Below are positions 1-64,000 of a stretch of 64,000 nt of DNA, one piece after another. The DNA is taken from contig OY759316.1 in NCBI GenBank assembly GCA_963662275.1, positions 2,016,001 through 2,080,000 of the forward strand. The letters run 5' to 3'. The DNA comes from Candidatus Cloacimonadales bacterium (lineage in GTDB: Bacteria > Cloacimonadota > Cloacimonadia > Cloacimonadales > DAONDQ01). Within the stretch, counting starts at the first letter, position 1. The number at the start of each line of letters is the position of its first letter. The translations under genes were made by a program, and so were the position numbers. The notes beneath the pieces were generated by a model. That model was not told the origin of the DNA. It did not search any database and was given only the letters and a program-made list of their open reading frames with translations.

Positions 1-164
1 TGACTTAAGTTGACAGGTGCACCAGTACCATTGAAAATCTCGATAGCTTTATTATTGCTTGAACCTTCGAGATATTCGGATATAAATAAATCAGTTGCTT
101 GAGCCATAACAAGGGTTGCCATACTCATTAACAAAATGCTAAGTAATAACGTTCTAATTTTCAT
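1..164 (-). CDS. Secreted lamin-tail-domain protein, N-terminal part (runs off window)
   Basis: Not in ORF track. Manual translation from ATG at 164 (GGAGG RBS upstream): [54 protein letters not shown] = signal peptide + LTD motif [17 protein letters not shown]. Confidence 0.8.
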
Positions 165-194
165 TCTTACCTCCAAGGTGAGCTTAATCTATTG

Positions 195-1001
195 TCATTT
201 ATAAAAGTGATTTATTAATGTCAACAAAAAATAATATATGGGGACAGCCACTAATACGCTATCAAAACGATCCAGGATACCTCCATGTCCCGGAATCAGA
301 TTTGAACTATCTTTAATTCCTACATCTCGTTTCAGCATGGATTCAAAGAGATCACCCAACTGACCGAAGATTCCTGCAGCTAATCCAGCGGATATGATTT
401 GTTCTATAGTAAAAAAGCCAGGTTTAAAATAATGAAAAACTAAGAGGGCAACCAATGTAATGAGGAATCCTCCAAAGAATCCTTCCAATGATTTTTTAGG
501 ACTGGCGGTAAAAATATTACGATGCTTTCCAAAACACATACCAACGAAATAGGCAAATGTATCTGTGATCCAGCAGGCTACAAGAATGAGTATCAAAAGT
601 TTTGGACCGTGATCCAGCAAACTGATACGGTAAATTGCAGCCGGTAATAAGGCTGTATATAAAACAGCAAATGTACTGACTGAACCGCGGACAATACTGC
701 CGTCCAGTCTATTGAAGAAGAGGTCTCTGAAGAAGATGAAGAGAAATAGCAAAATAAGCGCAAAATATAGCTCAATACCTTGCATAAGTGCTGCAATCAG
801 AAGAAAGACAGCATTTAGAGGAATAAGTAGGCGAGAAAGTTTAATATTCTTCAGCAGCATCATGTTCCGCATTTCCCACATACCAAGAATTGATAGACAG
901 GTTAAGAATACTAAGAGGGGTATTTCTCCAAAATAAAAGATCAGGAGTAAAACAGGGGCAAAAATAAGGGCAACTGCAGTTCTTTTCAATAATTCCATCA
1001 A
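195..1001 (-). CDS. cdsA: Phosphatidate cytidylyltransferase
   Basis: Multi-TM protein with SPKKSLEG and GDLFESMLKRDVGIKDSSNLIPGHGGILDRFDS signature; follows uppS. Confidence 0.95.
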   Translation of the reverse strand: MMELLKRTAVALIFAPVLLLIFYFGEIPLLVFLTCLSILGMWEMRNMMLLKNIKLSRLLIPLNAVFLLIAALMQGIELYFALILLFLFIFFRDLFFNRLDGSIVRGSVSTFAVLYTALLPAAIYRISLLDHGPKLLILILVACWITDTFAYFVGMCFGKHRNIFTASPKKSLEGFFGGFLITLVALLVFHYFKPGFFTIEQIISAGLAAGIFGQLGDLFESMLKRDVGIKDSSNLIPGHGGILDRFDSVLVAVPIYYFLLTLINHFYK

Positions 1002-1732
1002 AGTGCTCCATATCTGCGATTACGTTTCTGGAATTCCAGAAGAGCTTCTAAAAATTCAAGCTTCCCAAAATCAGGCCATAATGTTTCTGTTACATAAAAC
1101 TCGCTATAAGCTGTCTGCCAGATAAGAAAATTGGATAAGCGCTGCTCACCGCTTGTACGAATTACAAAATCCGGATCAGGTATTGTTGCTGTGTAGAGAT
1201 AGGAATTGATCGTCTTTTCGGTGATTGGACTTTCTATCTTTTTTCCTGAATGAACATCATCTAAAATCAAATTAACTACATCCAGGATTTCCTGTCTGCC
1301 ACCATAATTGAAAGCTACATTCAGATTTAATCCCGTATTGTTCCAGGTAGGTCTGCATGTGTCATCCAACTTTGCCCAGAAGTCACTGTCAAGTTGAGAT
1401 CGACAACCAATGAAGCGCACAATGACATTATTCTTATCCAAGTCATCTATTTCTCTAATTAAAGTATCACGCAGCAATTTTAACAGTCCATTTACCTCAT
1501 CTTTCGGACGATTCCAATTTTCTGTGGAAAATGCATATACGGTCATATATTCAAGACCAATTTCCACCGCCGCTTCCACAACCTTGCGCAATGTCCTGGC
1601 ACCTTTGTGATGCCCATACAGTCGGTTTCGACGATGTTTCTTTGCCCATCTTCCATTTCCATCCATAATAATAGCTACATGATGGGGGAGATGAGCTTTA
1701 TCGAGTTTTAGAATCAGATCCTTGTATTCCAA
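998..1732 (-). CDS. uppS: Undecaprenyl diphosphate synthase (isoprenyl transferase)
   Basis: HVAIIMDGNGRWA, YAFSTENWNRP, IRTSGEQRLSNF motifs; TTG start with GGAG RBS. Confidence 0.95.
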   Translation of the reverse strand: MEYKDLILKLDKAHLPHHVAIIMDGNGRWAKKHRRNRLYGHHKGARTLRKVVEAAVEIGLEYMTVYAFSTENWNRPKDEVNGLLKLLRDTLIREIDDLDKNNVIVRFIGCRSQLDSDFWAKLDDTCRPTWNNTGLNLNVAFNYGGRQEILDVVNLILDDVHSGKKIESPITEKTINSYLYTATIPDPDFVIRTSGEQRLSNFLIWQTAYSEFYVTETLWPDFGKLEFLEALLEFQKRNRRYGAL

Positions 1733-1741
1733 ATGTTACTC

Positions 1742-2858
1742 CTAAACTTTCACTTTCTCAGCAGCAGACCATTTTAAATAGGCGTTCATGAAGCCATCCA
1801 GCTCTCCGTCCATAACAGAGGAAGTATTTCCATTCTCGAAATTCGTACGATGATCTTTCACCATCTGGTAGGGTTGGAATACATAGGAACGAATCTGGTT
1901 TCCCCAGCCAATCTCAGTTTTAGTATTTTCTAATGCCTGGCGTTCTTTATCACGTTTTTCCTCGTAATATTGGAAGAGCTTAGATTTTAGAATTTGCATT
2001 GCCTTTTCTCTGTTTTGTACTTGAGATCGTTCGTTTTGACAGTTCGCTACCAGGTTAGTTGGGAGATGAGTGATTCGAACTGCTGAATCTGTTGTATTAA
2101 CGTGCTGACCACCTGCACCACTGGAGCGATAAGTATCTATTTTCAGATCTTTTGCATCAATATCGATATCGATATCATCGTCCATCTCAGGTATAACGAA
2201 TACCGAGGCAAAGGAAGTTTGACGTTTTCCCTGGGCATTAAAGGGAGAAATTCTGACCAGGCGATGGATTCCTATTTCTGATTTAAGAAGACCATAAGCA
2301 AAATCACCATTCACTTCAATGGTTGCGCTTTTAATTCCTGCTTCTTCACCGGCTAGGATATCCACGATGGTAAATTTGTATTTATTCTTTTCTGCCCATC
2401 TGTTATACATTCGAAGCAGCATCTCTGCCCAGTCCTGTGCTTCCGTTCCTCCGGCACCGCCATGAATAGTCAAAATGGCATTATTATGATCGAATTTTCC
2501 ATTCAGGAGAAATTCAACTTCTATCTTATCAACTGTCTGTCGTATTTCATTCAATTTATCTACAGCTTCAGCGAAAAGAGATTCATTGAAGTCTTCATCA
2601 AGGAGAAGGATATATGTTTCTATTTCTTCTTGAATATCTTGAAGAGCTTTTTCATTTTGCATTTCGATTTGTAATACAGCTAACTCTTTTGTTGTCTTTT
2701 TAGCTTGATTTTGGTCATTCCAAAAATCTGGTTTGTGCAGTTCCTTTTCTAAAATCAGGATTTTTTCCTTCACAGAGGAAATGTCAAAGTAACCTCCGTA
2801 TCGTAAATATCCTTTCAATAATTTGTTCCGTTTCACGTTTATAATCAAATAATTCCAT
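1742..2858 (-). CDS. prfB: Peptide chain release factor 2, translated via +1 programmed frameshift
   Basis: GGQ and SPF motifs; true start ATG at 2858 (MELFDYKRETEQIIERIFTIRRLL) runs into CTT-TGA-C at 2789-2783 and continues in the +1 frame as DISSVKEK. Confidence 0.96.
2783..2797 (-). promoter_or_regulatory. RF2 autoregulatory +1 frameshift site (internal SD + CTT TGA C)
   Basis: Minus strand reads GGAGG-TTA-CTT-TGA-C, the canonical prfB shift cassette; CTT is codon 24. Confidence 0.95.
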
Positions 2859-2880
2859 CTTATCTCCTATGATTTGCTGA

Positions 2881-3100
2881 AGGTGTTAGGTGTTAGGTGT
2901 TAGGTGTTAGGTGTTAGGTGTTAGGTGTTAGGTGTTAGGTGTTAGTACACCTGTGCCCTGTACCCTGTACCCTGTACCCTGTACCCTGTACCCTGTACCC
3001 TGTACCCTGTACCCTGTACCCTGTACCCTGTACCCTGTACCCTGTACCCTGTACCCTGTACCCTGTACCCTGTACCCTGTACCCTGTACCCTGTACCCTG
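2881..3100. repeat. Two abutting heptamer tandem arrays: (AGGTGTT)9 and (TACCCTG)20
   Basis: 2881-2943 nine AGGTGTT; 2961-3100 twenty perfect TACCCTG; intergenic between the HD gene and prfB. Confidence 0.97.
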
Positions 3101-3104
3101 ATGT

Positions 3105-4253
3105 TCAGTGTTTCCAGGGAACAAGAAAATCTTTGATTTCTTCATTGTAATAGAAATCTGTCATTGTAGCGATAAAATCACGCACTTTCTCAGCATCAGA
3201 AAAAGAAGAAAGATATTGTTCATTCTTCTGATTCAGAAAATGCATATAGATCTTTGACTTCTGGTTTTTTGCCTCGATATCAGCCATGTATTTATCAAAA
3301 AGAAGACCCATTGTTCGGAAGATCACACCATTTGAATGCTTCACATTCGCATCAGTATAAATATGTTGATAATTGAATTTCTTAAGCTTGGCGAGATAAT
3401 AGGATGTCTGTTCATCAAAAGCAACTTGATCCTTCTCGAAACTATTCTGAATGACATTTTTTACTAACGCATCAATAATAAGACTATTCGTATTTCCTAG
3501 AAATGCTACGCAATCATCGGGTAATTCTTCTCGTTTCAGTATTTTCAAACGTATTGCATCTTCTATATCCTGTCCAATATATGCGATTGTATCAGTGATT
3601 CTAACAACGCAGCCTTCAAGTGTTGCCGGCATCCAATTTGTAGGAGTTCCATTTTTGATATTTTCTATATAGGTTTGAATATCCTCTTCTTTTTTTGCAC
3701 GATTAGGAACTAAAACCTGGTTATGAACTTCACCATCATGTGAAATAATACCATCTCGAACCTGGAAAGTCAGATTCAAACCTCTTCCTTTCCTGGAGAT
3801 ATGATCAACGATGTGCAAACTTTCAATATTATGATGAAATTCACCAATACTATAATTACGGCATACACTGCTTAAGGCTATTTCACCATCATGTCCGAAA
3901 GGAGCATGACCGAGATCATGTCCTAATGAAATTGCTTCGATCAATTCCAGGTTTAAACCCAGGAATTTTCCAATTGTCCTGGCAATCTGAGAAACGTAGG
4001 TTGTATGCAGATTACGGTTGGTCATTTCCTCATCGATCAGGTTACTAAAAGAAAAGACCTGTGTCTTTCCATGATACCGGCGATAAGCACCGCTGTAGAG
4101 AATTCTATCTCGATCAAGGGCAAAAGGTGCCCTGATATCATCATCGACTTCGACATTCAAACGCCAGGCTGAATCATCTTGGCAGGCGTATTTGGACATC
4201 GTGCTTTCATACATCGATTTTACTTTATTCTGTATTTCTGAAAAATCATACAT
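3105..4253 (-). CDS. HD-domain phosphohydrolase, dGTPase-like
   Basis: DRDRILYS..YRR..GKTQVF, RNLHT, LGHDLGHAPFGH.GE motifs; start moved to ATG 4253 after a GAGG RBS. Confidence 0.9.
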   Translation of the reverse strand: MYDFSEIQNKVKSMYESTMSKYACQDDSAWRLNVEVDDDIRAPFALDRDRILYSGAYRRYHGKTQVFSFSNLIDEEMTNRNLHTTYVSQIARTIGKFLGLNLELIEAISLGHDLGHAPFGHDGEIALSSVCRNYSIGEFHHNIESLHIVDHISRKGRGLNLTFQVRDGIISHDGEVHNQVLVPNRAKKEEDIQTYIENIKNGTPTNWMPATLEGCVVRITDTIAYIGQDIEDAIRLKILKREELPDDCVAFLGNTNSLIIDALVKNVIQNSFEKDQVAFDEQTSYYLAKLKKFNYQHIYTDANVKHSNGVIFRTMGLLFDKYMADIEAKNQKSKIYMHFLNQKNEQYLSSFSDAEKVRDFIATMTDFYYNEEIKDFLVPWKH

Positions 4254-4255
4254 GT

Positions 4256-4894
4256 TTACCTCGCTTTCCTGTATTGAAAGAAGCATGGTTCAAAGCCTTC
4301 CCTACGCTTTTCCATTTCAAAATATGTTTCTATATGGTCTTCATCAGCTATCTTCGAAATGTGCCCAGGATAGTTGGGAACAAAATCATTTCGTTTTGAG
4401 AACTGAGAAATAATCCATTGCTGATACCCCTGGTGATCCGTAGATAATTCTACTACTCCATCTCTGGAAAGCATGTAAGAAAGGCAGTCAATTAAATCCT
4501 GCTGGATTAACCTATTCTTGATATGTTTTCTCTTAGGCCAGGGATCAGGATGTTGAATATAGATTCGTTCCACAGACTTCTCCCTGATCTTTTCCTTGAT
4601 GCACACATCGACAAACAATTCAATCAGTCTAACATTTGGATGTTTTTCAAAATCCAGTTTTCTCAGGATTGAGACGACTCTTTTATGTTTTAATTCAATA
4701 CCTACGAAGTTTATCCCTGGATTTCTATAAGCTGCTTGCGACAGAAATTCACCTTTACCAGAGCCAATTTCCATGTGAACTGGATGGTCATTACCAAATA
4801 TTTGCTGCCAGTCAAGCGGTTCGGTAACTACTGAAGAGAGCATAAAAAAGTCACATTTCTGCTGATAATCAACTGGGATCTTTCTCATCATCAT
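4256..4894 (-). CDS. trmB: tRNA (guanine-N7)-methyltransferase
   Basis: EIGSGKGEF, PDPWPKRKH.KNRL, STDH, TYFE motifs. Confidence 0.92.
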   Translation of the reverse strand: MMMRKIPVDYQQKCDFFMLSSVVTEPLDWQQIFGNDHPVHMEIGSGKGEFLSQAAYRNPGINFVGIELKHKRVVSILRKLDFEKHPNVRLIELFVDVCIKEKIREKSVERIYIQHPDPWPKRKHIKNRLIQQDLIDCLSYMLSRDGVVELSTDHQGYQQWIISQFSKRNDFVPNYPGHISKIADEDHIETYFEMEKRREGFEPCFFQYRKAR

Positions 4895-5564
4895 CCTTGC
4901 TTATGATATTATTATCATGATTTTCATTTTTCACTTCTGCATCATCGTCATCATCATCAGCATCTTCATCGATAGGATCAACAGTTAATAGGTCAGGTTT
5001 CAAATGATAACGGCTGGCAATGGCATTAACTACTATATCCGTTAAGAGAAACCCAATACCAATTACGGCAAACAGCATGAATCCCATCCCAAAATCACTA
5101 TAGAACATATTTTTAGTGATATGATGATCTGTAAAAATGAGAAGCAGTGAAAACATGACGGTAAAAACAACTGCACCTGAAAGTGAGAAGGTCAGTGTAC
5201 GAATAGATCTGAAATCTTTATTTAGAAATATGTAACGGATACAAAGAGAAATTCCAGCAAGAAAGACAATTACAAGTAATAGATTCAATAAAAAGCTCAC
5301 ATCACTGAAGAGAAAGCTATGCCTGAGAGTGAACGTTTGAAAAATAGATACTATTAGGATATATCCCCATCCATAAAGCATCTTGAAGTTCTTTAAAATG
5401 AAAAGAAGTAATCCTAAAGATACGGTAAGTCCAATTAAAAATTTAGCATACGGGAAGAAATTTGCTGAACCGGATAAAATCATCATACCACCAAGTGTCG
5501 TTATCACAAGTGGTATCAGGATAAATAAAATCAGGCTGTATGCTATCAGTTGCTCTTGTTTCAT
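4869..5564 (-). CDS. Hypothetical multi-pass membrane protein with acidic C-terminal tail
   Basis: About six hydrophobic segments; GGAG RBS; co-oriented with trmB. Confidence 0.75.
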   Translation of the reverse strand: MKQEQLIAYSLILFILIPLVITTLGGMMILSGSANFFPYAKFLIGLTVSLGLLLFILKNFKMLYGWGYILIVSIFQTFTLRHSFLFSDVSFLLNLLLVIVFLAGISLCIRYIFLNKDFRSIRTLTFSLSGAVVFTVMFSLLLIFTDHHITKNMFYSDFGMGFMLFAVIGIGFLLTDIVVNAIASRYHLKPDLLTVDPIDEDADDDDDDAEVKNENHDNNIISKDDDEKDPS

Positions 5565-5685
5565 GTCTTAACTCCTTGTATTAGGAATATTCAAATTAAC
5601 CCAAAGAACACAATCGTAAATATTTATTTTCAGGCAAGGAGTTTTTATTTTGGACTACAATTTGGTATTACTGAGAGCGAATTCT

Positions 5686-5842
5686 AACCACGAAACACTT
5701 GAAATACACGAAAGAAGATTTTATTAAGGCTTTGCAACAAATTAACATTATATATAATTTCGTATCACTGAGTGATGCCATTTTCAGTTTCAAAGAATAT
5801 AATATCTGCTCTGCTTTCGTGTATTTCGTGTGTTTCGTGGTT
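5686..5842. repeat. 29-bp inverted repeat built of 9-mers (CACGAAAYA) enclosing ~100 bp
   Basis: 5686-5714 AACCACGAAACACTTGAAATACACGAAAG vs reverse complement of 5814-5842 AACCACGAAACACACGAAATACACGAAAG (27/29). Confidence 0.9.
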
Positions 5843-5856
5843 GATAAATCTGTTTT

Positions 5857-7725
5857 CTATATTTCTTTCAGATTCTCATCAATTCCTTTTCTGATTTCAT
5901 ACCAGTAATCCAGGGCTGCTTCCTTTTTATTTTCAGCAAAACGCTGCAGCCAATAGTCAAGACTTTCGTCTTTTACTCCCAATACCTCTTTCTGGCGTTT
6001 GAGATACTCGAGAACAAAATCCATATTTCTTTCTGCTACCCAAAAGACCGAAGTGTTACGGCAATTGATCCTGCGTGATGTAATGTGACTATTGAGTACA
6101 ATGTCATATTCCTTCCCATAAACAGATTCGATAATCTCAGGTAACATTTCTTCAGCCCAAGCCCGATGAAAACGGCAAACACCAAGATTATCCAGCATGA
6201 GTTCTGTCTTCATGCGATCAACATTCATTTTACCTAAAAGTCTTGGTGGAAAATACTGAGGTGCATAATGCATATAGTAACGCCCCATTGTCGGCATAGG
6301 GGAGAGGACGCCAGGTACCCAATATTGATTGGGAACCATCCACCCGCGACGGGCGAAGGAATTTATTATAAAGCTTTTCATTAATGGAAGTTTCTTTCTT
6401 CTTGCCAGGCGACGTGCAAAACTGCGTGCCCCTTCAATAACATCGATAGCTCTGTTTTCTCCCAGCATATTTTCCAGTATTCGACAACCGAGTTCAGCAT
6501 TATGAAGTGAATCTGTGACTGTATCAAAATTGCTTATATTCCAGTTTGGCTTGTTTTCCAGACCCAATTCATCCGGTGTTAAACTGCCTTCATCTAAACA
6601 CTCAAAGAGCCAACTGATCATGCCTCCAACAGAGATCGCATCGAAACCAAGAGTGTCAGCTTTATGGTTGAGGAGTTCTGCAGCCCTTTGGTCGAAAATC
6701 CCTGCCAAAGGTCCCATTGTTTGATACGGTTCATAATCCTTTTTATAGATTCCATTGCTTTTTTTACACACGGCGACGCATGGTTCTCCACAGGTTGCAA
6801 ATTGCTTTGTAGCTATGGTTTCTTCATTAAATTGCTTCAGGTAGTGATTCTTGATATGCTTTTCATGGAATGCTTTTCGTTCCTCTTCAGTCCAGTAGAT
6901 ACTTTTATAATTAAAAGCCAATAATGTTCCTGCATTAGTGGCATAGTTCACACCGAAAGTACCGCCTGTTTCGAAATCAGGATCAAAGCGATATTTCTTT
7001 GTTGCTTCGAAATCCTTCGCAAGCAGCTTTCTTTCATAACGTGCCTGGAACCATTCATCAGCGACTTTACAATCCCTAAAATCTTCATCGATATGCGTTC
7101 CACCGTAGATGATAGAACATATACCATGTTGCTGCAGGAGCTTTGAACCGAATCCGCCACGCCCTGCCCATGTATCGATGTAGGATTGTTTTCCATTCGT
7201 AATAGGTAATGAGACAATAGCTCCAATATCGGTATATTTAGCTGCAGGTCCAACTGCCAAGACACGAGGATCATGCTCATACTTCCCTTTATATCTTTCA
7301 AATGTATCATTTATTAAAGTGTAAACTCCATCTTTGTACCAAGAATCTTCAACATTAAAAGGTTGGATTTCCAATTCAATTTCTTCTCCACCTTGGCGAT
7401 TCAGTATCAGGATAGATGGAGTCGGTGCTTTGCCAATAATGGAGAGTATATTGATGCCAAGATTATCAAAGACTAATCCGGCTCCCCCCATAGATGAAAT
7501 ATAGAATCCACCCCAAGCTGGTGACATACCAGTAAAGATCAACCTATTAGAACCGGGGAAGATAGAACCGGCAAGTAATCCGGTTCCAATATTCAGGGAA
7601 TTATACTTTCCTGCCAGGTGAAGTCCCAAATCTACCGGTCCATAGAATGCTCCAAGAGGATAACGTTTCATTTTATAAAAACCTGTAGCTGCATCAACCA
7701 CCAAAACTTTAAGCGTATGATTCAT
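5857..7725 (-). CDS. Aldehyde:ferredoxin oxidoreductase family protein
   Basis: SPAWGGFYISSMGGAG, WAGRGGFG, DYEPYQTMG, ADTLGFDAISVG, DNLGVCRFHR motifs of the AFOR family; start set to ATG 7725 after GAGG. Confidence 0.85.
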   Translation of the reverse strand: MNHTLKVLVVDAATGFYKMKRYPLGAFYGPVDLGLHLAGKYNSLNIGTGLLAGSIFPGSNRLIFTGMSPAWGGFYISSMGGAGLVFDNLGINILSIIGKAPTPSILILNRQGGEEIELEIQPFNVEDSWYKDGVYTLINDTFERYKGKYEHDPRVLAVGPAAKYTDIGAIVSLPITNGKQSYIDTWAGRGGFGSKLLQQHGICSIIYGGTHIDEDFRDCKVADEWFQARYERKLLAKDFEATKKYRFDPDFETGGTFGVNYATNAGTLLAFNYKSIYWTEEERKAFHEKHIKNHYLKQFNEETIATKQFATCGEPCVAVCKKSNGIYKKDYEPYQTMGPLAGIFDQRAAELLNHKADTLGFDAISVGGMISWLFECLDEGSLTPDELGLENKPNWNISNFDTVTDSLHNAELGCRILENMLGENRAIDVIEGARSFARRLARRKKLPLMKSFIINSFARRGWMVPNQYWVPGVLSPMPTMGRYYMHYAPQYFPPRLLGKMNVDRMKTELMLDNLGVCRFHRAWAEEMLPEIIESVYGKEYDIVLNSHITSRRINCRNTSVFWVAERNMDFVLEYLKRQKEVLGVKDESLDYWLQRFAENKKEAALDYWYEIRKGIDENLKEI

Positions 7726-7781
7726 ATAGATACCTCTAAGGAAATAATATGTGATTATCATTAATTGTCAAGAAATGGAAC

Positions 7782-7810
7782 GTAGAGACGCCCTACACGG
7801 GCGTCTCTAC
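7782..7810. repeat. GTAG-type REP-like perfect palindrome
   Basis: GTAGAGACGCCC-tacac-GGGCGTCTCTAC, 12-bp perfect stem between the divergent AOR and ftsY genes. Confidence 0.8.
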
Positions 7811-7897
7811 AAAAATTGATTGACGCACTTCTCATATCCCGAATATCAACTTCAATCTAAGAAAGTAATATATAAATAGAAATATAGGAGCTAATGC

Positions 7898-8860
7898 ATG
7901 CTATCCTTTGTACGGAATTTACGAGAGAAATTAGCTAAAACGAAGAACAGTTTTGTTGGTAAAATTGCAGAAGCCATCAAGCTTCGTGGAAAAGTAGATG
8001 AAGAGTTGATGGAGGAGTTGGAAGAGATTCTGATTCGTTCAGATGTTGGTATCCAAATGAGTATGGATATTATAGAGAAACTGCGTGATGAAGTCAGGGT
8101 TCGTAAGATAACTGAAGTAGATATCGTCCAGGAAGCTCTGCAAAAGATCATGTCCGATATCATGATTCATGATTACGAAGAAAATGTACATGTCTTTGAT
8201 ATGGAAACTAAAAAACCTTTTATTATCCTATTTATCGGTGTGAATGGTGTGGGGAAGACCACTACCATTGGTAAATTAGCAAATCGCTTCCGTAAGGAAG
8301 GAAAGTCTGTCATGATTATTGCCGGTGATACATTCCGAGCTGCTGCCATTGAACAATTAGAGATTTGGGCACAAAGAGCAGGAGTTGTCATTATTAAAAG
8401 CCAATCAGGTGGCGATCCATCAGCGATTATTTATGATGGGATCAGTTCAGCGATCAGCAAGAAAATAGATGTCGTATTAATTGATACTGCCGGAAGACAG
8501 CATAATAAATTCAACCTCATGAATGAACTTGAAAAAATCTACAGAACCATTCAGAAATTGCTTCCGGAAGCTCCTCATGAAACTTTACTTGTTGTGGATG
8601 CTACTACCGGTCAGAATGCTATATCCCAGGCAACAACCTTTAATAAACTCATTCCCTTAACCGGATTAGTTCTCGCCAAATTGGATGGTACAGCGAAAGG
8701 CGGTATTGTTCTCAGTATTAAGCATGAGCTTTCTATACCTGTTAAATTGATTGGAATAGGCGAAAGTATTGATGATCTGCGGGATTTTGATGTTCGGGAA
8801 TTTGTTGATGCTATGTTCACAATGACAGGGGAAGAATCAGAGAATTCTTCTGAAGATTAA
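7898..8860 (+). CDS. ftsY: Signal recognition particle receptor FtsY (NG domain, no long acidic region)
   Basis: GVNGVGKTTTIGKLA, DTFRAAA, DTAGR, KLDGTAKGG motifs. Confidence 0.96.
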   Translation: MLSFVRNLREKLAKTKNSFVGKIAEAIKLRGKVDEELMEELEEILIRSDVGIQMSMDIIEKLRDEVRVRKITEVDIVQEALQKIMSDIMIHDYEENVHVFDMETKKPFIILFIGVNGVGKTTTIGKLANRFRKEGKSVMIIAGDTFRAAAIEQLEIWAQRAGVVIIKSQSGGDPSAIIYDGISSAISKKIDVVLIDTAGRQHNKFNLMNELEKIYRTIQKLLPEAPHETLLVVDATTGQNAISQATTFNKLIPLTGLVLAKLDGTAKGGIVLSIKHELSIPVKLIGIGESIDDLRDFDVREFVDAMFTMTGEESENSSED

Positions 8861-8869
8861 GGAGATTAC

Positions 8870-9148
8870 ATGAAAAAACTCAAATGGCTTCGTATCCTGA
8901 ATATTTTTGTTGTACTTGGTTTTCTGACAGCAGCTATAAGCATAATACTGGATATATATTTCCATGTGCAGCTTTTTAACGATGGTGAGATGCTTGTCAA
9001 AATTCATATGCTTGCCGGTAAGATATTAATTATCCTCATAGTTCTGCATTTGATCCTTAATTGGAATTGGATTCAAACGCAATATCTGAAGAAAAAGAAA
9101 CAAGCTCCATTGCCAAAATCAAAACCATCATCTAAAAAAACTAAGTAA
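8870..9148 (+). CDS. Small membrane protein, DUF4405-like
   Basis: Two TM helices with H..AG.....L..LHL.LNW.WI pattern. Confidence 0.65.
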   Translation: MKKLKWLRILNIFVVLGFLTAAISIILDIYFHVQLFNDGEMLVKIHMLAGKILIILIVLHLILNWNWIQTQYLKKKKQAPLPKSKPSSKKTK

Positions 9149-12123
9149 TGCAACAAAACTCGGAGGAAAGGGCTTCTGATTCAATCGCTATTATCTATGC
9201 TCAATTACTACGTATTGATAAAAAAGAGAATGAATCCCAGGTTATCACTTATACTCTTCATTGTATTGACCTAAGGAAAAATGAATCATTTGTAGTTGAA
9301 GCCTGTTTTGCAGAAAGACAGCCTGGAAATGATTTAGATTTCGTTTCTCTTGCCTGGGAAGGTGCACTAGTCAATTTCATCAATTCAACAATAAGCACGA
9401 ATGATAGAACTCTATTTGTCCAGCACCCGGATACCATGATTGTTCTCGAACCGGACTATTTGATTGATGCATCTGCGATTGCTGAATGTTTCATGGATCG
9501 AACGTATAATCTGATGTTGTATTTTTTGCAGCGTTGCCTACCTAGTCCTTCAAGCCCATCAATGATTTCCGGGATCTTGGTAAATCAACTATTAGATGCG
9601 TATCTCGAAGAAGAATGTCCTGATTTCCAAACAGTTTTCAAACAAGCTCTCATTTCCAATATCTTCACGGCTCTTTATATTGGTTCGGAAGAACTGAATA
9701 GACTACGCAGGCAGGTTACTCTGGAACATCTGCCGGTGATTCGGAACATAGCTGCATTGTGGAAGGATAAGCAGAAAACGCTGGAACCTTCATTTATTTC
9801 AATTGATTATGGTTTACAGGGAAGATTGGATGTACTTTTGGAAGTTCGAAGTGCAGATGAAGAAGATCACCCTGCCTCTCTTCTCAAGGGGGGAAGTACG
9901 AAAATGGAAGATGAAGAAGATCACCCTGCCTCTCTTCTCAAGGGGGATAATAATAGGGATATCATCGAACTGAAGAGCAGTAAAGCCAGGGATAGGGATG
10001 TTTGGACAAATCACAGGATGCAGGTAGTATGCTATCATCTGATTTTGCGTTCAGTTTATGGAAATAGCCGTAAAGGAAATAACTACATTTTGTATTCTCG
10101 TGCCCCGAATCATCCTCTTCGGGAAGTTCCAACATCCAATGTATGGGAAAAACAGGTTATTTCAGTTCGTAATGCTATCATTTCCAAGATTCATGCGATC
10201 GCCTTCGAAAAAGATTCACTATTGAATATGAATGTTGAGAATTTCGGTGAATTCCCTATTTTTAAAAAAGATGACCTGGTTGAGTTTCAATACCTGGTAA
10301 AACAGCTATCTTCCATCGAATCCATTTATATTGATAAGTTCGTCCAATTTCTCTTTAGGGAATTATGGCATACGAAAGTGGGTGTCTCATCCCAACTGAA
10401 TAAAAGAAATTATGGTTTTAGTGCACTCTGGAAGTTGTCGAAAAATGAAAAGAAAGAAGATTTTACTATCATGGAAGGACTTTCATTTTCTTCAATTATT
10501 GATAATCAGATCATCTTCCAGGTCAATCAAGATAAGAATGTTACGAATTTTCGGAAAGGTGATATTGTTATTCTTTATCCAGGCTGTGCAGATGAGAGAA
10601 TCCTTCTGAAGGATCAAATACGGAAAGGATTCATTGTAGAACTGAGTCATACTCAATTAGTACTGCAAATGAAGAATCCTGGCAGTTTACAGCATCTTCT
10701 GGATCAGTATCGGCAATGGGTCATCGAGCATGATTTTATGGAAAGCGGTACGATAAATATGATTCGGGGTATGTTCAATTTTATGCGGGGAGACAAGACA
10801 AAAAGAGAATTAATTCTAGGTATTACTCCTCCTAAATCATTATCTATTCAACTACCAGACCGTGATGATGAATCGGAAACCATCATTCTGAAAGCACTTG
10901 CTGCACAGGATTACTTCCTGGTGCAAGGACCTCCCGGAACTGGGAAGACATCCCGCATCCTGACTTCATTGGTTTCGAGGATTCTGGTTCAAACTCATGA
11001 ACATATGATGATACTGGCGTTTACCAATCGGGCAGTTGATGAAATCTGTGACCGATTGGAGCAGTATGATATTGATTTCATCCGTCTTGGCAATGGGATG
11101 AATACGAAGTATCATTATCTTCCCCAAATGATACAGGAAATGACATTCAAAGAGATTGAAGAACTAATCTCTTCGACTCGTGTGTTTGTTTCAACCGTAT
11201 CCTCTTTGTTAAGTCAATACCAGGAATTGTTGAGAATCAAGAACTTTGATACTCTCTTCGTTGATGAAGCTTCACAACTCCTGGAACCGCATTTGGCTGG
11301 AATTCTCATCCATTTCAACCGTTTTATCCTGATTGGTGACCAAAATCAATTACCCGCTGTTGTTTCTCAAAACGCAGATGAATTGTTTTCTGCTGATCCT
11401 TTATTTTCCGATTTGGCATTTCATAGTCTGCACCAATCTTTATTTGAAAGATTATACCGAAGATGTGTGGAGCAGCATTGGAATCATGCTTTCGATATGC
11501 TGACAAACCATTATCGGATGCATTCGGATATCGAAAATCTAGTGAATCCTTTCTATCATAACAGATTGAAAGCTAATTCCGCGAGACAGTCTCTCGAATG
11601 GAATAAAATAGCAGCTACCGGGGAAAGGATTGATGAAATTCTTGCCAGTAGCCGGGTTATTTTTCTTGAAGTATCACCCAATACAGAATTCAAACGTTCT
11701 GCAAATGAAGCCAGGATAGTTGATTTACTGCTGCAAGCTATTTATAAACAATACGGGGATTCTTTTGATCAGCAGAAAGTCGGTGTAATAACAACCTGGC
11801 GTGCCCAGATTAATGAAATTGTCTCACATATCAGCGAACCGAATCTGATACGTGATGTGACGGTGGATACAGTTGAGAGATTCCAGGGATCAGAACGTGA
11901 TATCATTATTTTTTCAACGGCATTATCTGCCCCTGGACAATTACAAATTATTCAGTCAATTTCTCCAGATCAAATGGTTGATAGAAAATTAAATGTTGCC
12001 ATCTCTAGGGCACGTGAACAATTTATCCTTCTTGGAGATGCCCTGATATTAAATCAGTCGCTTCAATACAGACGTATCCTGGATTTAATCAGAATCATGC
12101 ACGGTTATTATGTCGTGGAGTAA
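9148..12123 (+). CDS. Dna2-like nuclease-helicase (PD-(D/E)xK nuclease + SF1 UPF1/DNA2 helicase)
   Basis: GRLD...IIELKS and QV..Y RecB-family motifs; QGPPGTGKT, VDEASQ, GDQNQLP, YRM, TVERFQGSERD, LNVAISRAR helicase motifs. Confidence 0.9.
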   Translation: MQQNSEERASDSIAIIYAQLLRIDKKENESQVITYTLHCIDLRKNESFVVEACFAERQPGNDLDFVSLAWEGALVNFINSTISTNDRTLFVQHPDTMIVLEPDYLIDASAIAECFMDRTYNLMLYFLQRCLPSPSSPSMISGILVNQLLDAYLEEECPDFQTVFKQALISNIFTALYIGSEELNRLRRQVTLEHLPVIRNIAALWKDKQKTLEPSFISIDYGLQGRLDVLLEVRSADEEDHPASLLKGGSTKMEDEEDHPASLLKGDNNRDIIELKSSKARDRDVWTNHRMQVVCYHLILRSVYGNSRKGNNYILYSRAPNHPLREVPTSNVWEKQVISVRNAIISKIHAIAFEKDSLLNMNVENFGEFPIFKKDDLVEFQYLVKQLSSIESIYIDKFVQFLFRELWHTKVGVSSQLNKRNYGFSALWKLSKNEKKEDFTIMEGLSFSSIIDNQIIFQVNQDKNVTNFRKGDIVILYPGCADERILLKDQIRKGFIVELSHTQLVLQMKNPGSLQHLLDQYRQWVIEHDFMESGTINMIRGMFNFMRGDKTKRELILGITPPKSLSIQLPDRDDESETIILKALAAQDYFLVQGPPGTGKTSRILTSLVSRILVQTHEHMMILAFTNRAVDEICDRLEQYDIDFIRLGNGMNTKYHYLPQMIQEMTFKEIEELISSTRVFVSTVSSLLSQYQELLRIKNFDTLFVDEASQLLEPHLAGILIHFNRFILIGDQNQLPAVVSQNADELFSADPLFSDLAFHSLHQSLFERLYRRCVEQHWNHAFDMLTNHYRMHSDIENLVNPFYHNRLKANSARQSLEWNKIAATGERIDEILASSRVIFLEVSPNTEFKRSANEARIVDLLLQAIYKQYGDSFDQQKVGVITTWRAQINEIVSHISEPNLIRDVTVDTVERFQGSERDIIIFSTALSAPGQLQIIQSISPDQMVDRKLNVAISRAREQFILLGDALILNQSLQYRRILDLIRIMHGYYVVE
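9855..9946 (+). repeat. 38-bp direct repeat (54-bp period) inside the helicase gene
   Basis: AGATGAAGAAGATCACCCTGCCTCTCTTCTCAAGGGGG at 9855-9892 and 9909-9946, encoding DEEDHPASLLKG twice. Confidence 0.95.
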
Positions 12124-12539
12124 GATTCCGATCTTACTGAATCATAGCTCCGACTTCAAGCGGTTAAGTCTTGTGGAGTAAGATTCCGATCTTACTGAAT
12201 CGTAGCACCGACTTCAGGCGGTTAAATCTTGTGGAGTAAGTTTCCGATCTTACTGAATCGTAGCGCCGACTTCAGGCGGTTATGTCTTGTGGAGTAAGAT
12301 TCCGATCTTACTGAATCGTAGCACCGACTTCAGGCGGTTATGTCTTGTGGAGTAAGATTCCGATCTTACTGAATCGTAGCACCGACTTCAGGCGGTTATG
12401 TCTTGTGGAGTAAGATTCCGATCTTACTGAATCGTAGCACCGACTTCAGGCGGTTATGTCTTGTGGAGTAAGATTCCGATCTTACTGAATCGTAGCACCG
12501 ACTTCAGGCGGTTATGTCTTGTGGAGTAAGATTCCGATC
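12115..12539 (+). repeat. 58-bp tandem array (7 full + 1 partial) of two alternating REP-like hairpins (BIME-like)
   Basis: Unit GTGGAGTAAGATTCCGATCTTACTGAATCGTAGCACCGACTTCAGGCGGTTATGTCTT starting at 12115, 12173, 12231, 12289, 12347, 12405, 12463, 12521. Confidence 0.95.
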
Positions 12540-12568
12540 ATGCTGTCTTTATAAAGAGAGGTTGAAAT

Positions 12569-13690
12569 ATGAGAATAGCTTTCTTAGGTCCAGCATATCC
12601 ACATCGTGGTGGTATAGCTCAATTTATGGCAAGTTGGGCAGATAATTTTATTAAAGCCGGACACGAAGTTATGATTTTCTCTTTTATTCACCAGTATCCG
12701 GAATGGCTTTTCCCTGGAAAAGATCAGCAAGATCATAGTGAGACAATCTTACAATTACCTATCCAACCTGTTTTAACACCTTATAATCCACTAACTTTTA
12801 TGAAAACGGTCATAGCAATAAAAAAATATAAGCCTGATGTGTTAATTCTGAAGTATTGGATCCCATTCTTTGCACCGGCATTTGGTTTCATTCTAAGAAA
12901 ACTGAAGCAGCAAACTAAGATTCGGATCCTTTATAACATAGATAATATAGATTTTCATGAAAGATGGTTATTTTCAAATTCTTTAACAAGATATGCGCTT
13001 AGTCCGGCAGATTACTACATGACTATGTCAAATTCTGTTTATCAAAGTTTGAAGCGAATCATGCCCAAAGTAGCAGAGAATAGAATCATACAATCCTATC
13101 ATCCTACCTATGATTTTTATAAGCAAAAGAAAACTCTTTCTCCAGAAAAACCAGCAAATGAAGCTCAACAAATCCTATTTTTTGGATTTATTAAGCATTA
13201 TAAAGGACTTGATACTTTGTTAAATGCCATGCCATTGGTTATCAGTAAGATGCCTAAAATTATGCTGATTATTGTAGGTGAAGTATATGGTAATGATAAT
13301 AAATATAAAAATATGATAACAACTCTGCATATTGAGAGAAATGTCGAATTCCACGCTGTATATGTTCCCAATGAAGAGGTACAGAACTATTTTACCAATG
13401 CTGATGTTTGCGTTTTACCATATCGCACAGCTACCCAGAGCGGAATTACCCAGCTTGCTTTTGCTTTTCACATGCCCGTGATTGCTACAAGAGTGGGTGG
13501 TTTGACAGAAGTTATCGAAGAAGATAAAAACGGCTTTTTAGTTGACCCCGAGAATCCGGAACAACTTGCAGAGGCTATTCTTCGTTTTTATGAAAATAAC
13601 TGCCGACCTCGATTTGTGAAATATATCGCAGAGCAGCAAAGAACATATTCTTGGGAATCACTTGTTAAATCTATTGAGGAATTACTATGA
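12569..13690 (+). CDS. Glycosyltransferase family 4
   Basis: GPAYPHRGGIA, FFGFIKHYKGLD, LPYRTATQSG, PVIATRVGGL.E motifs. Confidence 0.9.
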   Translation: MRIAFLGPAYPHRGGIAQFMASWADNFIKAGHEVMIFSFIHQYPEWLFPGKDQQDHSETILQLPIQPVLTPYNPLTFMKTVIAIKKYKPDVLILKYWIPFFAPAFGFILRKLKQQTKIRILYNIDNIDFHERWLFSNSLTRYALSPADYYMTMSNSVYQSLKRIMPKVAENRIIQSYHPTYDFYKQKKTLSPEKPANEAQQILFFGFIKHYKGLDTLLNAMPLVISKMPKIMLIIVGEVYGNDNKYKNMITTLHIERNVEFHAVYVPNEEVQNYFTNADVCVLPYRTATQSGITQLAFAFHMPVIATRVGGLTEVIEEDKNGFLVDPENPEQLAEAILRFYENNCRPRFVKYIAEQQRTYSWESLVKSIEELL

Positions 13691-14949
13691 AAAAATTTAT
13701 CCTCCTTTCCTACTATTTCCCTCCATGTGGTGGAGCAGGTGTCCAGAGATGGCTCAGACTTCTGAAGTATCTGCCCGAATATGGCTGGCAACCTACGGTA
13801 ATTACAACGGATGATGGTGATTATCCCGTACGTGATGAATCTCTTTTGGATCATGTACCTAAAAGAGTAAAAGTCATTCATACAAAGACGCTTTCTTTTG
13901 GACATATGTTCAGATCTATGTCTGGAGACCAGGCTGGATTGCCCTATGGAAGTTTACAAACAGATAAGAATGACGGTATTTGGAAGAAATCTCTTTTCTG
14001 GATTCGTTTGAATCTCATTTTTCCTGATGCTCGTGTCATTTGGAATCATTCTTGCCTGAAAGCAGCTTTGAAAGAGCTTCTTACTGATAAATATTCCTGT
14101 GTAATCACTACCGGTCCACCACAATCCACTCATCTGGTTGGAATGAAACTGAAAAAAGCATATCATGTAAAATGGATAGCTGATTTCCGAGATCCCTGGA
14201 CAAAGATTATTTATTTGAAATTCGTTTCTCAGAATCGATTGATTAAGAGATTGAATCTGAGGGCAGAAAGAAAGGCTGTTGCAAGAGCTGATTTGAATTT
14301 GGTCATTTCACAATACATCTCTGATAGTTTGTCGCACGGAAATAAGCAAGTGTTCTGGAATGGATTTGATCCTTCAGATTTCCTGGATATGAAATATGAA
14401 AGAAGTCTTGTATTTCGTATTAAATATATGGGGAATCTGACTGATGGACAAGATATCCATCAAATATTGAAAATACTTCTGAAGTGGCTCGTTAATAATC
14501 CTAAAATTCACATAGAATTCAGTTTTCTTGGTACTTTCCAGGAAATTCCCAAGGATATTCAAGCCTATGGTATCAATATCAGAAATATGGCTTTTATGCC
14601 GCACCAGGAAGCTTTAAAGGAAACTGTTGATGCGGAGCTATTGCTGCTTATTATTAATGAGTATGAAGGGAATGAAGGGATGTTAACCAACAAGCTTTTT
14701 GAATATATCGGTTCCAGGACTCCAATTCTCTGCCTGGGACCACTTCATGGTGAAGCTGCCTCAATCATCACTAAATTCAAGGCTGGAACAGTATATGATT
14801 ATACAGATGAAAATGGGGTACTGAATACTTTAGATTCACAATATAATAAATGGAATACCGGCGAAGATTTACGTAATACTGAGGATATTTCTGAATTATC
14901 CGCTCCTGTTCAAGCTAAGAAGCTTTCTGAAATTCTTGATAAACTGTAG
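13687..14949 (+). CDS. Glycosyltransferase family 4-like
   Basis: YYFPPCGGAGVQRW, ITTGPP.STHL, WIADFRDPWT, KLFEY motifs; ATGA overlap with upstream gene. Confidence 0.88.
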   Translation: MKKFILLSYYFPPCGGAGVQRWLRLLKYLPEYGWQPTVITTDDGDYPVRDESLLDHVPKRVKVIHTKTLSFGHMFRSMSGDQAGLPYGSLQTDKNDGIWKKSLFWIRLNLIFPDARVIWNHSCLKAALKELLTDKYSCVITTGPPQSTHLVGMKLKKAYHVKWIADFRDPWTKIIYLKFVSQNRLIKRLNLRAERKAVARADLNLVISQYISDSLSHGNKQVFWNGFDPSDFLDMKYERSLVFRIKYMGNLTDGQDIHQILKILLKWLVNNPKIHIEFSFLGTFQEIPKDIQAYGINIRNMAFMPHQEALKETVDAELLLLIINEYEGNEGMLTNKLFEYIGSRTPILCLGPLHGEAASIITKFKAGTVYDYTDENGVLNTLDSQYNKWNTGEDLRNTEDISELSAPVQAKKLSEILDKL

Positions 14950-15093
14950 AGCATGACGCCGATCATGCTGTCTGTTGCGGAGTAAGATTCCGATCATGCT
15001 GCCTGTTGTGGAGTAAGATTCCGATCTTACTGTTTGTTGTGGAGTAAGATTCCGATCTTACTGTCTGTCGTGGAGTAAGAATCCGATCTTACT
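14946..15093 (+). repeat. Five tandem REP-like hairpins (31-bp period), same family as hairpin A of the 58-bp array
   Basis: G(T/C)(A/G)G-AGTAAGAT-TCCG-ATCTTACT variants at 14946, 14977, 15008, 15039, 15070. Confidence 0.9.
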
Positions 15094-15369
15094 GTCTCCG
15101 AATTATTCTTTAGGATACTCTAAGCTACTCGGAAAAAAAGATTTTCGTTACCAATGATCAGAGCAGAGTTCTCCGAGTGAATAGATGGTCATTGAGCGAA
15201 GTCGAAATGCATCTATTAGTATCGAGGAGACGACATTACACTCAAATCGACCTTTCATCCTCGGCAGCGAAAACCTGTTTTCAAGGAAGTTCAGAAGTGA
15301 TATCTTCTATTCTGCAATTCGTAATTCTAATTCGTAATTCGTAATTCTTAATCAGAATTTCTGCTTCTT

Positions 15370-17712
15370 CTATTTCACCTTTATCATCTTCTTAGCATAG
15401 CTATGCCCCGGTTTATCCACTTTGCAGAAATAGACACCCGATGCTGTTGATTTGCCGTTATCATCCAAACCATTCCAGGTTAGCTGAATCGTTCCCGAAC
15501 CCATCTTACCCGCTGCGAGTGTTTTGACCTGCTGACCGCGAATATTGAAGATATTGATTACTATTTCATCAGGTGCGGGTAAATCAAATTCAATCTTTGT
15601 GTTTTCCCGGAAAGGATTAGGATAAATCCTGATATTGGATACATCCGCAATGGGTGTAGTATCATCATGAACATCTACAGAACCGTATTCATAACAGCCC
15701 ATATCAACACCATTCCCATGAATACGGGGAGCGCCGTTCAGATCATAGGGATACAACCCACCCGGCACATCATTTGTCCCTGCATCAATACAGGGAGAAC
15801 CGGAGGCTAGTTCATATGGCTTTTCAGTGTTACCTGAATTGAATAAAGGCAATTCATTAATATTCCCTTCCTGCCAATAAATAGTTCCCCACCAGTCTTC
15901 ATTGAAAACTCCATCAATTCCATCTTGTACATTACAGTGATTAAAAGCCACGTGATTAACCGGCGGATTAGGCTCAAATGGATGAAGCAAATATACCTGG
16001 TGGGATGTATCATTCGCAAATATGCAGTTCCAGAAGTTTACCGAGTCTGCACATATCTGTACTGCTGCACTTGGACTTTCGTTATCAGCAAATGTACAAT
16101 TTATTATATTGAATATCCCAAATCCGGAGAATCCAATAGGTCTCCCTTTATACAAATTATTCGAGAAAGTACTTTGGTTATGAGTAAATAAACAGTTTTC
16201 AATACGATAAGTAGGTACTGCATAGTCTAAACTCGTCGTGACAATAGCTGCACCACCATAAGGGATGTGATCAGTGTTGTTTTGAAAAATGCAATAGCGA
16301 ATCAGTACATTGTCTGATGCATCTGTTCTAAGTGCCCCAGCTTGCTCATAATCTATATAGTCTGAATGATTATCTCTGAAAGTGCAGTTATCAAAGGTTG
16401 CCTTGTCAACTCCGCTCATATAAACACCCGCTATTCCATCGGTACTTGAATTATTGACTACTTGGACATTCTTAAAATGATATTCACCGATATAGATAAA
16501 CATCATGGCAGTATAACTTTCTGTATGACAGTCAGAAACAGTTAAATCTTCAAAGCTGATATCTGTTGAATATGCTCCAAATATAGCACTCTTATGAGAT
16601 TCTGAAAAGCAATTTCTGAATGACATTTTCTTTGTATTAAATTTTCTGCATTGATCTGGAATCATCAACAATTGATATCGCTCATCACCATCGATGATTA
16701 CACTCTCTTGAGATGCTCCTTCAATGTTAACAAATGACTTTCCACTCAATGGAAATTTCTGCTGATTCTCAGAAGTTGAATACACTCCAGGCGAAATATG
16801 TACCGTTTTAGGATTGAGGCTATCGCTGGCAATGTTATGCAATGCCCACGCTATAGTTTTCAATGGTGATGCTGAAGAAAGACCATCGTTGTGATTATTT
16901 CCATTCGCAGCAACATATAGATCATGATTAACCTGTGCCAGAAAGGCATGCTGAATATCAAAGGAAAAGTGATACATATCTTCGATGAAGTTAACGACTG
17001 TATTTGCATAATACCGATCCGGATTAATTACAGTAAATGTATCCACTATGACTGGAACTGTGAGAGGAACATCAATACACAAGAAGTCAGTTCCCTCCCC
17101 CGAATAATTGTTATAGATACTGCAGCGCTCATTTGCATTCATCGAAAAACTCACTTCAGAGCCTTCCAGGCAAATACCGCCACCACCAATTGTAGCGAGA
17201 TTATCAACTAATACGGTATCTTTTAGAACAACATTTGCTCGTCTGGCGTATAATCCCCCTCCAGATTCTGTTTCATTCGCAAAAATGCGACAGCTTTCTA
17301 TGGATAACGAACTATATTCTCCTACTAGTATGCCCCCTCCTTGGATACAGTAGTAGTAATAAAATCCTGCCCCGTTGGTAATAGAGAAGCCGATTATCCT
17401 GGCGGAAGTTTCTCCGCCCATCACACGTACACAACTACCCATCCGTTGACCGTCAATAATCGTCGTCCCGATATAGACAGGATCATTTGTCGTGAACTTC
17501 AAACTGGCAACTGTAATGTTTTTACCGTTAAAATCAATGTTCTCCAAATACCTGCCCGGATGTACAAGTACCAAGTCACCATTATTAGAGGCATTGATGG
17601 CTGCCTGGATGGTTAGGTAATTCCCCAGCCCATCCTGTCTGACAGTGATCGTAATGGCACTTAGTGATACTATTGAGAGCGTAACAATGATCAGCAGCAT
17701 GAATTTTAACAT
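15370..17712 (-). CDS. Secreted parallel beta-helix (DUF1565-like) protein with T9SS/FlgD-type C-terminal domain
   Basis: Signal peptide; Y.TIQAAI...GD.VLVHPGRY.ENI; GGG/N-rich beta-helix repeats; SPCIDAG...DMGCYEY; IYPNPF...IFNIRGQQVKTL...WNG.D..G...ASGVYF. Confidence 0.85.
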   Translation of the reverse strand: MLKFMLLIIVTLSIVSLSAITITVRQDGLGNYLTIQAAINASNNGDLVLVHPGRYLENIDFNGKNITVASLKFTTNDPVYIGTTIIDGQRMGSCVRVMGGETSARIIGFSITNGAGFYYYYCIQGGGILVGEYSSLSIESCRIFANETESGGGLYARRANVVLKDTVLVDNLATIGGGGICLEGSEVSFSMNANERCSIYNNYSGEGTDFLCIDVPLTVPVIVDTFTVINPDRYYANTVVNFIEDMYHFSFDIQHAFLAQVNHDLYVAANGNNHNDGLSSASPLKTIAWALHNIASDSLNPKTVHISPGVYSTSENQQKFPLSGKSFVNIEGASQESVIIDGDERYQLLMIPDQCRKFNTKKMSFRNCFSESHKSAIFGAYSTDISFEDLTVSDCHTESYTAMMFIYIGEYHFKNVQVVNNSSTDGIAGVYMSGVDKATFDNCTFRDNHSDYIDYEQAGALRTDASDNVLIRYCIFQNNTDHIPYGGAAIVTTSLDYAVPTYRIENCLFTHNQSTFSNNLYKGRPIGFSGFGIFNIINCTFADNESPSAAVQICADSVNFWNCIFANDTSHQVYLLHPFEPNPPVNHVAFNHCNVQDGIDGVFNEDWWGTIYWQEGNINELPLFNSGNTEKPYELASGSPCIDAGTNDVPGGLYPYDLNGAPRIHGNGVDMGCYEYGSVDVHDDTTPIADVSNIRIYPNPFRENTKIEFDLPAPDEIVINIFNIRGQQVKTLAAGKMGSGTIQLTWNGLDDNGKSTASGVYFCKVDKPGHSYAKKMIKVK

Positions 17713-17728
17713 CTTTTCTCCAGGATTA

Positions 17729-17757
17729 TCAGGCAGAGAGACCAGCTCTCTGCCTGA
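17729..17757. terminator. 12-bp stem hairpin just upstream of the RBS of 15370..17712 (terminator/attenuator-like)
   Basis: TCAGGCAGAGAG-accag-CTCTCTGCCTGA. Confidence 0.5.
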
Positions 17758-17888
17758 ATCATGTTTTGTCTCTTTACTTCTGTTTATTTTGATACACGTT
17801 TTAGGATATTAAGTAACTTTTATCAGGTGTTAGAGATGAACCATCGCCTTCACAAGGATGACAGTGCTGTTATTCTGATCTTCTGCCC

Positions 17889-18176
17889 TGACACCTGGCA
17901 CCTAGTACCTAGCACCTAGCACCTAACACCTAGCACCTAACACCTGGCACCTAGTACCTAGCACCTAACACCTAGCACCTAGCACCTAACACCTAGCACC
18001 TGGCACCTGGCACCTAACACCTAGCACCTGGCACCTGGCACCTAACACCTAGCACCTGGCACCTGGCACCTAACACCTAACACCTAGCACCTAGCACCTA
18101 GCACCTAGCACCTAGCACCTAGCACCTAGCACCTAGCACCTAGCACCTAGCACCTAGCACCTAACACCTAACACCT
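17889..18176. repeat. Degenerate heptamer tandem array, about 41 units of T(A/G)(G/A)CACC
   Basis: TAGCACC/TAACACC/TGGCACC units; TAACACC is the reverse complement of a rotation of the AGGTGTT unit at 2881. Confidence 0.95.
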
Positions 18177-18184
18177 TCTGCAAC

Positions 18185-20677
18185 CTATTTCAGCAGCATC
18201 AGCTTTTTCATGACCTGGTGTTCAGCAGTCTGCAAGCGGGCAAAATATATACCGCTGCTCACTGCTTCACCATTTTCATTGTTACCGTCCCATTTTATTT
18301 TGTGAGAACCTTCTATTTGCCAGCCATCCCACAGAGTTTTTACCAGTTGTCCCTTCACATTATAAATCTGCAGAGAAGACGAACCGGCTTTAACAGTATT
18401 GTATTCAATGACAGTGCTGGGATTGAAAGGATTGGGATAACAGGTCATTCGTATCGGTACTTCTGCAGCAGGTGTCATGAACGATAGCCTGGTGCCGGCA
18501 TAGAGGTAATCATCACCCTTATGAAGCTTCAGAGGCGACTGTGTAATGACCCTGGTTTGAGGATCATAGACGTAGGCTGTGGAAATGTGCTGCAGTCCGG
18601 CTTTCGATTCATAGTATTTGACAATTTCCAGTTCCGTGTCTTCCGGAAGATCAAGGACATAAGCATTGATTTCCATCAGCGTATCATCAACAACCGAAGC
18701 TCCTTTGCAGACACCGTCCGCATAGACAGCGACCTCTTTCAAGCCGGTTTCTGCTCCGAGAGCGATAAATACCGGCAGGTAATCCGCTTTCTCATTGAAG
18801 GTGAAGTATTCCGGTATTTCCCTGACTACATGAGGTATTGGTCTAATCCGATTCCAGATAAAACTCGGAACTTCATTGTAGCATTTGATGATCGCCATAT
18901 CACCATAATTGAACTGTCTTTTTCCGCTGGAAATCATCCAGCCGTCTTTAGTTCTTGCCATAAACCAGGTTTGGGTTTGAATCGAATACACATTTGCCCA
19001 GATGGAAGCCAGGGCTTTTTCCGGAGACTGGGATTCCGGTAGAAAATATCCAACCCAGTTTTCAATGCGGTTGCCATACAGGTGAAGCGGTGTATCCGGT
19101 GAACATCTCGGTGCTGTGATCGAAAGCTCAGAATAATCTGCGGGAGTAGTAATCAGAGCTTTGTAGCCTTGAGGTGAAGTGAGAACATGTGACTGATTTG
19201 TCCAGAGAGAACCTTCCCGAATATAATTATACGGGTTTCCCATGATACTCCATTCTTCATGCTGTAGAACACCTGTGCCCGCAAGATGTTCCATGACATT
19301 CCCAATCTGAGGATTCGTGTCATAGACATCCAGGACGGGATAACAGAGCCAGGTACAGCCATGATGGCTGGAATCAGTACCGTAGAACTTGTAGTTGCGT
19401 GTTTCCTGGGAAACAGGTAATGCTCCCATATCACTACGGGTATTATCAGCATCAGGAAGTTCAGGATCACCGGCATCAATACACGGGCTTTTACAGTTTG
19501 ATTCCCAGGCTAGCGAGAAGTCATCAGACTCCAGGTTCTTAAACCCGGGATCAAGATTAATAGTGCCTGTATTAACCGTCGGATATACGGTATTACCAAT
19601 ATCGCAATAGGTAATTGTCTGGGGATATTCATTGCTGGAACCAAACGCGCCATTAGTTGCCAGTTGTATTGGCAGGTCATTATGCATCGCATCCTGGTTA
19701 TGATAAATAATGCAATTGCTTAAAACTGCCTGACCGCCCAGATTGCCGGAAGCTCTCTCAAAATAAACGCCGACAGCATTGGTAGATGATATGTGATTAT
19801 GAGCAACTGTGCAATAATCCATGATAAATCTCACCTTGTCCGGACCCAAAAAGTTGAATGCATCCGCTGCATAGATGGCACAGGAATGTGAGAAGTTATC
19901 GTATACCTGGCAACTGCCGAATAGGACATTGTAGGCATTTGACTGATTTTCTGCAGCATGATTTACTTCAAATGCTCCGGCATATCCCGTTGGAGCAGAA
20001 TTTGTATAAATCCCGCACGACTGGACTGTATGCGTACCTTCTTCAATATACAAGCCCCCTCCGGAACTGTCATACCCTCCGTCATCTGCAACTGAATTGC
20101 TGTATATTTTACAATTTGTAATGCTGCTGCTTCCCCGCATGAGGGCAATGCCTCCGCCATGAAGAGCAGTATTATTCCTGATATCGCAATGATCAATATT
20201 TACATTTATGGCATTTTTACAGAATACTCCGCCGCCTCTGCGCTCATTATGCCCATTTGCCGAAATTAATGTACCACCGCCATTTTTCAGTGTGAAACCC
20301 TTCAGATAAATGCTTACACCCGGAGTGACGCAATTAATGATCTCACAGGCGGAATCCGTTAATTGAGCTCCCGTGTTTCCGTGGATCATGGTGGAGCCGA
20401 TAAAATTGGAATTATTCGCTTCACAGTAACGGCTCTCAATCGTCAGGTTAGACGTCCTTCCTGAAATGACAATCGGTCCATAGTCACCGGGATAAACAAT
20501 GATCCTGACAGCCTCGTTAGGATTCATACACGAAATTGCCGTATAAATTTGCTGGAATGGAGAGGCAAGCGTACCTGCTCCGCCGGTTGAAGATGTGATG
20601 TTGACATAAAGCGTTTGCAGTGAGAATAAGATAGAAGTGAGCGTGAGCAGCGTTCCCAAGAAAATGACTCGTTTCAT
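18185..20677 (-). CDS. Secreted parallel beta-helix protein with T9SS/FlgD-type C-terminal domain
   Basis: Signal peptide; GGG beta-helix repeats; SPCIDAGDP...DNTRSDMGA; CYPNPFNPST...IYNVKGQLVKTL...SSGIYF. Confidence 0.85.
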   Translation of the reverse strand: MKRVIFLGTLLTLTSILFSLQTLYVNITSSTGGAGTLASPFQQIYTAISCMNPNEAVRIIVYPGDYGPIVISGRTSNLTIESRYCEANNSNFIGSTMIHGNTGAQLTDSACEIINCVTPGVSIYLKGFTLKNGGGTLISANGHNERRGGGVFCKNAINVNIDHCDIRNNTALHGGGIALMRGSSSITNCKIYSNSVADDGGYDSSGGGLYIEEGTHTVQSCGIYTNSAPTGYAGAFEVNHAAENQSNAYNVLFGSCQVYDNFSHSCAIYAADAFNFLGPDKVRFIMDYCTVAHNHISSTNAVGVYFERASGNLGGQAVLSNCIIYHNQDAMHNDLPIQLATNGAFGSSNEYPQTITYCDIGNTVYPTVNTGTINLDPGFKNLESDDFSLAWESNCKSPCIDAGDPELPDADNTRSDMGALPVSQETRNYKFYGTDSSHHGCTWLCYPVLDVYDTNPQIGNVMEHLAGTGVLQHEEWSIMGNPYNYIREGSLWTNQSHVLTSPQGYKALITTPADYSELSITAPRCSPDTPLHLYGNRIENWVGYFLPESQSPEKALASIWANVYSIQTQTWFMARTKDGWMISSGKRQFNYGDMAIIKCYNEVPSFIWNRIRPIPHVVREIPEYFTFNEKADYLPVFIALGAETGLKEVAVYADGVCKGASVVDDTLMEINAYVLDLPEDTELEIVKYYESKAGLQHISTAYVYDPQTRVITQSPLKLHKGDDYLYAGTRLSFMTPAAEVPIRMTCYPNPFNPSTVIEYNTVKAGSSSLQIYNVKGQLVKTLWDGWQIEGSHKIKWDGNNENGEAVSSGIYFARLQTAEHQVMKKLMLLK

Positions 20678-20892
20678 TTTTTTCCTCCGTGGGTTGTTCC
20701 TAAAACGTGTATGCCTTAATAGTAATCATTATAATTATATGTCAAGAAAAAGATGGGAATAAATTAATAATTAAATACAAATTGAATATGATGATATTTC
20801 TAACTATATATGGGATCATTTGCAGTCGAGACATGGAACGCTGTTTTCAAACGGCTATGCTTCCAAATAAACTACTATCATTCCACTTAATT

Positions 20893-20963
20893 GATACCAA
20901 GTTCATACCTGTTTCATACCAGTTTCATTCCTGTTTCATTCCTGTTTCGAGAAACTGGTATGA
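20893..20963. repeat. 11-bp tandem repeat (CATWCCWGTTT x5) followed by an inverted copy
   Basis: gataccaagtt catacctgttt cataccagttt cattcctgttt cattcctgttt, then AAACTGGTATGA. Confidence 0.75.
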
Positions 20964-21388
20964 GATAGGATTAATATTTGTTTGAACTTGCTATATATCA
21001 AGTATAAACTTTGGGGCATGATATCGGTTGTTTGGCGGAGATCTGGATATTGAATTGTAGATTATTTTTTGGTATTGATTTTCGAAATAGTTTAGGGTTT
21101 AAGTCCGAAGGACGTTATTCTGTTAGCCAAGGAAGTCCCTACTGGGAAAAGTAGGGGTTCGCGTCAGCAGACACATTCTGGTTAAGAGTCCTGTAGGACG
21201 GAACAAGACTGTAGCGCTTACTTTAGGAGGTTTTTTCTTTGTAGTCACTGCTTCAGCTTGTGTGTAATGATCTTTAGGTCATTGTCTGCCGTCCTGTGAG
21301 CTACCGGAACGCCTGACCCCGTCAGGTGGCAAAACGCACCCCGTGCGTTTCTATCTCCAAGCTGAAGTATGATCGGTATCCTGTTCTT

Positions 21389-21469
21389 CAACCGCGTAAA
21401 TGCGGAGCCACAAAGACCAACCGCGTCAAGGCGGAGCTACGAAGACCAACCGCATAAATGCGGAGCTAC
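21389..21469 (-). repeat. Three REP-like hairpins (29-bp period), family of hairpin B of the 58-bp array
   Basis: CAACCGCGTAAATGCGGAGCYAC-type units at 21389, 21418, 21447; minus strand GTAGCTCCGC...GCGGTTG; another copy near 52584-52606. Confidence 0.85.
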
Positions 21470-21573
21470 GAAAATAGTATGATCGGCATCCTTCTCGAAA
21501 AAAGAAATTGACATAAAAACGCTCTAACTTTCTTTTACACATAATATTATAAGTTAAATGGAGGAACCACCGA

Positions 21574-21831
21574 ATGCCACAACACAAATCACCTCGCAAG
21601 AGACTAAAACAGAACGCAAAACGTGAAGCTCGTAACAACTACGTCAAGAAGACCATCAAAACCTTAGCAAAGAAAATTCATTCTGAGATGCCTATCGAAG
21701 AAAAGAAAGTCATGCTCAGTGAAGTTTTTTCTCAATTAGATAAAGCTGCCAAGAAAGGTGTGATTCATGCCAGAACCGCATCACGCCGCAAATCCCGTAT
21801 TGCCCTATACCTGAATAAACTTGAAGGCTAA
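21574..21831 (+). CDS. rpsT: 30S ribosomal protein S20
   Basis: MPQHKS..KR..Q..KR..RN; LDKAAKKGVIH..TASRRKSR. Confidence 0.96.
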   Translation: MPQHKSPRKRLKQNAKREARNNYVKKTIKTLAKKIHSEMPIEEKKVMLSEVFSQLDKAAKKGVIHARTASRRKSRIALYLNKLEG

Positions 21832-21844
21832 ACCATTATAGATG

Positions 21845-21872
21845 AAACGGCAGGTGATGAACCTGCCGTTTT
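21845..21872 (+). terminator. Rho-independent terminator after rpsT
   Basis: AAACGGCAGG-tgatgaa-CCTGCCGTTT then T. Confidence 0.75.
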
Positions 21873-21924
21873 GCTTTGGAACGCAGTTTGTACTTTCTGT
21901 TGTACCCCCAGTTGAACCGCCAGT

Positions 21925-22048
21925 TGTACCGCGTTATTCATAACGTGTTCCGCTGAATTTATTCAGCTACTACGATCGCAATATCAATATTGCAGTACAC
22001 GTTATGAATAACGCGTTACAATTAGTAGGTTATGAATAACGCGTTACA
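21925..22048. repeat. REPIN-like inverted repeat plus a third copy
   Basis: 21925-21948 and 21997-22020 are 23/24 inverted; 22029-22048 repeats GTTATGAATAACGCGTTACA. Confidence 0.85.
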
Positions 22049-22318
22049 GATTGGAATCTAATGAGTAATCTGCTCTTATGTCACACCTTAGAAGCATCAT
22101 ATTAAAATATAGAAATTACTTTATCTGATATTTCAACTAAAACCATTAATAATCAACTTTTGAGTACCTTTCAAGAACGCAGTCAAATTAATAAAAAAAA
22201 CAATGTAACTAATATATATTGATAAATTAGGATTTATACACAATTTTACTTGACACGAAATATATTGTAAGCTTTTCTGAAATTGCCGGGGATAAATATA
22301 GTAAAAAAATAAATTGTT

Positions 22319-23083
22319 GTGAGAGGTATTCGTGTGAAGTTTGTAGTTTTTTTAGTATTATTTTTATCTGTCCTTCAACTATATTCTCAGGATGTTACTT
22401 ATGTTGATAGAGGATTCAATCGCTATTATGAGGATTTATTAGAAAATACATCAGTGTATTTTTCGACCTCTGATTATGAAATAAGAACAAACACTATTCA
22501 TAATTGTAATGACCTTATGTCCAGGATGAAAGCTCTTAGAAATTCTAAAAGAAAACTAAATAATCTAGAAACAGATAAGTATATTCATTTCTCACAGCTC
22601 TATCTCCAATTACTAAAAAACTATGGTGCTTACAAGATACTTGAAAAAGTAAAAGATGACCTGAAGACATTAAATCCACTAATTCAACAGGATACTTTAT
22701 CATATATTTGGGAAATGAAACCTCTCTTGAAAAAGCAAGTGCTTGATTCATTAAAAATTAATGCACTCGGTATCGATTATTTAAAGCCTACTTTGAATGT
22801 GCAAAATCCCCAAAAGCTAAAATCTATAATAAAGATAACTTATCAATGTCTAAAAGACTCACTTGTAAGTAATGATATTAACGATAATATCGAAAAAAAA
22901 CAGAAAATATTTATATTTGAAAGAGATCGGTTTAATCAAGAAATTCAAGTTGGCTTTATTTCAGGATACTATTGTTTTCCAGATGGTAAATATATTTTTG
23001 ATGATGGAATCAACACTCAAACTGTTTTTTTGAGTTTGCATAATATTGTTTCAATTACCTTACCTCTTTCTTCTTCAAATTAA
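22319..23083 (+). CDS. Hypothetical exported protein
   Basis: N-terminal signal-like segment KFVVFLVLFLSVLQLYSQ (start may be GTG 22334); first gene of an AT-rich co-oriented run. Confidence 0.7.
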   Translation: MRGIRVKFVVFLVLFLSVLQLYSQDVTYVDRGFNRYYEDLLENTSVYFSTSDYEIRTNTIHNCNDLMSRMKALRNSKRKLNNLETDKYIHFSQLYLQLLKNYGAYKILEKVKDDLKTLNPLIQQDTLSYIWEMKPLLKKQVLDSLKINALGIDYLKPTLNVQNPQKLKSIIKITYQCLKDSLVSNDINDNIEKKQKIFIFERDRFNQEIQVGFISGYYCFPDGKYIFDDGINTQTVFLSLHNIVSITLPLSSSN

Positions 23084-23139
23084 AGAAAATACGGTATTAG
23101 TGATAAATTTTGCATCAATACAATAAAACGGAGGATTAA

Positions 23140-23886
23140 ATGAGCATATGGTTACATTTTGTTAAGTTCTATACCGAAGGAGGTTTTTTTATGAATATTA
23201 TAACCTTCTGGGGCATAACGGCTATTGTTCTTTTTATTGAAAGGTATTACGTGATTTGGTTATCGAAAACAAAGAAAATGTCGAAAATTCAACTTGATAA
23301 TTTAGGAAATAGTATTCTTGAAGAGAGTCAAAAAAGTATCAGCTATAAGGAAATGAAAGAGCAACTGACCAAATCGATATATACTAATTATGAAAACATT
23401 CCAAAGCATCCGAAGGAAATTAACTCACTTACAACTGAAAACCAATTAAAAGAATCATTGGCAATAGATGATTTAAATAACGAAATAGTTCATAAAACTA
23501 AACTCCAGGATAAAGTTGATCCGGATCTTTTAACCTATCAAACAATAAGTAGTTATTATATACTTATGGAAGAAGAGAGAAGGATGGAAAACTATATCCG
23601 TGATGAATATGAAAGGTTGAACGATAGAGTAGATTGGTTATATCAATTAGCAAATCTATCAACATTAACAGGCTTGTTAGGAACTGTTTTTGGATTAATC
23701 ACAGCATTTGCTTCAACATCTGCTGCTGATCCTTCCCAAAAAGGGATATTGCTATCGATAGGAATTTCAAATGCTATGAATACGACGGCTTTTGGATTAG
23801 TCATTGCATTGCCTTGTCTGGCAATATTTCAACTTTTTTGTTGGAAAATTGATAAGAGAATACACAAATTGGAAAAAAGTTTGTAA
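23140..23886 (+). CDS. MotA/TolQ/ExbB proton channel family protein (AglR-like)
   Basis: GG.FM..I...G......IER; NLSTLTGLLGTVFGLITAF; GISNAMNTTAFGLVIALP. Confidence 0.9.
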   Translation: MSIWLHFVKFYTEGGFFMNIITFWGITAIVLFIERYYVIWLSKTKKMSKIQLDNLGNSILEESQKSISYKEMKEQLTKSIYTNYENIPKHPKEINSLTTENQLKESLAIDDLNNEIVHKTKLQDKVDPDLLTYQTISSYYILMEEERRMENYIRDEYERLNDRVDWLYQLANLSTLTGLLGTVFGLITAFASTSAADPSQKGILLSIGISNAMNTTAFGLVIALPCLAIFQLFCWKIDKRIHKLEKSL

Positions 23887-23888
23887 AA

Positions 23889-24320
23889 ATGTCAAAATAT
23901 TCAAAATCAAGAGATCAGAGAGAGTTACTGCTCATACCAATTATGGGACTTTTTCTTACAATAGTTCCATTATTGCTATTGTCAGTAAGTTTTGTTCATG
24001 TTGGGTCAATCAATATTTCTCTTCCCACTTTAGGTGTTGTTTCTAGGGAACAGAAAGCTGTGATGAAAGATGATATTATAACGGTGAAACTGCAAGAAGA
24101 TCATACCTTGACACTGGTTCAAAACGATCTTGTATTAAAAAATACTAAATTAGAAGCGAGCGCTATCTATGACTATCTAAAGCTATCAATACCCAATAAT
24201 ATCAAAACATCCACAATTGTCTTTATTGATATTGCTGATCAGATCCCTTATGCTGACATGATTCAAATAATAGATGCCCTTAGAGATAGGGGATTTTATA
24301 AAATAAGTGTTTACAAATGA
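23889..24320 (+). CDS. ExbD/TolR family protein 1
   Basis: N-terminal TM LIPIMGLFLTIVPLLL, I.ISLP, C-terminal AD..IPY..MIQIIDALR..GF.KI. Confidence 0.85.
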   Translation: MSKYSKSRDQRELLLIPIMGLFLTIVPLLLLSVSFVHVGSINISLPTLGVVSREQKAVMKDDIITVKLQEDHTLTLVQNDLVLKNTKLEASAIYDYLKLSIPNNIKTSTIVFIDIADQIPYADMIQIIDALRDRGFYKISVYK

Positions 24321-24787
24321 AAAGAAAAACATATCTAAAAAAGCCAAATCGTAAAACAATACAAATCACATCGATGCTTGATGTTTTTACGATTCTGCTC
24401 GTTTTTCTAATAAAAAATATCTCATCAGATAGTGACAATATGTTGAATATGATCAAGGAATTTGAATTACCTTACTCACACTCTCTAGAGAACGTGCATA
24501 AAACATACTTAATTGTAATTGGAGTCAACGGGATTTCCGTTAATAATGAGTCAGTAATCGAGAAAGCAAATACTAGTCAGCTAACAGCTCATGATTTTGA
24601 TTTGATGCGTAAGAAAATAGAGAATATGAAGGCTGAAGTTCAAAAATCAAAATTAAAGTTCTCAGTAGAAATCACAATAGCTGCAGACAAAAAAATACCT
24701 TCCTACGTAATTAAAAATGTCCTTGCTCTATGCGCAGAAAATGGATTCAATCAGATTTATTTGGCGACTAAGAAGTTGGAACCCTAA
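24317..24787 (+). CDS. ExbD/TolR family protein 2 (AglS-like)
   Basis: ITSMLDVFTILLVFLIK TM with Asp; IAADKKIP..VIK.VL..C...GF..I.LA. Confidence 0.88.
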   Translation: MKRKTYLKKPNRKTIQITSMLDVFTILLVFLIKNISSDSDNMLNMIKEFELPYSHSLENVHKTYLIVIGVNGISVNNESVIEKANTSQLTAHDFDLMRKKIENMKAEVQKSKLKFSVEITIAADKKIPSYVIKNVLALCAENGFNQIYLATKKLEP

Positions 24788-25746
24788 TGTCATTTATTAT
24801 GTTTTTCAATTTCAAGACTCTATTATTAATTGGCCTAATGGGGTATGTTGTTTTACTCTTTGCAATATACAATACCAAGTTACCCAGTAATCTGAATAAT
24901 ATGAGTGATAAATATATAAAAAGATTAGTAGGTTATGCGGTTAAAAATGAAACCCAAGACTATAAATTAGCTAGCTTTCATAATGAACAGATGACTAATA
25001 ATGTTTTTAAAAACAATACAGATAAATCTCTAACACAAAAGAACAATAAAAAGCCAAACAGAACGATAAAGAAGTTAGAAAACATTAACTCATTTGAAGA
25101 TTCAGATCTTAAGAATTCTTCAAACAATGAAGAATCTTATGAAATACCTCAAATTGCATCACCTAAAATCAGGAATCGAACCAACACCGAGACACCCCAA
25201 AGATCAATGTTTACTTCATCAAACACAGATTTGATTGTCACAACTAAATCACAAAATGAATCATTTGATATTCTAGAAAATGCAATTCCTAAATCATCAA
25301 GGAAATTGAACAAAGGCCTAATTTTTAGTCCCAGTGATAACTATAAAAAATCAAATAATAGGAATAATGAAACTAAAGCAAATGATTTATCTAGTAAATC
25401 ATCTGTAAATATACAAAATTCTGAGACTATCGAAATTAATGATGTAATTAGGAAATATGGAAGCAAAACGTATGATCCAATTCCCCCAATGAACATGAGA
25501 CAAATATATGATAAATTATTGAAATTGTATCCAATGATTGAACGATACGAAAAAGATGAACAAGTTGTCGTTATTTCTGATCCGGAAGGCCAACCAAGTA
25601 TCCATGTCGTGATAGATATTAAGACTTATCCCCCAAAAATATCGTTCTTAAAAAATGAATTTTCACAAAATAGAATTCCTTACTTGCTTGATTATTTGAA
25701 AGCTACCTGTAAAAATTTAGAAAAAAAATATCAGAAAAGCAAATAG
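24787..25746 (+). CDS. Single-TM protein with long low-complexity periplasmic linker (TonB/GltG-like position)
   Basis: N-terminal TM, N/S/K-rich linker, ~90-aa globular C-terminus; directly after the exbD pair; function inferred from position. Confidence 0.6.
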   Translation: MSFIMFFNFKTLLLIGLMGYVVLLFAIYNTKLPSNLNNMSDKYIKRLVGYAVKNETQDYKLASFHNEQMTNNVFKNNTDKSLTQKNNKKPNRTIKKLENINSFEDSDLKNSSNNEESYEIPQIASPKIRNRTNTETPQRSMFTSSNTDLIVTTKSQNESFDILENAIPKSSRKLNKGLIFSPSDNYKKSNNRNNETKANDLSSKSSVNIQNSETIEINDVIRKYGSKTYDPIPPMNMRQIYDKLLKLYPMIERYEKDEQVVVISDPEGQPSIHVVIDIKTYPPKISFLKNEFSQNRIPYLLDYLKATCKNLEKKYQKSK

Positions 25747-25769
25747 TTGCTAATGAAGGCAGGGCAAAA

Positions 25770-27701
25770 ATGACTAGAAACATGTTTGTATTGATTTGCA
25801 TTTTGTTTTATACAAGCTTAATGGCTCAGTATTTACAACCGAATCCAAAATTAGCCAAAAAATGTAGGGTGCTTGCTGCTCATCGTTTTCAAGTTGAAGA
25901 TTATTCAGGGGCAAAAGTAACCTGCGATAGTTTATTACTGTTCGTACCATATACTAGTTTAATTAGCACATTGAAATCAGTAGGGTCAAATTTCTTTGTT
26001 GGTGCAGATAATTTTGATGATGATCGTCAACAGCAGCTTCAGCTATACGGATACGCACTAACATATTTTAATAGAGCTATCGAATATACTACAAAACCAG
26101 ATCTGTACTTCTATAAATATGCTTGTGAATATAGGATTAACAATTTGAATGCCAGACCTGATGATAATTTCCCTTACATTGTCCGATTGTGGAATTCTAT
26201 CCAAGATCATGAAACATATAATGAATGGAAAGATAAGTATTACTCAGATATGCCAGATAGTAATTACTATCAAATCTTCTTTGATTATTCAATACAATCA
26301 GCATTAGTTGATGCATCACCATCCAGATATTTACCGATGTTATTAAACTGTTGTGATCGTTTGGCTGAAATGTCTGATGCTCAAAAGAAAATTACTTGGG
26401 AAAAAACCAAATCCAGGCTTGAATTTGATAATCAGAATTTCGATTGTGGTGTTCTTTTCTATTACGGTTTAGAAACCGCGAATGCGGCACTACAAGTAAA
26501 GGATAAACAGTTATTAGAAATATCCCTCAATAGATATTTCGAGAACGCAATAAAGAAGGCAAAATTACCCGGATCAAAGGCTTTAATTTGTTATAATGCA
26601 TATATGTATGAATACGTAAATGATATTCATGATTTCGAGAGAGCATGTGAATTTATAAAAAGGGCTGTTGAATTTTCTCCCAATGATCCTGATTATCAAG
26701 AGTGTTTTGGCTATACATTTGTCCAAAACTATGAATCTCATAAAAAACAAGGTGAAAACGATTCTGAAAATAGAGCTTCTAATTGGGAGAGTGCTCTAGA
26801 ATATATCACTGAGGTGGCTGATTTTGCTTATTCGAAGCAAAACGAAGCTTGTTTTAAAGCAGCTGATTTTTACACTTTTCTGCATATGATGAGTGTATCA
26901 CCCGGAGAGAAAATCTTAAAAGCAAAAGAATACATAAATAAATCCTATATTCTTAATCCCAATTGGGCATCATCACAGACAGTGTTGAAAGATTTAATGT
27001 GGAATATTTACGATTTAAATGGCGGTCAACTTGAACTACGAACTTTTATTAATAACCATGGGGGAGATTATGATGCGTTTTACGCGTACAAGTATTCAGA
27101 AAAAAATAACGATAATAAGGATAATATCCAATACACTGCTAATATACAAGAATACATTGATCTATTAAATATTTATCAGATATCATTGTCGAATAATATG
27201 AATATTCCTGATTCACTCTTATTTTTAAGGAAGGCAGGTCGTAAATTAGAAGAATTTACTAAATCTATTCAAACTACGGACATCAATTCTTCTGAATGGG
27301 TTGATTTTCAAACTAGTATTCAGAACTTTCTCAAATCGGTAGATTTAGCAATTAAAAGAAAATTTGAATTAGTATATAATCCTCTAAGGAACTGGAGATC
27401 TTTTTCCAGTTTGAAACAAGCAAAAGCGTTTTCCAGTGTGTTTGATTCTGCGGTGAATTTGATGGATCATGAAATTTTTATTGAGTTAAATGTAAATACT
27501 CCAAATAAGGTAATTCGTAAATTTTCGTCTAAATTCGAAAGTATTTGCGCAGAAAAAATCAGATTAGGGAATACTCAATATATCCAAGATGTAGAATTCC
27601 CATTTTATCAGAATTTGAAAGAAAAAAGTAGATCAGTGCTAGTTAAGAATTTTACAAATCAAAACGTAAAAGACATGCTCAGAGGTCTTTTAATGAAATA
27701 A
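25770..27701 (+). CDS. Exported helical-repeat (TPR-like) protein
   Basis: Signal peptide ending LMAQ; A..YF.RAIE and A..FIKRAVEFSPND TPR-like patterns. Confidence 0.65.
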   Translation: MTRNMFVLICILFYTSLMAQYLQPNPKLAKKCRVLAAHRFQVEDYSGAKVTCDSLLLFVPYTSLISTLKSVGSNFFVGADNFDDDRQQQLQLYGYALTYFNRAIEYTTKPDLYFYKYACEYRINNLNARPDDNFPYIVRLWNSIQDHETYNEWKDKYYSDMPDSNYYQIFFDYSIQSALVDASPSRYLPMLLNCCDRLAEMSDAQKKITWEKTKSRLEFDNQNFDCGVLFYYGLETANAALQVKDKQLLEISLNRYFENAIKKAKLPGSKALICYNAYMYEYVNDIHDFERACEFIKRAVEFSPNDPDYQECFGYTFVQNYESHKKQGENDSENRASNWESALEYITEVADFAYSKQNEACFKAADFYTFLHMMSVSPGEKILKAKEYINKSYILNPNWASSQTVLKDLMWNIYDLNGGQLELRTFINNHGGDYDAFYAYKYSEKNNDNKDNIQYTANIQEYIDLLNIYQISLSNNMNIPDSLLFLRKAGRKLEEFTKSIQTTDINSSEWVDFQTSIQNFLKSVDLAIKRKFELVYNPLRNWRSFSSLKQAKAFSSVFDSAVNLMDHEIFIELNVNTPNKVIRKFSSKFESICAEKIRLGNTQYIQDVEFPFYQNLKEKSRSVLVKNFTNQNVKDMLRGLLMK

Positions 27702-28054
27702 TAAAGGTGAAATTGAAGTTGATTTTTTGATTCAAAATTGATTCTTAGTTAAATTATAGGAGGTTAATATGGGTGGAAGTGTTATTCAAGAACAACAAAA
27801 AAGTGATCAAAGAGTATACTTAACATAATATGGATATTTCGGAGTGAGAGAGCATAGTGTACGCTCCAACAGAGCCACGTCTTCGGAAAAATAGAGCCAC
27901 TCTTCTATTTTCAATAATTAATACAGGTAATATACAAAAAAATAAGCTATAACTAATCTTTTTGCGACGGCTGCCGTGAAGTGAGGCCGTAGGCCGAGCG
28001 AAGCGGCAGCCGTCGCCGGGAAAGTTGTAGTACCATCCCAAGTATTAACTATCG

Positions 28055-28801
28055 TTATTCTTTCTTAATGCCATTGCGTTCTCTCATTGACACTTTACCA
28101 TCGATAAAAATAGGATAGGAATCGTGTATAATCCGGTCAAGGATGGCATCGGCAAGGGTTTCCTGACCAATCTTCTCATGCCATCCTCCGGTTCTGAACT
28201 GAGAACAGAAGATCGTTGATGAGTGCTGATGCCTCGCTTCGATAATCTCCAAAAGATCTCTTGCCTCTTGTTCTCTGAGTGGTGTCAGCAGCCATTCATC
28301 AAGTATCAGCAGTTTGATCTGCTTGTATTGTTTTATGACTTTCTTAAAAATACCTTCACCTCTGGCAACTGCCAGGTCATCCAGCAATTCGGGAAGTCGT
28401 ATATATCTGACAGGATAATAGTTCCGGCAGGCTGCTATCCCGAAAGCACAACCCAGCCAGGATTTCCCGTTTCCTGATGCTCCCATAATGATTATATTCC
28501 GATTTTCGCTGATGTAACTGCAGGTTGATAAACGGATAATCTCAGATCGATCCAGCTTTCTGTCATCATGATATTCTACGTCTTCAATACTTGCCTGGCT
28601 GAACTTCAAGTTTGCCTTCTTAATTAGCCTCTGCAGTCTGTTATTTTTGCGTCTGGCCCATTCAGCATCTACGAGCAGACTGAAGCGTTCTTCGAAAAGC
28701 AAATCCTTAAATGCACCATCATGTAATTGCTGGCAGAAAGTATCAGCCATAGCACTCAAATGCATCTCGTGAAGCTTATTGACTGTTGATTGGCTGATCA
28801 T
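28055..28801 (-). CDS. istB: IS21 helper ATPase IstB
   Basis: GASGNGKSWL Walker A, LLILDEW Walker B, ADAILDRI. Confidence 0.95.
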   Translation of the reverse strand: MISQSTVNKLHEMHLSAMADTFCQQLHDGAFKDLLFEERFSLLVDAEWARRKNNRLQRLIKKANLKFSQASIEDVEYHDDRKLDRSEIIRLSTCSYISENRNIIIMGASGNGKSWLGCAFGIAACRNYYPVRYIRLPELLDDLAVARGEGIFKKVIKQYKQIKLLILDEWLLTPLREQEARDLLEIIEARHQHSSTIFCSQFRTGGWHEKIGQETLADAILDRIIHDSYPIFIDGKVSMRERNGIKKE

Positions 28802-30342
28802 TTATTTTTCCTCCCGTAGTAGTCTGCACCTCTGGTAATACCAAAATCAGAAGCAGGATCATTCTTTGCAGTCTCTGCCGCATTATTGATCTTATCAAAA
28901 CCCGTCTTGAGTATGGTTTGGATATTTTTATAACCGGGATTGGGTGTATAAGATAATGCCCTTTGACATGCACTTTCGAGCCTCTGCACAGAATACCTGT
29001 CAGCTGATTTCAGAAGTGCCATACAGGAACGGTATCCCTGCTGTTCAACACGATAGGATGCCAGAATAGACTTAATTACGATCATCGTATGTTCCCCTAT
29101 TTCCTTTGCCCAGGAGATAAACCTCTCTGCATTCCATTCCTGATATTTCTGATGCTGTTCAGGCATATGTTCAGGGAGTGTCTGATACTGACCGGGATGA
29201 CCAAATTTCCTGACATGGGAAGCGATTCTGTTGGAGTTATAGAAAACCTCGACAACTCTGCTTGTGATGCGTACATCCACATAGTATTTTATGTATTCAT
29301 AAGGAACCGAATAGTACATCTTATCCACGCTTATATGATAATTGAACTGTACTGTTGCCTTTGACCAGGCAGCAAGCTCATATGGCGACAATGACAATGG
29401 AATAAGCATGGGCTGTTCTTCTGCCTGAAAGACACTTTCTCTGCTTCCTTCTTTCTTTTGAAAGGGCTTGGTATTGAACTCTCCCAGTTTTTCCCTGATT
29501 GACATATTGAGTTCATGAAGCGAAAAGAATGTCTGGTTTCGCAAGGCAGCAATGATCCAGGTTGAGATGACTCCAACTGTGCCTTCTGCACTGGGCTTAT
29601 CCTTTGGTCTTCTAACTCTGGCAGGTATTACCGCAGTATCGTAATAAGCAGACATTTCTCCATAGGTTCTGTTGATAACGGGAGTATACCACGACACATG
29701 GTCAACTCCCGTCTTAAGATTATCAGGAACAAGTATTTTAGTAACTCCATTAAAGTACTTGAAGCTATTTATATGAGCCTGAATCCAGCTTTCCATATTC
29801 ATGGAAAGAAAGGCTTCCACATAGGAATAACCACTGTACGGGAGGGTTGCTACAAAAACATAGGCTTTGATCGGTTCACCGGTAATGTTGTTTTTGATGG
29901 CGGCAGTCTGTCCAGCCCAGTCCACTTCCAGCTTTTCTCCTGGTTTGTGTTTTATTCGCATGGTTGCTTTTGTCTTTTGTGAGTAATCATGGTAATGTTT
30001 GCAAAATTGCGTATACTTGTAGGGAATAGCCTGATTATTCCTGCATCCCTCAGAGTATTCATGCCAGAGTAGCGACAGTGTTACACCACTCTTGGCAAGT
30101 TCCTTGTGTATGTGTTCATAATCAGGCATCTTCTGCGGGTTTGACGATAAGTAAGCCGGAAAGAGCTGCTCTTCGATCATCTCATTTGTTAATGTATCAG
30201 GAAGCGGCCATTCAAGGCTCTGGTCTGTTGCCCTTTGAATGATCATCGACACGTTATTGCGGGAACAGGATAAACTCGCCGCTATGCCTCGTCTGCTTAT
30301 TCCCTGGCTGTGTAAGCGAAGGATCTCTCGGTAATTGGTCAT
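28798..30342 (-). CDS. istA: IS21 transposase IstA
   Basis: N-terminal HTH, EVDWAG, VPDNLKTGV, PARVRRPKDK..AE DDE motifs; start set to ATG 30342 after GGAGG; ATGA overlap with istB. Confidence 0.95.
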   Translation of the reverse strand: MTNYREILRLHSQGISRRGIAASLSCSRNNVSMIIQRATDQSLEWPLPDTLTNEMIEEQLFPAYLSSNPQKMPDYEHIHKELAKSGVTLSLLWHEYSEGCRNNQAIPYKYTQFCKHYHDYSQKTKATMRIKHKPGEKLEVDWAGQTAAIKNNITGEPIKAYVFVATLPYSGYSYVEAFLSMNMESWIQAHINSFKYFNGVTKILVPDNLKTGVDHVSWYTPVINRTYGEMSAYYDTAVIPARVRRPKDKPSAEGTVGVISTWIIAALRNQTFFSLHELNMSIREKLGEFNTKPFQKKEGSRESVFQAEEQPMLIPLSLSPYELAAWSKATVQFNYHISVDKMYYSVPYEYIKYYVDVRITSRVVEVFYNSNRIASHVRKFGHPGQYQTLPEHMPEQHQKYQEWNAERFISWAKEIGEHTMIVIKSILASYRVEQQGYRSCMALLKSADRYSVQRLESACQRALSYTPNPGYKNIQTILKTGFDKINNAAETAKNDPASDFGITRGADYYGRKNK

Positions 30343-30797
30343 TGCATTGACCTCCATGAATTGATTTACACTGATACAGTGCATTAATTCATGTTGGTTT
30401 TTTCTTTCAAAATAGCAAGGTGGCTCTATTTTAGCGAAGACGTGGCTCTAAAACTCCGTACAAGTGGCTCTCATTTAGAATATTATTCAAATAAGCATTT
30501 CCCATCATAGGCATGATTGGATATGCTGTTGAACAAGCTCAAGTAGCAGGGTGATTTTGAATATGTATTTGGAAATTGCTTTTTGAAGATTTCTTGGGTT
30601 GAATTGGATTTTTACAATTTTAGCAGAGTCTTTTACCAATGGAAGAGATGATTTTCTTTTCAGAAGTTATCAAATCACTTTGAGATCAGACTTTTTGTGT
30701 ATGGGCTGATATTGTTTTCAAGTATTTTAGCAAATTGCCTGTAATATTTCGGTTGTTTCTATAATTTAGGCAAGACAATCCCGTCGGTAAAATTAAC

Positions 30798-31940
30798 TTA
30801 CAGTTTACCGCCATCAAAGCAATTTGCCAAAAACAACAGCGACCAAGGCGGTGATCTTGGTTTTCCGGTAATTGAAGCATGCTGTGTCATCTTTGATTTG
30901 CAATTAGGGCAGAGGTCTTTTTCAAATTTGGGAATTACAAAAGTTTTAGCTGTCTGATTCTTGTCATTAGAATCGGACTTTGCTGGGAAAAAGCTGTTGA
31001 CCATCTCCCAGACAGATTTTGCCGCCGGACTGAGAAATCCGTAGTATCTGATTTTCTGAAATCCCTGCGGCAGAACATGCATCAGGAACTTATTGATAAA
31101 CTCCACGGAGTCGACGCTTTTAAAGGCGAATTTAGCTGAACCTGCCGGCTTGTATTTAAAGGTTACCAGCCCGTCCTTTTCCCAAAGGATGCGATTGTTG
31201 GTGATGGCGGTCCGATACACATAATTGGCCAAATAAGTCAGAGCCTCCCGACCTTTTCCGACGGGTCGGGAGTCTGTGACAAACTCTTTTTGCTGCCAGA
31301 CTAGCGGGGATATCCGACCAAACAGATGCTGATTTTCCAGTCGAAGCAAATCACGGAATTTTGCCCGGTAAATCACCGAAAGAGCTTTGACCGGAATCAG
31401 GAACTTATTGCCTGCTTTTTGCCATTCCTTTCGTTCTTTATTCCAAGCTCCGCCGGGGACTATATAATGAATATGAGGATGATATTCAAGCTGCCTTGTC
31501 CAGGTATGAAGTACCCCGGTAAAGCCTGAAACGCCACCGGCATATTTGGGATCTGAAAGCAATGTCTTTAAGGCTTCAGATGATGCTTTGAACTGAAGAT
31601 CATAAAGCAGTTTCTGATTTGACAGGCATGTTTTGTGCAGTTCCCGGGGTATGGTGAAAGTTACCATGAAGTACTTAACCGGCAGCAGTTTGGCAAGCTG
31701 CTTTTCCAGCCATTTCGCTGAATCATTACGGCCACACTTCGGGCAGTGACGGTTTTTGCAGGAATGATAGGAATAATGCAGTTCCGCACATTCCTGGCAT
31801 AAATAGACTTCTCCGCCCAGTTCAGGTGTCCGGCAAAGGAGAATATCTCTGATCGCTCTTAAATGGCTTTCCGGTGACTGGTTTCCATATTTTTCCAGAT
31901 ACTCGGACAGGTTGTTTTTGAGAATCCTGCTAAAATCCAT
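30798..31940 (-). CDS. IS91-family rolling-circle (Y2 HUH) transposase
   Basis: Zn-binding CRT..LGG...C..C...SCKNRHCPKC; HTW...YHPHIH HUH motif; YLANYVYR (YxxxY); HVLPQGFQKIRYYG. Confidence 0.93.
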   Translation of the reverse strand: MDFSRILKNNLSEYLEKYGNQSPESHLRAIRDILLCRTPELGGEVYLCQECAELHYSYHSCKNRHCPKCGRNDSAKWLEKQLAKLLPVKYFMVTFTIPRELHKTCLSNQKLLYDLQFKASSEALKTLLSDPKYAGGVSGFTGVLHTWTRQLEYHPHIHYIVPGGAWNKERKEWQKAGNKFLIPVKALSVIYRAKFRDLLRLENQHLFGRISPLVWQQKEFVTDSRPVGKGREALTYLANYVYRTAITNNRILWEKDGLVTFKYKPAGSAKFAFKSVDSVEFINKFLMHVLPQGFQKIRYYGFLSPAAKSVWEMVNSFFPAKSDSNDKNQTAKTFVIPKFEKDLCPNCKSKMTQHASITGKPRSPPWSLLFLANCFDGGKL

Positions 31941-32813
31941 TTACATCTTATTCATCAGTTCATTGATGATTTTACATGACTGCTCTCGGGAAACGTTAGT
32001 CAAATGCACGTATACCATGGTCGCTCTAAGACTTTCGTGCCCGAGCAAGTCTTTGATGATGATGATACTGACACCTGCTTCCAATAAATGTGTGGCATAA
32101 GAATGTCTGAGTGTATGACAGGTTACATGCTTAGGGATGCGTGTCTCCTTTAAGGCTGACTTCAGAGCTGACCGAAGAGTTTGGACAGAAATCTGGTTCG
32201 AGGTTGTCATTCTGTTAATATCAGCCTGTCTGGTGCTTCTGCTCGGGAATAAAAGCTGTCTGTTCTGATGGGTTTTCCAATATTCCCGGAGTTCCTGATA
32301 CAATTTTTCAGGCAGAGGTATTGACCTGTCTTTGTTGCCTTTGGATTGCCTTACCGTGATGGTCATCAATTCCCGGTTGATATCGGCTATTTTAATCTTG
32401 ACTGCTTCCGAAATCCTTAATCCGCATTGATAGGTAAGAGTCAGTAAGAGTCGATAATCATAAGTATGAATGCGGGAGATAAGCATTCTAACTTCGTCTG
32501 TGGTCAGAATCACAGGAAGTTTGTGCTCAATCTTTGCCTTAAAAAAGGTAAAATCCTCTTGCCTGAAACCAACAACATGGATGAAAAAAAATCTGATGCC
32601 ATAATAGGCTGATTTTAAACTCTGAGGACTATAATTCTTGACGTTATGCAGGTAGACAAAATATGTTCTTACCTGTTCAATAGATAGTGTGCCGGGGTCT
32701 TGACCATAATATGATGCTAAAGAAGTGACTTGTCTGATGTAATTGTATTTTGTCTCTCGGGACACGCCTCGAAGATCAAGGCACTCTAAAAAGCGAACTT
32801 CGTATGATTCCAT
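31941..32813 (-). CDS. Site-specific tyrosine recombinase (integron-integrase-related, no obvious IntI-specific insertion)
   Basis: KLPVILT..EV, YQCGLRISE, SKGNKDR, HTLRHSYATHLLEAG, LLGH...T..Y; stop TAA directly abuts the transposase ATG. Confidence 0.93.
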   Translation of the reverse strand: MESYEVRFLECLDLRGVSRETKYNYIRQVTSLASYYGQDPGTLSIEQVRTYFVYLHNVKNYSPQSLKSAYYGIRFFFIHVVGFRQEDFTFFKAKIEHKLPVILTTDEVRMLISRIHTYDYRLLLTLTYQCGLRISEAVKIKIADINRELMTITVRQSKGNKDRSIPLPEKLYQELREYWKTHQNRQLLFPSRSTRQADINRMTTSNQISVQTLRSALKSALKETRIPKHVTCHTLRHSYATHLLEAGVSIIIIKDLLGHESLRATMVYVHLTNVSREQSCKIINELMNKM

Positions 32814-32846
32814 ACTTACCTCCAGTTAATTTTGGGGGTAAGTATG
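32811..32846 (-). promoter_or_regulatory. Hairpin sequestering the RBS and start codon of the recombinase
   Basis: Minus strand CATACTTACCcCCA-aaattaac-TGGaGGTAAGTATG, 13/14-bp stem containing GGAGG and ATG. Confidence 0.75.
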
Positions 32847-33776
32847 CTTTTAGTGAGGGTTCAGTATATCAATAGTTTAAATGCATGAAACACGAGTTTA
32901 CTGCGAACGGTACTGCTGCTTGCAGCTTCGTTCAACAAGAATTTCTTTTAGATTAGATATTCTACTTGCTTTTTTAGGGATTTTATTATCATTATTTAGT
33001 ATCGGATTTTCTTTATTTAATCGTGGTGAACAGTTGAAAGAAAAAAAGAGAGTCGATCAATTAACTTTCTTATCGATGGTTACTCCTGATGAAAGAAAAT
33101 GTTTTATTGATTATGCCAGACTTGTAAATATCCCAGAAAGTTCTGTCATGGATATGGCTAGCTCGCTAACTCAAGGCGTAAATAGATTCAATCGAGGCGA
33201 AATAACTAATTCATTGAGTTACTTTCAATATGCAATAAATTCATTACCGGATTATCCAACAGGATACTTAGCTGAAGCATACGTTTTCGAAAAGCTAAAA
33301 AATCAAGATAGTTTGATTTGCTATCTTCAAAAAGCTATTGAAAAAGCTGAGTCGCTTAGACCAGATTTGAAAGTGATATTTATTGGTGAAGTTAATACAT
33401 TTATTGTGAATGATAAAGAGATTTCTGATCCTCTACCAATTGGCACTTCTGCATGGAATATTGATAGTTTTATCTATCACTGTAAGAAAAAGCTTGAAAT
33501 CTATAATATTAATGGATGCGAGAAGAAAAAAACTATTACAAACACTGAATAAACATAATGACAATCTATTAATCATGGTTATATGAAGCAGGTATTTAAC
33601 AGGATGATTATGGAATCATATGTCACAAATAGCATCTAGGATTGATAAACTAAATATTTTGTGAGTGAGTTCGAAAATAGCTCAATTTTATTCATACTTC
33701 CAACAATTCAGTTGACATAATTTCCATACTTTGCGAATTAATAAAATAATGTATTATTATGTAAAGGGGGAAACCT

Positions 33777-33980
33777 ATGCCTAGAATGACTGTTGACCCT
33801 AATTATTGTAAAGGGTGCGGTCTTTGTATTGAAGCATGTCCGAAGAAGATCATACGTTTTTCGGAAGAGATCAATAGCAAAGGCTATCATTACGCTGAAT
33901 GTTTTAACCAGGATGCCTGCATCGCCTGCAAGATGTGTTACATGACTTGCCCTGATGTGGCAATTACCGTGGAAAAGTAG
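33777..33980 (+). CDS. 2-oxoacid:ferredoxin oxidoreductase ferredoxin (delta) subunit
   Basis: Two CxxCxxCxxxCP motifs; first gene of the four-gene operon. Confidence 0.92.
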   Translation: MPRMTVDPNYCKGCGLCIEACPKKIIRFSEEINSKGYHYAECFNQDACIACKMCYMTCPDVAITVEK

Positions 33981-33988
33981 GAGGGATT

Positions 33989-35068
33989 ATGGCAAAAGTA
34001 TTAATGAAAGGAAATGAAGCAGTAGCAGAAGCCGCCATCCGTGCCGGTTGTCGTTTATATTTTGCATATCCCATCACTCCTCAAAGTGAACTAATTGAGT
34101 ATATGGCAAAAAAAATGCCACTCGTGAATGGAACATTCCTTCAAGCTGAAAGCGAAGTCGCTGCCATCAATATGGTATACGGCGCTGCCGGTTGCGGTAG
34201 ACGGGTCATGACTTCTTCCTCATCACCTGGAATCTCTCTCAAAATGGAAGGCTTATCTTATATTGCCGGTTCCATGCTTCCTGCTGTAGTCGTAAATGTA
34301 CAGCGTGGCGGTCCGGGTCTTGGTGATATTCAACCTGCCCAAGCTGATTACTTCCAAGCCACGAAAGGTGGGGGACATGGTGATTATCGTCTTATTGTCC
34401 TGGCACCCAGTTCAGTGCAGGAATTCGCTGATATGGCTGGAGAAGCTTTTGACCTGGCTGACAAATACCGCAATCCCGTCATGATTCTTGCCGATGGTAT
34501 GTTGGGTCAGATGATGGAACCTGTCGAATTTAAAGAGAATAAACCTGCTGAAGAACTACGTGATATCGAACATAAGCACGAATCCTGGTGTATAACAACA
34601 AATGAAGATGGTCCAAAACGACATCATCATGAGATCAATTCGTTGGAAATCGATCCCAAAGTGTTGGAAAAGCACGTCATTGAATTAGGTCAAAAGTATG
34701 ATTATATCACTAAACATGAAACACGCCATGAAGCATACAATGTATCAGATGATAATGAAATTCTTTGCGTTGCTTTCGGGACTGCCTCACGTATTGTGAA
34801 ATCTGCTGTGAATGATCTAAAAGATGAAGGTAAGAGCATTGGACTGATTCGTCCCATCACTTGTTGGCCTTATCCTTATGAAGCTGTGAAACAAGCGATT
34901 GGAAGTAAAGTAAAAAAAGTCCTCGTCTTCGAACTAAACCTCGGTCAAATGCTGGATGACGTCAAAATCGCCGTTGAAGGCAAAGTCCCTGTTGATTTTT
35001 ATGGAAAGGTAGGCGGTATCGTCTTCACACCGGATGAAATCAAACGTAAGATCGAAGAAAGTTTGTAG
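33989..35068 (+). CDS. vorB: 2-oxoacid:ferredoxin oxidoreductase alpha subunit (VorB-like)
   Basis: MKGNEA.AEAA, YPITPQSE, QAESEVAAINMVYGA, SSSSPGISLK, RGGPGLG.IQP.Q.DY. Confidence 0.88.
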   Translation: MAKVLMKGNEAVAEAAIRAGCRLYFAYPITPQSELIEYMAKKMPLVNGTFLQAESEVAAINMVYGAAGCGRRVMTSSSSPGISLKMEGLSYIAGSMLPAVVVNVQRGGPGLGDIQPAQADYFQATKGGGHGDYRLIVLAPSSVQEFADMAGEAFDLADKYRNPVMILADGMLGQMMEPVEFKENKPAEELRDIEHKHESWCITTNEDGPKRHHHEINSLEIDPKVLEKHVIELGQKYDYITKHETRHEAYNVSDDNEILCVAFGTASRIVKSAVNDLKDEGKSIGLIRPITCWPYPYEAVKQAIGSKVKKVLVFELNLGQMLDDVKIAVEGKVPVDFYGKVGGIVFTPDEIKRKIEESL

Positions 35069-35074
35069 GAGGAC

Positions 35075-35833
35075 ATGATGGAAGTTATTGCAAAAAGACC
35101 TGAATCACTAAGAGACGTTCAATTCACATATTGCCCGGGCTGCCTGCATGGTGTTGCCCATAGACTGATTGCAGAAGCTATAGATGAAATGGGCTTGCGG
35201 AATGTTATGATGGGTGTTGCACCCGTAGGATGTTCTGTATTTGCTTATAAATTCTTCGATTTTGATATGGCGCAAGCTGCTCATGGTCGTGCTCCGGCAG
35301 TTGCCACTGGAATGAAGAGAGCCAGACCGGATATGCATGTTTTTACTTACCAGGGTGACGGCGATTTGGCTGCAATTGGTACTGCTGAAATTGTACATGC
35401 TGCTAATCGTGGCGAACATATCAGTGTTTTCTTCGTTAACAATGCGATCTATGGTATGACGGGCGGTCAAATGGCACCGACTACATTACCAAATATGAAA
35501 ACAACCACTTCACCTTATGGCAGGAATGTGGAAGATGTTGGTTATCCTATTCGTGCTGCTGAATTATTGTCATCCCTTGTGGCTCCATATTATATCGAAA
35601 GAGTATCCTTGTTATCCCCTGGTGATATCATTAAAGCTAAGAAAGCTGTAGCTAAAGCGATTAGATACAACAAGGAAGAACGTGGATTTACTTTTGTCGA
35701 ATTCATATCAACTTGCCCAACCAATTGGGGTATTGATCCTATCAAATCAAGAGAATGGGCAAAAGAAAATATGCTTCCGTACTTCAAAATTGGCTGTTTA
35801 GTAGATAAGGGAAATACGGAGGAAGTAAAATGA
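35075..35833 (+). CDS. 2-oxoacid:ferredoxin oxidoreductase beta (TPP-binding) subunit
   Basis: YCPGC.HG, PVGC, HGRAPAVATG, YQGDGDL, NNAIYGMTGGQMAPTT. Confidence 0.92.
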   Translation: MMEVIAKRPESLRDVQFTYCPGCLHGVAHRLIAEAIDEMGLRNVMMGVAPVGCSVFAYKFFDFDMAQAAHGRAPAVATGMKRARPDMHVFTYQGDGDLAAIGTAEIVHAANRGEHISVFFVNNAIYGMTGGQMAPTTLPNMKTTTSPYGRNVEDVGYPIRAAELLSSLVAPYYIERVSLLSPGDIIKAKKAVAKAIRYNKEERGFTFVEFISTCPTNWGIDPIKSREWAKENMLPYFKIGCLVDKGNTEEVK

Positions 35834-36378
35834 AGACAGAAATTATTTGTGCCGGATTTGGGGGACAGGGTGCTCTGACCATTGGTAAATTCCTAGCCCA
35901 GGCAGGGATGAAAGAAGGACGCAATGTTTCCTGGCTTCCTTCCTATGGTCCTGAGATGCGTGGTGGTACAGCAAATGTATCTACAGTTATTTCTGATGTT
36001 CCGATTGCTTCACCGATCATTTCTTTCCCGGATATACTTGTTGCTTTAAATCAACCTTCATTGGATAAATTTGGACCGAGTGTCAAAGAAAAGGGACTTA
36101 TCATCGCTAATGAAGATATGTGTCCTCACGGTATCAAACGAGATGATATTCGATTCATCAATGTATCGATGTCTGCTCTTGCCCAGGAAATCGGGGATAT
36201 GAAAGTCTTGAATATGATTGCTATTGGTTTGATCATTGGAGCTACCGGTGTGATTACTTATGAAATATTGGAAGAGGATCTGAATTCCTTTATGAAATCT
36301 AAAAATCCTGACCTTCTTGATAAAAACCTCCATGCTATAAAAAAAGGTATGGAAATCGGGATGAACTCACGGATATAA
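35830..36378 (+). CDS. 2-oxoacid:ferredoxin oxidoreductase gamma subunit
   Basis: AGFGGQG, PSYGPEMRGGTAN motifs. Confidence 0.92.
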   Translation: MKTEIICAGFGGQGALTIGKFLAQAGMKEGRNVSWLPSYGPEMRGGTANVSTVISDVPIASPIISFPDILVALNQPSLDKFGPSVKEKGLIIANEDMCPHGIKRDDIRFINVSMSALAQEIGDMKVLNMIAIGLIIGATGVITYEILEEDLNSFMKSKNPDLLDKNLHAIKKGMEIGMNSRI

Positions 36379-36389
36379 CGTTATTCAAT

Positions 36390-36425
36390 GGGGGACAATT
36401 CAGCGAATCGTCCCCCTCTTATTTT
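36390..36425 (+). terminator. Probable terminator of the oxidoreductase operon
   Basis: GGGGGACAATTC-agc-GAATCGTCCCCC followed by TCTTATTTT. Confidence 0.7.
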
Positions 36426-36639
36426 GGTCAAAGAAGCTTCATATATACAACTATTATAGCACACTTATTTTTAAGTCTAATTAACTTTAAATACATATCT
36501 CACATTATCTGTTCTTTGGATGAGAAATTGCATATTGTATCAGAAGTACGAATAAATATTACAAAGTATGATAAAATCGGCACAGTGGGCTAAAAAGTTC
36601 TTGACACAGAGTATGACAAGAAATAAACAAGTCACACAT

Positions 36640-36726
36640 GCCGAAGTGGTGAAATTGGTAGACGCAGTGGACTCAAAATCCACCGGGCTTTTGTCCATGC
36701 CGGTTCGAGTCCGGCCTTCGGCACCA
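36640..36726 (+). tRNA. tRNA-Leu(CAA)
   Basis: GCCGAAG/CTTCGGC acceptor stem, GTGGA-CT-CAA-AA-TCCAC anticodon arm, long variable arm, GGTTCGAGTCC T-loop, encoded CCA; TTGACA at 36601. Confidence 0.97.
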
Positions 36727-36889
36727 CATATAAATAGGGGGACGATTAAAGTTCTTTTTGTTATTGCGCATGTTTTATCAAATTTGACGATGTCTTTTAC
36801 ATCGAGTATTGTAGGTATTTATTGAAAGAAAGAATTGATAATGATCGGACTTTATCTATATATTTTCGGAACAACAAAGTGGAGGAACG

Positions 36890-37951
36890 ATGACATCTCG
36901 CCATATGATATACAAAGGAATTTTACTGACGCTAGTTTTAGCGTTTATAATTCCAGTCTCATTAAGTGCAATATCTGAAGCGGCTGTACTGTGGCTTTTA
37001 ATCGAGCCAGGTTCAAATGCCGGTGGAATGGGTAATGCATATGTCGCCAAATCAAATGATGCTTTTGCCGGTTGGTGGAATCCAGCGGCACTTGCCTTTA
37101 ATCAAAAAACTCAAGTTGCCGGTATGCACTCCAATTGGCTGCAAGGTTCCGGAATCAACGATATTTATTATGAATATCTTGGGTGGGATCAATATTTTGA
37201 AGGTGTAGGAACGGTTGGTTTTAACGTCATTTACATGAACTATGGAAAACAGGATAAAACCGATGAGAGTGGTACTGATCAAGGTACTTTCCAAAGTTAT
37301 GAGTTTGCAGCTACAGGATCCTATGGATTCAAACTGATGGAAAAACTTGGTGGTGGACTGAATTTTAAATTCATCTATAGTAAACTTTCTCCTGATGAAC
37401 AAGGACAAACAGGGCAAGGGGTGAAAGGCAGCGGGAGTTCTTATGCCTTTGATGTTGCCTTAAAAGCAAAAGATGTTCTAATTCCACGTCTTGACTTGGG
37501 ATGGAATTTACAAAATATAGGACCCAATATTACATACGTTAACCAGGCACAGGCAGATCCATTACCTATGAATTGGAGAATGGGATTAGCATATCGTGTT
37601 TTTGATTCCCCTATGAACTCGCTTACAGCTACTGCTGATGTGAACAAACTATTAGCTAACAGCGATGGTGTTCTGCAAAGATTAATCACTGCCTGGGGTG
37701 ATGATACATCCAAACAGGAAATAGAATCAACCATTATTAATTTGGGCGGTGAATACTCTTATATGAATCTTTTCTCTGTTAGAGGCGGTTACATATATGA
37801 CAAAGCCGGCGAAGTTATCGGACCTTGTTTTGGAGTTGGTTTCCAATATACATTCACGAACAAATATAAGTTATTCTTCGATTTCGCCATGGTAGAAACC
37901 GGAAAATTAGTAGATTATAACAAGACTTTCTCAATAGGTTTAGACTTTTAA
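36890..37951 (+). CDS. PorV/PorQ-family outer-membrane beta-barrel
   Basis: LLIEPG..A.GMGNA......DA....WNPA.LA, LQNIGP.I.Y....DPLP..WR.G, C-terminal aromatic F. Confidence 0.85.
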   Translation: MTSRHMIYKGILLTLVLAFIIPVSLSAISEAAVLWLLIEPGSNAGGMGNAYVAKSNDAFAGWWNPAALAFNQKTQVAGMHSNWLQGSGINDIYYEYLGWDQYFEGVGTVGFNVIYMNYGKQDKTDESGTDQGTFQSYEFAATGSYGFKLMEKLGGGLNFKFIYSKLSPDEQGQTGQGVKGSGSSYAFDVALKAKDVLIPRLDLGWNLQNIGPNITYVNQAQADPLPMNWRMGLAYRVFDSPMNSLTATADVNKLLANSDGVLQRLITAWGDDTSKQEIESTIINLGGEYSYMNLFSVRGGYIYDKAGEVIGPCFGVGFQYTFTNKYKLFFDFAMVETGKLVDYNKTFSIGLDF

Positions 37952-37963
37952 TCTCGAGTTCTA

Positions 37964-40900
37964 ATGAAAATAAGTTACATGATTCTCGTGGTCATGTTCA
38001 TTTGCATGACCACGAGTACAATTTCTGCTAATAACTTACAGATAAGTAAGATTGATTTTAAGCAGCCTATCCCTAAACATCATCCTGGTGAGCAGTTATT
38101 ACTGAGTGGTAAAGCTCCCATTGTAAAACATGGCAGAGCAGCAAACGAGCGGTTACTCGTTATACTTGTTGATTTTGCCTCAGAAAATCCTGATGATCCA
38201 TTTACAACGGGAAACGGGAAATTCGTTTTACAAGCTGATTCTTCCTATCATATCACAATTGGCGCACCTCCACATGATCAGACATATTTTGAAGCAAATC
38301 TATATGCCCTGAGACTTTATTATCTAGCCGCAAGTTTGGGTAGCTATAATCTTTCTTATGATGTATATCCGAAAAATGCTTCTGCCTATACTTTACATCA
38401 TACAATGGGTTATTTTAATCCTCCTAATGCTAGTTCAGATGTCTTTCTTTCACGTATGGAAGAATACTTCAAAGAATCTTTTGAAATAGCTGACTCACTG
38501 AGTCCTGAAATTGATTTTTCTTCCTATGACCATTACATGATCGTTCATGCCGGTTCTGACTGGCAGCATGATATCTTTGGAGATACTCCTTCTGATATGC
38601 CATCCTTTTTTATCCATGTTGCGCCTGGAAAGGAAGCGATCGTTGATAGTACGTTTACCATTTCTCATGCCTGTAATGTTCCTGAAACAATCACCCAGGA
38701 TCTGCAATTATCTGTATCTGATTCAATCAATTATGTTTCAGGATATGGAGCATTAAATGGCGTGTTTGCTCATGAATTCGGTCATTCAATGGGGCTTGTG
38801 GATTTGTACAACGTCAGGACTTCTCAGCCTGAAGTAGGACTTTTTGATATCATGGATAGCGGTGGTGGAACTCAAATGATAGCACAAGTAGAGGGTAATA
38901 CTCTTTATCTTGTTGATGGAGGTTTACCTGCTTTACCCGGTGCTTGGTCTAGAGTAAAAATGTTTGAACAGGATTTTCGAGCACGACATATACTGGAAGA
39001 TTCCTCGGATATAGGCTATGGCAAGCGTTTTCAGATAAAAGCTGCGGAATCCAGATATACGAGTACAAATCCAAAACCATATTTTGTCAAAATCCCATTA
39101 TCAAGTACGGAATACATCCTTCTTGAAAACAGATCAGTCGATCCTGATGGAGATGGTGGTACCTCTCTAATAGGAATTGACCCCAATGATCCCACTAATC
39201 ATCAGTCAAATAATAAGAGAGTTATATTAGCACCATCACCTTATGCCGATAATTTATATACACCCAGTTACGAGTATGATTACCTGTTGCCATCATGGCA
39301 AGGTTCTTCCTCAGATCGACCTGCGATTGGGGGTGGAATTTTGGCATGGCATATCGATGATAAAATTATCTATCAACAGGGAGTTACTAATCAAGGTGAA
39401 TTCACTTCAAATTATGATAATAATAGTGTAAATGCAATTCATAGCAAACGCGGTATTCGTATCATTGAAGCTGACAATCTACCGGATATTGGTAATCAGT
39501 ATTCTTATTTTTGGACAGGAACTTCCTATGAATATTTCTTTAAAAACAGACCTGTTTTGGATAGTGATGGTTATTTTGAAAAATGGTCAGATTTGATATG
39601 GCGTGAAAAACTATCTTCGGATACACAACCAGCACTGATGACAAATGAAAATACACCCGCTCCATATACTATCAATTTTTATAGTAACCCGCACAATCTC
39701 ATGCAAATTGAAATTGCTTCAAATGCCTGGAGTGAGTTAAGTACAATAGGTAATTCTCCTAACCTGGCTGCTCTTGGACCTATCGTTGCAGGCGACTTTT
39801 ACAACACTGATATGCCCGTTATTTCTCAAAATAATATTAGTTATCTTACACACGAATATGAGGCTTCACAAAACATAGATCAGTGGAGTGCCCTATATGG
39901 TTCCTTCGATTTTTCTCCTGGAACGATTAATCATCCTATCATTGCAACTGATTTGAATCACAATCGAATTGGGGATTACTCTCTTGTCAATGGAAACAAG
40001 GTCAGTATTTTTGAAGGCTTGGCATATAGCGAATTAGTAATTCCAGATTCATTGATCACAGATGAACCACTATATGTAAATAATACCTATTTTATACCTG
40101 GGAATGAGAAGCTTTACACAGCGCAGAACCCCATGGGTAAAACAAGTTTATTCGGCACAAGTTTTTCCATTCCTGGTGCAAAGCTAATTGCAGATAGTAC
40201 GAGGGTGTACGCTTTATCAAATAACGAACTCGACATTTTAGATTTGAATACTGAATTAGGTTGGTCAGTCTCTAAACAATTTGATTTACCAGGTGCTTTC
40301 ACAAAGTATCAGCTAATAGGGTACAAGGATCTAGAATATCATCAATCAAATATCGTATTTCTTCTTAATGATTATGGGGATTTGTATCGATTGCAGAATG
40401 ATGATCTGCATCTGATTCTTAGAGTGAAGGATTATACATCCGTACCAGCAACTCAATTAGCGTTAGGTAAATTCAAAGATAACGAAGTTTGTCTCTTACT
40501 GGCTGCGGATAATATGATCATAGCGTTGAATCTAAATGGTGGTATCATACCAGGCTTTCCGGTGAGATTTGATCATGCTGACTTCACTTCTTTCGAGTAT
40601 CCAAAACTAGTGACTTTTGGGAATACCAATTTTGCGATGATTCCGGACAACAGAGGCGGTTATTTCACGATTAGTGAAGATGGTGTTTATGACGACAAAT
40701 ACAGCTATTTCTGGAATACTGATTCATTACCGGACTACTTACATTACGAAAACATCTCAGAGCGCCTCTATCTGTATTATTCCGATAGCATAGGAAATAT
40801 CAATGCTGCTTATATGAATTCGATTACATCTAATCCCATTATCTGGAATGGTTATCGGAATGGGACACTAGGGTTTTATCAAGGTGTAGATATTCCGGTT

Positions 40901-41170
40901 CAAGATTCTCTATCTTTTAACGCATATATTTATCCGAATCCAATATCCCATGGAAATGCTCGTTTACATATAGATCATCTTCAATTCTCAACGAAAGTTC
41001 ATGTATATGATATCCAGGGAAAATTGATGAAGGAACTTAAAGTCGATAAGAATAACTCAACTACTGCTGAACTTCTTCTGAATTTTAAAGATTGGAGTTC
41101 AGGAGTATATCTCTGTACAGTTGAAAGTAATCAAAAAATCGTTAGATTCAAGATCGCAATCGAAAAGTAA
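37964..41170 (+). CDS. Secreted M6 (immune inhibitor A-like) metalloprotease with T9SS-type C-terminal domain
   Basis: LLVILVDF, IVHAG, FAHEFGHSMGLVDLY, FDIMDSG, EYILLENR, GILAWHID; YIYPNP...VYDIQGKL...SSGVYL. Confidence 0.82.
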   Translation: MKISYMILVVMFICMTTSTISANNLQISKIDFKQPIPKHHPGEQLLLSGKAPIVKHGRAANERLLVILVDFASENPDDPFTTGNGKFVLQADSSYHITIGAPPHDQTYFEANLYALRLYYLAASLGSYNLSYDVYPKNASAYTLHHTMGYFNPPNASSDVFLSRMEEYFKESFEIADSLSPEIDFSSYDHYMIVHAGSDWQHDIFGDTPSDMPSFFIHVAPGKEAIVDSTFTISHACNVPETITQDLQLSVSDSINYVSGYGALNGVFAHEFGHSMGLVDLYNVRTSQPEVGLFDIMDSGGGTQMIAQVEGNTLYLVDGGLPALPGAWSRVKMFEQDFRARHILEDSSDIGYGKRFQIKAAESRYTSTNPKPYFVKIPLSSTEYILLENRSVDPDGDGGTSLIGIDPNDPTNHQSNNKRVILAPSPYADNLYTPSYEYDYLLPSWQGSSSDRPAIGGGILAWHIDDKIIYQQGVTNQGEFTSNYDNNSVNAIHSKRGIRIIEADNLPDIGNQYSYFWTGTSYEYFFKNRPVLDSDGYFEKWSDLIWREKLSSDTQPALMTNENTPAPYTINFYSNPHNLMQIEIASNAWSELSTIGNSPNLAALGPIVAGDFYNTDMPVISQNNISYLTHEYEASQNIDQWSALYGSFDFSPGTINHPIIATDLNHNRIGDYSLVNGNKVSIFEGLAYSELVIPDSLITDEPLYVNNTYFIPGNEKLYTAQNPMGKTSLFGTSFSIPGAKLIADSTRVYALSNNELDILDLNTELGWSVSKQFDLPGAFTKYQLIGYKDLEYHQSNIVFLLNDYGDLYRLQNDDLHLILRVKDYTSVPATQLALGKFKDNEVCLLLAADNMIIALNLNGGIIPGFPVRFDHADFTSFEYPKLVTFGNTNFAMIPDNRGGYFTISEDGVYDDKYSYFWNTDSLPDYLHYENISERLYLYYSDSIGNINAAYMNSITSNPIIWNGYRNGTLGFYQGVDIPVQDSLSFNAYIYPNPISHGNARLHIDHLQFSTKVHVYDIQGKLMKELKVDKNNSTTAELLLNFKDWSSGVYLCTVESNQKIVRFKIAIEK

Positions 41171-41182
41171 GAGGGTGAAATT

Positions 41183-42163
41183 ATGAACAGACGACTATTC
41201 TTAATCATGTTATGTACGATGTTTGTTTGGACTCTATGCGCACAAAATATTTTTGATGATCCTGACACATTGAAAAACGATATTATCAAAGTGAATTATC
41301 AACGTAAAAATGCCAAATTAGCGATGCTGATGTCTGCGATATTACCTGGAGCAGGTCAATATTATGCCGATAAAAAATCGATAACAACCTACATTTTTCC
41401 TATTATCGAAGCGGGTCTGATTTATGGTTATATTGATTATACCAATAAAGGTCATGACCTTGAACATAAGTATCAGAAGTATGCTACTGGTGAAACAATC
41501 ACTATCAAAAATAACGATGACGTTGTGATCTATACAGGTCCTCGTTATAATACTATATTTCAATTTGGATATTTGAACAGCAGTAGTGTATTGATTCAAG
41601 GTCTACAGCAGAATCTTGCAGGAATCTATACGGATGACATCTATGATAATATCTATTTTAAATGGAATCCCCAAAATATGGAGTTTAATCAGCACTTCTA
41701 TGAAGATATAGGTAAATACAATAAATATATCTTCGGATGGGCTGACTGGTATCAAGTATATGCCTATAATGGTCAAGGTACAATAGATTGGCAGAATGCA
41801 AGTTTTGTACCGGTGCCAAATGCCCCTAATTGGGCTTGGAATAGCAATCATACAATCTGGTTGGGTAATTATCCCACAAATCCTGAAAATATTATCCCCG
41901 GTCAATCCTATGACGAACCATATTCAGCTTTACGGGCAAAATATATCAATATGCGTAAAGATGCTGAAGTCAAATTTGATAAGGCTACAGATATTAATTT
42001 TGCCATTGTTATGAACCATCTTGTTAGTTCATTGGATGCTATAAGAGTAACACATAAGTTTAATCGTAATTATCTTTCACAAAACGAAATGCACTTTAAT
42101 TATCGGACTACCTTGTATAATTCTCATTTCACTCCCATGCTGACATTTTGTAAGGAGTTTTAA
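41183..42163 (+). CDS. Hypothetical protein, DUF5683-like (paralogue 1)
   Basis: K.A..AML.SAILPGAGQYY and NHLVSSLDA motifs. Confidence 0.7.
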   Translation: MNRRLFLIMLCTMFVWTLCAQNIFDDPDTLKNDIIKVNYQRKNAKLAMLMSAILPGAGQYYADKKSITTYIFPIIEAGLIYGYIDYTNKGHDLEHKYQKYATGETITIKNNDDVVIYTGPRYNTIFQFGYLNSSSVLIQGLQQNLAGIYTDDIYDNIYFKWNPQNMEFNQHFYEDIGKYNKYIFGWADWYQVYAYNGQGTIDWQNASFVPVPNAPNWAWNSNHTIWLGNYPTNPENIIPGQSYDEPYSALRAKYINMRKDAEVKFDKATDINFAIVMNHLVSSLDAIRVTHKFNRNYLSQNEMHFNYRTTLYNSHFTPMLTFCKEF

Positions 42164-42888
42164 TGAAGAGATTCATAATCCTGGTAGTACTGATATCAAT
42201 AACCGGGATTCTTTTCTGTGAAGATTTGAAATCTCCCAGGAAAGCTATGTTGTTTTCTGCCCTTGTTCCAGGAATGGGAGAACTTTATAGCGGGAATACC
42301 TCAAAAGCAGCAGTGTTTCTTTCTACAGAAGCTGCGATCTGGGTTACATATGCGCGTTTAGAACAGGAAATGAAATGGTCTAAAAGTAATTATATGGAAT
42401 TCGCTTTTAAAAAAGCCGGTATGCCATTGAATAGCAGTGGGAATATATATAAGCTTATGGAAGATTACTCCAGTAGTGCAGAGTATAATAATGAAGTTGA
42501 ATTAAACATCAGGAATAATCTTCTTCAACTTCTTAATGATCCTTCAGTTTCTTCTACTGATCGTGAATATTATGCTCGACTACTTAACGATCCTAATGAG
42601 TATCAGAATTTTATCACGGATTATACTTTTACTGGGAATGAATCCTGGGAATGGAGTAACCAGAATTCATATCATAAGTATTATAATCTTAGAAAAACGC
42701 GTCAGGAATTAGTTATCTATAAGAATTTTGCAGTCAGTGCAACTATCCTTAATAGGATTATCAGTATTGTTGATGCTGCATTGGTTGCCAAAAAGTGGAA
42801 CCATATCCATAATAAGTATGGTTACATAGAGGTTCAACCGGATTTTCCTAATAAAGGAGTGAATCTTGTTTATACACTTCATTTCTAA
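42163..42888 (+). CDS. Hypothetical protein, DUF5683-like (paralogue 2)
   Basis: KSPRKAMLFSALVPGMGELY and LNRIISIVDA motifs. Confidence 0.7.
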   Translation: MKRFIILVVLISITGILFCEDLKSPRKAMLFSALVPGMGELYSGNTSKAAVFLSTEAAIWVTYARLEQEMKWSKSNYMEFAFKKAGMPLNSSGNIYKLMEDYSSSAEYNNEVELNIRNNLLQLLNDPSVSSTDREYYARLLNDPNEYQNFITDYTFTGNESWEWSNQNSYHKYYNLRKTRQELVIYKNFAVSATILNRIISIVDAALVAKKWNHIHNKYGYIEVQPDFPNKGVNLVYTLHF

Positions 42889-43546
42889 ACCAAAAAAACT
42901 CTTACTATGCTTCCTATTTCTTTTAATGATGCTATCGTTAAATGCACAAAACTCTTCAAGAGCAATTACGATACTGAAATCAGCTATTGTGCCAGGTTGG
43001 GGACAGCTCTCAATCCAGAAGCAACGCGGTTACGTTTTCCTGACGAATGAAATACTGCTAATTTCTGGTTTGTATTATTTTAATACGGAATCTGATGTAA
43101 AATTGAACAAAGCTTATGATATTGCTCTCTGTTCTGCTCATATTAATCCTGGTTCATATTCGGATGCCTATTTAATCACAATTGGAAAATACACTACTAA
43201 CGGTTTTGATGTAAATGGATATAATACAAATGTGCACGAACAGGCACTAGCTCTCTTTCCAGGTGATGAGCCATCACAAGCGACTTACTTTGACCAGAAT
43301 ATGATTCCGGATGCAAGAGGGTGGAATTGGGATTCAAATGACAAGCGTCAGGACTATCGAAAAGTCAGGAAAGAATCTCTTGATTTAAAAGATACAGCGA
43401 AAGTGATTACAGGAATGATTATCGCTAATCATCTCATCAATTTGATCGATGTTGCCCGTACGACAGCGCATAAGTCAAATATCCAAGTTGGCTTTACAGT
43501 TATGCCTGACATGACTCCACAACTACAATTCGCTTTGAAGTATTGA
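42866..43546 (+). CDS. Hypothetical protein, DUF5683-like (paralogue 3)
   Basis: SAIVPGWGQL and ANHLINLIDV motifs; start uncertain. Confidence 0.68.
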   Translation: MFIHFISKPKKLLLCFLFLLMMLSLNAQNSSRAITILKSAIVPGWGQLSIQKQRGYVFLTNEILLISGLYYFNTESDVKLNKAYDIALCSAHINPGSYSDAYLITIGKYTTNGFDVNGYNTNVHEQALALFPGDEPSQATYFDQNMIPDARGWNWDSNDKRQDYRKVRKESLDLKDTAKVITGMIIANHLINLIDVARTTAHKSNIQVGFTVMPDMTPQLQFALKY

Positions 43547-43548
43547 TC

Positions 43549-43576
43549 GAAGAGCAGGACTGCCGCCCTGCTCTTC
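43549..43576. terminator. Hairpin between convergent genes
   Basis: GAAGAGCAGG-actgccgc-CCTGCTCTTC just after the stop at 43546. Confidence 0.65.
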
Positions 43577-43681
43577 AATCTATACAATTTCTCCTTTTTC
43601 GAAATCATTCACGGAACTTCTTTTTCTTCATCAACCACCTCAAAAGGTAGCTATAACCACTTAATGCTCTAATAATCTCTC

Positions 43682-46600
43682 TTAATTCACCTGCACGCTA
43701 TTATCAAATTGATTCTTATCAACAAGTTTGATATAGGGATCAACGACTATTCTATCAGGTTTCTTAGTTGTAACGACTGTGAAGTGTTTTTTTCCTGATT
43801 CAATACGAACTACCTCTTGAAATAATGGAATAGCTTCATTCTTTTTGCCCTTTTCATTCTTTGCATACACCATGACATCAACAGGATCATTCATTTTAGT
43901 TTTTGAATATACTCCTTCTCCGTTATCATACATCTTAGCCGTTTCCACATCAAAATCAACTTTGTAGGTTTTGTCTTTTTTATCAGGCTTAGTATATTTC
44001 ATATGAGTCACTTTGTTGTCATAGAGTGTTACTTTCTTAAACCAATCATCAATCAGATATTTCAAGGAATCAGGTGTTTCCTTATCCAGGTAGGAAAGGA
44101 ATTCCAATGTGTTAGGATAGGGTCTGGAAGTATATTTTGTGGCATTCAGAAATTCTGAAAGAGCTTTATTCATATTCCGATCACCTATTCTGTCCGCCAT
44201 AGCTGACATGATGATAGGGGATTTTGCATAATAGATATACTGTTGGTCTTCAACCAGGTACAGAGGCTTTTCAGATCGGCTTTCATTGTGTCTGCTTGTA
44301 ATATATGTATTCAAGTCATTTTTTAGAAGTTTGGCAATGTTGTCCTTATTATACTTCATCTGTGACACTTTCAATGCAGAGTATTCTGCGAAAGTTTCGC
44401 TCAGCATCTGTGCCCCCTGCACAGCACCGGCTACAACCTGATGTGCCCACCATTGGTGAGCTGTTTCATGGGCGGTGACGTTATAAGGATAATCAACATC
44501 GCCTTTGCTTGCCTTCACATTGGCAATAAACCCGATGGATTCGGAAAAAGGAATTGTCGTGGGGAAGGACTGAGCATAAGTTGCCCAACGTGGAAATTCT
44601 ACAATACGCAGCACACGATGGGGGTAACTTCCGAAGTTCTCAGAATAGTAGGTGAGAGCGTTTTTCATTCCTTCCATCATACGATCCAGGTTGTATGGAT
44701 GTTCTTTATCGTAGTATATCTCCAGGCTCACTTTTTGGTTGGGATCGATCTTACTTTGCCATGTTGACTTTTTAACTTCTAGTTCAGCAGAAAGGAATGC
44801 AACAAAATTCAAGATTGGTTTATCCATTTTGTATTGAAAATACCGTCTCCCGTTTTTAGACCATTCTTTTACTAGGTAACCGGGAGAAATTGCTGTTTGA
44901 GAAGGGGAAGTGCTCATGACAACATCGAAATTAATCCAGTCTGAATCTTTGGACAAGAAAGTATTCATCCTAGCTTTGAGATCATCAACTTTCGCCATTT
45001 TTTCTTTTGGAGGTAAGCCCATTTTTTTTCGTTTATCAGGACTTGTTAATTCGCCACCTGCATCATAGACAAATCCAGGTACAAAATTCATGTTGTTGGT
45101 AAATGTCCCATTCTTCTCTACCGTAGAACTGCCATAACCCTTTGGTTTGGATATTGTTTTGAATTCTACCGCAAAGCTTTGACCAGGCATCAGCGGTTGC
45201 TTAAAGTGGTACGTCCTAATTCCATTATCCTCATCTACGCTTCTTGTGACGACATCTCTGCTAAAAGCAAGCTTCTTCAAATCCATATCTTCGTTATAGG
45301 TAACAAACATGGAATCAATTGGAACCGTATCTTTATTCTTCAGTAATAACCTACCGCTGAAAACACCTAAACGTTTCTCAGGATAAAAGTCGATTTTCAG
45401 ACTTACATCGGTGATCCTGGGACATGGAATTCCATCCCATTTCTTATACTTTTTTTCCACATCTGAACGGAGTTTCGTCCAAGTTTTACTAAGATGGAAA
45501 GTATTTATGATACTTACATTAATGAAGACAGTAGATGCTGTAACCAAATACACTACAGCAAACCCAATAACAACGGTTCTTACATTGAATTTCCATCTTT
45601 GACGGGCTAACGCAATTCTTTCTTTCAAATTGTTATTTCTGCCTCTCACATAAAAAAGCGCAGCAAGCGTGAACCCCAGTCCGACAGCAGCAGTCCAAAG
45701 GAGTGTACTGATGAAGCTCTCCATGAAAGTACCGTTCCATCCAGACATATCTGAATAACGCCTGGGAATACCGTAACCATAATTGAAAAGGGGATGTTCC
45801 AAACCAATATACAAGACAGAATTGTATAACATAACATAGCCGAGGAATACAAAGTGTGAAACATATTTGTTATTTACCAGGATATGAATGGAAAAAGCGA
45901 TGGCTGTGAAGCGCAGGTACGACATAAACTGGTATACGAATGTAACTAAATATACATCTGGTTTGATATTAGTGAACCCATTGAATAACTGATATCCGAT
46001 TCCCACAAGCATTGCGCAGATGATAATCAGCATTTCGATACTTAAAAGAGCAAAGAATTTGGAAAATAAGAACACCCAGCTTTTCGCTGGTGTACTATCC
46101 ATGATCAAGTCCATCTGGAAAGTTCGGCTCTTCCATAATAATTCACCGGTAAACAGAGTAATAATTACAAAAAGCAGAGTCGCTATCCCCACAACTATGC
46201 CGTCCAGTACTTGGTATGTGACAGGCAAAGTATTTGTTTCATAAATTTGCCCGTTTGAATATACAGTAAAACCAACTACAACAAGCCCCATCGCTAATAA
46301 GAGCCAGAAGTAAAACCGGGATGTGATGTTCTTTAATTCCATGACGGTTAGATAATAGAACTGCTGAAAGGATTGTTTAAAAGAGAAATCCTTTCTCACT
46401 TTGGCAATATCACCTGTATAAGGAATATATGGTGCCGATTCAGTTTTTTGCTTTGCTGTTTTTTCATGAGATTCAGGATATGCAAAACTGGTTTTTAGAT
46501 AGGATGCCCAAAATAGTACAAATCCTACTCCGAGCCATAGCAAACGATTAAGAATTAATACTGGTGTTAAAGGCAATAGCTTAGTATTCATTTCAGCCAT

Positions 46601-47290
46601 TGTCATTAAATTTGTGATAAATGAAGTCGTGTACATTGCTGAAGGGTCTAAAACCGCAATCAATTTTTTGATACTTATTTGTTCAGACAGAGAACCAAGT
46701 ACGATATATATCACAAGAAGCACTATTGCACTGATGTACACTGAGACTTGCTTCTTGGTCAAAGTCGCAACAGCGAAAAATATCCCGCATGAAAATATCA
46801 TGTTTGGAATCACAAGAATCAGATAGGGCCAAGCATAGGCTGCAAAAGAATTAGATCCAAAATAACTCTTATCCAGCCAGGGTAATAGGGAAGAAACAAA
46901 AATGCCGAGACCTACGGAAAGTAATATCAACGTAAGTACAGCAGTATTTCCAATAAAACGTCCAACAAGATAGCTGAATTTGCTGAATGGTTTAGTGTAG
47001 ATAATCTGAATCATGTTATTTTCATAATCTCTACTGATTGCATTACCGGCAAAAGCAGCACAGATAAAAATAGCGATCATCTGAAAGCCGAGTATCACAT
47101 TCTGGATAAAGAAAGGTGAGTTTAATAGAAGTTTCTCACTCCCTTCAATATTGACTTTCATCCCTGTGAATGCACCTGCTGAAATGACTACGATCAATAT
47201 TGAAAATAGGAAGAATATAGCCATATACACATAGGTTGACAACTTATGCAGACGGTATTTTAACTCAAAAGACAGCATTTCCCAAAACAT
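43682..47290 (-). CDS. ABC-2 permease fused to M1-family aminopeptidase domain
   Basis: Two multi-TM permease halves, then YAQSFP, AHETAHQWW...SETFAEY zinc motif. Confidence 0.9.
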   Translation of the reverse strand: MFWEMLSFELKYRLHKLSTYVYMAIFFLFSILIVVISAGAFTGMKVNIEGSEKLLLNSPFFIQNVILGFQMIAIFICAAFAGNAISRDYENNMIQIIYTKPFSKFSYLVGRFIGNTAVLTLILLSVGLGIFVSSLLPWLDKSYFGSNSFAAYAWPYLILVIPNMIFSCGIFFAVATLTKKQVSVYISAIVLLVIYIVLGSLSEQISIKKLIAVLDPSAMYTTSFITNLMTMAEMNTKLLPLTPVLILNRLLWLGVGFVLFWASYLKTSFAYPESHEKTAKQKTESAPYIPYTGDIAKVRKDFSFKQSFQQFYYLTVMELKNITSRFYFWLLLAMGLVVVGFTVYSNGQIYETNTLPVTYQVLDGIVVGIATLLFVIITLFTGELLWKSRTFQMDLIMDSTPAKSWVFLFSKFFALLSIEMLIIICAMLVGIGYQLFNGFTNIKPDVYLVTFVYQFMSYLRFTAIAFSIHILVNNKYVSHFVFLGYVMLYNSVLYIGLEHPLFNYGYGIPRRYSDMSGWNGTFMESFISTLLWTAAVGLGFTLAALFYVRGRNNNLKERIALARQRWKFNVRTVVIGFAVVYLVTASTVFINVSIINTFHLSKTWTKLRSDVEKKYKKWDGIPCPRITDVSLKIDFYPEKRLGVFSGRLLLKNKDTVPIDSMFVTYNEDMDLKKLAFSRDVVTRSVDEDNGIRTYHFKQPLMPGQSFAVEFKTISKPKGYGSSTVEKNGTFTNNMNFVPGFVYDAGGELTSPDKRKKMGLPPKEKMAKVDDLKARMNTFLSKDSDWINFDVVMSTSPSQTAISPGYLVKEWSKNGRRYFQYKMDKPILNFVAFLSAELEVKKSTWQSKIDPNQKVSLEIYYDKEHPYNLDRMMEGMKNALTYYSENFGSYPHRVLRIVEFPRWATYAQSFPTTIPFSESIGFIANVKASKGDVDYPYNVTAHETAHQWWAHQVVAGAVQGAQMLSETFAEYSALKVSQMKYNKDNIAKLLKNDLNTYITSRHNESRSEKPLYLVEDQQYIYYAKSPIIMSAMADRIGDRNMNKALSEFLNATKYTSRPYPNTLEFLSYLDKETPDSLKYLIDDWFKKVTLYDNKVTHMKYTKPDKKDKTYKVDFDVETAKMYDNGEGVYSKTKMNDPVDVMVYAKNEKGKKNEAIPLFQEVVRIESGKKHFTVVTTKKPDRIVVDPYIKLVDKNQFDNSVQVN

Positions 47291-47303
47291 CAGATCCCCC
47301 TAT

Positions 47304-48185
47304 TTAAATGATTTCGCCAGCAGGGATAGTGCTGAAGTAAACATCAGATAAATCAGGGTCTTTGGGGTTGAATGTTGGATCCGGTAATTCAGGGCTTTGC
47401 ACTGTGATTTGCACTTGTCCGGAGTGCAGTCTGGAATTAATAACCTTGAATTTATCCTGATATTCCTGTATATTAGTCTTGTTCACAAGCTTTTTCCATA
47501 GCTGCCCTTGTAATGCATGGATTGAATCCAATGGATTCGCTTCAATGACAACTGTCCCTTTATGAATAATGGCAAATTCTGAACATAATTCACTTACATC
47601 GTCAACAATATGGGTGGAAAGAATAACGACTCGGTGCTCTCCCAGTTCGGAGAGAATATTATAAAAGTGATTCCTTTCTTTTGGATCAAGCCCCGCAGTT
47701 GGCTCATCAACAATGAGTAAATCCGGTTCCCCCAATAAAGCTTGTGCTATCCCAAAGCGTTGTTTCATACCACCCGAAAATCCCCCCAATTGCTTTTTCC
47801 GACAGTCAAAGAGATTCACTTCTTGCAGGTAGTGATCTACGATTTGCTTTCTTTCTTTAACATTGGAAATACCTTTTAGCCTTGCAAAGTGACTGAGCAT
47901 ATCAGATGCTGAAACGTTAGGTAGAAAATCGAAGTTCTGTGGAAGAAAACCTAATCTTTTGCGAATGGAAGTTTTGTCTTTTTTTATATCAATACCATCG
48001 AAAGTAATATTGCCACTATCAGCTTCCTGGAGAGTTGCAATAGTTCTCATCAAAGTCGATTTTCCAGCACCATTTGGTCCGAGTAAACCAAACATTCCTT
48101 CGCAGATGGATAAGTTAATTGATTTCAGTGCTTGAACACCGTTGCTGTAAGTTTTGGATAAATTGCTGATGATTAGCTCTTTCAT
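47304..48185 (-). CDS. ABC transporter ATP-binding protein
   Basis: GPNGAGKST, FSGGMKQR, LLIVDEPT, ILSTH; start set to ATG 48185 after GGAGG. Confidence 0.93.
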   Translation of the reverse strand: MKELIISNLSKTYSNGVQALKSINLSICEGMFGLLGPNGAGKSTLMRTIATLQEADSGNITFDGIDIKKDKTSIRKRLGFLPQNFDFLPNVSASDMLSHFARLKGISNVKERKQIVDHYLQEVNLFDCRKKQLGGFSGGMKQRFGIAQALLGEPDLLIVDEPTAGLDPKERNHFYNILSELGEHRVVILSTHIVDDVSELCSEFAIIHKGTVVIEANPLDSIHALQGQLWKKLVNKTNIQEYQDKFKVINSRLHSGQVQITVQSPELPDPTFNPKDPDLSDVYFSTIPAGEII

Positions 48186-48480
48186 TATTCCTCCTATTTT
48201 CATTTCTTGGAAAAATAGGATATTAATCCTAGCAAAAATTTAATCTTGATTTTGAAGTTAAGAAAAGATCAAGATTTGAATTGAGCAGTCAATAAAAAAA
48301 TATTGTTTTTTTACTAAGCACTTACCAAAGCATTTATATGAAAAAAAACTTGACCAAAATTACACTTATATATGACACTTTTTTAACTGTAATTGAATAC
48401 ATTCAGATACTCCGGATTTTATAGTAGGGTACTTTCACAATTAGATTTTCATGAATAGGTTAGTTGCTAAAAAAGGATAA

Positions 48481-50730
48481 ATGATGGATTCAAAACATAA
48501 TGAGAAAATGCTTTATGAGATGCAGCACAATTCTGTTAACGAACCACAACAATTCATTAATACAGTAAATTCGGCAATTAAAAACACTCAATCACATGCA
48601 TTCTATATGCAACAGTTTTTTCTAGCTAAAGCCATGCTGGTTTTAGGAAAAATCAAACCCGCTTTAGAACTGCTACATAGCATGAAGCCTGAATTAGAAA
48701 AAAAACGAGATTATTTTTGTTTAGGTAAATACTATATTACCTTATACAATATACAATTTCTTATGGGCTGGGATTCCAGACTATATACAGAATATTACAA
48801 TCTAGCTGAGCAATATGTAAAACAAAGCAATAGCAAAGCTCTTCAGTGCGAATTGAAAATACTAAACACACTGATAGCGGGAACGGATAAAACTCTTGAG
48901 ATGAAAGAAGAATTGTTGCAGGAAGCCATGCAGGATGCAATAGAAGCCAATATCCTGGATTTGAAACTGGAAGTTTATCTTGCCTATAGTCCGCTATATT
49001 TAGTCACTAACATGCCTGAACATGCTTCCCGTGAATTGATGCTGCTAGTTGATATGGTTCCTAAAGAACAAAACCCATTTTTATATACACAAATTTACAA
49101 CTACTTGGGTGTTATCCAGATGATGTTACAAGAATTTGTAAAATCAGAAAAGTATCTTTTACAGGGCATCACCATAGCAAAAGAGAAGGGATACAAACAG
49201 CAATTAGTAGCATTAATGTTGAACATGGGTTTGAACTATGTAGCCAACGGTAAGATTGAGGAGGGGATAAGTATATACCAGGAATGCATGCAGATTGTCA
49301 AAGACTGCGGGATGGAAAATTCTGTAAATGCAAACAAAGTACAAGACAATCTGGCAAATGCTTTAGGCAGAATGGACAGACTTGATGAAGCTATTGATAT
49401 ACTCAGATCTTCGTTAAATAGCAGTGTGATTTCTAACAACAAACTAAGGGAAAATATCCTGAACGTTAATCTTGCCAATATCCTGATCGAAAAGGAAGCT
49501 TTTGCAGAAGCTGAGCAACTACTTGACACTGCTATAAATTATTTTACCGAGGAAAAGAACCAGTTGTATCTAGCAGTTGCCTATCGTTGTAAGGCAAGGT
49601 TGCTAGAGGCAATGGAAAGCTACAAAGATGCTTTTGAAATTATGGAGCTGTTGGATAGAACCAACCAAAAGTATTTTTATGAAAATGTCAACAAGCATAC
49701 ATCGCAGTATCAGTTGCGGATCGATAAATTGCGAAGCGAATATTTGCTGATGAAAAGTCAATGTGCAGAGAATTTTGAATTTCATAACCTGAGCCTGAAT
49801 ACAGATCTGATCGGTGAACATCCTTCTTTGAAAAAAGCACTTAAAGATGCTTTTATGGCGGCAAAGTACTCATTTGCGAATGTTTTTATCACTGGTGAAT
49901 CAGGTACAGGCAAGGAAGTAATAGCTCAGATAATTCATAATGAAAGCAAGACAGGAAAACCACTAGTGGCAATAAACGCTTCGGCAATATCGCCTAATTT
50001 GATTGAGAGTGAGTTATTCGGTCATAAAAAAGGTGCCTATACAGGGGCAATGGAAGACAGAAAAGGAAAATTTTTACTGGCGGATAAAGGAACCCTATTT
50101 TTGGACGAGATATCAGAGATGCCGGTGGAATGCCAGGTAAAGTTGCTTCGAGCAATCGAGACACATACCATCCAGCCCGTTGGCAGCGATAAAGATATCC
50201 TTGTGAACTGCCGGATCATCAGTACTTCAAACTGCGAAATGGGGAGCTTAATCCGAAATAATAAATTTAGATTGGATTTGTATCACAGGCTGAACAAGAT
50301 AGAAATACATCTTATTCCATTGAGGGAAAGAATATCTGACTTGGAAGTGCTTATAGAGCACTTTGTTAAGCGTTTCTCCAAAGAATTACGTATTCCTGTC
50401 CCAATAATTAGCGAAGGTTTTTATCAGCGGTTAAGAGAATACAGCTTTCCGGGAAATATCAGAGAATTGATGAATATTGTGGAACGTATTTATATTCTTA
50501 AACCCGCACCAGTGTGGAAAGCTGATCAATTGGATGGTTTGATTAAAGATAAAACCAAAGTAGAATTCACTGATTTAAACATTTCGCACAATCTGAAGCA
50601 GGCAGAATATCAGATTATAATCGAGGCACTGGAGAAGACCGGATGGGTACAGAAGGAAACTGCCAAATTGCTAGCTATGCCAGAGAGTACTCTCAGCAGG
50701 AAAATTAAGTCTCATGGCATCAAACAGTAA
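48481..50730 (+). CDS. TPR-domain sigma-54-dependent transcriptional activator
   Basis: N-terminal TPR helices; GESGTGKE, ESELFGHKKGAYTGA, LFLDEI, FPGNIREL; C-terminal Fis-type HTH. Confidence 0.9.
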   Translation: MMDSKHNEKMLYEMQHNSVNEPQQFINTVNSAIKNTQSHAFYMQQFFLAKAMLVLGKIKPALELLHSMKPELEKKRDYFCLGKYYITLYNIQFLMGWDSRLYTEYYNLAEQYVKQSNSKALQCELKILNTLIAGTDKTLEMKEELLQEAMQDAIEANILDLKLEVYLAYSPLYLVTNMPEHASRELMLLVDMVPKEQNPFLYTQIYNYLGVIQMMLQEFVKSEKYLLQGITIAKEKGYKQQLVALMLNMGLNYVANGKIEEGISIYQECMQIVKDCGMENSVNANKVQDNLANALGRMDRLDEAIDILRSSLNSSVISNNKLRENILNVNLANILIEKEAFAEAEQLLDTAINYFTEEKNQLYLAVAYRCKARLLEAMESYKDAFEIMELLDRTNQKYFYENVNKHTSQYQLRIDKLRSEYLLMKSQCAENFEFHNLSLNTDLIGEHPSLKKALKDAFMAAKYSFANVFITGESGTGKEVIAQIIHNESKTGKPLVAINASAISPNLIESELFGHKKGAYTGAMEDRKGKFLLADKGTLFLDEISEMPVECQVKLLRAIETHTIQPVGSDKDILVNCRIISTSNCEMGSLIRNNKFRLDLYHRLNKIEIHLIPLRERISDLEVLIEHFVKRFSKELRIPVPIISEGFYQRLREYSFPGNIRELMNIVERIYILKPAPVWKADQLDGLIKDKTKVEFTDLNISHNLKQAEYQIIIEALEKTGWVQKETAKLLAMPESTLSRKIKSHGIKQ

Positions 50731-50970
50731 TCTGATAAACCTAGATATTTCATTATTGGAATTTCATTATTGCAGTTCCACCTATTTTTCAAATGATATC
50801 TACACGGGATTAGCGTTGCAAAATCTTCATATCTACACCGTTTGCATTAAGTTACAAATGCAATTCAGCAATTAAGTTCGGATTTGATTTCAAAGCGGGT
50901 GAGACTGCAGCGTTAACGATCTATCCGAATATGCTATTAGAGAATCGAAATTTGGAGAAAAAACGAGAAT

Positions 50971-52251
50971 ATGGTGATTCAGATGAAAAACACTTTTACT
51001 CCCCAGTTTAAGCAAACAGCCCCAGACAGGTTGGAAATGAAAAAAGGTGGTGGCTGTATCGGCTGCTTTGGCGTTCCGTTCTTTATTGCCGGTTTATTCA
51101 TCCTTTTAATTGGTTTAAAGATTATACCTGTTTCTAATGCTAATGAAGTTCCCTGGTGGTCTTGGCTCGTGTTTGTATTCATGGGACTGGCTTTCACTAG
51201 TGTGGGAAGTGGTATGGTTTTTGGTCGCAACTGGATTACTTTGGATATGACAAGACGGCGAATCTGGGTCGCTTGGGGACTTCTCAAACCAATGCGGGGG
51301 CAGGAATATAACCTGGATGACTATGAAGAAATTACACTAAAATTTATAGCAGGTGATTCAGATACAGCAGATAGCTATCCAGTTTCTCTGAAAGATGTTA
51401 GTGGCAACAATGAGCTTGCCATTTTTAGTACAGGAAATTATGGAACATCCTTTGAACAGGCTACGTTACTTTCTAATTTCATTAATCTGCCTTTGAAAGA
51501 CTTAACTACTGATCATCCAATTACAGTCAAAACAGAAGAAACAAGCATAGATCAAGATACAATATTAACTGACATTGAAAGTGATATTCCTTCCCAGCCA
51601 TTTACTATGAAGTGTGACGTTCAAAAAGGAGAGAATTATGTAAAAATCAGGATACCCGGTCCAGCATTTTCATCATTCAGTTTAATTGGATTGCTCATTC
51701 CCATAGGTTTCTTTATCTTTTTTGGCTATCCTATTCTGTCCTTTTTTGAGAGTACTCACACACCTCATTATGTTCAATATTTTTTCATCGGATTCGTTTG
51801 TATCTTCTTTTTTCTATTTCCCTTTCTCAATCTCATTAAGTCATACATACTATCAAAAAGTTTCACGATGATAGTAACTGCTGATACACAAGGCATCTGT
51901 ATAGAGCAGCTTGGGCTAATACATAAAAAACCAGTGAATCTTACTCCAGATCAGATTATTGGTTTGGATTATGGAACGAGGGAATCTATTCAATCTCTTA
52001 CCTTGAGGAATATCCAATCATCTGACCACAGTAATAATATGAATAGGGGAGGAGTGTCATCTCCTGCGAAAGGATTATCGCCATGGATTACGTGGTTGGG
52101 AAAGTACTCTTATTCTAAAGGTATAATAATAAAAAGTACAAATGGGATGTATTCTTTCGGAGCAGGCTTACCAGATGATGAGATCTATTACCTATATATT
52201 CTAATAAAACAGAATTGCAACTGTAAATCAAAATCAACCAATAAAGAATAG
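50971..52251 (+). CDS. Hypothetical membrane protein (two TM-hairpin repeats)
   Basis: Long ORF with two pairs of TM helices; GGGCIGCFGVPFFIAG; start may be ATG 50983. Confidence 0.75.
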   Translation: MVIQMKNTFTPQFKQTAPDRLEMKKGGGCIGCFGVPFFIAGLFILLIGLKIIPVSNANEVPWWSWLVFVFMGLAFTSVGSGMVFGRNWITLDMTRRRIWVAWGLLKPMRGQEYNLDDYEEITLKFIAGDSDTADSYPVSLKDVSGNNELAIFSTGNYGTSFEQATLLSNFINLPLKDLTTDHPITVKTEETSIDQDTILTDIESDIPSQPFTMKCDVQKGENYVKIRIPGPAFSSFSLIGLLIPIGFFIFFGYPILSFFESTHTPHYVQYFFIGFVCIFFFLFPFLNLIKSYILSKSFTMIVTADTQGICIEQLGLIHKKPVNLTPDQIIGLDYGTRESIQSLTLRNIQSSDHSNNMNRGGVSSPAKGLSPWITWLGKYSYSKGIIIKSTNGMYSFGAGLPDDEIYYLYILIKQNCNCKSKSTNKE

Positions 52252-52342
52252 CCCAGGAAAAATTCCTATAAGTCTCATGGAAGACAAAGAAAACAGAAAA
52301 AAAACAAAAACTAAAGAAAACCTGAGGAAAATCTAAAAAAGT

Positions 52343-53010
52343 CTAGATGATCCCTAGATGATGCCTAGATGATCCCTAGATGAACCCCAGCTCAAAAAGA
52401 AAGTGCGAAGTACGAAGTTCGAAGTACGAAATTACAGTGTTGTGGAGTAAGATGCCGATCTTACTGAATCTGCTCTTCATCCCCCATTGGGAAGGGGGGG
52501 CGGGGTAGCAGATAGTCTTATCTGTTTTGTGAGAGTGTCGTCCCGACCTCGAAAACTTCTGGCAGGATCGGCGTTCTGTTCTACAACCGCGTAAATGCGG
52601 AGCTACTCATCAGCAGGATCTACATCATACTCTACAATCTGTTGGACTTTACATGAAAGCTAAGAGTTTGGAGTTCAAATTTCCATCGAATCTATTACGA
52701 CTTCTCAAGTAGTAGGAAATTCGGACTTCAAAATCGACATTTTCATTCTCGGTAGCGAAAATCCTTTTCAGGGAAGTTCGAAATGCGGCAATGAAGCTGA
52801 CAAATGAAATATGAAAAGTAGGGGTTTGCGGTAGTAAACCCTTGTGCATGTGAATATGTGATGGGTTTACTACCGCAAACCCCTACTCTGTATCATAACT
52901 TTGAAAGTTGTTGTGGGGTTGGGTTTGAAACCCTACAACTCTTCAAGAGACCCCGAGGTTATAAACCATCGGGGAAAACAAGTTACAAACTTATGCAACA
53001 ACCCAACTTC
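52343..53010. repeat. Mosaic of repeat families: 11-mer x4, GAAGTWC heptamers, REP-like hairpins, 25-bp perfect IR
   Basis: CTAGATGAWSC x4 (52343-52386); heptamers 52401-52435; hairpin A 52442-52465; hairpin B 52584-52606; AGTAGGGGTTTGCGGTAGTAAACCC IR at 52817-52841/52863-52887. Confidence 0.85.
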
Positions 53011-53089
53011 TTAAAATATTCCTTGCCATGATAAATGTAATTTACAAATTATAGATGATTAGATTAGGAATGAAAAGGAATGGCAGGAT

Positions 53090-56007
53090 ATGTGGCAAAC
53101 TTACCTCTCAGAAGTGAAAAGGATTTATCAAACTGGTGGTGCAACTGAACATTCGTATCGTACACCGCTCCAAAATCTATTGAATACATTTATTAAAGAA
53201 CAGAATATCAAAAATGTGGAAGTTTTGCATGAACCTCAGCATTCTGACTTTGGTGCCCCTGATTTCAGAATCATCAATACAGATAATTCCACTGTTGGTT
53301 ATGTTGAATGTAAGACCATAGGCACTAATTTATCTGAAACACTTCAGTCTGAGCAATTAAAGAGATATATAGATATTACTCCTAATCTTGTACTTACTAA
53401 TTATCTAGAGTTTGTTTTAATCCGAAATAGTGTACCAGTTCGAAACTTCTCACTAGCATCAGAATTCGATCTCAAGCAACATACAATCCAAATTAAAGAT
53501 ACTGCTGACCTTTCAGCAATACTTGTAGATTTCTTAAAAACCATTCCTCCAAGAATCAGGAATGTCAAACAACTGTCTGTTGAATTAGCAAAAAGAACTC
53601 ATTTACTACGTGAGCTTATTCAGCCTGAATTAGTATTAGCAAAAGAAAAGAAGCTCTATATTAGTTTCTATTCAGTTTTTAAAAAGGCTCTTTTCAATTC
53701 CTTAACAGAAGCTCAATTTGCAGATATCTATGCTCAGATCATCGGATTTGGATTATTGTTCCTTCGTTTTGCACGAGATAAGGATCTGACCCGTGATAAC
53801 ATCCTATCAAACATACCTGAATACATTCCACTATTAAGAGACTTCTTCCCTAATACTCATTTTGATGAATGGCCAGATCATATTGTTTGGGTATTAGATG
53901 AAATGCTGGAATTGCTGAATCACATGGATGTTAAGTTCATTAAAGAATCCATATCATATAAGAAATTATCATTAATAGAGAAACGTGAAGATAATCGCAA
54001 AGATCCTTTCCTATATTTTTATGAGGAATTCCTGACCCTTTATGATAAGAAGCTGAAAATAGAACGAGGTGTTTTTTATACTCCAGAAGCAGTTGTCTCT
54101 TATATTATCCGTAGCATTGATGAGATTCTTATCCAAGAATTGGACATACCGAAAGGGGTGCTGAATACAAATTTGAAGGTCTTGGATTTTGCAACAGGAA
54201 CAGGGACTTTCATCTTAGCCTGGATGGAATTAGTTATGAAGAGGGTAATAAAAGAAAACAACATGGGATTAATGAACAGCATTGTTTCTGATTATCTTCT
54301 AAAAAAGGTATATGGCTTCGAGTTTCTTATCGTTCCCTATATCCTTTGTCATTTCAGAATTCATGAATTCCTGCAAAGTGAATATTCAAATTATGCTCTG
54401 AATGAAAATGAAAGAGCACAAATCTATTTAACAAATACGCTGGAAAATGAAGAACCCCATTTCACTGAATTCTTTTCACATATTGATAATGAAGGAAAAC
54501 TCGCTGACCAAGCGAAAAATGAAGAAGAAATCATTGTCATTATGGGTAATCCTCCTTATTCAATAGCTAGTACTAATAATACAAAGTTCATAACTATTTG
54601 ATGAAGTCTTACAAAACTGCCGTCAAAGATGAGAAGAATCTACAGCCTCTTTCAGATGATTATATAAAGTTTATCAGGTTTGCTCAGTGGAAAATGGACA
54701 AAGTAAAGAAAGGAGTAATCGGCATTATTACTAATAACTCCTATCTTGATGGTCAGATTCACAGAGGAATGAGAGAAGAACTGCTTAAATCATTTGATAA
54801 AATCTATGTTCTTAATTTACATGGGAATACAAATACAGGAGAAAATTGTCCTGTAGATATCAAAGACGAAAACGTATTTGATATCAAGCAGGGAGTTAGC
54901 ATCATTTTCTTGATTAAGTCACCTGATCTATCAGAGAAAGGTCTATATTATGATGAATTATTTGGTACGAGATTATCAAAATATACCCACTTGTATGAAT
55001 CAACTGCATTAAATGATAAAGGCATTTTAGTTGAACCATCGATACCTGAATATTGGTTTGTTCCAAAAGAAATTGTGGATAAACAATATAGCTCTTCCTG
55101 GTCTTTAGCGGATATTTTTAAAGAATATATTAGTGGTGTTATGACAAATGATGATGCTAATTTGATTTCTTTAAAACCAAGTAAATCGGAATTTGAACAA
55201 TGCTATTATTATAAGCCTTTTGATATCAGATATATTGAGTATGATTTACATAAGATTTCACGCCACCGTTATCCAATTATGAAACATCTTTTAAAAGATA
55301 ATTTAGCTCTAGTATTCAGACGTTCTGGTGAAGGTAGTGAATGGGATTTAATTCATGTTACTTCTCATTTAGTCGATAAAAACTGCTTTGTGAGACAGAC
55401 ATATATTGCACCATTATTCGTATATGATGATGATCAACGGAATCATAATTTTTCAGATTCCTTCATGAAAGCTTTAGCTGAAATGTATGGATTGGAAATT
55501 GAACCGGAAATACTGTTTGCTTATATCTATAGTATTCTTTACTCCAATAAGTATAGATCTAAATACCATGAAGCTTTGCAATCAGGTTTTCCCCGAATTC
55601 CTTTCTGCGTTGAATATGATTTATTTATTGAAATTTCGGAACAGGGTCAGAGATTAATTGATTTGCATTTATTGAAAGCAGAACCGAAATCAATGAGTCC
55701 CAATCCTTGTTTTCCAGTAGCTCATGCGGATTTGTTTGTATCTAAAGTCAAGTATATCTCCAATGATGATAAGGATGGCAAGGTTTGGATTAATGATACA
55801 ACTTACTTTGATCGAATTCCTCATGCTATCTGGAATTATCAGATTGGAGGGAACCAGGTTTTAGAAAAATGGCTGAAAGAACGGAAAAAGCATAAATATA
55901 CGCTGACCGGTGCCGATGTATCTCATTTCCTGAAAGTGTGTGCTGTTCTTAATGAAACGATTGAGATACAAGAGAAACTGGATGGGTTGGTAGGCTCTTT
56001 TATTTAG
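53090..56007 (+). pseudogene. Type IIG-like restriction-modification enzyme (endonuclease + N6-adenine MTase + ISP-type specificity domain), frameshifted near 54598
   Basis: GAPDF...GYVECK nuclease motif, RGVFYTP, LDFATGTGTF, GNPPY in ORF 53090..54601; DDYIKFIRFAQ, ITNNSYLDG...RGMR, FPRIP, WNYQIGG.QVLEKWLK in ORF 54598..56007; one missing T in ATT TGA TG would fuse them (KFITILMKSYK). Confidence 0.8.
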
Positions 56008-56067
56008 TACAAGCTAAACAAAATCACCGTATTGCTTTATAATGATAAGGAAGGTTTAGGAGAAGCA

Positions 56068-57212
56068 ATGGTAAAAGAATTTGATTCGCAGGAAACAATG
56101 TTAGCACATTCTGAAGCATAAGTAGAGTTGTATTCAAAATATCTTGTCGCTTACTTGTCTATTCTTCACAATTTTCCAAAAAAAAAAGAATTATTATTGT
56201 CGATACATATTGTGGAAGAGGAATCTATAAAAACGGAAGACCTGGCAGTCCAGTAAAAGCATATGAGATTGCATTGGAAGTGAGAAACAAAATAATTTCT
56301 GATAAGCAATTGGATTTATACTTTAATGATTTGAAGCCAAATTATACCGATTCAATACGTAAATATATCAGTGAGAATGAACGACACGATGACCACGTTT
56401 CAATTCACTTTTCAAATTATGATTATAATGACCTCATACAACATATTGCGAATTTAATTATGAATACCAATAAATATGAGACCAAGATCTTGATTTTTAA
56501 TGATCCATATGGTTATAAGAGCATAAGAAAGGAAGATATTTTAGGATTTTTGAGCAATGGAAACGTGGAGTTGTTTCAGTTTATCCCCATTGATTATATC
56601 AAAAGGTTTTCAAAGTTAGCTATTGATGATTCGGATGGAAGTCAAGCCATAACTAAATTTCTTGAAGATTTCTGCCCTGATTATCAAACATATTTGTCTG
56701 ATGCAAATTATGTCCAAATTTTACAGGATCATATTAAGCAAGCACTTACATTTAATCAAAAATTCTTAAGTTCTTCTTTTATTTTGGATCGCGGTTTGAA
56801 TAGGTATTTTTGCTTATTTTATGTTACTAATCACATAAGAGGATTGGAAGTCATGAATGAGGCTAAATGGAAACTTGACAGCACAACTGGTCAAATTTCG
56901 ACAAGAAATCCGGAGCAATTAAGATTGTTTGAAGATCATGTTCATGATGACTATTTAGATAAATTCAAACTTGATCTTCTTGGCTTTATAAGATCGTCAC
57001 TGAGTTATCGAACAAATATCGATATTTATGAATTTACAGTTAAAAATGATTCTGTTTGTCGACATGCTACTCTCTGTCTTGATCTATTAAGGAATGATAA
57101 TTTAATTCAAGTCGAGTTTATTGGACGGAATAATGCATACGGAATTACATATCCAAATTACAAAAAAGGGATTACTAAAATCCGAGTGAGAGGAGTAAAT
57201 GGTAAAAATTAA
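56068..57212 (+). pseudogene. Three-Cys-motif partner (TcmP-like, methyltransferase-fold) gene with premature stop and frameshift
   Basis: AGGAG RBS + ATG 56068: MVKEFDSQETMLAHSEA*VELYSKYLVAYLSIL..; after the A10 run (56178-56187) the next frame reads IIIVDTYCGRGIYKNGRPGSP and joins ORF 56274..57212 (FNDPYGY motif). Confidence 0.78.
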
Positions 57213-57963
57213 GAGAAATTCACTTCTTTACAAAACTGAAGTTGAATACGGAGATTACACTATTAATCACGTGTTTGGTTGTTCGCATGGTTGCTTATAT
57301 CCTTGTTATGCGTTCCTTAACGCAAAAAGATATGGTAGAATTAAAACATATGAAGAATGGATAGAACCTAAGCTTGTGGAAAATGCCCTTGAATTATTAA
57401 AAAAAGAAATTCCTAAATTAAAATCGAAGATTCAATCAGTACATTTTTGCTTTACGACTGATCCTTTCATGTATGGATATGATAATATTTCAAAAGTTAG
57501 CGTAGAATTAATTCAGGAGCTGAATCGCAATGAGATACCATGTACAACTCTCACAAAAGGGATTTATTCTGATTCAATCAAATCTTTAGGAAATATGAAT
57601 AAATATGGCATAACACTAATCTCATTGGATGAAGATTTTAGAATGAAAATTGAACCATTTGCTGCACCTTACCAGGAAAGGATTGATAGCTTAAAGAAAC
57701 TCCATGATCATGGTCTGAATACCTGGGTTAGTATTGAACCTTATCCAACACCTAATATCATAAAACAGGACTTTGATGAGATACTAAAATCAATATCTTT
57801 CGTTGATAAGATCATATTTGGAAGAATGCACTATAACAAATTGATAACCAAATATCCAGACTATAAACAGTTCTATAATGAACTGGCAGCTAAAGTGATT
57901 GAATTCTGTGAGAAGAATAACATAGAATATCATATAAAGAATAAGACGGTAACAGGCTTATAG
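57199..57963 (+). CDS. Radical SAM protein (SplB/DUF5131-like)
   Basis: INHVFGCSHGCLYPCYA, FTTDPF, TLTKG, EP.A....ERI..LK.LH..G..TWVSIEP. Confidence 0.85.
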   Translation: MVKIKRNSLLYKTEVEYGDYTINHVFGCSHGCLYPCYAFLNAKRYGRIKTYEEWIEPKLVENALELLKKEIPKLKSKIQSVHFCFTTDPFMYGYDNISKVSVELIQELNRNEIPCTTLTKGIYSDSIKSLGNMNKYGITLISLDEDFRMKIEPFAAPYQERIDSLKKLHDHGLNTWVSIEPYPTPNIIKQDFDEILKSISFVDKIIFGRMHYNKLITKYPDYKQFYNELAAKVIEFCEKNNIEYHIKNKTVTGL

Positions 57964-57965
57964 TT

Positions 57966-58838
57966 ATGGCAAAATCAACTCCAAAGGGAAACACCTTAAT
58001 TTATGAAAATTGTATTGTCACCTATATTGATATTCTTGGGTTCAAAGATATTGTTAAAAATAGGTTTAAAGATGATCCAAATAAAGTTATATCACTTCTT
58101 GAAGTTTTCAATTATCAAGCAAATCAATATATTGGTTTTCATCATGGAATTTTAGAGTACGGCACAATTATCAGACATTTTTCTGATATGATTGTCAGAA
58201 TTATCAGATTTGGACCAGATGAGTCATTAGCAGAACAAGCAACAATTTGCTATTTGGAACTGAGTAATCTAGCACTAACTCAGAGTGAATTGTTTAAGAG
58301 ACACATATTAATTAGAGGTGGGATGAGTATTGGTTCTATTTGTTTTAATGATGAACATATCTTTGGAGAAGCACTTAATGATGCTTATATATGCGAAAGT
58401 TCCAGAGCAAAGTATCCTATAATCGTACTTAATGAGAGAATATTAGATAAAATGCAAGAATATTCAAATGAACCACCTGAATCTGATGAGAATCTGTATT
58501 CTCTTGTGTCAAAATATAATCATAATTGTTATTTTATTGATTTTTTCTTTCAGTCGTCAGGCGCTGGCGGATTACAAAGCCAAGATCTAGGTATGCGTTA
58601 TATGCAATTGTATAGAGATTTTATAATTGAAGAAATGGTAAGAAATAAAAAATCTCCCGAAGCACTTTCGAAAATTCTATGGATGAAAGATTATTTCAAC
58701 TATACACTATCCCGTTCTGGTTATTCCTCACGCGATATTAAAACATTATTAATAGGACAATTAAAACAAACTAAACGAATTGATCCTATTAGATCTTTTT
58801 ATGGAATCGATGTTTCAAAATTTGATAATTGGTTTTAA
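57966..58838 (+). CDS. Class III nucleotide-cyclase-like protein
   Basis: YIDILGFK, FSDMIV, LIRGGMSIG, IFGEALNDAY..ES.AKYP.I motifs. Confidence 0.7.
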   Translation: MAKSTPKGNTLIYENCIVTYIDILGFKDIVKNRFKDDPNKVISLLEVFNYQANQYIGFHHGILEYGTIIRHFSDMIVRIIRFGPDESLAEQATICYLELSNLALTQSELFKRHILIRGGMSIGSICFNDEHIFGEALNDAYICESSRAKYPIIVLNERILDKMQEYSNEPPESDENLYSLVSKYNHNCYFIDFFFQSSGAGGLQSQDLGMRYMQLYRDFIIEEMVRNKKSPEALSKILWMKDYFNYTLSRSGYSSRDIKTLLIGQLKQTKRIDPIRSFYGIDVSKFDNWF

Positions 58839-59143
58839 TTCAGGAATAAATCAGTAAAATTAATCTATGAATACATTTCAGAAACAAGAGATTAGAGACT
58901 AGGATAAATCAATTAAAAATAAATGTTAAAAATTAAGAATTGTCAGAGTAGAGAAAAGCAGATGCAGAGCAGATCAGAACTAGCTCTCCCTTAATCCCTC
59001 CCTTTACAAATGGGAGGGAAATTCAAGATTTATTTTTCGAATTTTAAAAATAAATAGAAATGCTCCCTCCTATATATATATGAGAGGTGTTTTTTTGCAG
59101 AACTAAAAAATAATAGCTAAAAACTAAAAGTTGAAGAGCAGAA

Positions 59144-59371
59144 AGCAGAGGAAACCTCCGGAAATAAAGCAAAAGAGGTAAAGAAAATGAAATCCAAATG
59201 TTTAATTCTGTGAAGAAAGCGTTACAATATGTCATGAAAAAGATAAAATACAAAGATCAGCATTTAGTGAGTTATTTATCTTTCATCATTCATCTGCATA
59301 AAGACTTTGTTGAAATGGATGGGCATAAAGAAATGGATATTATTATCAAGCAATGTTGCTGCAGAGCATAG
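59144..59371 (+). repeat. Direct repeat copy 1 (~225 bp) containing a 57-aa ORF (59198..59371)
   Basis: Matches 60897-61118; 87-bp core identical (59251-59337 = 61004-61090). Confidence 0.9.
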
Positions 59372-59395
59372 AAAACCTATACATGAAATAACATA

Positions 59396-59425
59396 TTGAC
59401 AGAAAAGCAGTTACTTCGCTATTGT
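59396..59425 (+). promoter_or_regulatory. Possible sigma-70 promoter of the AAA ATPase gene
   Basis: TTGACA-18 nt-TATTGT about 50 nt upstream of ATG 59474. Confidence 0.4.
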
Positions 59426-59473
59426 TCCATTATGGGAGTTGACTCCCATATCTGCACATAATGAGGTGATCAG

Positions 59474-60643
59474 ATGATAAAACGTATTATTCAAGACACT
59501 TTGATCCAAACAGCCAAGACATTCAAGGTTGTAACGATAACTGGTCCAAGACAATCTGGAAAGACCACTTTAGCAAAGATGGTTTTTCGGGATTATAAGT
59601 ATCATGATATGGATAATCCATCATTAATTCAGCGGTTTAATGGTGATCCTGGAAGCTTTTTATCGCCTATGCATAGCAAGTTTATCATCGATGAGTTCCA
59701 AAATATACCTGAAGTATGTAATTACATAAAGGTCTTATGTGACGAAAACCAAATACCGGGACAGTATATTTTGACCGGTAGCAATCAATTTGAATTTATG
59801 CACAATATATCTCAATCCTTAGCGGGTAGAACTGCTTTACTCAAGTTATTACCCTTGTCCTGGCAAGAAATGTATATCAATGAAAATCCAGACATCTTTA
59901 CCGCTATTCAGCGTGGTTGGTATCCAGCTTTGTTAAATCAGGAAATCAATCAATCCATGTTTTACAGCTCCTACATCGGTACATACCTTGAAAGAGATAT
60001 TCGTAACCTTTCCTTAGTAAAAAACCTCAACCAATTCAGGCAATTCCTCAGTTTATGTGCCGGTAGGACAGGTTGCGAACTAAATAAATCAAAACTTGCC
60101 ACAGATGCAGGTATAGATATCAAGACATTGAACCATTGGCTTTCCCTGCTGGAGACGAGTTATATTATCACATTTATTCAGCCTTATCATAAAAACTGGA
60201 CGAAACGACTGACCAAAACACCTAAAATGTACTTCTTTGATACTGGATTAGCATGTCATTTATTGGGTATTCAGGATGCTGAGACATTGAGGAATCATCC
60301 GCTACGGGGAAATATCTTTGAAACTTACTTCATTGGAGAAGTAATCAAACATCTGAATAACAATGGTATGAGTGCAAATCTGTCATATCTGCGGGAAACC
60401 AGTGGGATTGAAATCGATCTGATAATTGAATATAATACAAAGCTGATTCCGATTGAAATAAAGTCCGGTATGACCTTCAACATGTCTTGGATGGACAATC
60501 TGAAGAAGCTCTCAAAACGTAGTACAGGTTTTTCTCCTGGGTTGATTTTCTATGCAAATGAGGATCAATATTCTCTGAATGGAATCAATATCTGCAATGC
60601 AAAGAAAGTGAGAGAAGCTTTAGTTACTCTCTATAATTTTTGA
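59474..60643 (+). CDS. AAA_14 ATPase with DUF4143 (PD-(D/E)xK-like) C-terminal domain
   Basis: GPRQSGKTT, IDEFQ, LTGS, SLAGR, KTPKMYFFDTGL, EIDLI...PIEIKSG. Confidence 0.9.
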   Translation: MIKRIIQDTLIQTAKTFKVVTITGPRQSGKTTLAKMVFRDYKYHDMDNPSLIQRFNGDPGSFLSPMHSKFIIDEFQNIPEVCNYIKVLCDENQIPGQYILTGSNQFEFMHNISQSLAGRTALLKLLPLSWQEMYINENPDIFTAIQRGWYPALLNQEINQSMFYSSYIGTYLERDIRNLSLVKNLNQFRQFLSLCAGRTGCELNKSKLATDAGIDIKTLNHWLSLLETSYIITFIQPYHKNWTKRLTKTPKMYFFDTGLACHLLGIQDAETLRNHPLRGNIFETYFIGEVIKHLNNNGMSANLSYLRETSGIEIDLIIEYNTKLIPIEIKSGMTFNMSWMDNLKKLSKRSTGFSPGLIFYANEDQYSLNGINICNAKKVREALVTLYNF

Positions 60644-60896
60644 TATTTACAATTGTATCATAGCTTTGTAAGCTTTTATGTTGTTGAGATTGCATACCTA
60701 CAACTCCTGAAGCAGACTCCTAAAGTTACAAACTTCAGGATGTAACAAGATGCAATCTTATGCAACAAGTGGTTTGTGATTGCCTACATGAATCGGGCAG
60801 CTTGTTTTACGTTGTGCATTTCAGCAGAAGATACTAAAAATTAGAGACAAGTAAATTGCATAATGTTGTAGGGTGTAGGTGGTAGGTTGTAGAAAG

Positions 60897-61118
60897 AGCA
60901 GAGGAAACCTCCGGAAATAATGAAAAAGAGGAAAAGAAAATGAAACCTAAATGTTCTATTCTGTTAAGAAAGCATTGCAGTATGTCTTGAAAATGATAAA
61001 AGCCAAAGATCAGCATTTAGTGAGTTATTTATCTTTCATCATTCATCTGCATAAAGACTTTGTTGAAATGGATGGGCATAAAGAAATGGAGATTGTTATA
61101 AAGAATTGCAGAGCATAG
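60897..61118 (+). repeat. Direct repeat copy 2 containing a 55-aa ORF (60951..61118)
   Basis: Matches 59144-59371. Confidence 0.9.
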
Positions 61119-61150
61119 CAGTTTGAAAACAGCGTTCCATTGTTGAAAAG

Positions 61151-61179
61151 AATAGCCCAGGATAAATTCCTGGGCTATT
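61151..61179. terminator. 12-bp stem hairpin downstream of the VIT/vWA gene (terminator or REP-like)
   Basis: AATAGCCCAGGA-taaat-TCCTGGGCTATT; a partial copy starts at 52247. Confidence 0.6.
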
Positions 61180-61233
61180 TGAATTTCATAGGATTTACTT
61201 GTGAATTTCTTGCTTTTAACTAGCCTCTTCTGC

Positions 61234-63309
61234 CTATTTCACCATGACCATCTTACCAGCCAGGATTTCATTACCCCATTGGAGTGTATAGAAATACACA
61301 CCACTGGAGACAGATTGATTCATTTGATCAGTACCATCCCACATGATTTGATACAAGCCTTTACCATGTGTTTTTAATCCGAGAATTTTAATGAGTTGAC
61401 CTCGAATATTGTAGATTCTGACATAAGCTGGGAGATGATCATCCTTAGTAATTTCAAACCGTATGATCGTTGTCGGGTTAAATGGATTCGGGAAATTACC
61501 AAGTAATTTTACAGAATAAGGCAGAACGGGAAGGGCAGTTGGATCTTCGGTGGTTATTATTGTACCACTATGGAAACTAGTGAAGGGAGTGATCACACCC
61601 CAAGTCATACTCAAATCAACGATTGTCTGTTTCAATTCATGTGCCGTTGTTGAAGTGGAGTCCATACCGTAATATTGAATTAAAAGATCATCAATTTTCT
61701 GCTTTGCCCAGATCTTTGTAAGGAATGACTTATTAGGATCATTTGTTTCTGCAAGCTGCATATCATATTCATAAGTGACAACTTGATTGAAAGCATTACC
61801 GCTGAATGTGAAATGTACCGTCTGTGGAACCGCATAACGACCGCTAACGATCATCTGTCTGCCCAGATAAAGATTAGGCAATGGATTTGGAAACATTTGC
61901 TCTACCGCATCTGGTGGAGATACAGTAATGATTGGATCAAGCAATACTGGATTTCTGATAATATTGTAGAAAGCTGTGATTGTTGTATACACATCGTTCT
62001 GCCCTAAAAATTGGACAAGACCATGATTGTCCGTAGCAGTCTGGGATAACAATTGAGTATTGACATCATTAATACCAATACCGAAATTATACAGGAAGAT
62101 TGTTGATGTGCTATTCGTCATCAAATTATCAATATATGTGCGTAGTAGCTGCGTATCTTGTATTCCTGCAGTGGGACAGCCATCTGTTAAGAAAATGATG
62201 ATATTGGCAGTATCATCACCAGTATTACTGAATTGTGGCACTGTTAAATTGAATGCTGCCCCGATATTAGTCATACCCGAAGCAGTAATATTATTAATAA
62301 AAGTAAGAGCTGTTTGCGCATTTGTTGCGTTATATTCTTGATGTTCAGTCCAGATGGAAGAATTTGATTCATTAAAGATAACGATATTGAATCGATCACC
62401 TTCATTGAGGTGATTGACGATATATGTGGCAGCATTTTTCGCTTGCGTTATTTTTGTACCACTCATACTTCCGGAGCGATCAATGACAAGCGTAAACACT
62501 TTATTAATGATCTGTGTTGAATTGGAAGGATCAGGTTCTGCAATGAATGTAAAGAATCCATTACTCCAAACATCCGGAACAGAATCACGCAAAGTACTCA
62601 TTGACCATAAACCGAGTTCTGATGAATCCAGTGAATATCTGAGCAAGTAATCAGAATTTGCTGCAGTATTGGCAATGGAATAATGGCAAATACCCTGATT
62701 TGCAGTATGTTCGATTATATTGGGTTCCTGGTTGATGGACTGGAAGGAAGTAATGTTTCGAGTCGAATTCAATTCCACATCCAATGTTTGAGTCATTAAT
62801 GGCAAGGTGGAAATCAGGGAGTAGTTGTTTTTTAGACCTAATTCCACATTGCCATCAATGTATGGCAATAATTGAACATAGGTTAATTCAACAGCAAGAG
62901 TATCTTGGGGAAATATAACAGTTGTGAAGTCAAAAACGATGGGAAATGAACCAATATAACTGGTAAAATTTGTAGGAAATGTTGAAGGTCCTCCAGGAGG
63001 ACTACTCGGGTTTGGTGATATACTAGCTTGCCACCAAAATCCATTTGAAAACCATCTTAATTGAGTTGCACTACATCCTTCAGGTAAAGGGTAGTAGTAC
63101 CTTGGAGCTACATTAGTTGATGTTACATTCTTAAATGTTTCTTGTACAGTCACAACTGAAATCTGATTTTCAATTTGTACATCATAAGCGCAATTGATTA
63201 ATTTAGTTGTTTGAAACGTAGTTGAACTACTGTTGATAATAACTCCCGCTGCATGGAGAGCCAGTAATGTAGTAAGCAGAGATGCGACTAAAATAAACCG
63301 TTTCATCAT
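61234..63309 (-). CDS. Secreted VIT + von Willebrand A domain protein with T9SS/FlgD-type C-terminal domain
   Basis: VIT-like N-terminus; IDRSGSM MIDAS, TNI..A, FLTDG; LTKIWAKQKI; NFPNPFNPTT...IYNIRGQ...SSGVYFY. Confidence 0.9.
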   Translation of the reverse strand: MMKRFILVASLLTTLLALHAAGVIINSSSTTFQTTKLINCAYDVQIENQISVVTVQETFKNVTSTNVAPRYYYPLPEGCSATQLRWFSNGFWWQASISPNPSSPPGGPSTFPTNFTSYIGSFPIVFDFTTVIFPQDTLAVELTYVQLLPYIDGNVELGLKNNYSLISTLPLMTQTLDVELNSTRNITSFQSINQEPNIIEHTANQGICHYSIANTAANSDYLLRYSLDSSELGLWSMSTLRDSVPDVWSNGFFTFIAEPDPSNSTQIINKVFTLVIDRSGSMSGTKITQAKNAATYIVNHLNEGDRFNIVIFNESNSSIWTEHQEYNATNAQTALTFINNITASGMTNIGAAFNLTVPQFSNTGDDTANIIIFLTDGCPTAGIQDTQLLRTYIDNLMTNSTSTIFLYNFGIGINDVNTQLLSQTATDNHGLVQFLGQNDVYTTITAFYNIIRNPVLLDPIITVSPPDAVEQMFPNPLPNLYLGRQMIVSGRYAVPQTVHFTFSGNAFNQVVTYEYDMQLAETNDPNKSFLTKIWAKQKIDDLLIQYYGMDSTSTTAHELKQTIVDLSMTWGVITPFTSFHSGTIITTEDPTALPVLPYSVKLLGNFPNPFNPTTIIRFEITKDDHLPAYVRIYNIRGQLIKILGLKTHGKGLYQIMWDGTDQMNQSVSSGVYFYTLQWGNEILAGKMVMVK

Positions 63310-63626
63310 GCCTCCTTTTTTCCTAGTTTCAGGAAATTCAATAACATACTAAAACATATGCAATGTTTGAACCAATGTCAAATAATAATGTCAAATCAAT
63401 CATTAAACAGTTCTTTTTCAAGATTTTAGGAAGAATAAATAAAATTCATTGACGTGTGCTATTAAAGAAGAAACTTCTTGTTTGCAATCTTGCTTCAATT
63501 AATATGTATGGATTGTGTAATGAATTGTAAGGATACTGAGAGTGAAGAGATGATGTTTTTTATTAATAGAAATACATACAATTTCTTTCGTTTTTTTGCT
63601 CTTCAGACAATCCAAAGGGAGTTTAT

Positions 63627-64000
63627 ATGATAAGTTTTGAGCAAAAGAAACTAAGAGCTATTTGTGATTTGGAAAATGGCTTCAATTGCGCTCAATCAGT
63701 GTTTCGACAATTTAGCCAGGAAAACGGAGTACCTGAATCTGTCTCACTTAGGATAGCATCCGGTTTCGGGGGAGGTTTGAAAATGGCAAAAACTTGTGGT
63801 GCTGTATCAGGAGCAATTATGTCCTTAGGTCTCATTTTTGGATATGAAAATCCAGAAGACCAAAAAACCATAGATAGAATGAATGAAATTACACTTCAAT
63901 TTCTGGATGATTTCAAAAAAAAATACCAAACTACTGATTGCAAGGATTTACTTGGCATAGATGTAAGTGTTCCTGGAAACCGACAAAAAGCTCGGGAAAG
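63627..64000 (+). CDS. C-GCAxxG-C-C family redox protein (runs off window)
   Basis: Not in ORF track. Manual translation MISFEQKK..GFNCAQSV..ASGFGGG..TCGAVSGA..TDCKDLLG. Confidence 0.88.
   Translation, partial: MISFEQKKLRAICDLENGFNCAQSVFRQFSQENGVPESVSLRIASGFGGGLKMAKTCGAVSGAIMSLGLIFGYENPEDQKTIDRMNEITLQFLDDFKKKYQTTDCKDLLGIDVSVPGNRQKARE

Follow-up and report, generated by a model that had tools for sequence, protein, structure and literature searches.

An IS91-family insertion sequence with a coupled tyrosine recombinase gene and attC-like joined ends in a Candidatus Cloacimonadales genome

The window analysed here is a stretch of 64,000 nucleotides of a Candidatus Cloacimonadales bacterium (contig OY759316.1). 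Its positions 27825-32936 hold a single copy of a 2,449-bp IS91-family insertion sequence (IS), which lies inside a small orphan open reading frame (ORF) and is itself interrupted by an IS21-family element (Table 1). The IS91-family element belongs to the subgroup in which a tyrosine recombinase gene is translationally coupled upstream of the gene for a Y2 HUH transposase (tnpA); the stop codon of the recombinase abuts the start codon of tnpA (TAA-ATG). The + strand of the window is antisense to tnpA, and on it the order is TAAC, ATAATAA, hairpin, T-GTTGAAC, tnpA, recombinase, palindrome, TTC-GTTCAAC, A. The genome carries 13 full, near-identical copies (~100% identity), and their 13 oriIS ends and 13 terIS ends are always paired, so that all copies are full length and no solo end was found among them. 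The remaining 12 copies read TAAC-ATAATAAGC without interruption (TAAC-AT-AATA-AGC at the place of IS21).

Table 1. Features of the IS91-family copy, the nested IS21-family element and the interrupted ORF (positions in the window)
Feature	Position	Strand	Remarks
5' part of interrupted orphan ORF	27769..27824	+	ends in target TAAC (27821-27824)
oriIS-side first 6 nt, ATAATA	27825..27830	+	severed from the rest of the IS91-like element by IS21
AATA, copy 1 of IS21 target duplication	27827-27830	+	IS21 ends taken from further genome copies
IS21-family insertion sequence, 2,659 bp, TG...CA	27831..30489	-	ends defined by five further copies at 99-100%
istB	28055-28801	-	IS21_help_AAA (NF038214) 217 bits, cutoff 200; Pfam IstB_IS21
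istA	28798-30384	-	NCBIfam transpos_IS21 (NF033546) 246 bits, cutoff 160
AATA, copy 2 of IS21 target duplication	30490..30493	+	belongs to the IS91-like element
oriIS-side subterminal hairpin	30495..30526	+	14-nt arms, 12/14 paired, loop AGGC
Inner box T-GTTGAAC	30527-30534	+	complementary to terminal GTTCAAC-A
Imperfect repeat of the other end	30535-30549	+	counterpart 32913-32929
IS91-family Y2 HUH transposase (tnpA), 380 aa	30798..31940	-	NCBIfam transpos_IS91 (NF033538) 363 bits, cutoff 125; Pfam Y2_Tnp, Zn_Tnp_IS91
Tyrosine recombinase, 290 aa	31941..32813	-	Pfam Phage_integrase
terIS-side end	32913..32936	+	GCTGC-TT-GCAGC palindrome, TTC, terminal box GTTCAAC (32930-32936)
3' part of interrupted ORF	32937..33552	+	only database match is its own sequence

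Both element proteins appear to be catalytically intact. In the transposase the zinc cysteines, H154/H156/H158 of the HxHxH motif and Y236/Y240 are invariant among 9 relatives, and in the recombinase R133, K158, R236, H259 and Y268 are invariant among 11 sequences, with H233 kept in at least 90%. Being conserved and having its catalytic residues intact, the recombinase presumably cuts DNA somewhere in the life cycle of the element. Its best NCBIfam match is the integron integrase family (TIGR02249) at 180 bits, under the cutoff of 265, and its best PDB match is IntI4 (2a3v), in an alignment split by a gap of ~32 residues (IntI4 181-221), which bears out the remark of the first-pass annotation that an IntI-specific insertion is lacking. 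By sequence, then, the recombinase is closest to the integron integrases, yet it is not an IntI, since it scores below the cutoff and is without the additional domain.

The same gene pair and end architecture are found on plasmids of Herpetosiphon, Sinorhizobium, Photobacterium and Pseudoalteromonas, the gene pair being spread from Chloroflexota to Proteobacteria. Of 79 metagenomic relatives, 67 have them as well: 65 that were flagged, together with L100 and L128, which have a gap of 211-212 nt. The subgroup is already catalogued: ISfinder lists IS91 members with an upstream tyrosine recombinase, e.g. ISShvi3, ISWz1 and ISSde12. In the literature searched we found nothing on the ends or target of this subgroup or on what its recombinase does; the sole remark in the relevant text of PMC9229058 is that ISShvi3 adjoins an attC site.

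Deletion of 27826-32937, whose 5,112 nt are divisible by 3, brings 27769-27825 and 32938-33552 together in an open 223-aa frame, as had been noticed at first, and AACA is indeed present at both junctions (27822-25 and 32934-37). A database search for homologues of the interrupted ORF matched only the same sequence. An ATG at 32881, inside the IS, now opens a chimeric 223-aa ORF (32881-33552). The IS21 assignment rests on IstA and the IstB ATPase, on TG...CA ends in six copies and on the duplicated AATA; the nesting of IS21 in the hairpin-bearing end, with one AATA duplicated, is confirmed by genome copies of both elements. The IS91-type copy entered the small orphan ORF first, and IS21 came later, with AATA duplication. 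IS21 now sits between the putative cleavage site and the hairpin of the IS91-type copy, which it probably immobilises.

The arms of the oriIS hairpin lie at 30495-30508 and 30513-30526, and the loop is AGAC in 7/13 copies; the terIS end is identical in all 13, with flanks that diverge past GTTCAAC. The complementary 7-mers GTTGAAC (30528-34) and GTTCAAC (32930-36) around a 12/14-bp stem, and the outer stem formed by the imperfect repeat (30535-49 with 32913-29), were confirmed. When the ends of an intact copy are joined, they fold into one long hairpin of -27.2 kcal/mol (DNA parameters; shuffled controls -10.3 +/- 2.9, n = 200, z = -5.9), in which the boxes are paired, GTTCAAC with GTTGAAC, and the junction lies at the edge of the box stem. 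The attC-like hairpin with RYYYAAC/GTTRRRY boxes that the first-pass annotation had proposed is therefore reproduced, as is its reservation that the spacing is unlike a canonical attC: a one-sided bulge (6-7 nt against 0-1 nt) leads into a 14-bp stem that has two mismatches. In attC sites there are L boxes, extrahelical bases and a central spacer that is unpaired and roughly symmetric, an arrangement that the joined ends do not display. Assembled contigs of public runs were without the element junction, an observation that is uninformative on a single-stranded circle.

In the relatives a hairpin stands at the same place with a different sequence, and across phyla the ends follow one plan, in which a terminal box of 7 nt is the complement of a second box at the base of a long subterminal hairpin. 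The triplet at the terminus is the same as that of the target, and the box and both triplets covary as GTT/C and ATT/T types (17 G/C/GTT and 2 A/T/ATT among 24 parsed relatives; L013, L139 and L121, read by eye, are further A/T/ATT relatives). The covarying terminal hairpins expected of homologues are thus present. A-type relatives have the boxes GTTCAAT and ATTGAAC and depart from RYYYAAC/GTTRRRY. In one metagenomic relative, L106, a 5' A goes together with C in the inner box and a 3' G, and this junction fits a cut inside the triplet better than one after it. In canonical, recombinase-less IS91 and in an IS1294-like copy, an inner box complementary to the terminal box was not seen; the inner-box architecture may go with the recombinase. 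The end features are not due to chance: the same ends recur in 13/13 copies and in diverged relatives from other phyla.

TAAC stands left of 13/13 copies and is followed by A in 12/13; these 4-5 nt are all that the 13 targets have in common. Paralogous empty sites keep exactly 4 nt at the position of the element (taac at 3040474 and 1589608, aaac in others, gaaa for copy 1), so that there is no target duplication, and none was found at any of the 13 copies. Two such sites confirm TAAC as the target and the lack of duplication. The element boundary follows the AAC/AACA register, which gives 2,449 nt and an invariant target TAAC, not GTTRRRY; this register is the one refinement among the earlier sequence statements, all of which hold on rechecking. 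The idea of GTTRRRY as the integration site has to be given up: it fits 3/13 targets only, and the invariant part is (T)GTTA, i.e., TAAC(A) on the other strand. Relatives L035-L038 and L069 are diverged in sequence, yet have the same GTTA at the end. Structure accompanies 5/13 of the element's own targets, 4 of them in one repeat family, and in a second family a hairpin adjoins 2/18 target sites against a background of 7.8% (P = 0.41). The target amounts to a short motif, and no need for structure in its flanks was replicated. Insertions lie on the lagging strand in 8/13 copies, with no strong orientation bias.

According to passages of PMC13181058, IS91, IS801 and IS1294 insert without duplication, with the target tetranucleotide beside oriIS; terIS in this family has one subterminal palindrome and a tetranucleotide related or identical to the target; the layout is terIS - orf121 - tnpA - oriIS; and for IS91 the bottom-strand circle alone inserts, TnpA alone being sufficient. 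We read the published layout also in the sequences of IS91 and the IS1294-like copy. The layout, the lack of duplication, the terIS palindrome and the coupled accessory gene of the present element are hallmarks of the family in those passages (PMC13181058), and the earlier proposal of a mode of integration other than classical oriIS/terIS IS91 insertion is not sustained. We consider it probable that this is an IS91-type element with an IS91-like mechanism in which the recombinase is accessory. By analogy with IS91, IS801 and IS1294, the transposase would nick after the tetranucleotide beside the hairpin end (oriIS), the nicked strand would be displaced by rolling-circle replication, a second transposase cut would fall after the look-alike CAAC at terIS with closure of a single-stranded circle, and the transposase would insert the circle on the 3' side of another TAAC, with no duplication. 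Next to the hairpin, the inner box would pair with the terminal box and probably help to present both cleavage sites, a probable reason why the box covaries with the terminal and target triplets. As an accessory, the recombinase would act on the joined ends, e.g., in precise termination or in resolution of tandem or junction forms.

Several observations sit uneasily with an IS91-like reading. A catalytically conserved recombinase is more than a DNA-binding helper such as Orf121, and its nearest relatives (IntI) act on folded single strands; the joined ends make an attC-like hairpin, their boxes being placed as in attC; the inner box was not seen in the recombinase-less IS91 or IS1294-like copy; and the junction bases of L106 favour a cut within the triplet. 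All 13 copies are full length, against 11-53% one-ended events in IS91 assays (as given in passages of PMC13181058).

An unlikely alternative, which was the model of the first-pass annotation, divides the labour: the HUH enzyme makes the single-stranded circle and the IntI-like recombinase integrates its folded junction. The recombinase would bind the GTTCAAC/GTTGAAC boxes that flank the hairpin and correspond to the R box in an attC bottom strand; one strand would be exchanged with a (T)GTT(A) site, the cut falling at AA|C (on the coding strand, G|TT), and the process would be completed by replication, as for integron cassettes or CTX phage. The stability of the fold with the junction at the box-stem edge, the fit of G-type boxes to RYYYAAC/GTTRRRY, the covariation of box, terminal triplet and target triplet, the kinship of the recombinase (R, K, HxxR, H and Y kept) with integron integrases and the restriction of the inner box, as far as seen, to elements with a recombinase all agree with it, and the bases of L106 are those predicted if the triplet is cut behind its first base. 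However, the product is one and the same whether the recombinase cuts at AA|C or the HUH enzyme at AAC|, so these points do not discriminate, and the sequence therefore cannot tell which enzyme integrates. Against the alternative, the target is merely TAAC(A), with no second binding site or structure shared among targets in either family; the bulge is not the symmetric attC spacer; A-type families use AAT/ATT, against the integron AAC/GTT rule; the recombinase lacks the IntI insertion and falls under the integron-integrase cutoff; and TnpA alone inserts single-stranded IS91 circles in passages of PMC13181058, while TnpA here keeps all catalytic residues. What stands of the 'autonomous integron cassette' idea is a discrete insertion in an ORF, an intact recombinase and Y2 HUH transposase and attC-like joined ends; the GTTRRRY target and the displacement of classical IS91 insertion do not.

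It is very improbable that the recombinase moves a double-stranded circle by two-strand site-specific recombination, in the manner of a small integrative element, with the transposase as a replication protein only. The recombinase is intact and conserved, and element end and target are identical over 3-4 nt, but neither at the junction nor at the 13 targets is a 6-8 bp spacer flanked by inverted binding arms, the targets have no more than 4-5 nt in common, the transposase fully matches the IS91 equivalog and is not a plasmid Rep, and the copy number and scattered sites resemble transposition. Least credible is that TAAC is element sequence, the in-frame ORF restoration coincidental and target specificity absent, which is formally possible with TAAC in all 13 copies and an orphan ORF that no homologue vouches for, but the empty paralogous sites carry 4 nt exactly at the TAAC position, deletion of TAAC too would bring a stop codon into the ORF, and L035-L038 and L069 share the terminal GTTA.

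The element shares with the IS91 family (IS91, IS801, IS1294, IS1294b) the transposase equivalog with its zinc domain, HUH motif and two tyrosines; insertion without duplication (the frame is restored on removal and empty sites keep 4 nt); a tetranucleotide, TAAC, beside oriIS on the strand antisense to tnpA and a similar CAAC at the end of terIS; a terIS palindrome (GCTGC-TT-GCAGC) and, at oriIS, a 14-bp hairpin with a weak copy of the terIS repeat; and, upstream of tnpA, a coupled accessory gene. It differs in its target (TAAC, or AAT in A-type relatives, versus CTTG, GTTC or GTCC), in its accessory gene (a catalytic tyrosine recombinase versus orf121), in the placing of the terIS repeat, a box of 7-8 nt on the inner side of the oriIS hairpin, whereas the inverted repeats of IS91 are terminal, and in that 13/13 copies are full length. 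The IS91 members with an upstream tyrosine recombinase have the same gene pair, and their recombinases are placed, in a section of bioRxiv 10.1101/542381, within an integron-like subgroup 'found in IS91 transposons' and without the IntI insertion, like the one described here. In common with integron cassettes (attC + IntI), the order on the coding strand is G|TTGAAC - genes - GTTCAAC - hairpin - G|TT, an RYYYAAC box and a GTTRRRY box pair once the ends are joined, and among non-IntI proteins the recombinase is the closest relative of IntI; in contrast to them, the element brings its own mobility genes and has no attI, its recombinase is without the IntI insertion, GTTRRRY is found at 3/13 targets only, the bulge is one-sided, and A-type relatives break the AAC/GTT rule. 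IS608 (IS200/IS605) has TTAC as its target and undergoes Y1 HUH single-strand transposition with a guide sequence. The two have in common a tetranucleotide target, no duplication and subterminal hairpins, and in the present element a short hairpin-foot sequence could pair with both cleavage sites; such guide-like pairing, as in IS608, would explain the three-way covariation. Unlike IS608, the element has a Y2 enzyme and not Y1, measures 2.4 kb, carries a recombinase and has no strong lagging-strand bias (8/13). In CTX phage, XerCD integrates a folded single-stranded circle into the chromosomal site by one-strand exchange, a precedent for an Xer-type recombinase acting on such a circle; there, host Xer acts at dif, whereas the present element encodes its own recombinase and targets a motif of 4-5 nt.

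By ORF listing and family scans, the DNA that separates the two parts of a small ORF on the plus strand was found to carry four mobile-element genes, all encoded by the minus strand (see the table below). The TAA stop codon of the tyrosine recombinase gene directly adjoins the ATG start codon of the transposase gene. When the window's own genome was searched, the transposase/recombinase unit was present in 13 copies at approximately 100% identity and the IS21 unit in six copies at 99-100% identity. We regard the element as an unremarkable insertion sequence that was active recently: it has 13 identical copies, and one of them interrupts an orphan ORF and is itself interrupted by an IS21 element.

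Mobile-element features of the interrupted ORF region (window coordinates)
Feature	Position	Strand	Evidence or ends
IstB	28055-28801	minus	ORF listing, family scans
IstA	28798-30384	minus	ORF listing, family scans
IS91-family Y2 HUH transposase, 380 aa	30798-31940	minus	NF033538 363 bits (cutoff 125); Pfam Y2_Tnp, Zn_Tnp_IS91
Tyrosine recombinase, 290 aa	31941-32813	minus	Pfam Phage_integrase
IS21 element	27831-30489		TG...CA ends, defined by IS21 copies in genome

In the other 12 IS91-like copies the sequence TAAC-AT-AATA-AGC is unbroken at the place where the window reads AATA-[IS21]-AATA; the IS21 therefore inserted there and duplicated 4 bp of the IS91-like element, and the first-pass annotation was correct in removing the IS21 and one AATA from the element. 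With the cleavage site (27824↓27825) on one side of the IS21 and the hairpin (30495-30526) on the other, oriIS, the hairpin end downstream of tnpA, is split by 2.66 kb, and the window copy is probably immobile. The loop of this hairpin (30509-30512) is polymorphic, i.e., AGGC in six copies including that of the window and AGAC in seven, and the 13 copies thus fall into two sub-lineages. Insertion sequences are abundant in the genome: it has approximately nine more full-length IS21-family copies, and a few fragments, of a second type that is only 66-68% identical to the window IS21. The window IS21 and the copy at 921565-924223 of the genome lack a 22-nt segment behind window position 27892, which is present in the other four near-identical IS21 copies and in contigs of public runs.

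On the plus strand of the window, the element starts as ...TAAC↓ATAATAAGC and finishes as ...GCTTCGTTCAAC↓ in all 13 copies; the flanks diverge 5' of TAAC and 3' of GTTCAAC, and the base following GTTCAAC is A in 12 of the 13. Two of the insertion sites have empty paralogues in the genome, where exactly four bases stand in place of the TAAC of the occupied site: taac in the empty paralogue of copy 7 (at 3040474) and gaaa in that of copy 1. TAAC is therefore the target, which is not duplicated, and the element measures 2,449 nt; since its last four bases are CAAC and A usually comes next, the register is ambiguous by 3-4 nt. The target GTTRRRY proposed in the first-pass annotation fits only three of the 13 sites, the invariant part being (T)GTTA on the coding strand. 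Many inverse cores of attC sites end in TAAC; at the insertion sites, however, the full RYYYAAC is present in only three of 13, and we found nothing to indicate that they are attC sites. The deletion of 27826-32937 gives back an open frame of 223 aa, as had been claimed. This restored ORF has no homologue among 5.8 billion proteins except its present chimeric form, and in the one same-genus genome searched the ORF is absent and neither flank is present; consequently, the paralogous empty sites rather than the ORF are the real proof of the boundaries. The present 223-aa ORF (32881-33552) is a chimera: the insertion sequence contributed, through its terIS end, the first 19 codons with the ATG. 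That it is as long as the pre-insertion ORF is coincidental, and the sole database entry matching the 223-aa protein is this chimeric form. In the assembled contigs of four public runs, in which repeats are collapsed, no joints, empty allele or circle junction were detected. With the origin of replication placed near 4.16 Mb and the terminus near 2.15 Mb by cumulative GC skew, eight of the 13 copies have TAAC on the template of the lagging strand, which is not a significant bias.

The ends were compared with those of four sets of relatives: a second multicopy family in a MAG (18 copies, transposase 38% identical), nine recombinase-transposase pairs among 29 same-phylum loci examined, four annotated plasmids from Chloroflexota, Alpha- and Gammaproteobacteria, and 79 metagenomic loci. 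The recombinase gene is located directly upstream in 67 of the 79 metagenomic loci (65 flagged, plus L100 and L128 with a gap of 211-212 nt); nine more have less than 500 nt of contig upstream and three are without an intact recombinase gene. On the coding strand, the common layout begins with X-TTGAAC, (T/G)AA and a short GC hairpin, followed by the recombinase and transposase genes, and then GTTCAA-Z, 0-5 nt, a long hairpin, a T-rich tail and X'TT. The sequence of the long hairpin differs among relatives and its pairing is kept.

Both ends could be read by automatic parsing in 24 of 94 candidate loci. When the ends are described by terminal base, inner-box base and target-side triplet, 17 of these loci are G/C/GTT, two are A/T/ATT, three were mis-parsed and two are discordant (L106, A/C/GTA; L066, A/A/GTT). 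Read by eye, the mis-parsed loci are A/T/ATT (L139 and L121) and G/C/GTT in a head-to-tail junction (L074), and the second multicopy family is A/T/ATT. Three positions thus covary in at least four A-type lineages: the terminal nucleotide, its inner-box partner and, in the target-side triplet, the leading base. These loci are related, and their counts do not equal independent events. At the 3' end in the metagenomic contigs L074 and L086, the GTT triplet that closes one copy doubles as the start of GTTGAAC in the following copy; such head-to-tail junctions are either tandem insertions at the element's own end or assembled circle junctions.

A general rule that the target lies beside a hairpin was considered and rejected. 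A hairpin both before and after TAAC was found at none of the 13 sites. In a relaxed test a hairpin directly follows TAAC at five of the 13 sites, compared to 929 of 10,609 TAACA sites genome-wide (P = 0.0036), a post hoc result in which four of the five positive sites belong to one repeat family; it was not replicated in the second multicopy family (2/18 vs 97/1,246, P = 0.41). Five copies of the insertion sequence share the same TAAC between two hairpins of an intergenic repeat, which may be a REP family. This repeat is about 100 nt long with two or three short hairpins and (T)ACAA-type loops, and is often found just upstream of an ATG. It occurs outside the window in the genome at about 2109451, 460765, 905939, 3037872 and 2649200; similar repeats are found in the window near 52505, 52894 and 60653 (genome hits 2068505, 2068894 and 2076653), and flank segments gave 43-117 BLAST hits in the genome.

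Both enzymes look active, as judged from their catalytic residues: the zinc cysteines, HxHxH and two tyrosines are invariant in nine transposases, and R133, K158, R236, H259 and Y268 are invariant in eleven recombinases, with H233 conserved in at least 90%. The same junctions result whether the HUH enzyme cuts after AAC (5'-linked) or the recombinase cuts at AA↓C (3'-linked), and the integrating enzyme is therefore not readable from the sequence. The junction bases do not distinguish AA↓C from AAC↓, since in both multicopy families the target triplet is identical to the element triplet and carries no information. The second copy in Herpetosiphon is only 72% identical, and L106 and L066 are single odd contigs, too weak to fix the cut position.

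Our preference is for the canonical route: nicking, displacement, closure and pasting of the strand antisense to tnpA would all be carried out by the transposase. This route is favoured because every junction feature is the IS91 family's own, because TnpA alone suffices for insertion of the bottom-strand single-stranded circle of IS91 (according to excerpts of PMC13181058), and because the target consists of no more than a 4-5 nt motif, at which an adjacent hairpin is not a replicated requirement. Under the canonical route, the three-way covariation is best read as a putative base-pairing guide for the Y2 HUH transposase: the inner box would pair with both cleavage sites, like the guide of IS608.

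A division of labour between the two enzymes appears unlikely to us. The HUH transposase would peel off a single-stranded circle, and the IntI-like recombinase would integrate the folded attC-like junction by exchanging a single strand at (T)G↓TT(A). In favour of this reading, an intact copy whose ends are joined forms an attC-like hairpin in a computed fold (-27.2 kcal/mol, z = -5.9), with GTTCAAC-A paired to T-GTTGAAC and a one-sided 6-nt bulge beside a 14-bp hairpin; in addition, the recombinase has a predicted intact active site and is akin to enzymes that recombine folded single strands. A further point in its favour is that each of the 13 copies in the genome is complete, and that a search there for solo ends, miniature derivatives and one-ended products found none; for IS91, in contrast, 11-53% one-ended events in assays are given in the same excerpts. 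The sequence observations of the first-pass annotation are confirmed; the mechanism implied by its "autonomous integron cassette" is a hypothesis that goes beyond them.

The subgroup is noteworthy in that a catalytically intact IntI-like recombinase is coupled, across phyla, to a maker of ssDNA circles. If the division of labour were true, these elements would count as free-living kin of integron cassettes, and in them one would have a living model of how the recombination of folded single strands by integrons originated; recombinase action on the folded junction would link rolling-circle transposons to that origin. If the recombinase does not act on the junction, the covariation would still suggest that the Y2 transposase recognizes its cleavage sites through base-pairing. 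Both readings are testable by standard genetics. In the literature searched, no role is assigned to the recombinase of this subgroup, and we found no study of its ends, target or recombinase function.

The element is a further member of the catalogued recombinase-bearing IS91 subgroup, with a nested IS21. According to bioRxiv 10.1101/542381, recombinases "found in IS91 and IS3 transposons" group with IntI as an integron-like subgroup without the IntI insertion. Both points, the second already noted in the first-pass annotation, were confirmed here: the best NCBIfam match is integron integrase (180 bits, below the cutoff of 265, in two separate stretches), and the best solved structure is IntI4, of which about 32 residues are passed over in the alignment. 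An IS91-like element, ISShvi3, is described next to an attC site in an excerpt of PMC9229058. As summarized in the excerpts of PMC13181058, IS91-family members are arranged in the order terIS-orf121-tnpA-oriIS and make no target duplication; oriIS has one or two palindromes beside a specific tetranucleotide (CTTG, GTTC or GTCC), and terIS has one subterminal palindrome by a tetranucleotide that is the same or related (CTCG or GTTC). This layout was also read on IS91 and an IS1294-like copy (two plasmids), and every family feature tested was found in the element. Like the family, the element has its target, TAAC, adjoining the hairpin end downstream of tnpA, although the letters differ; its other end closes with CAAC, 3 nt from a short palindrome; and an accessory gene is coupled upstream of tnpA. 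An inner box like that of the element was not seen in IS91 or the IS1294-like copy, whose inverted repeats are terminal.
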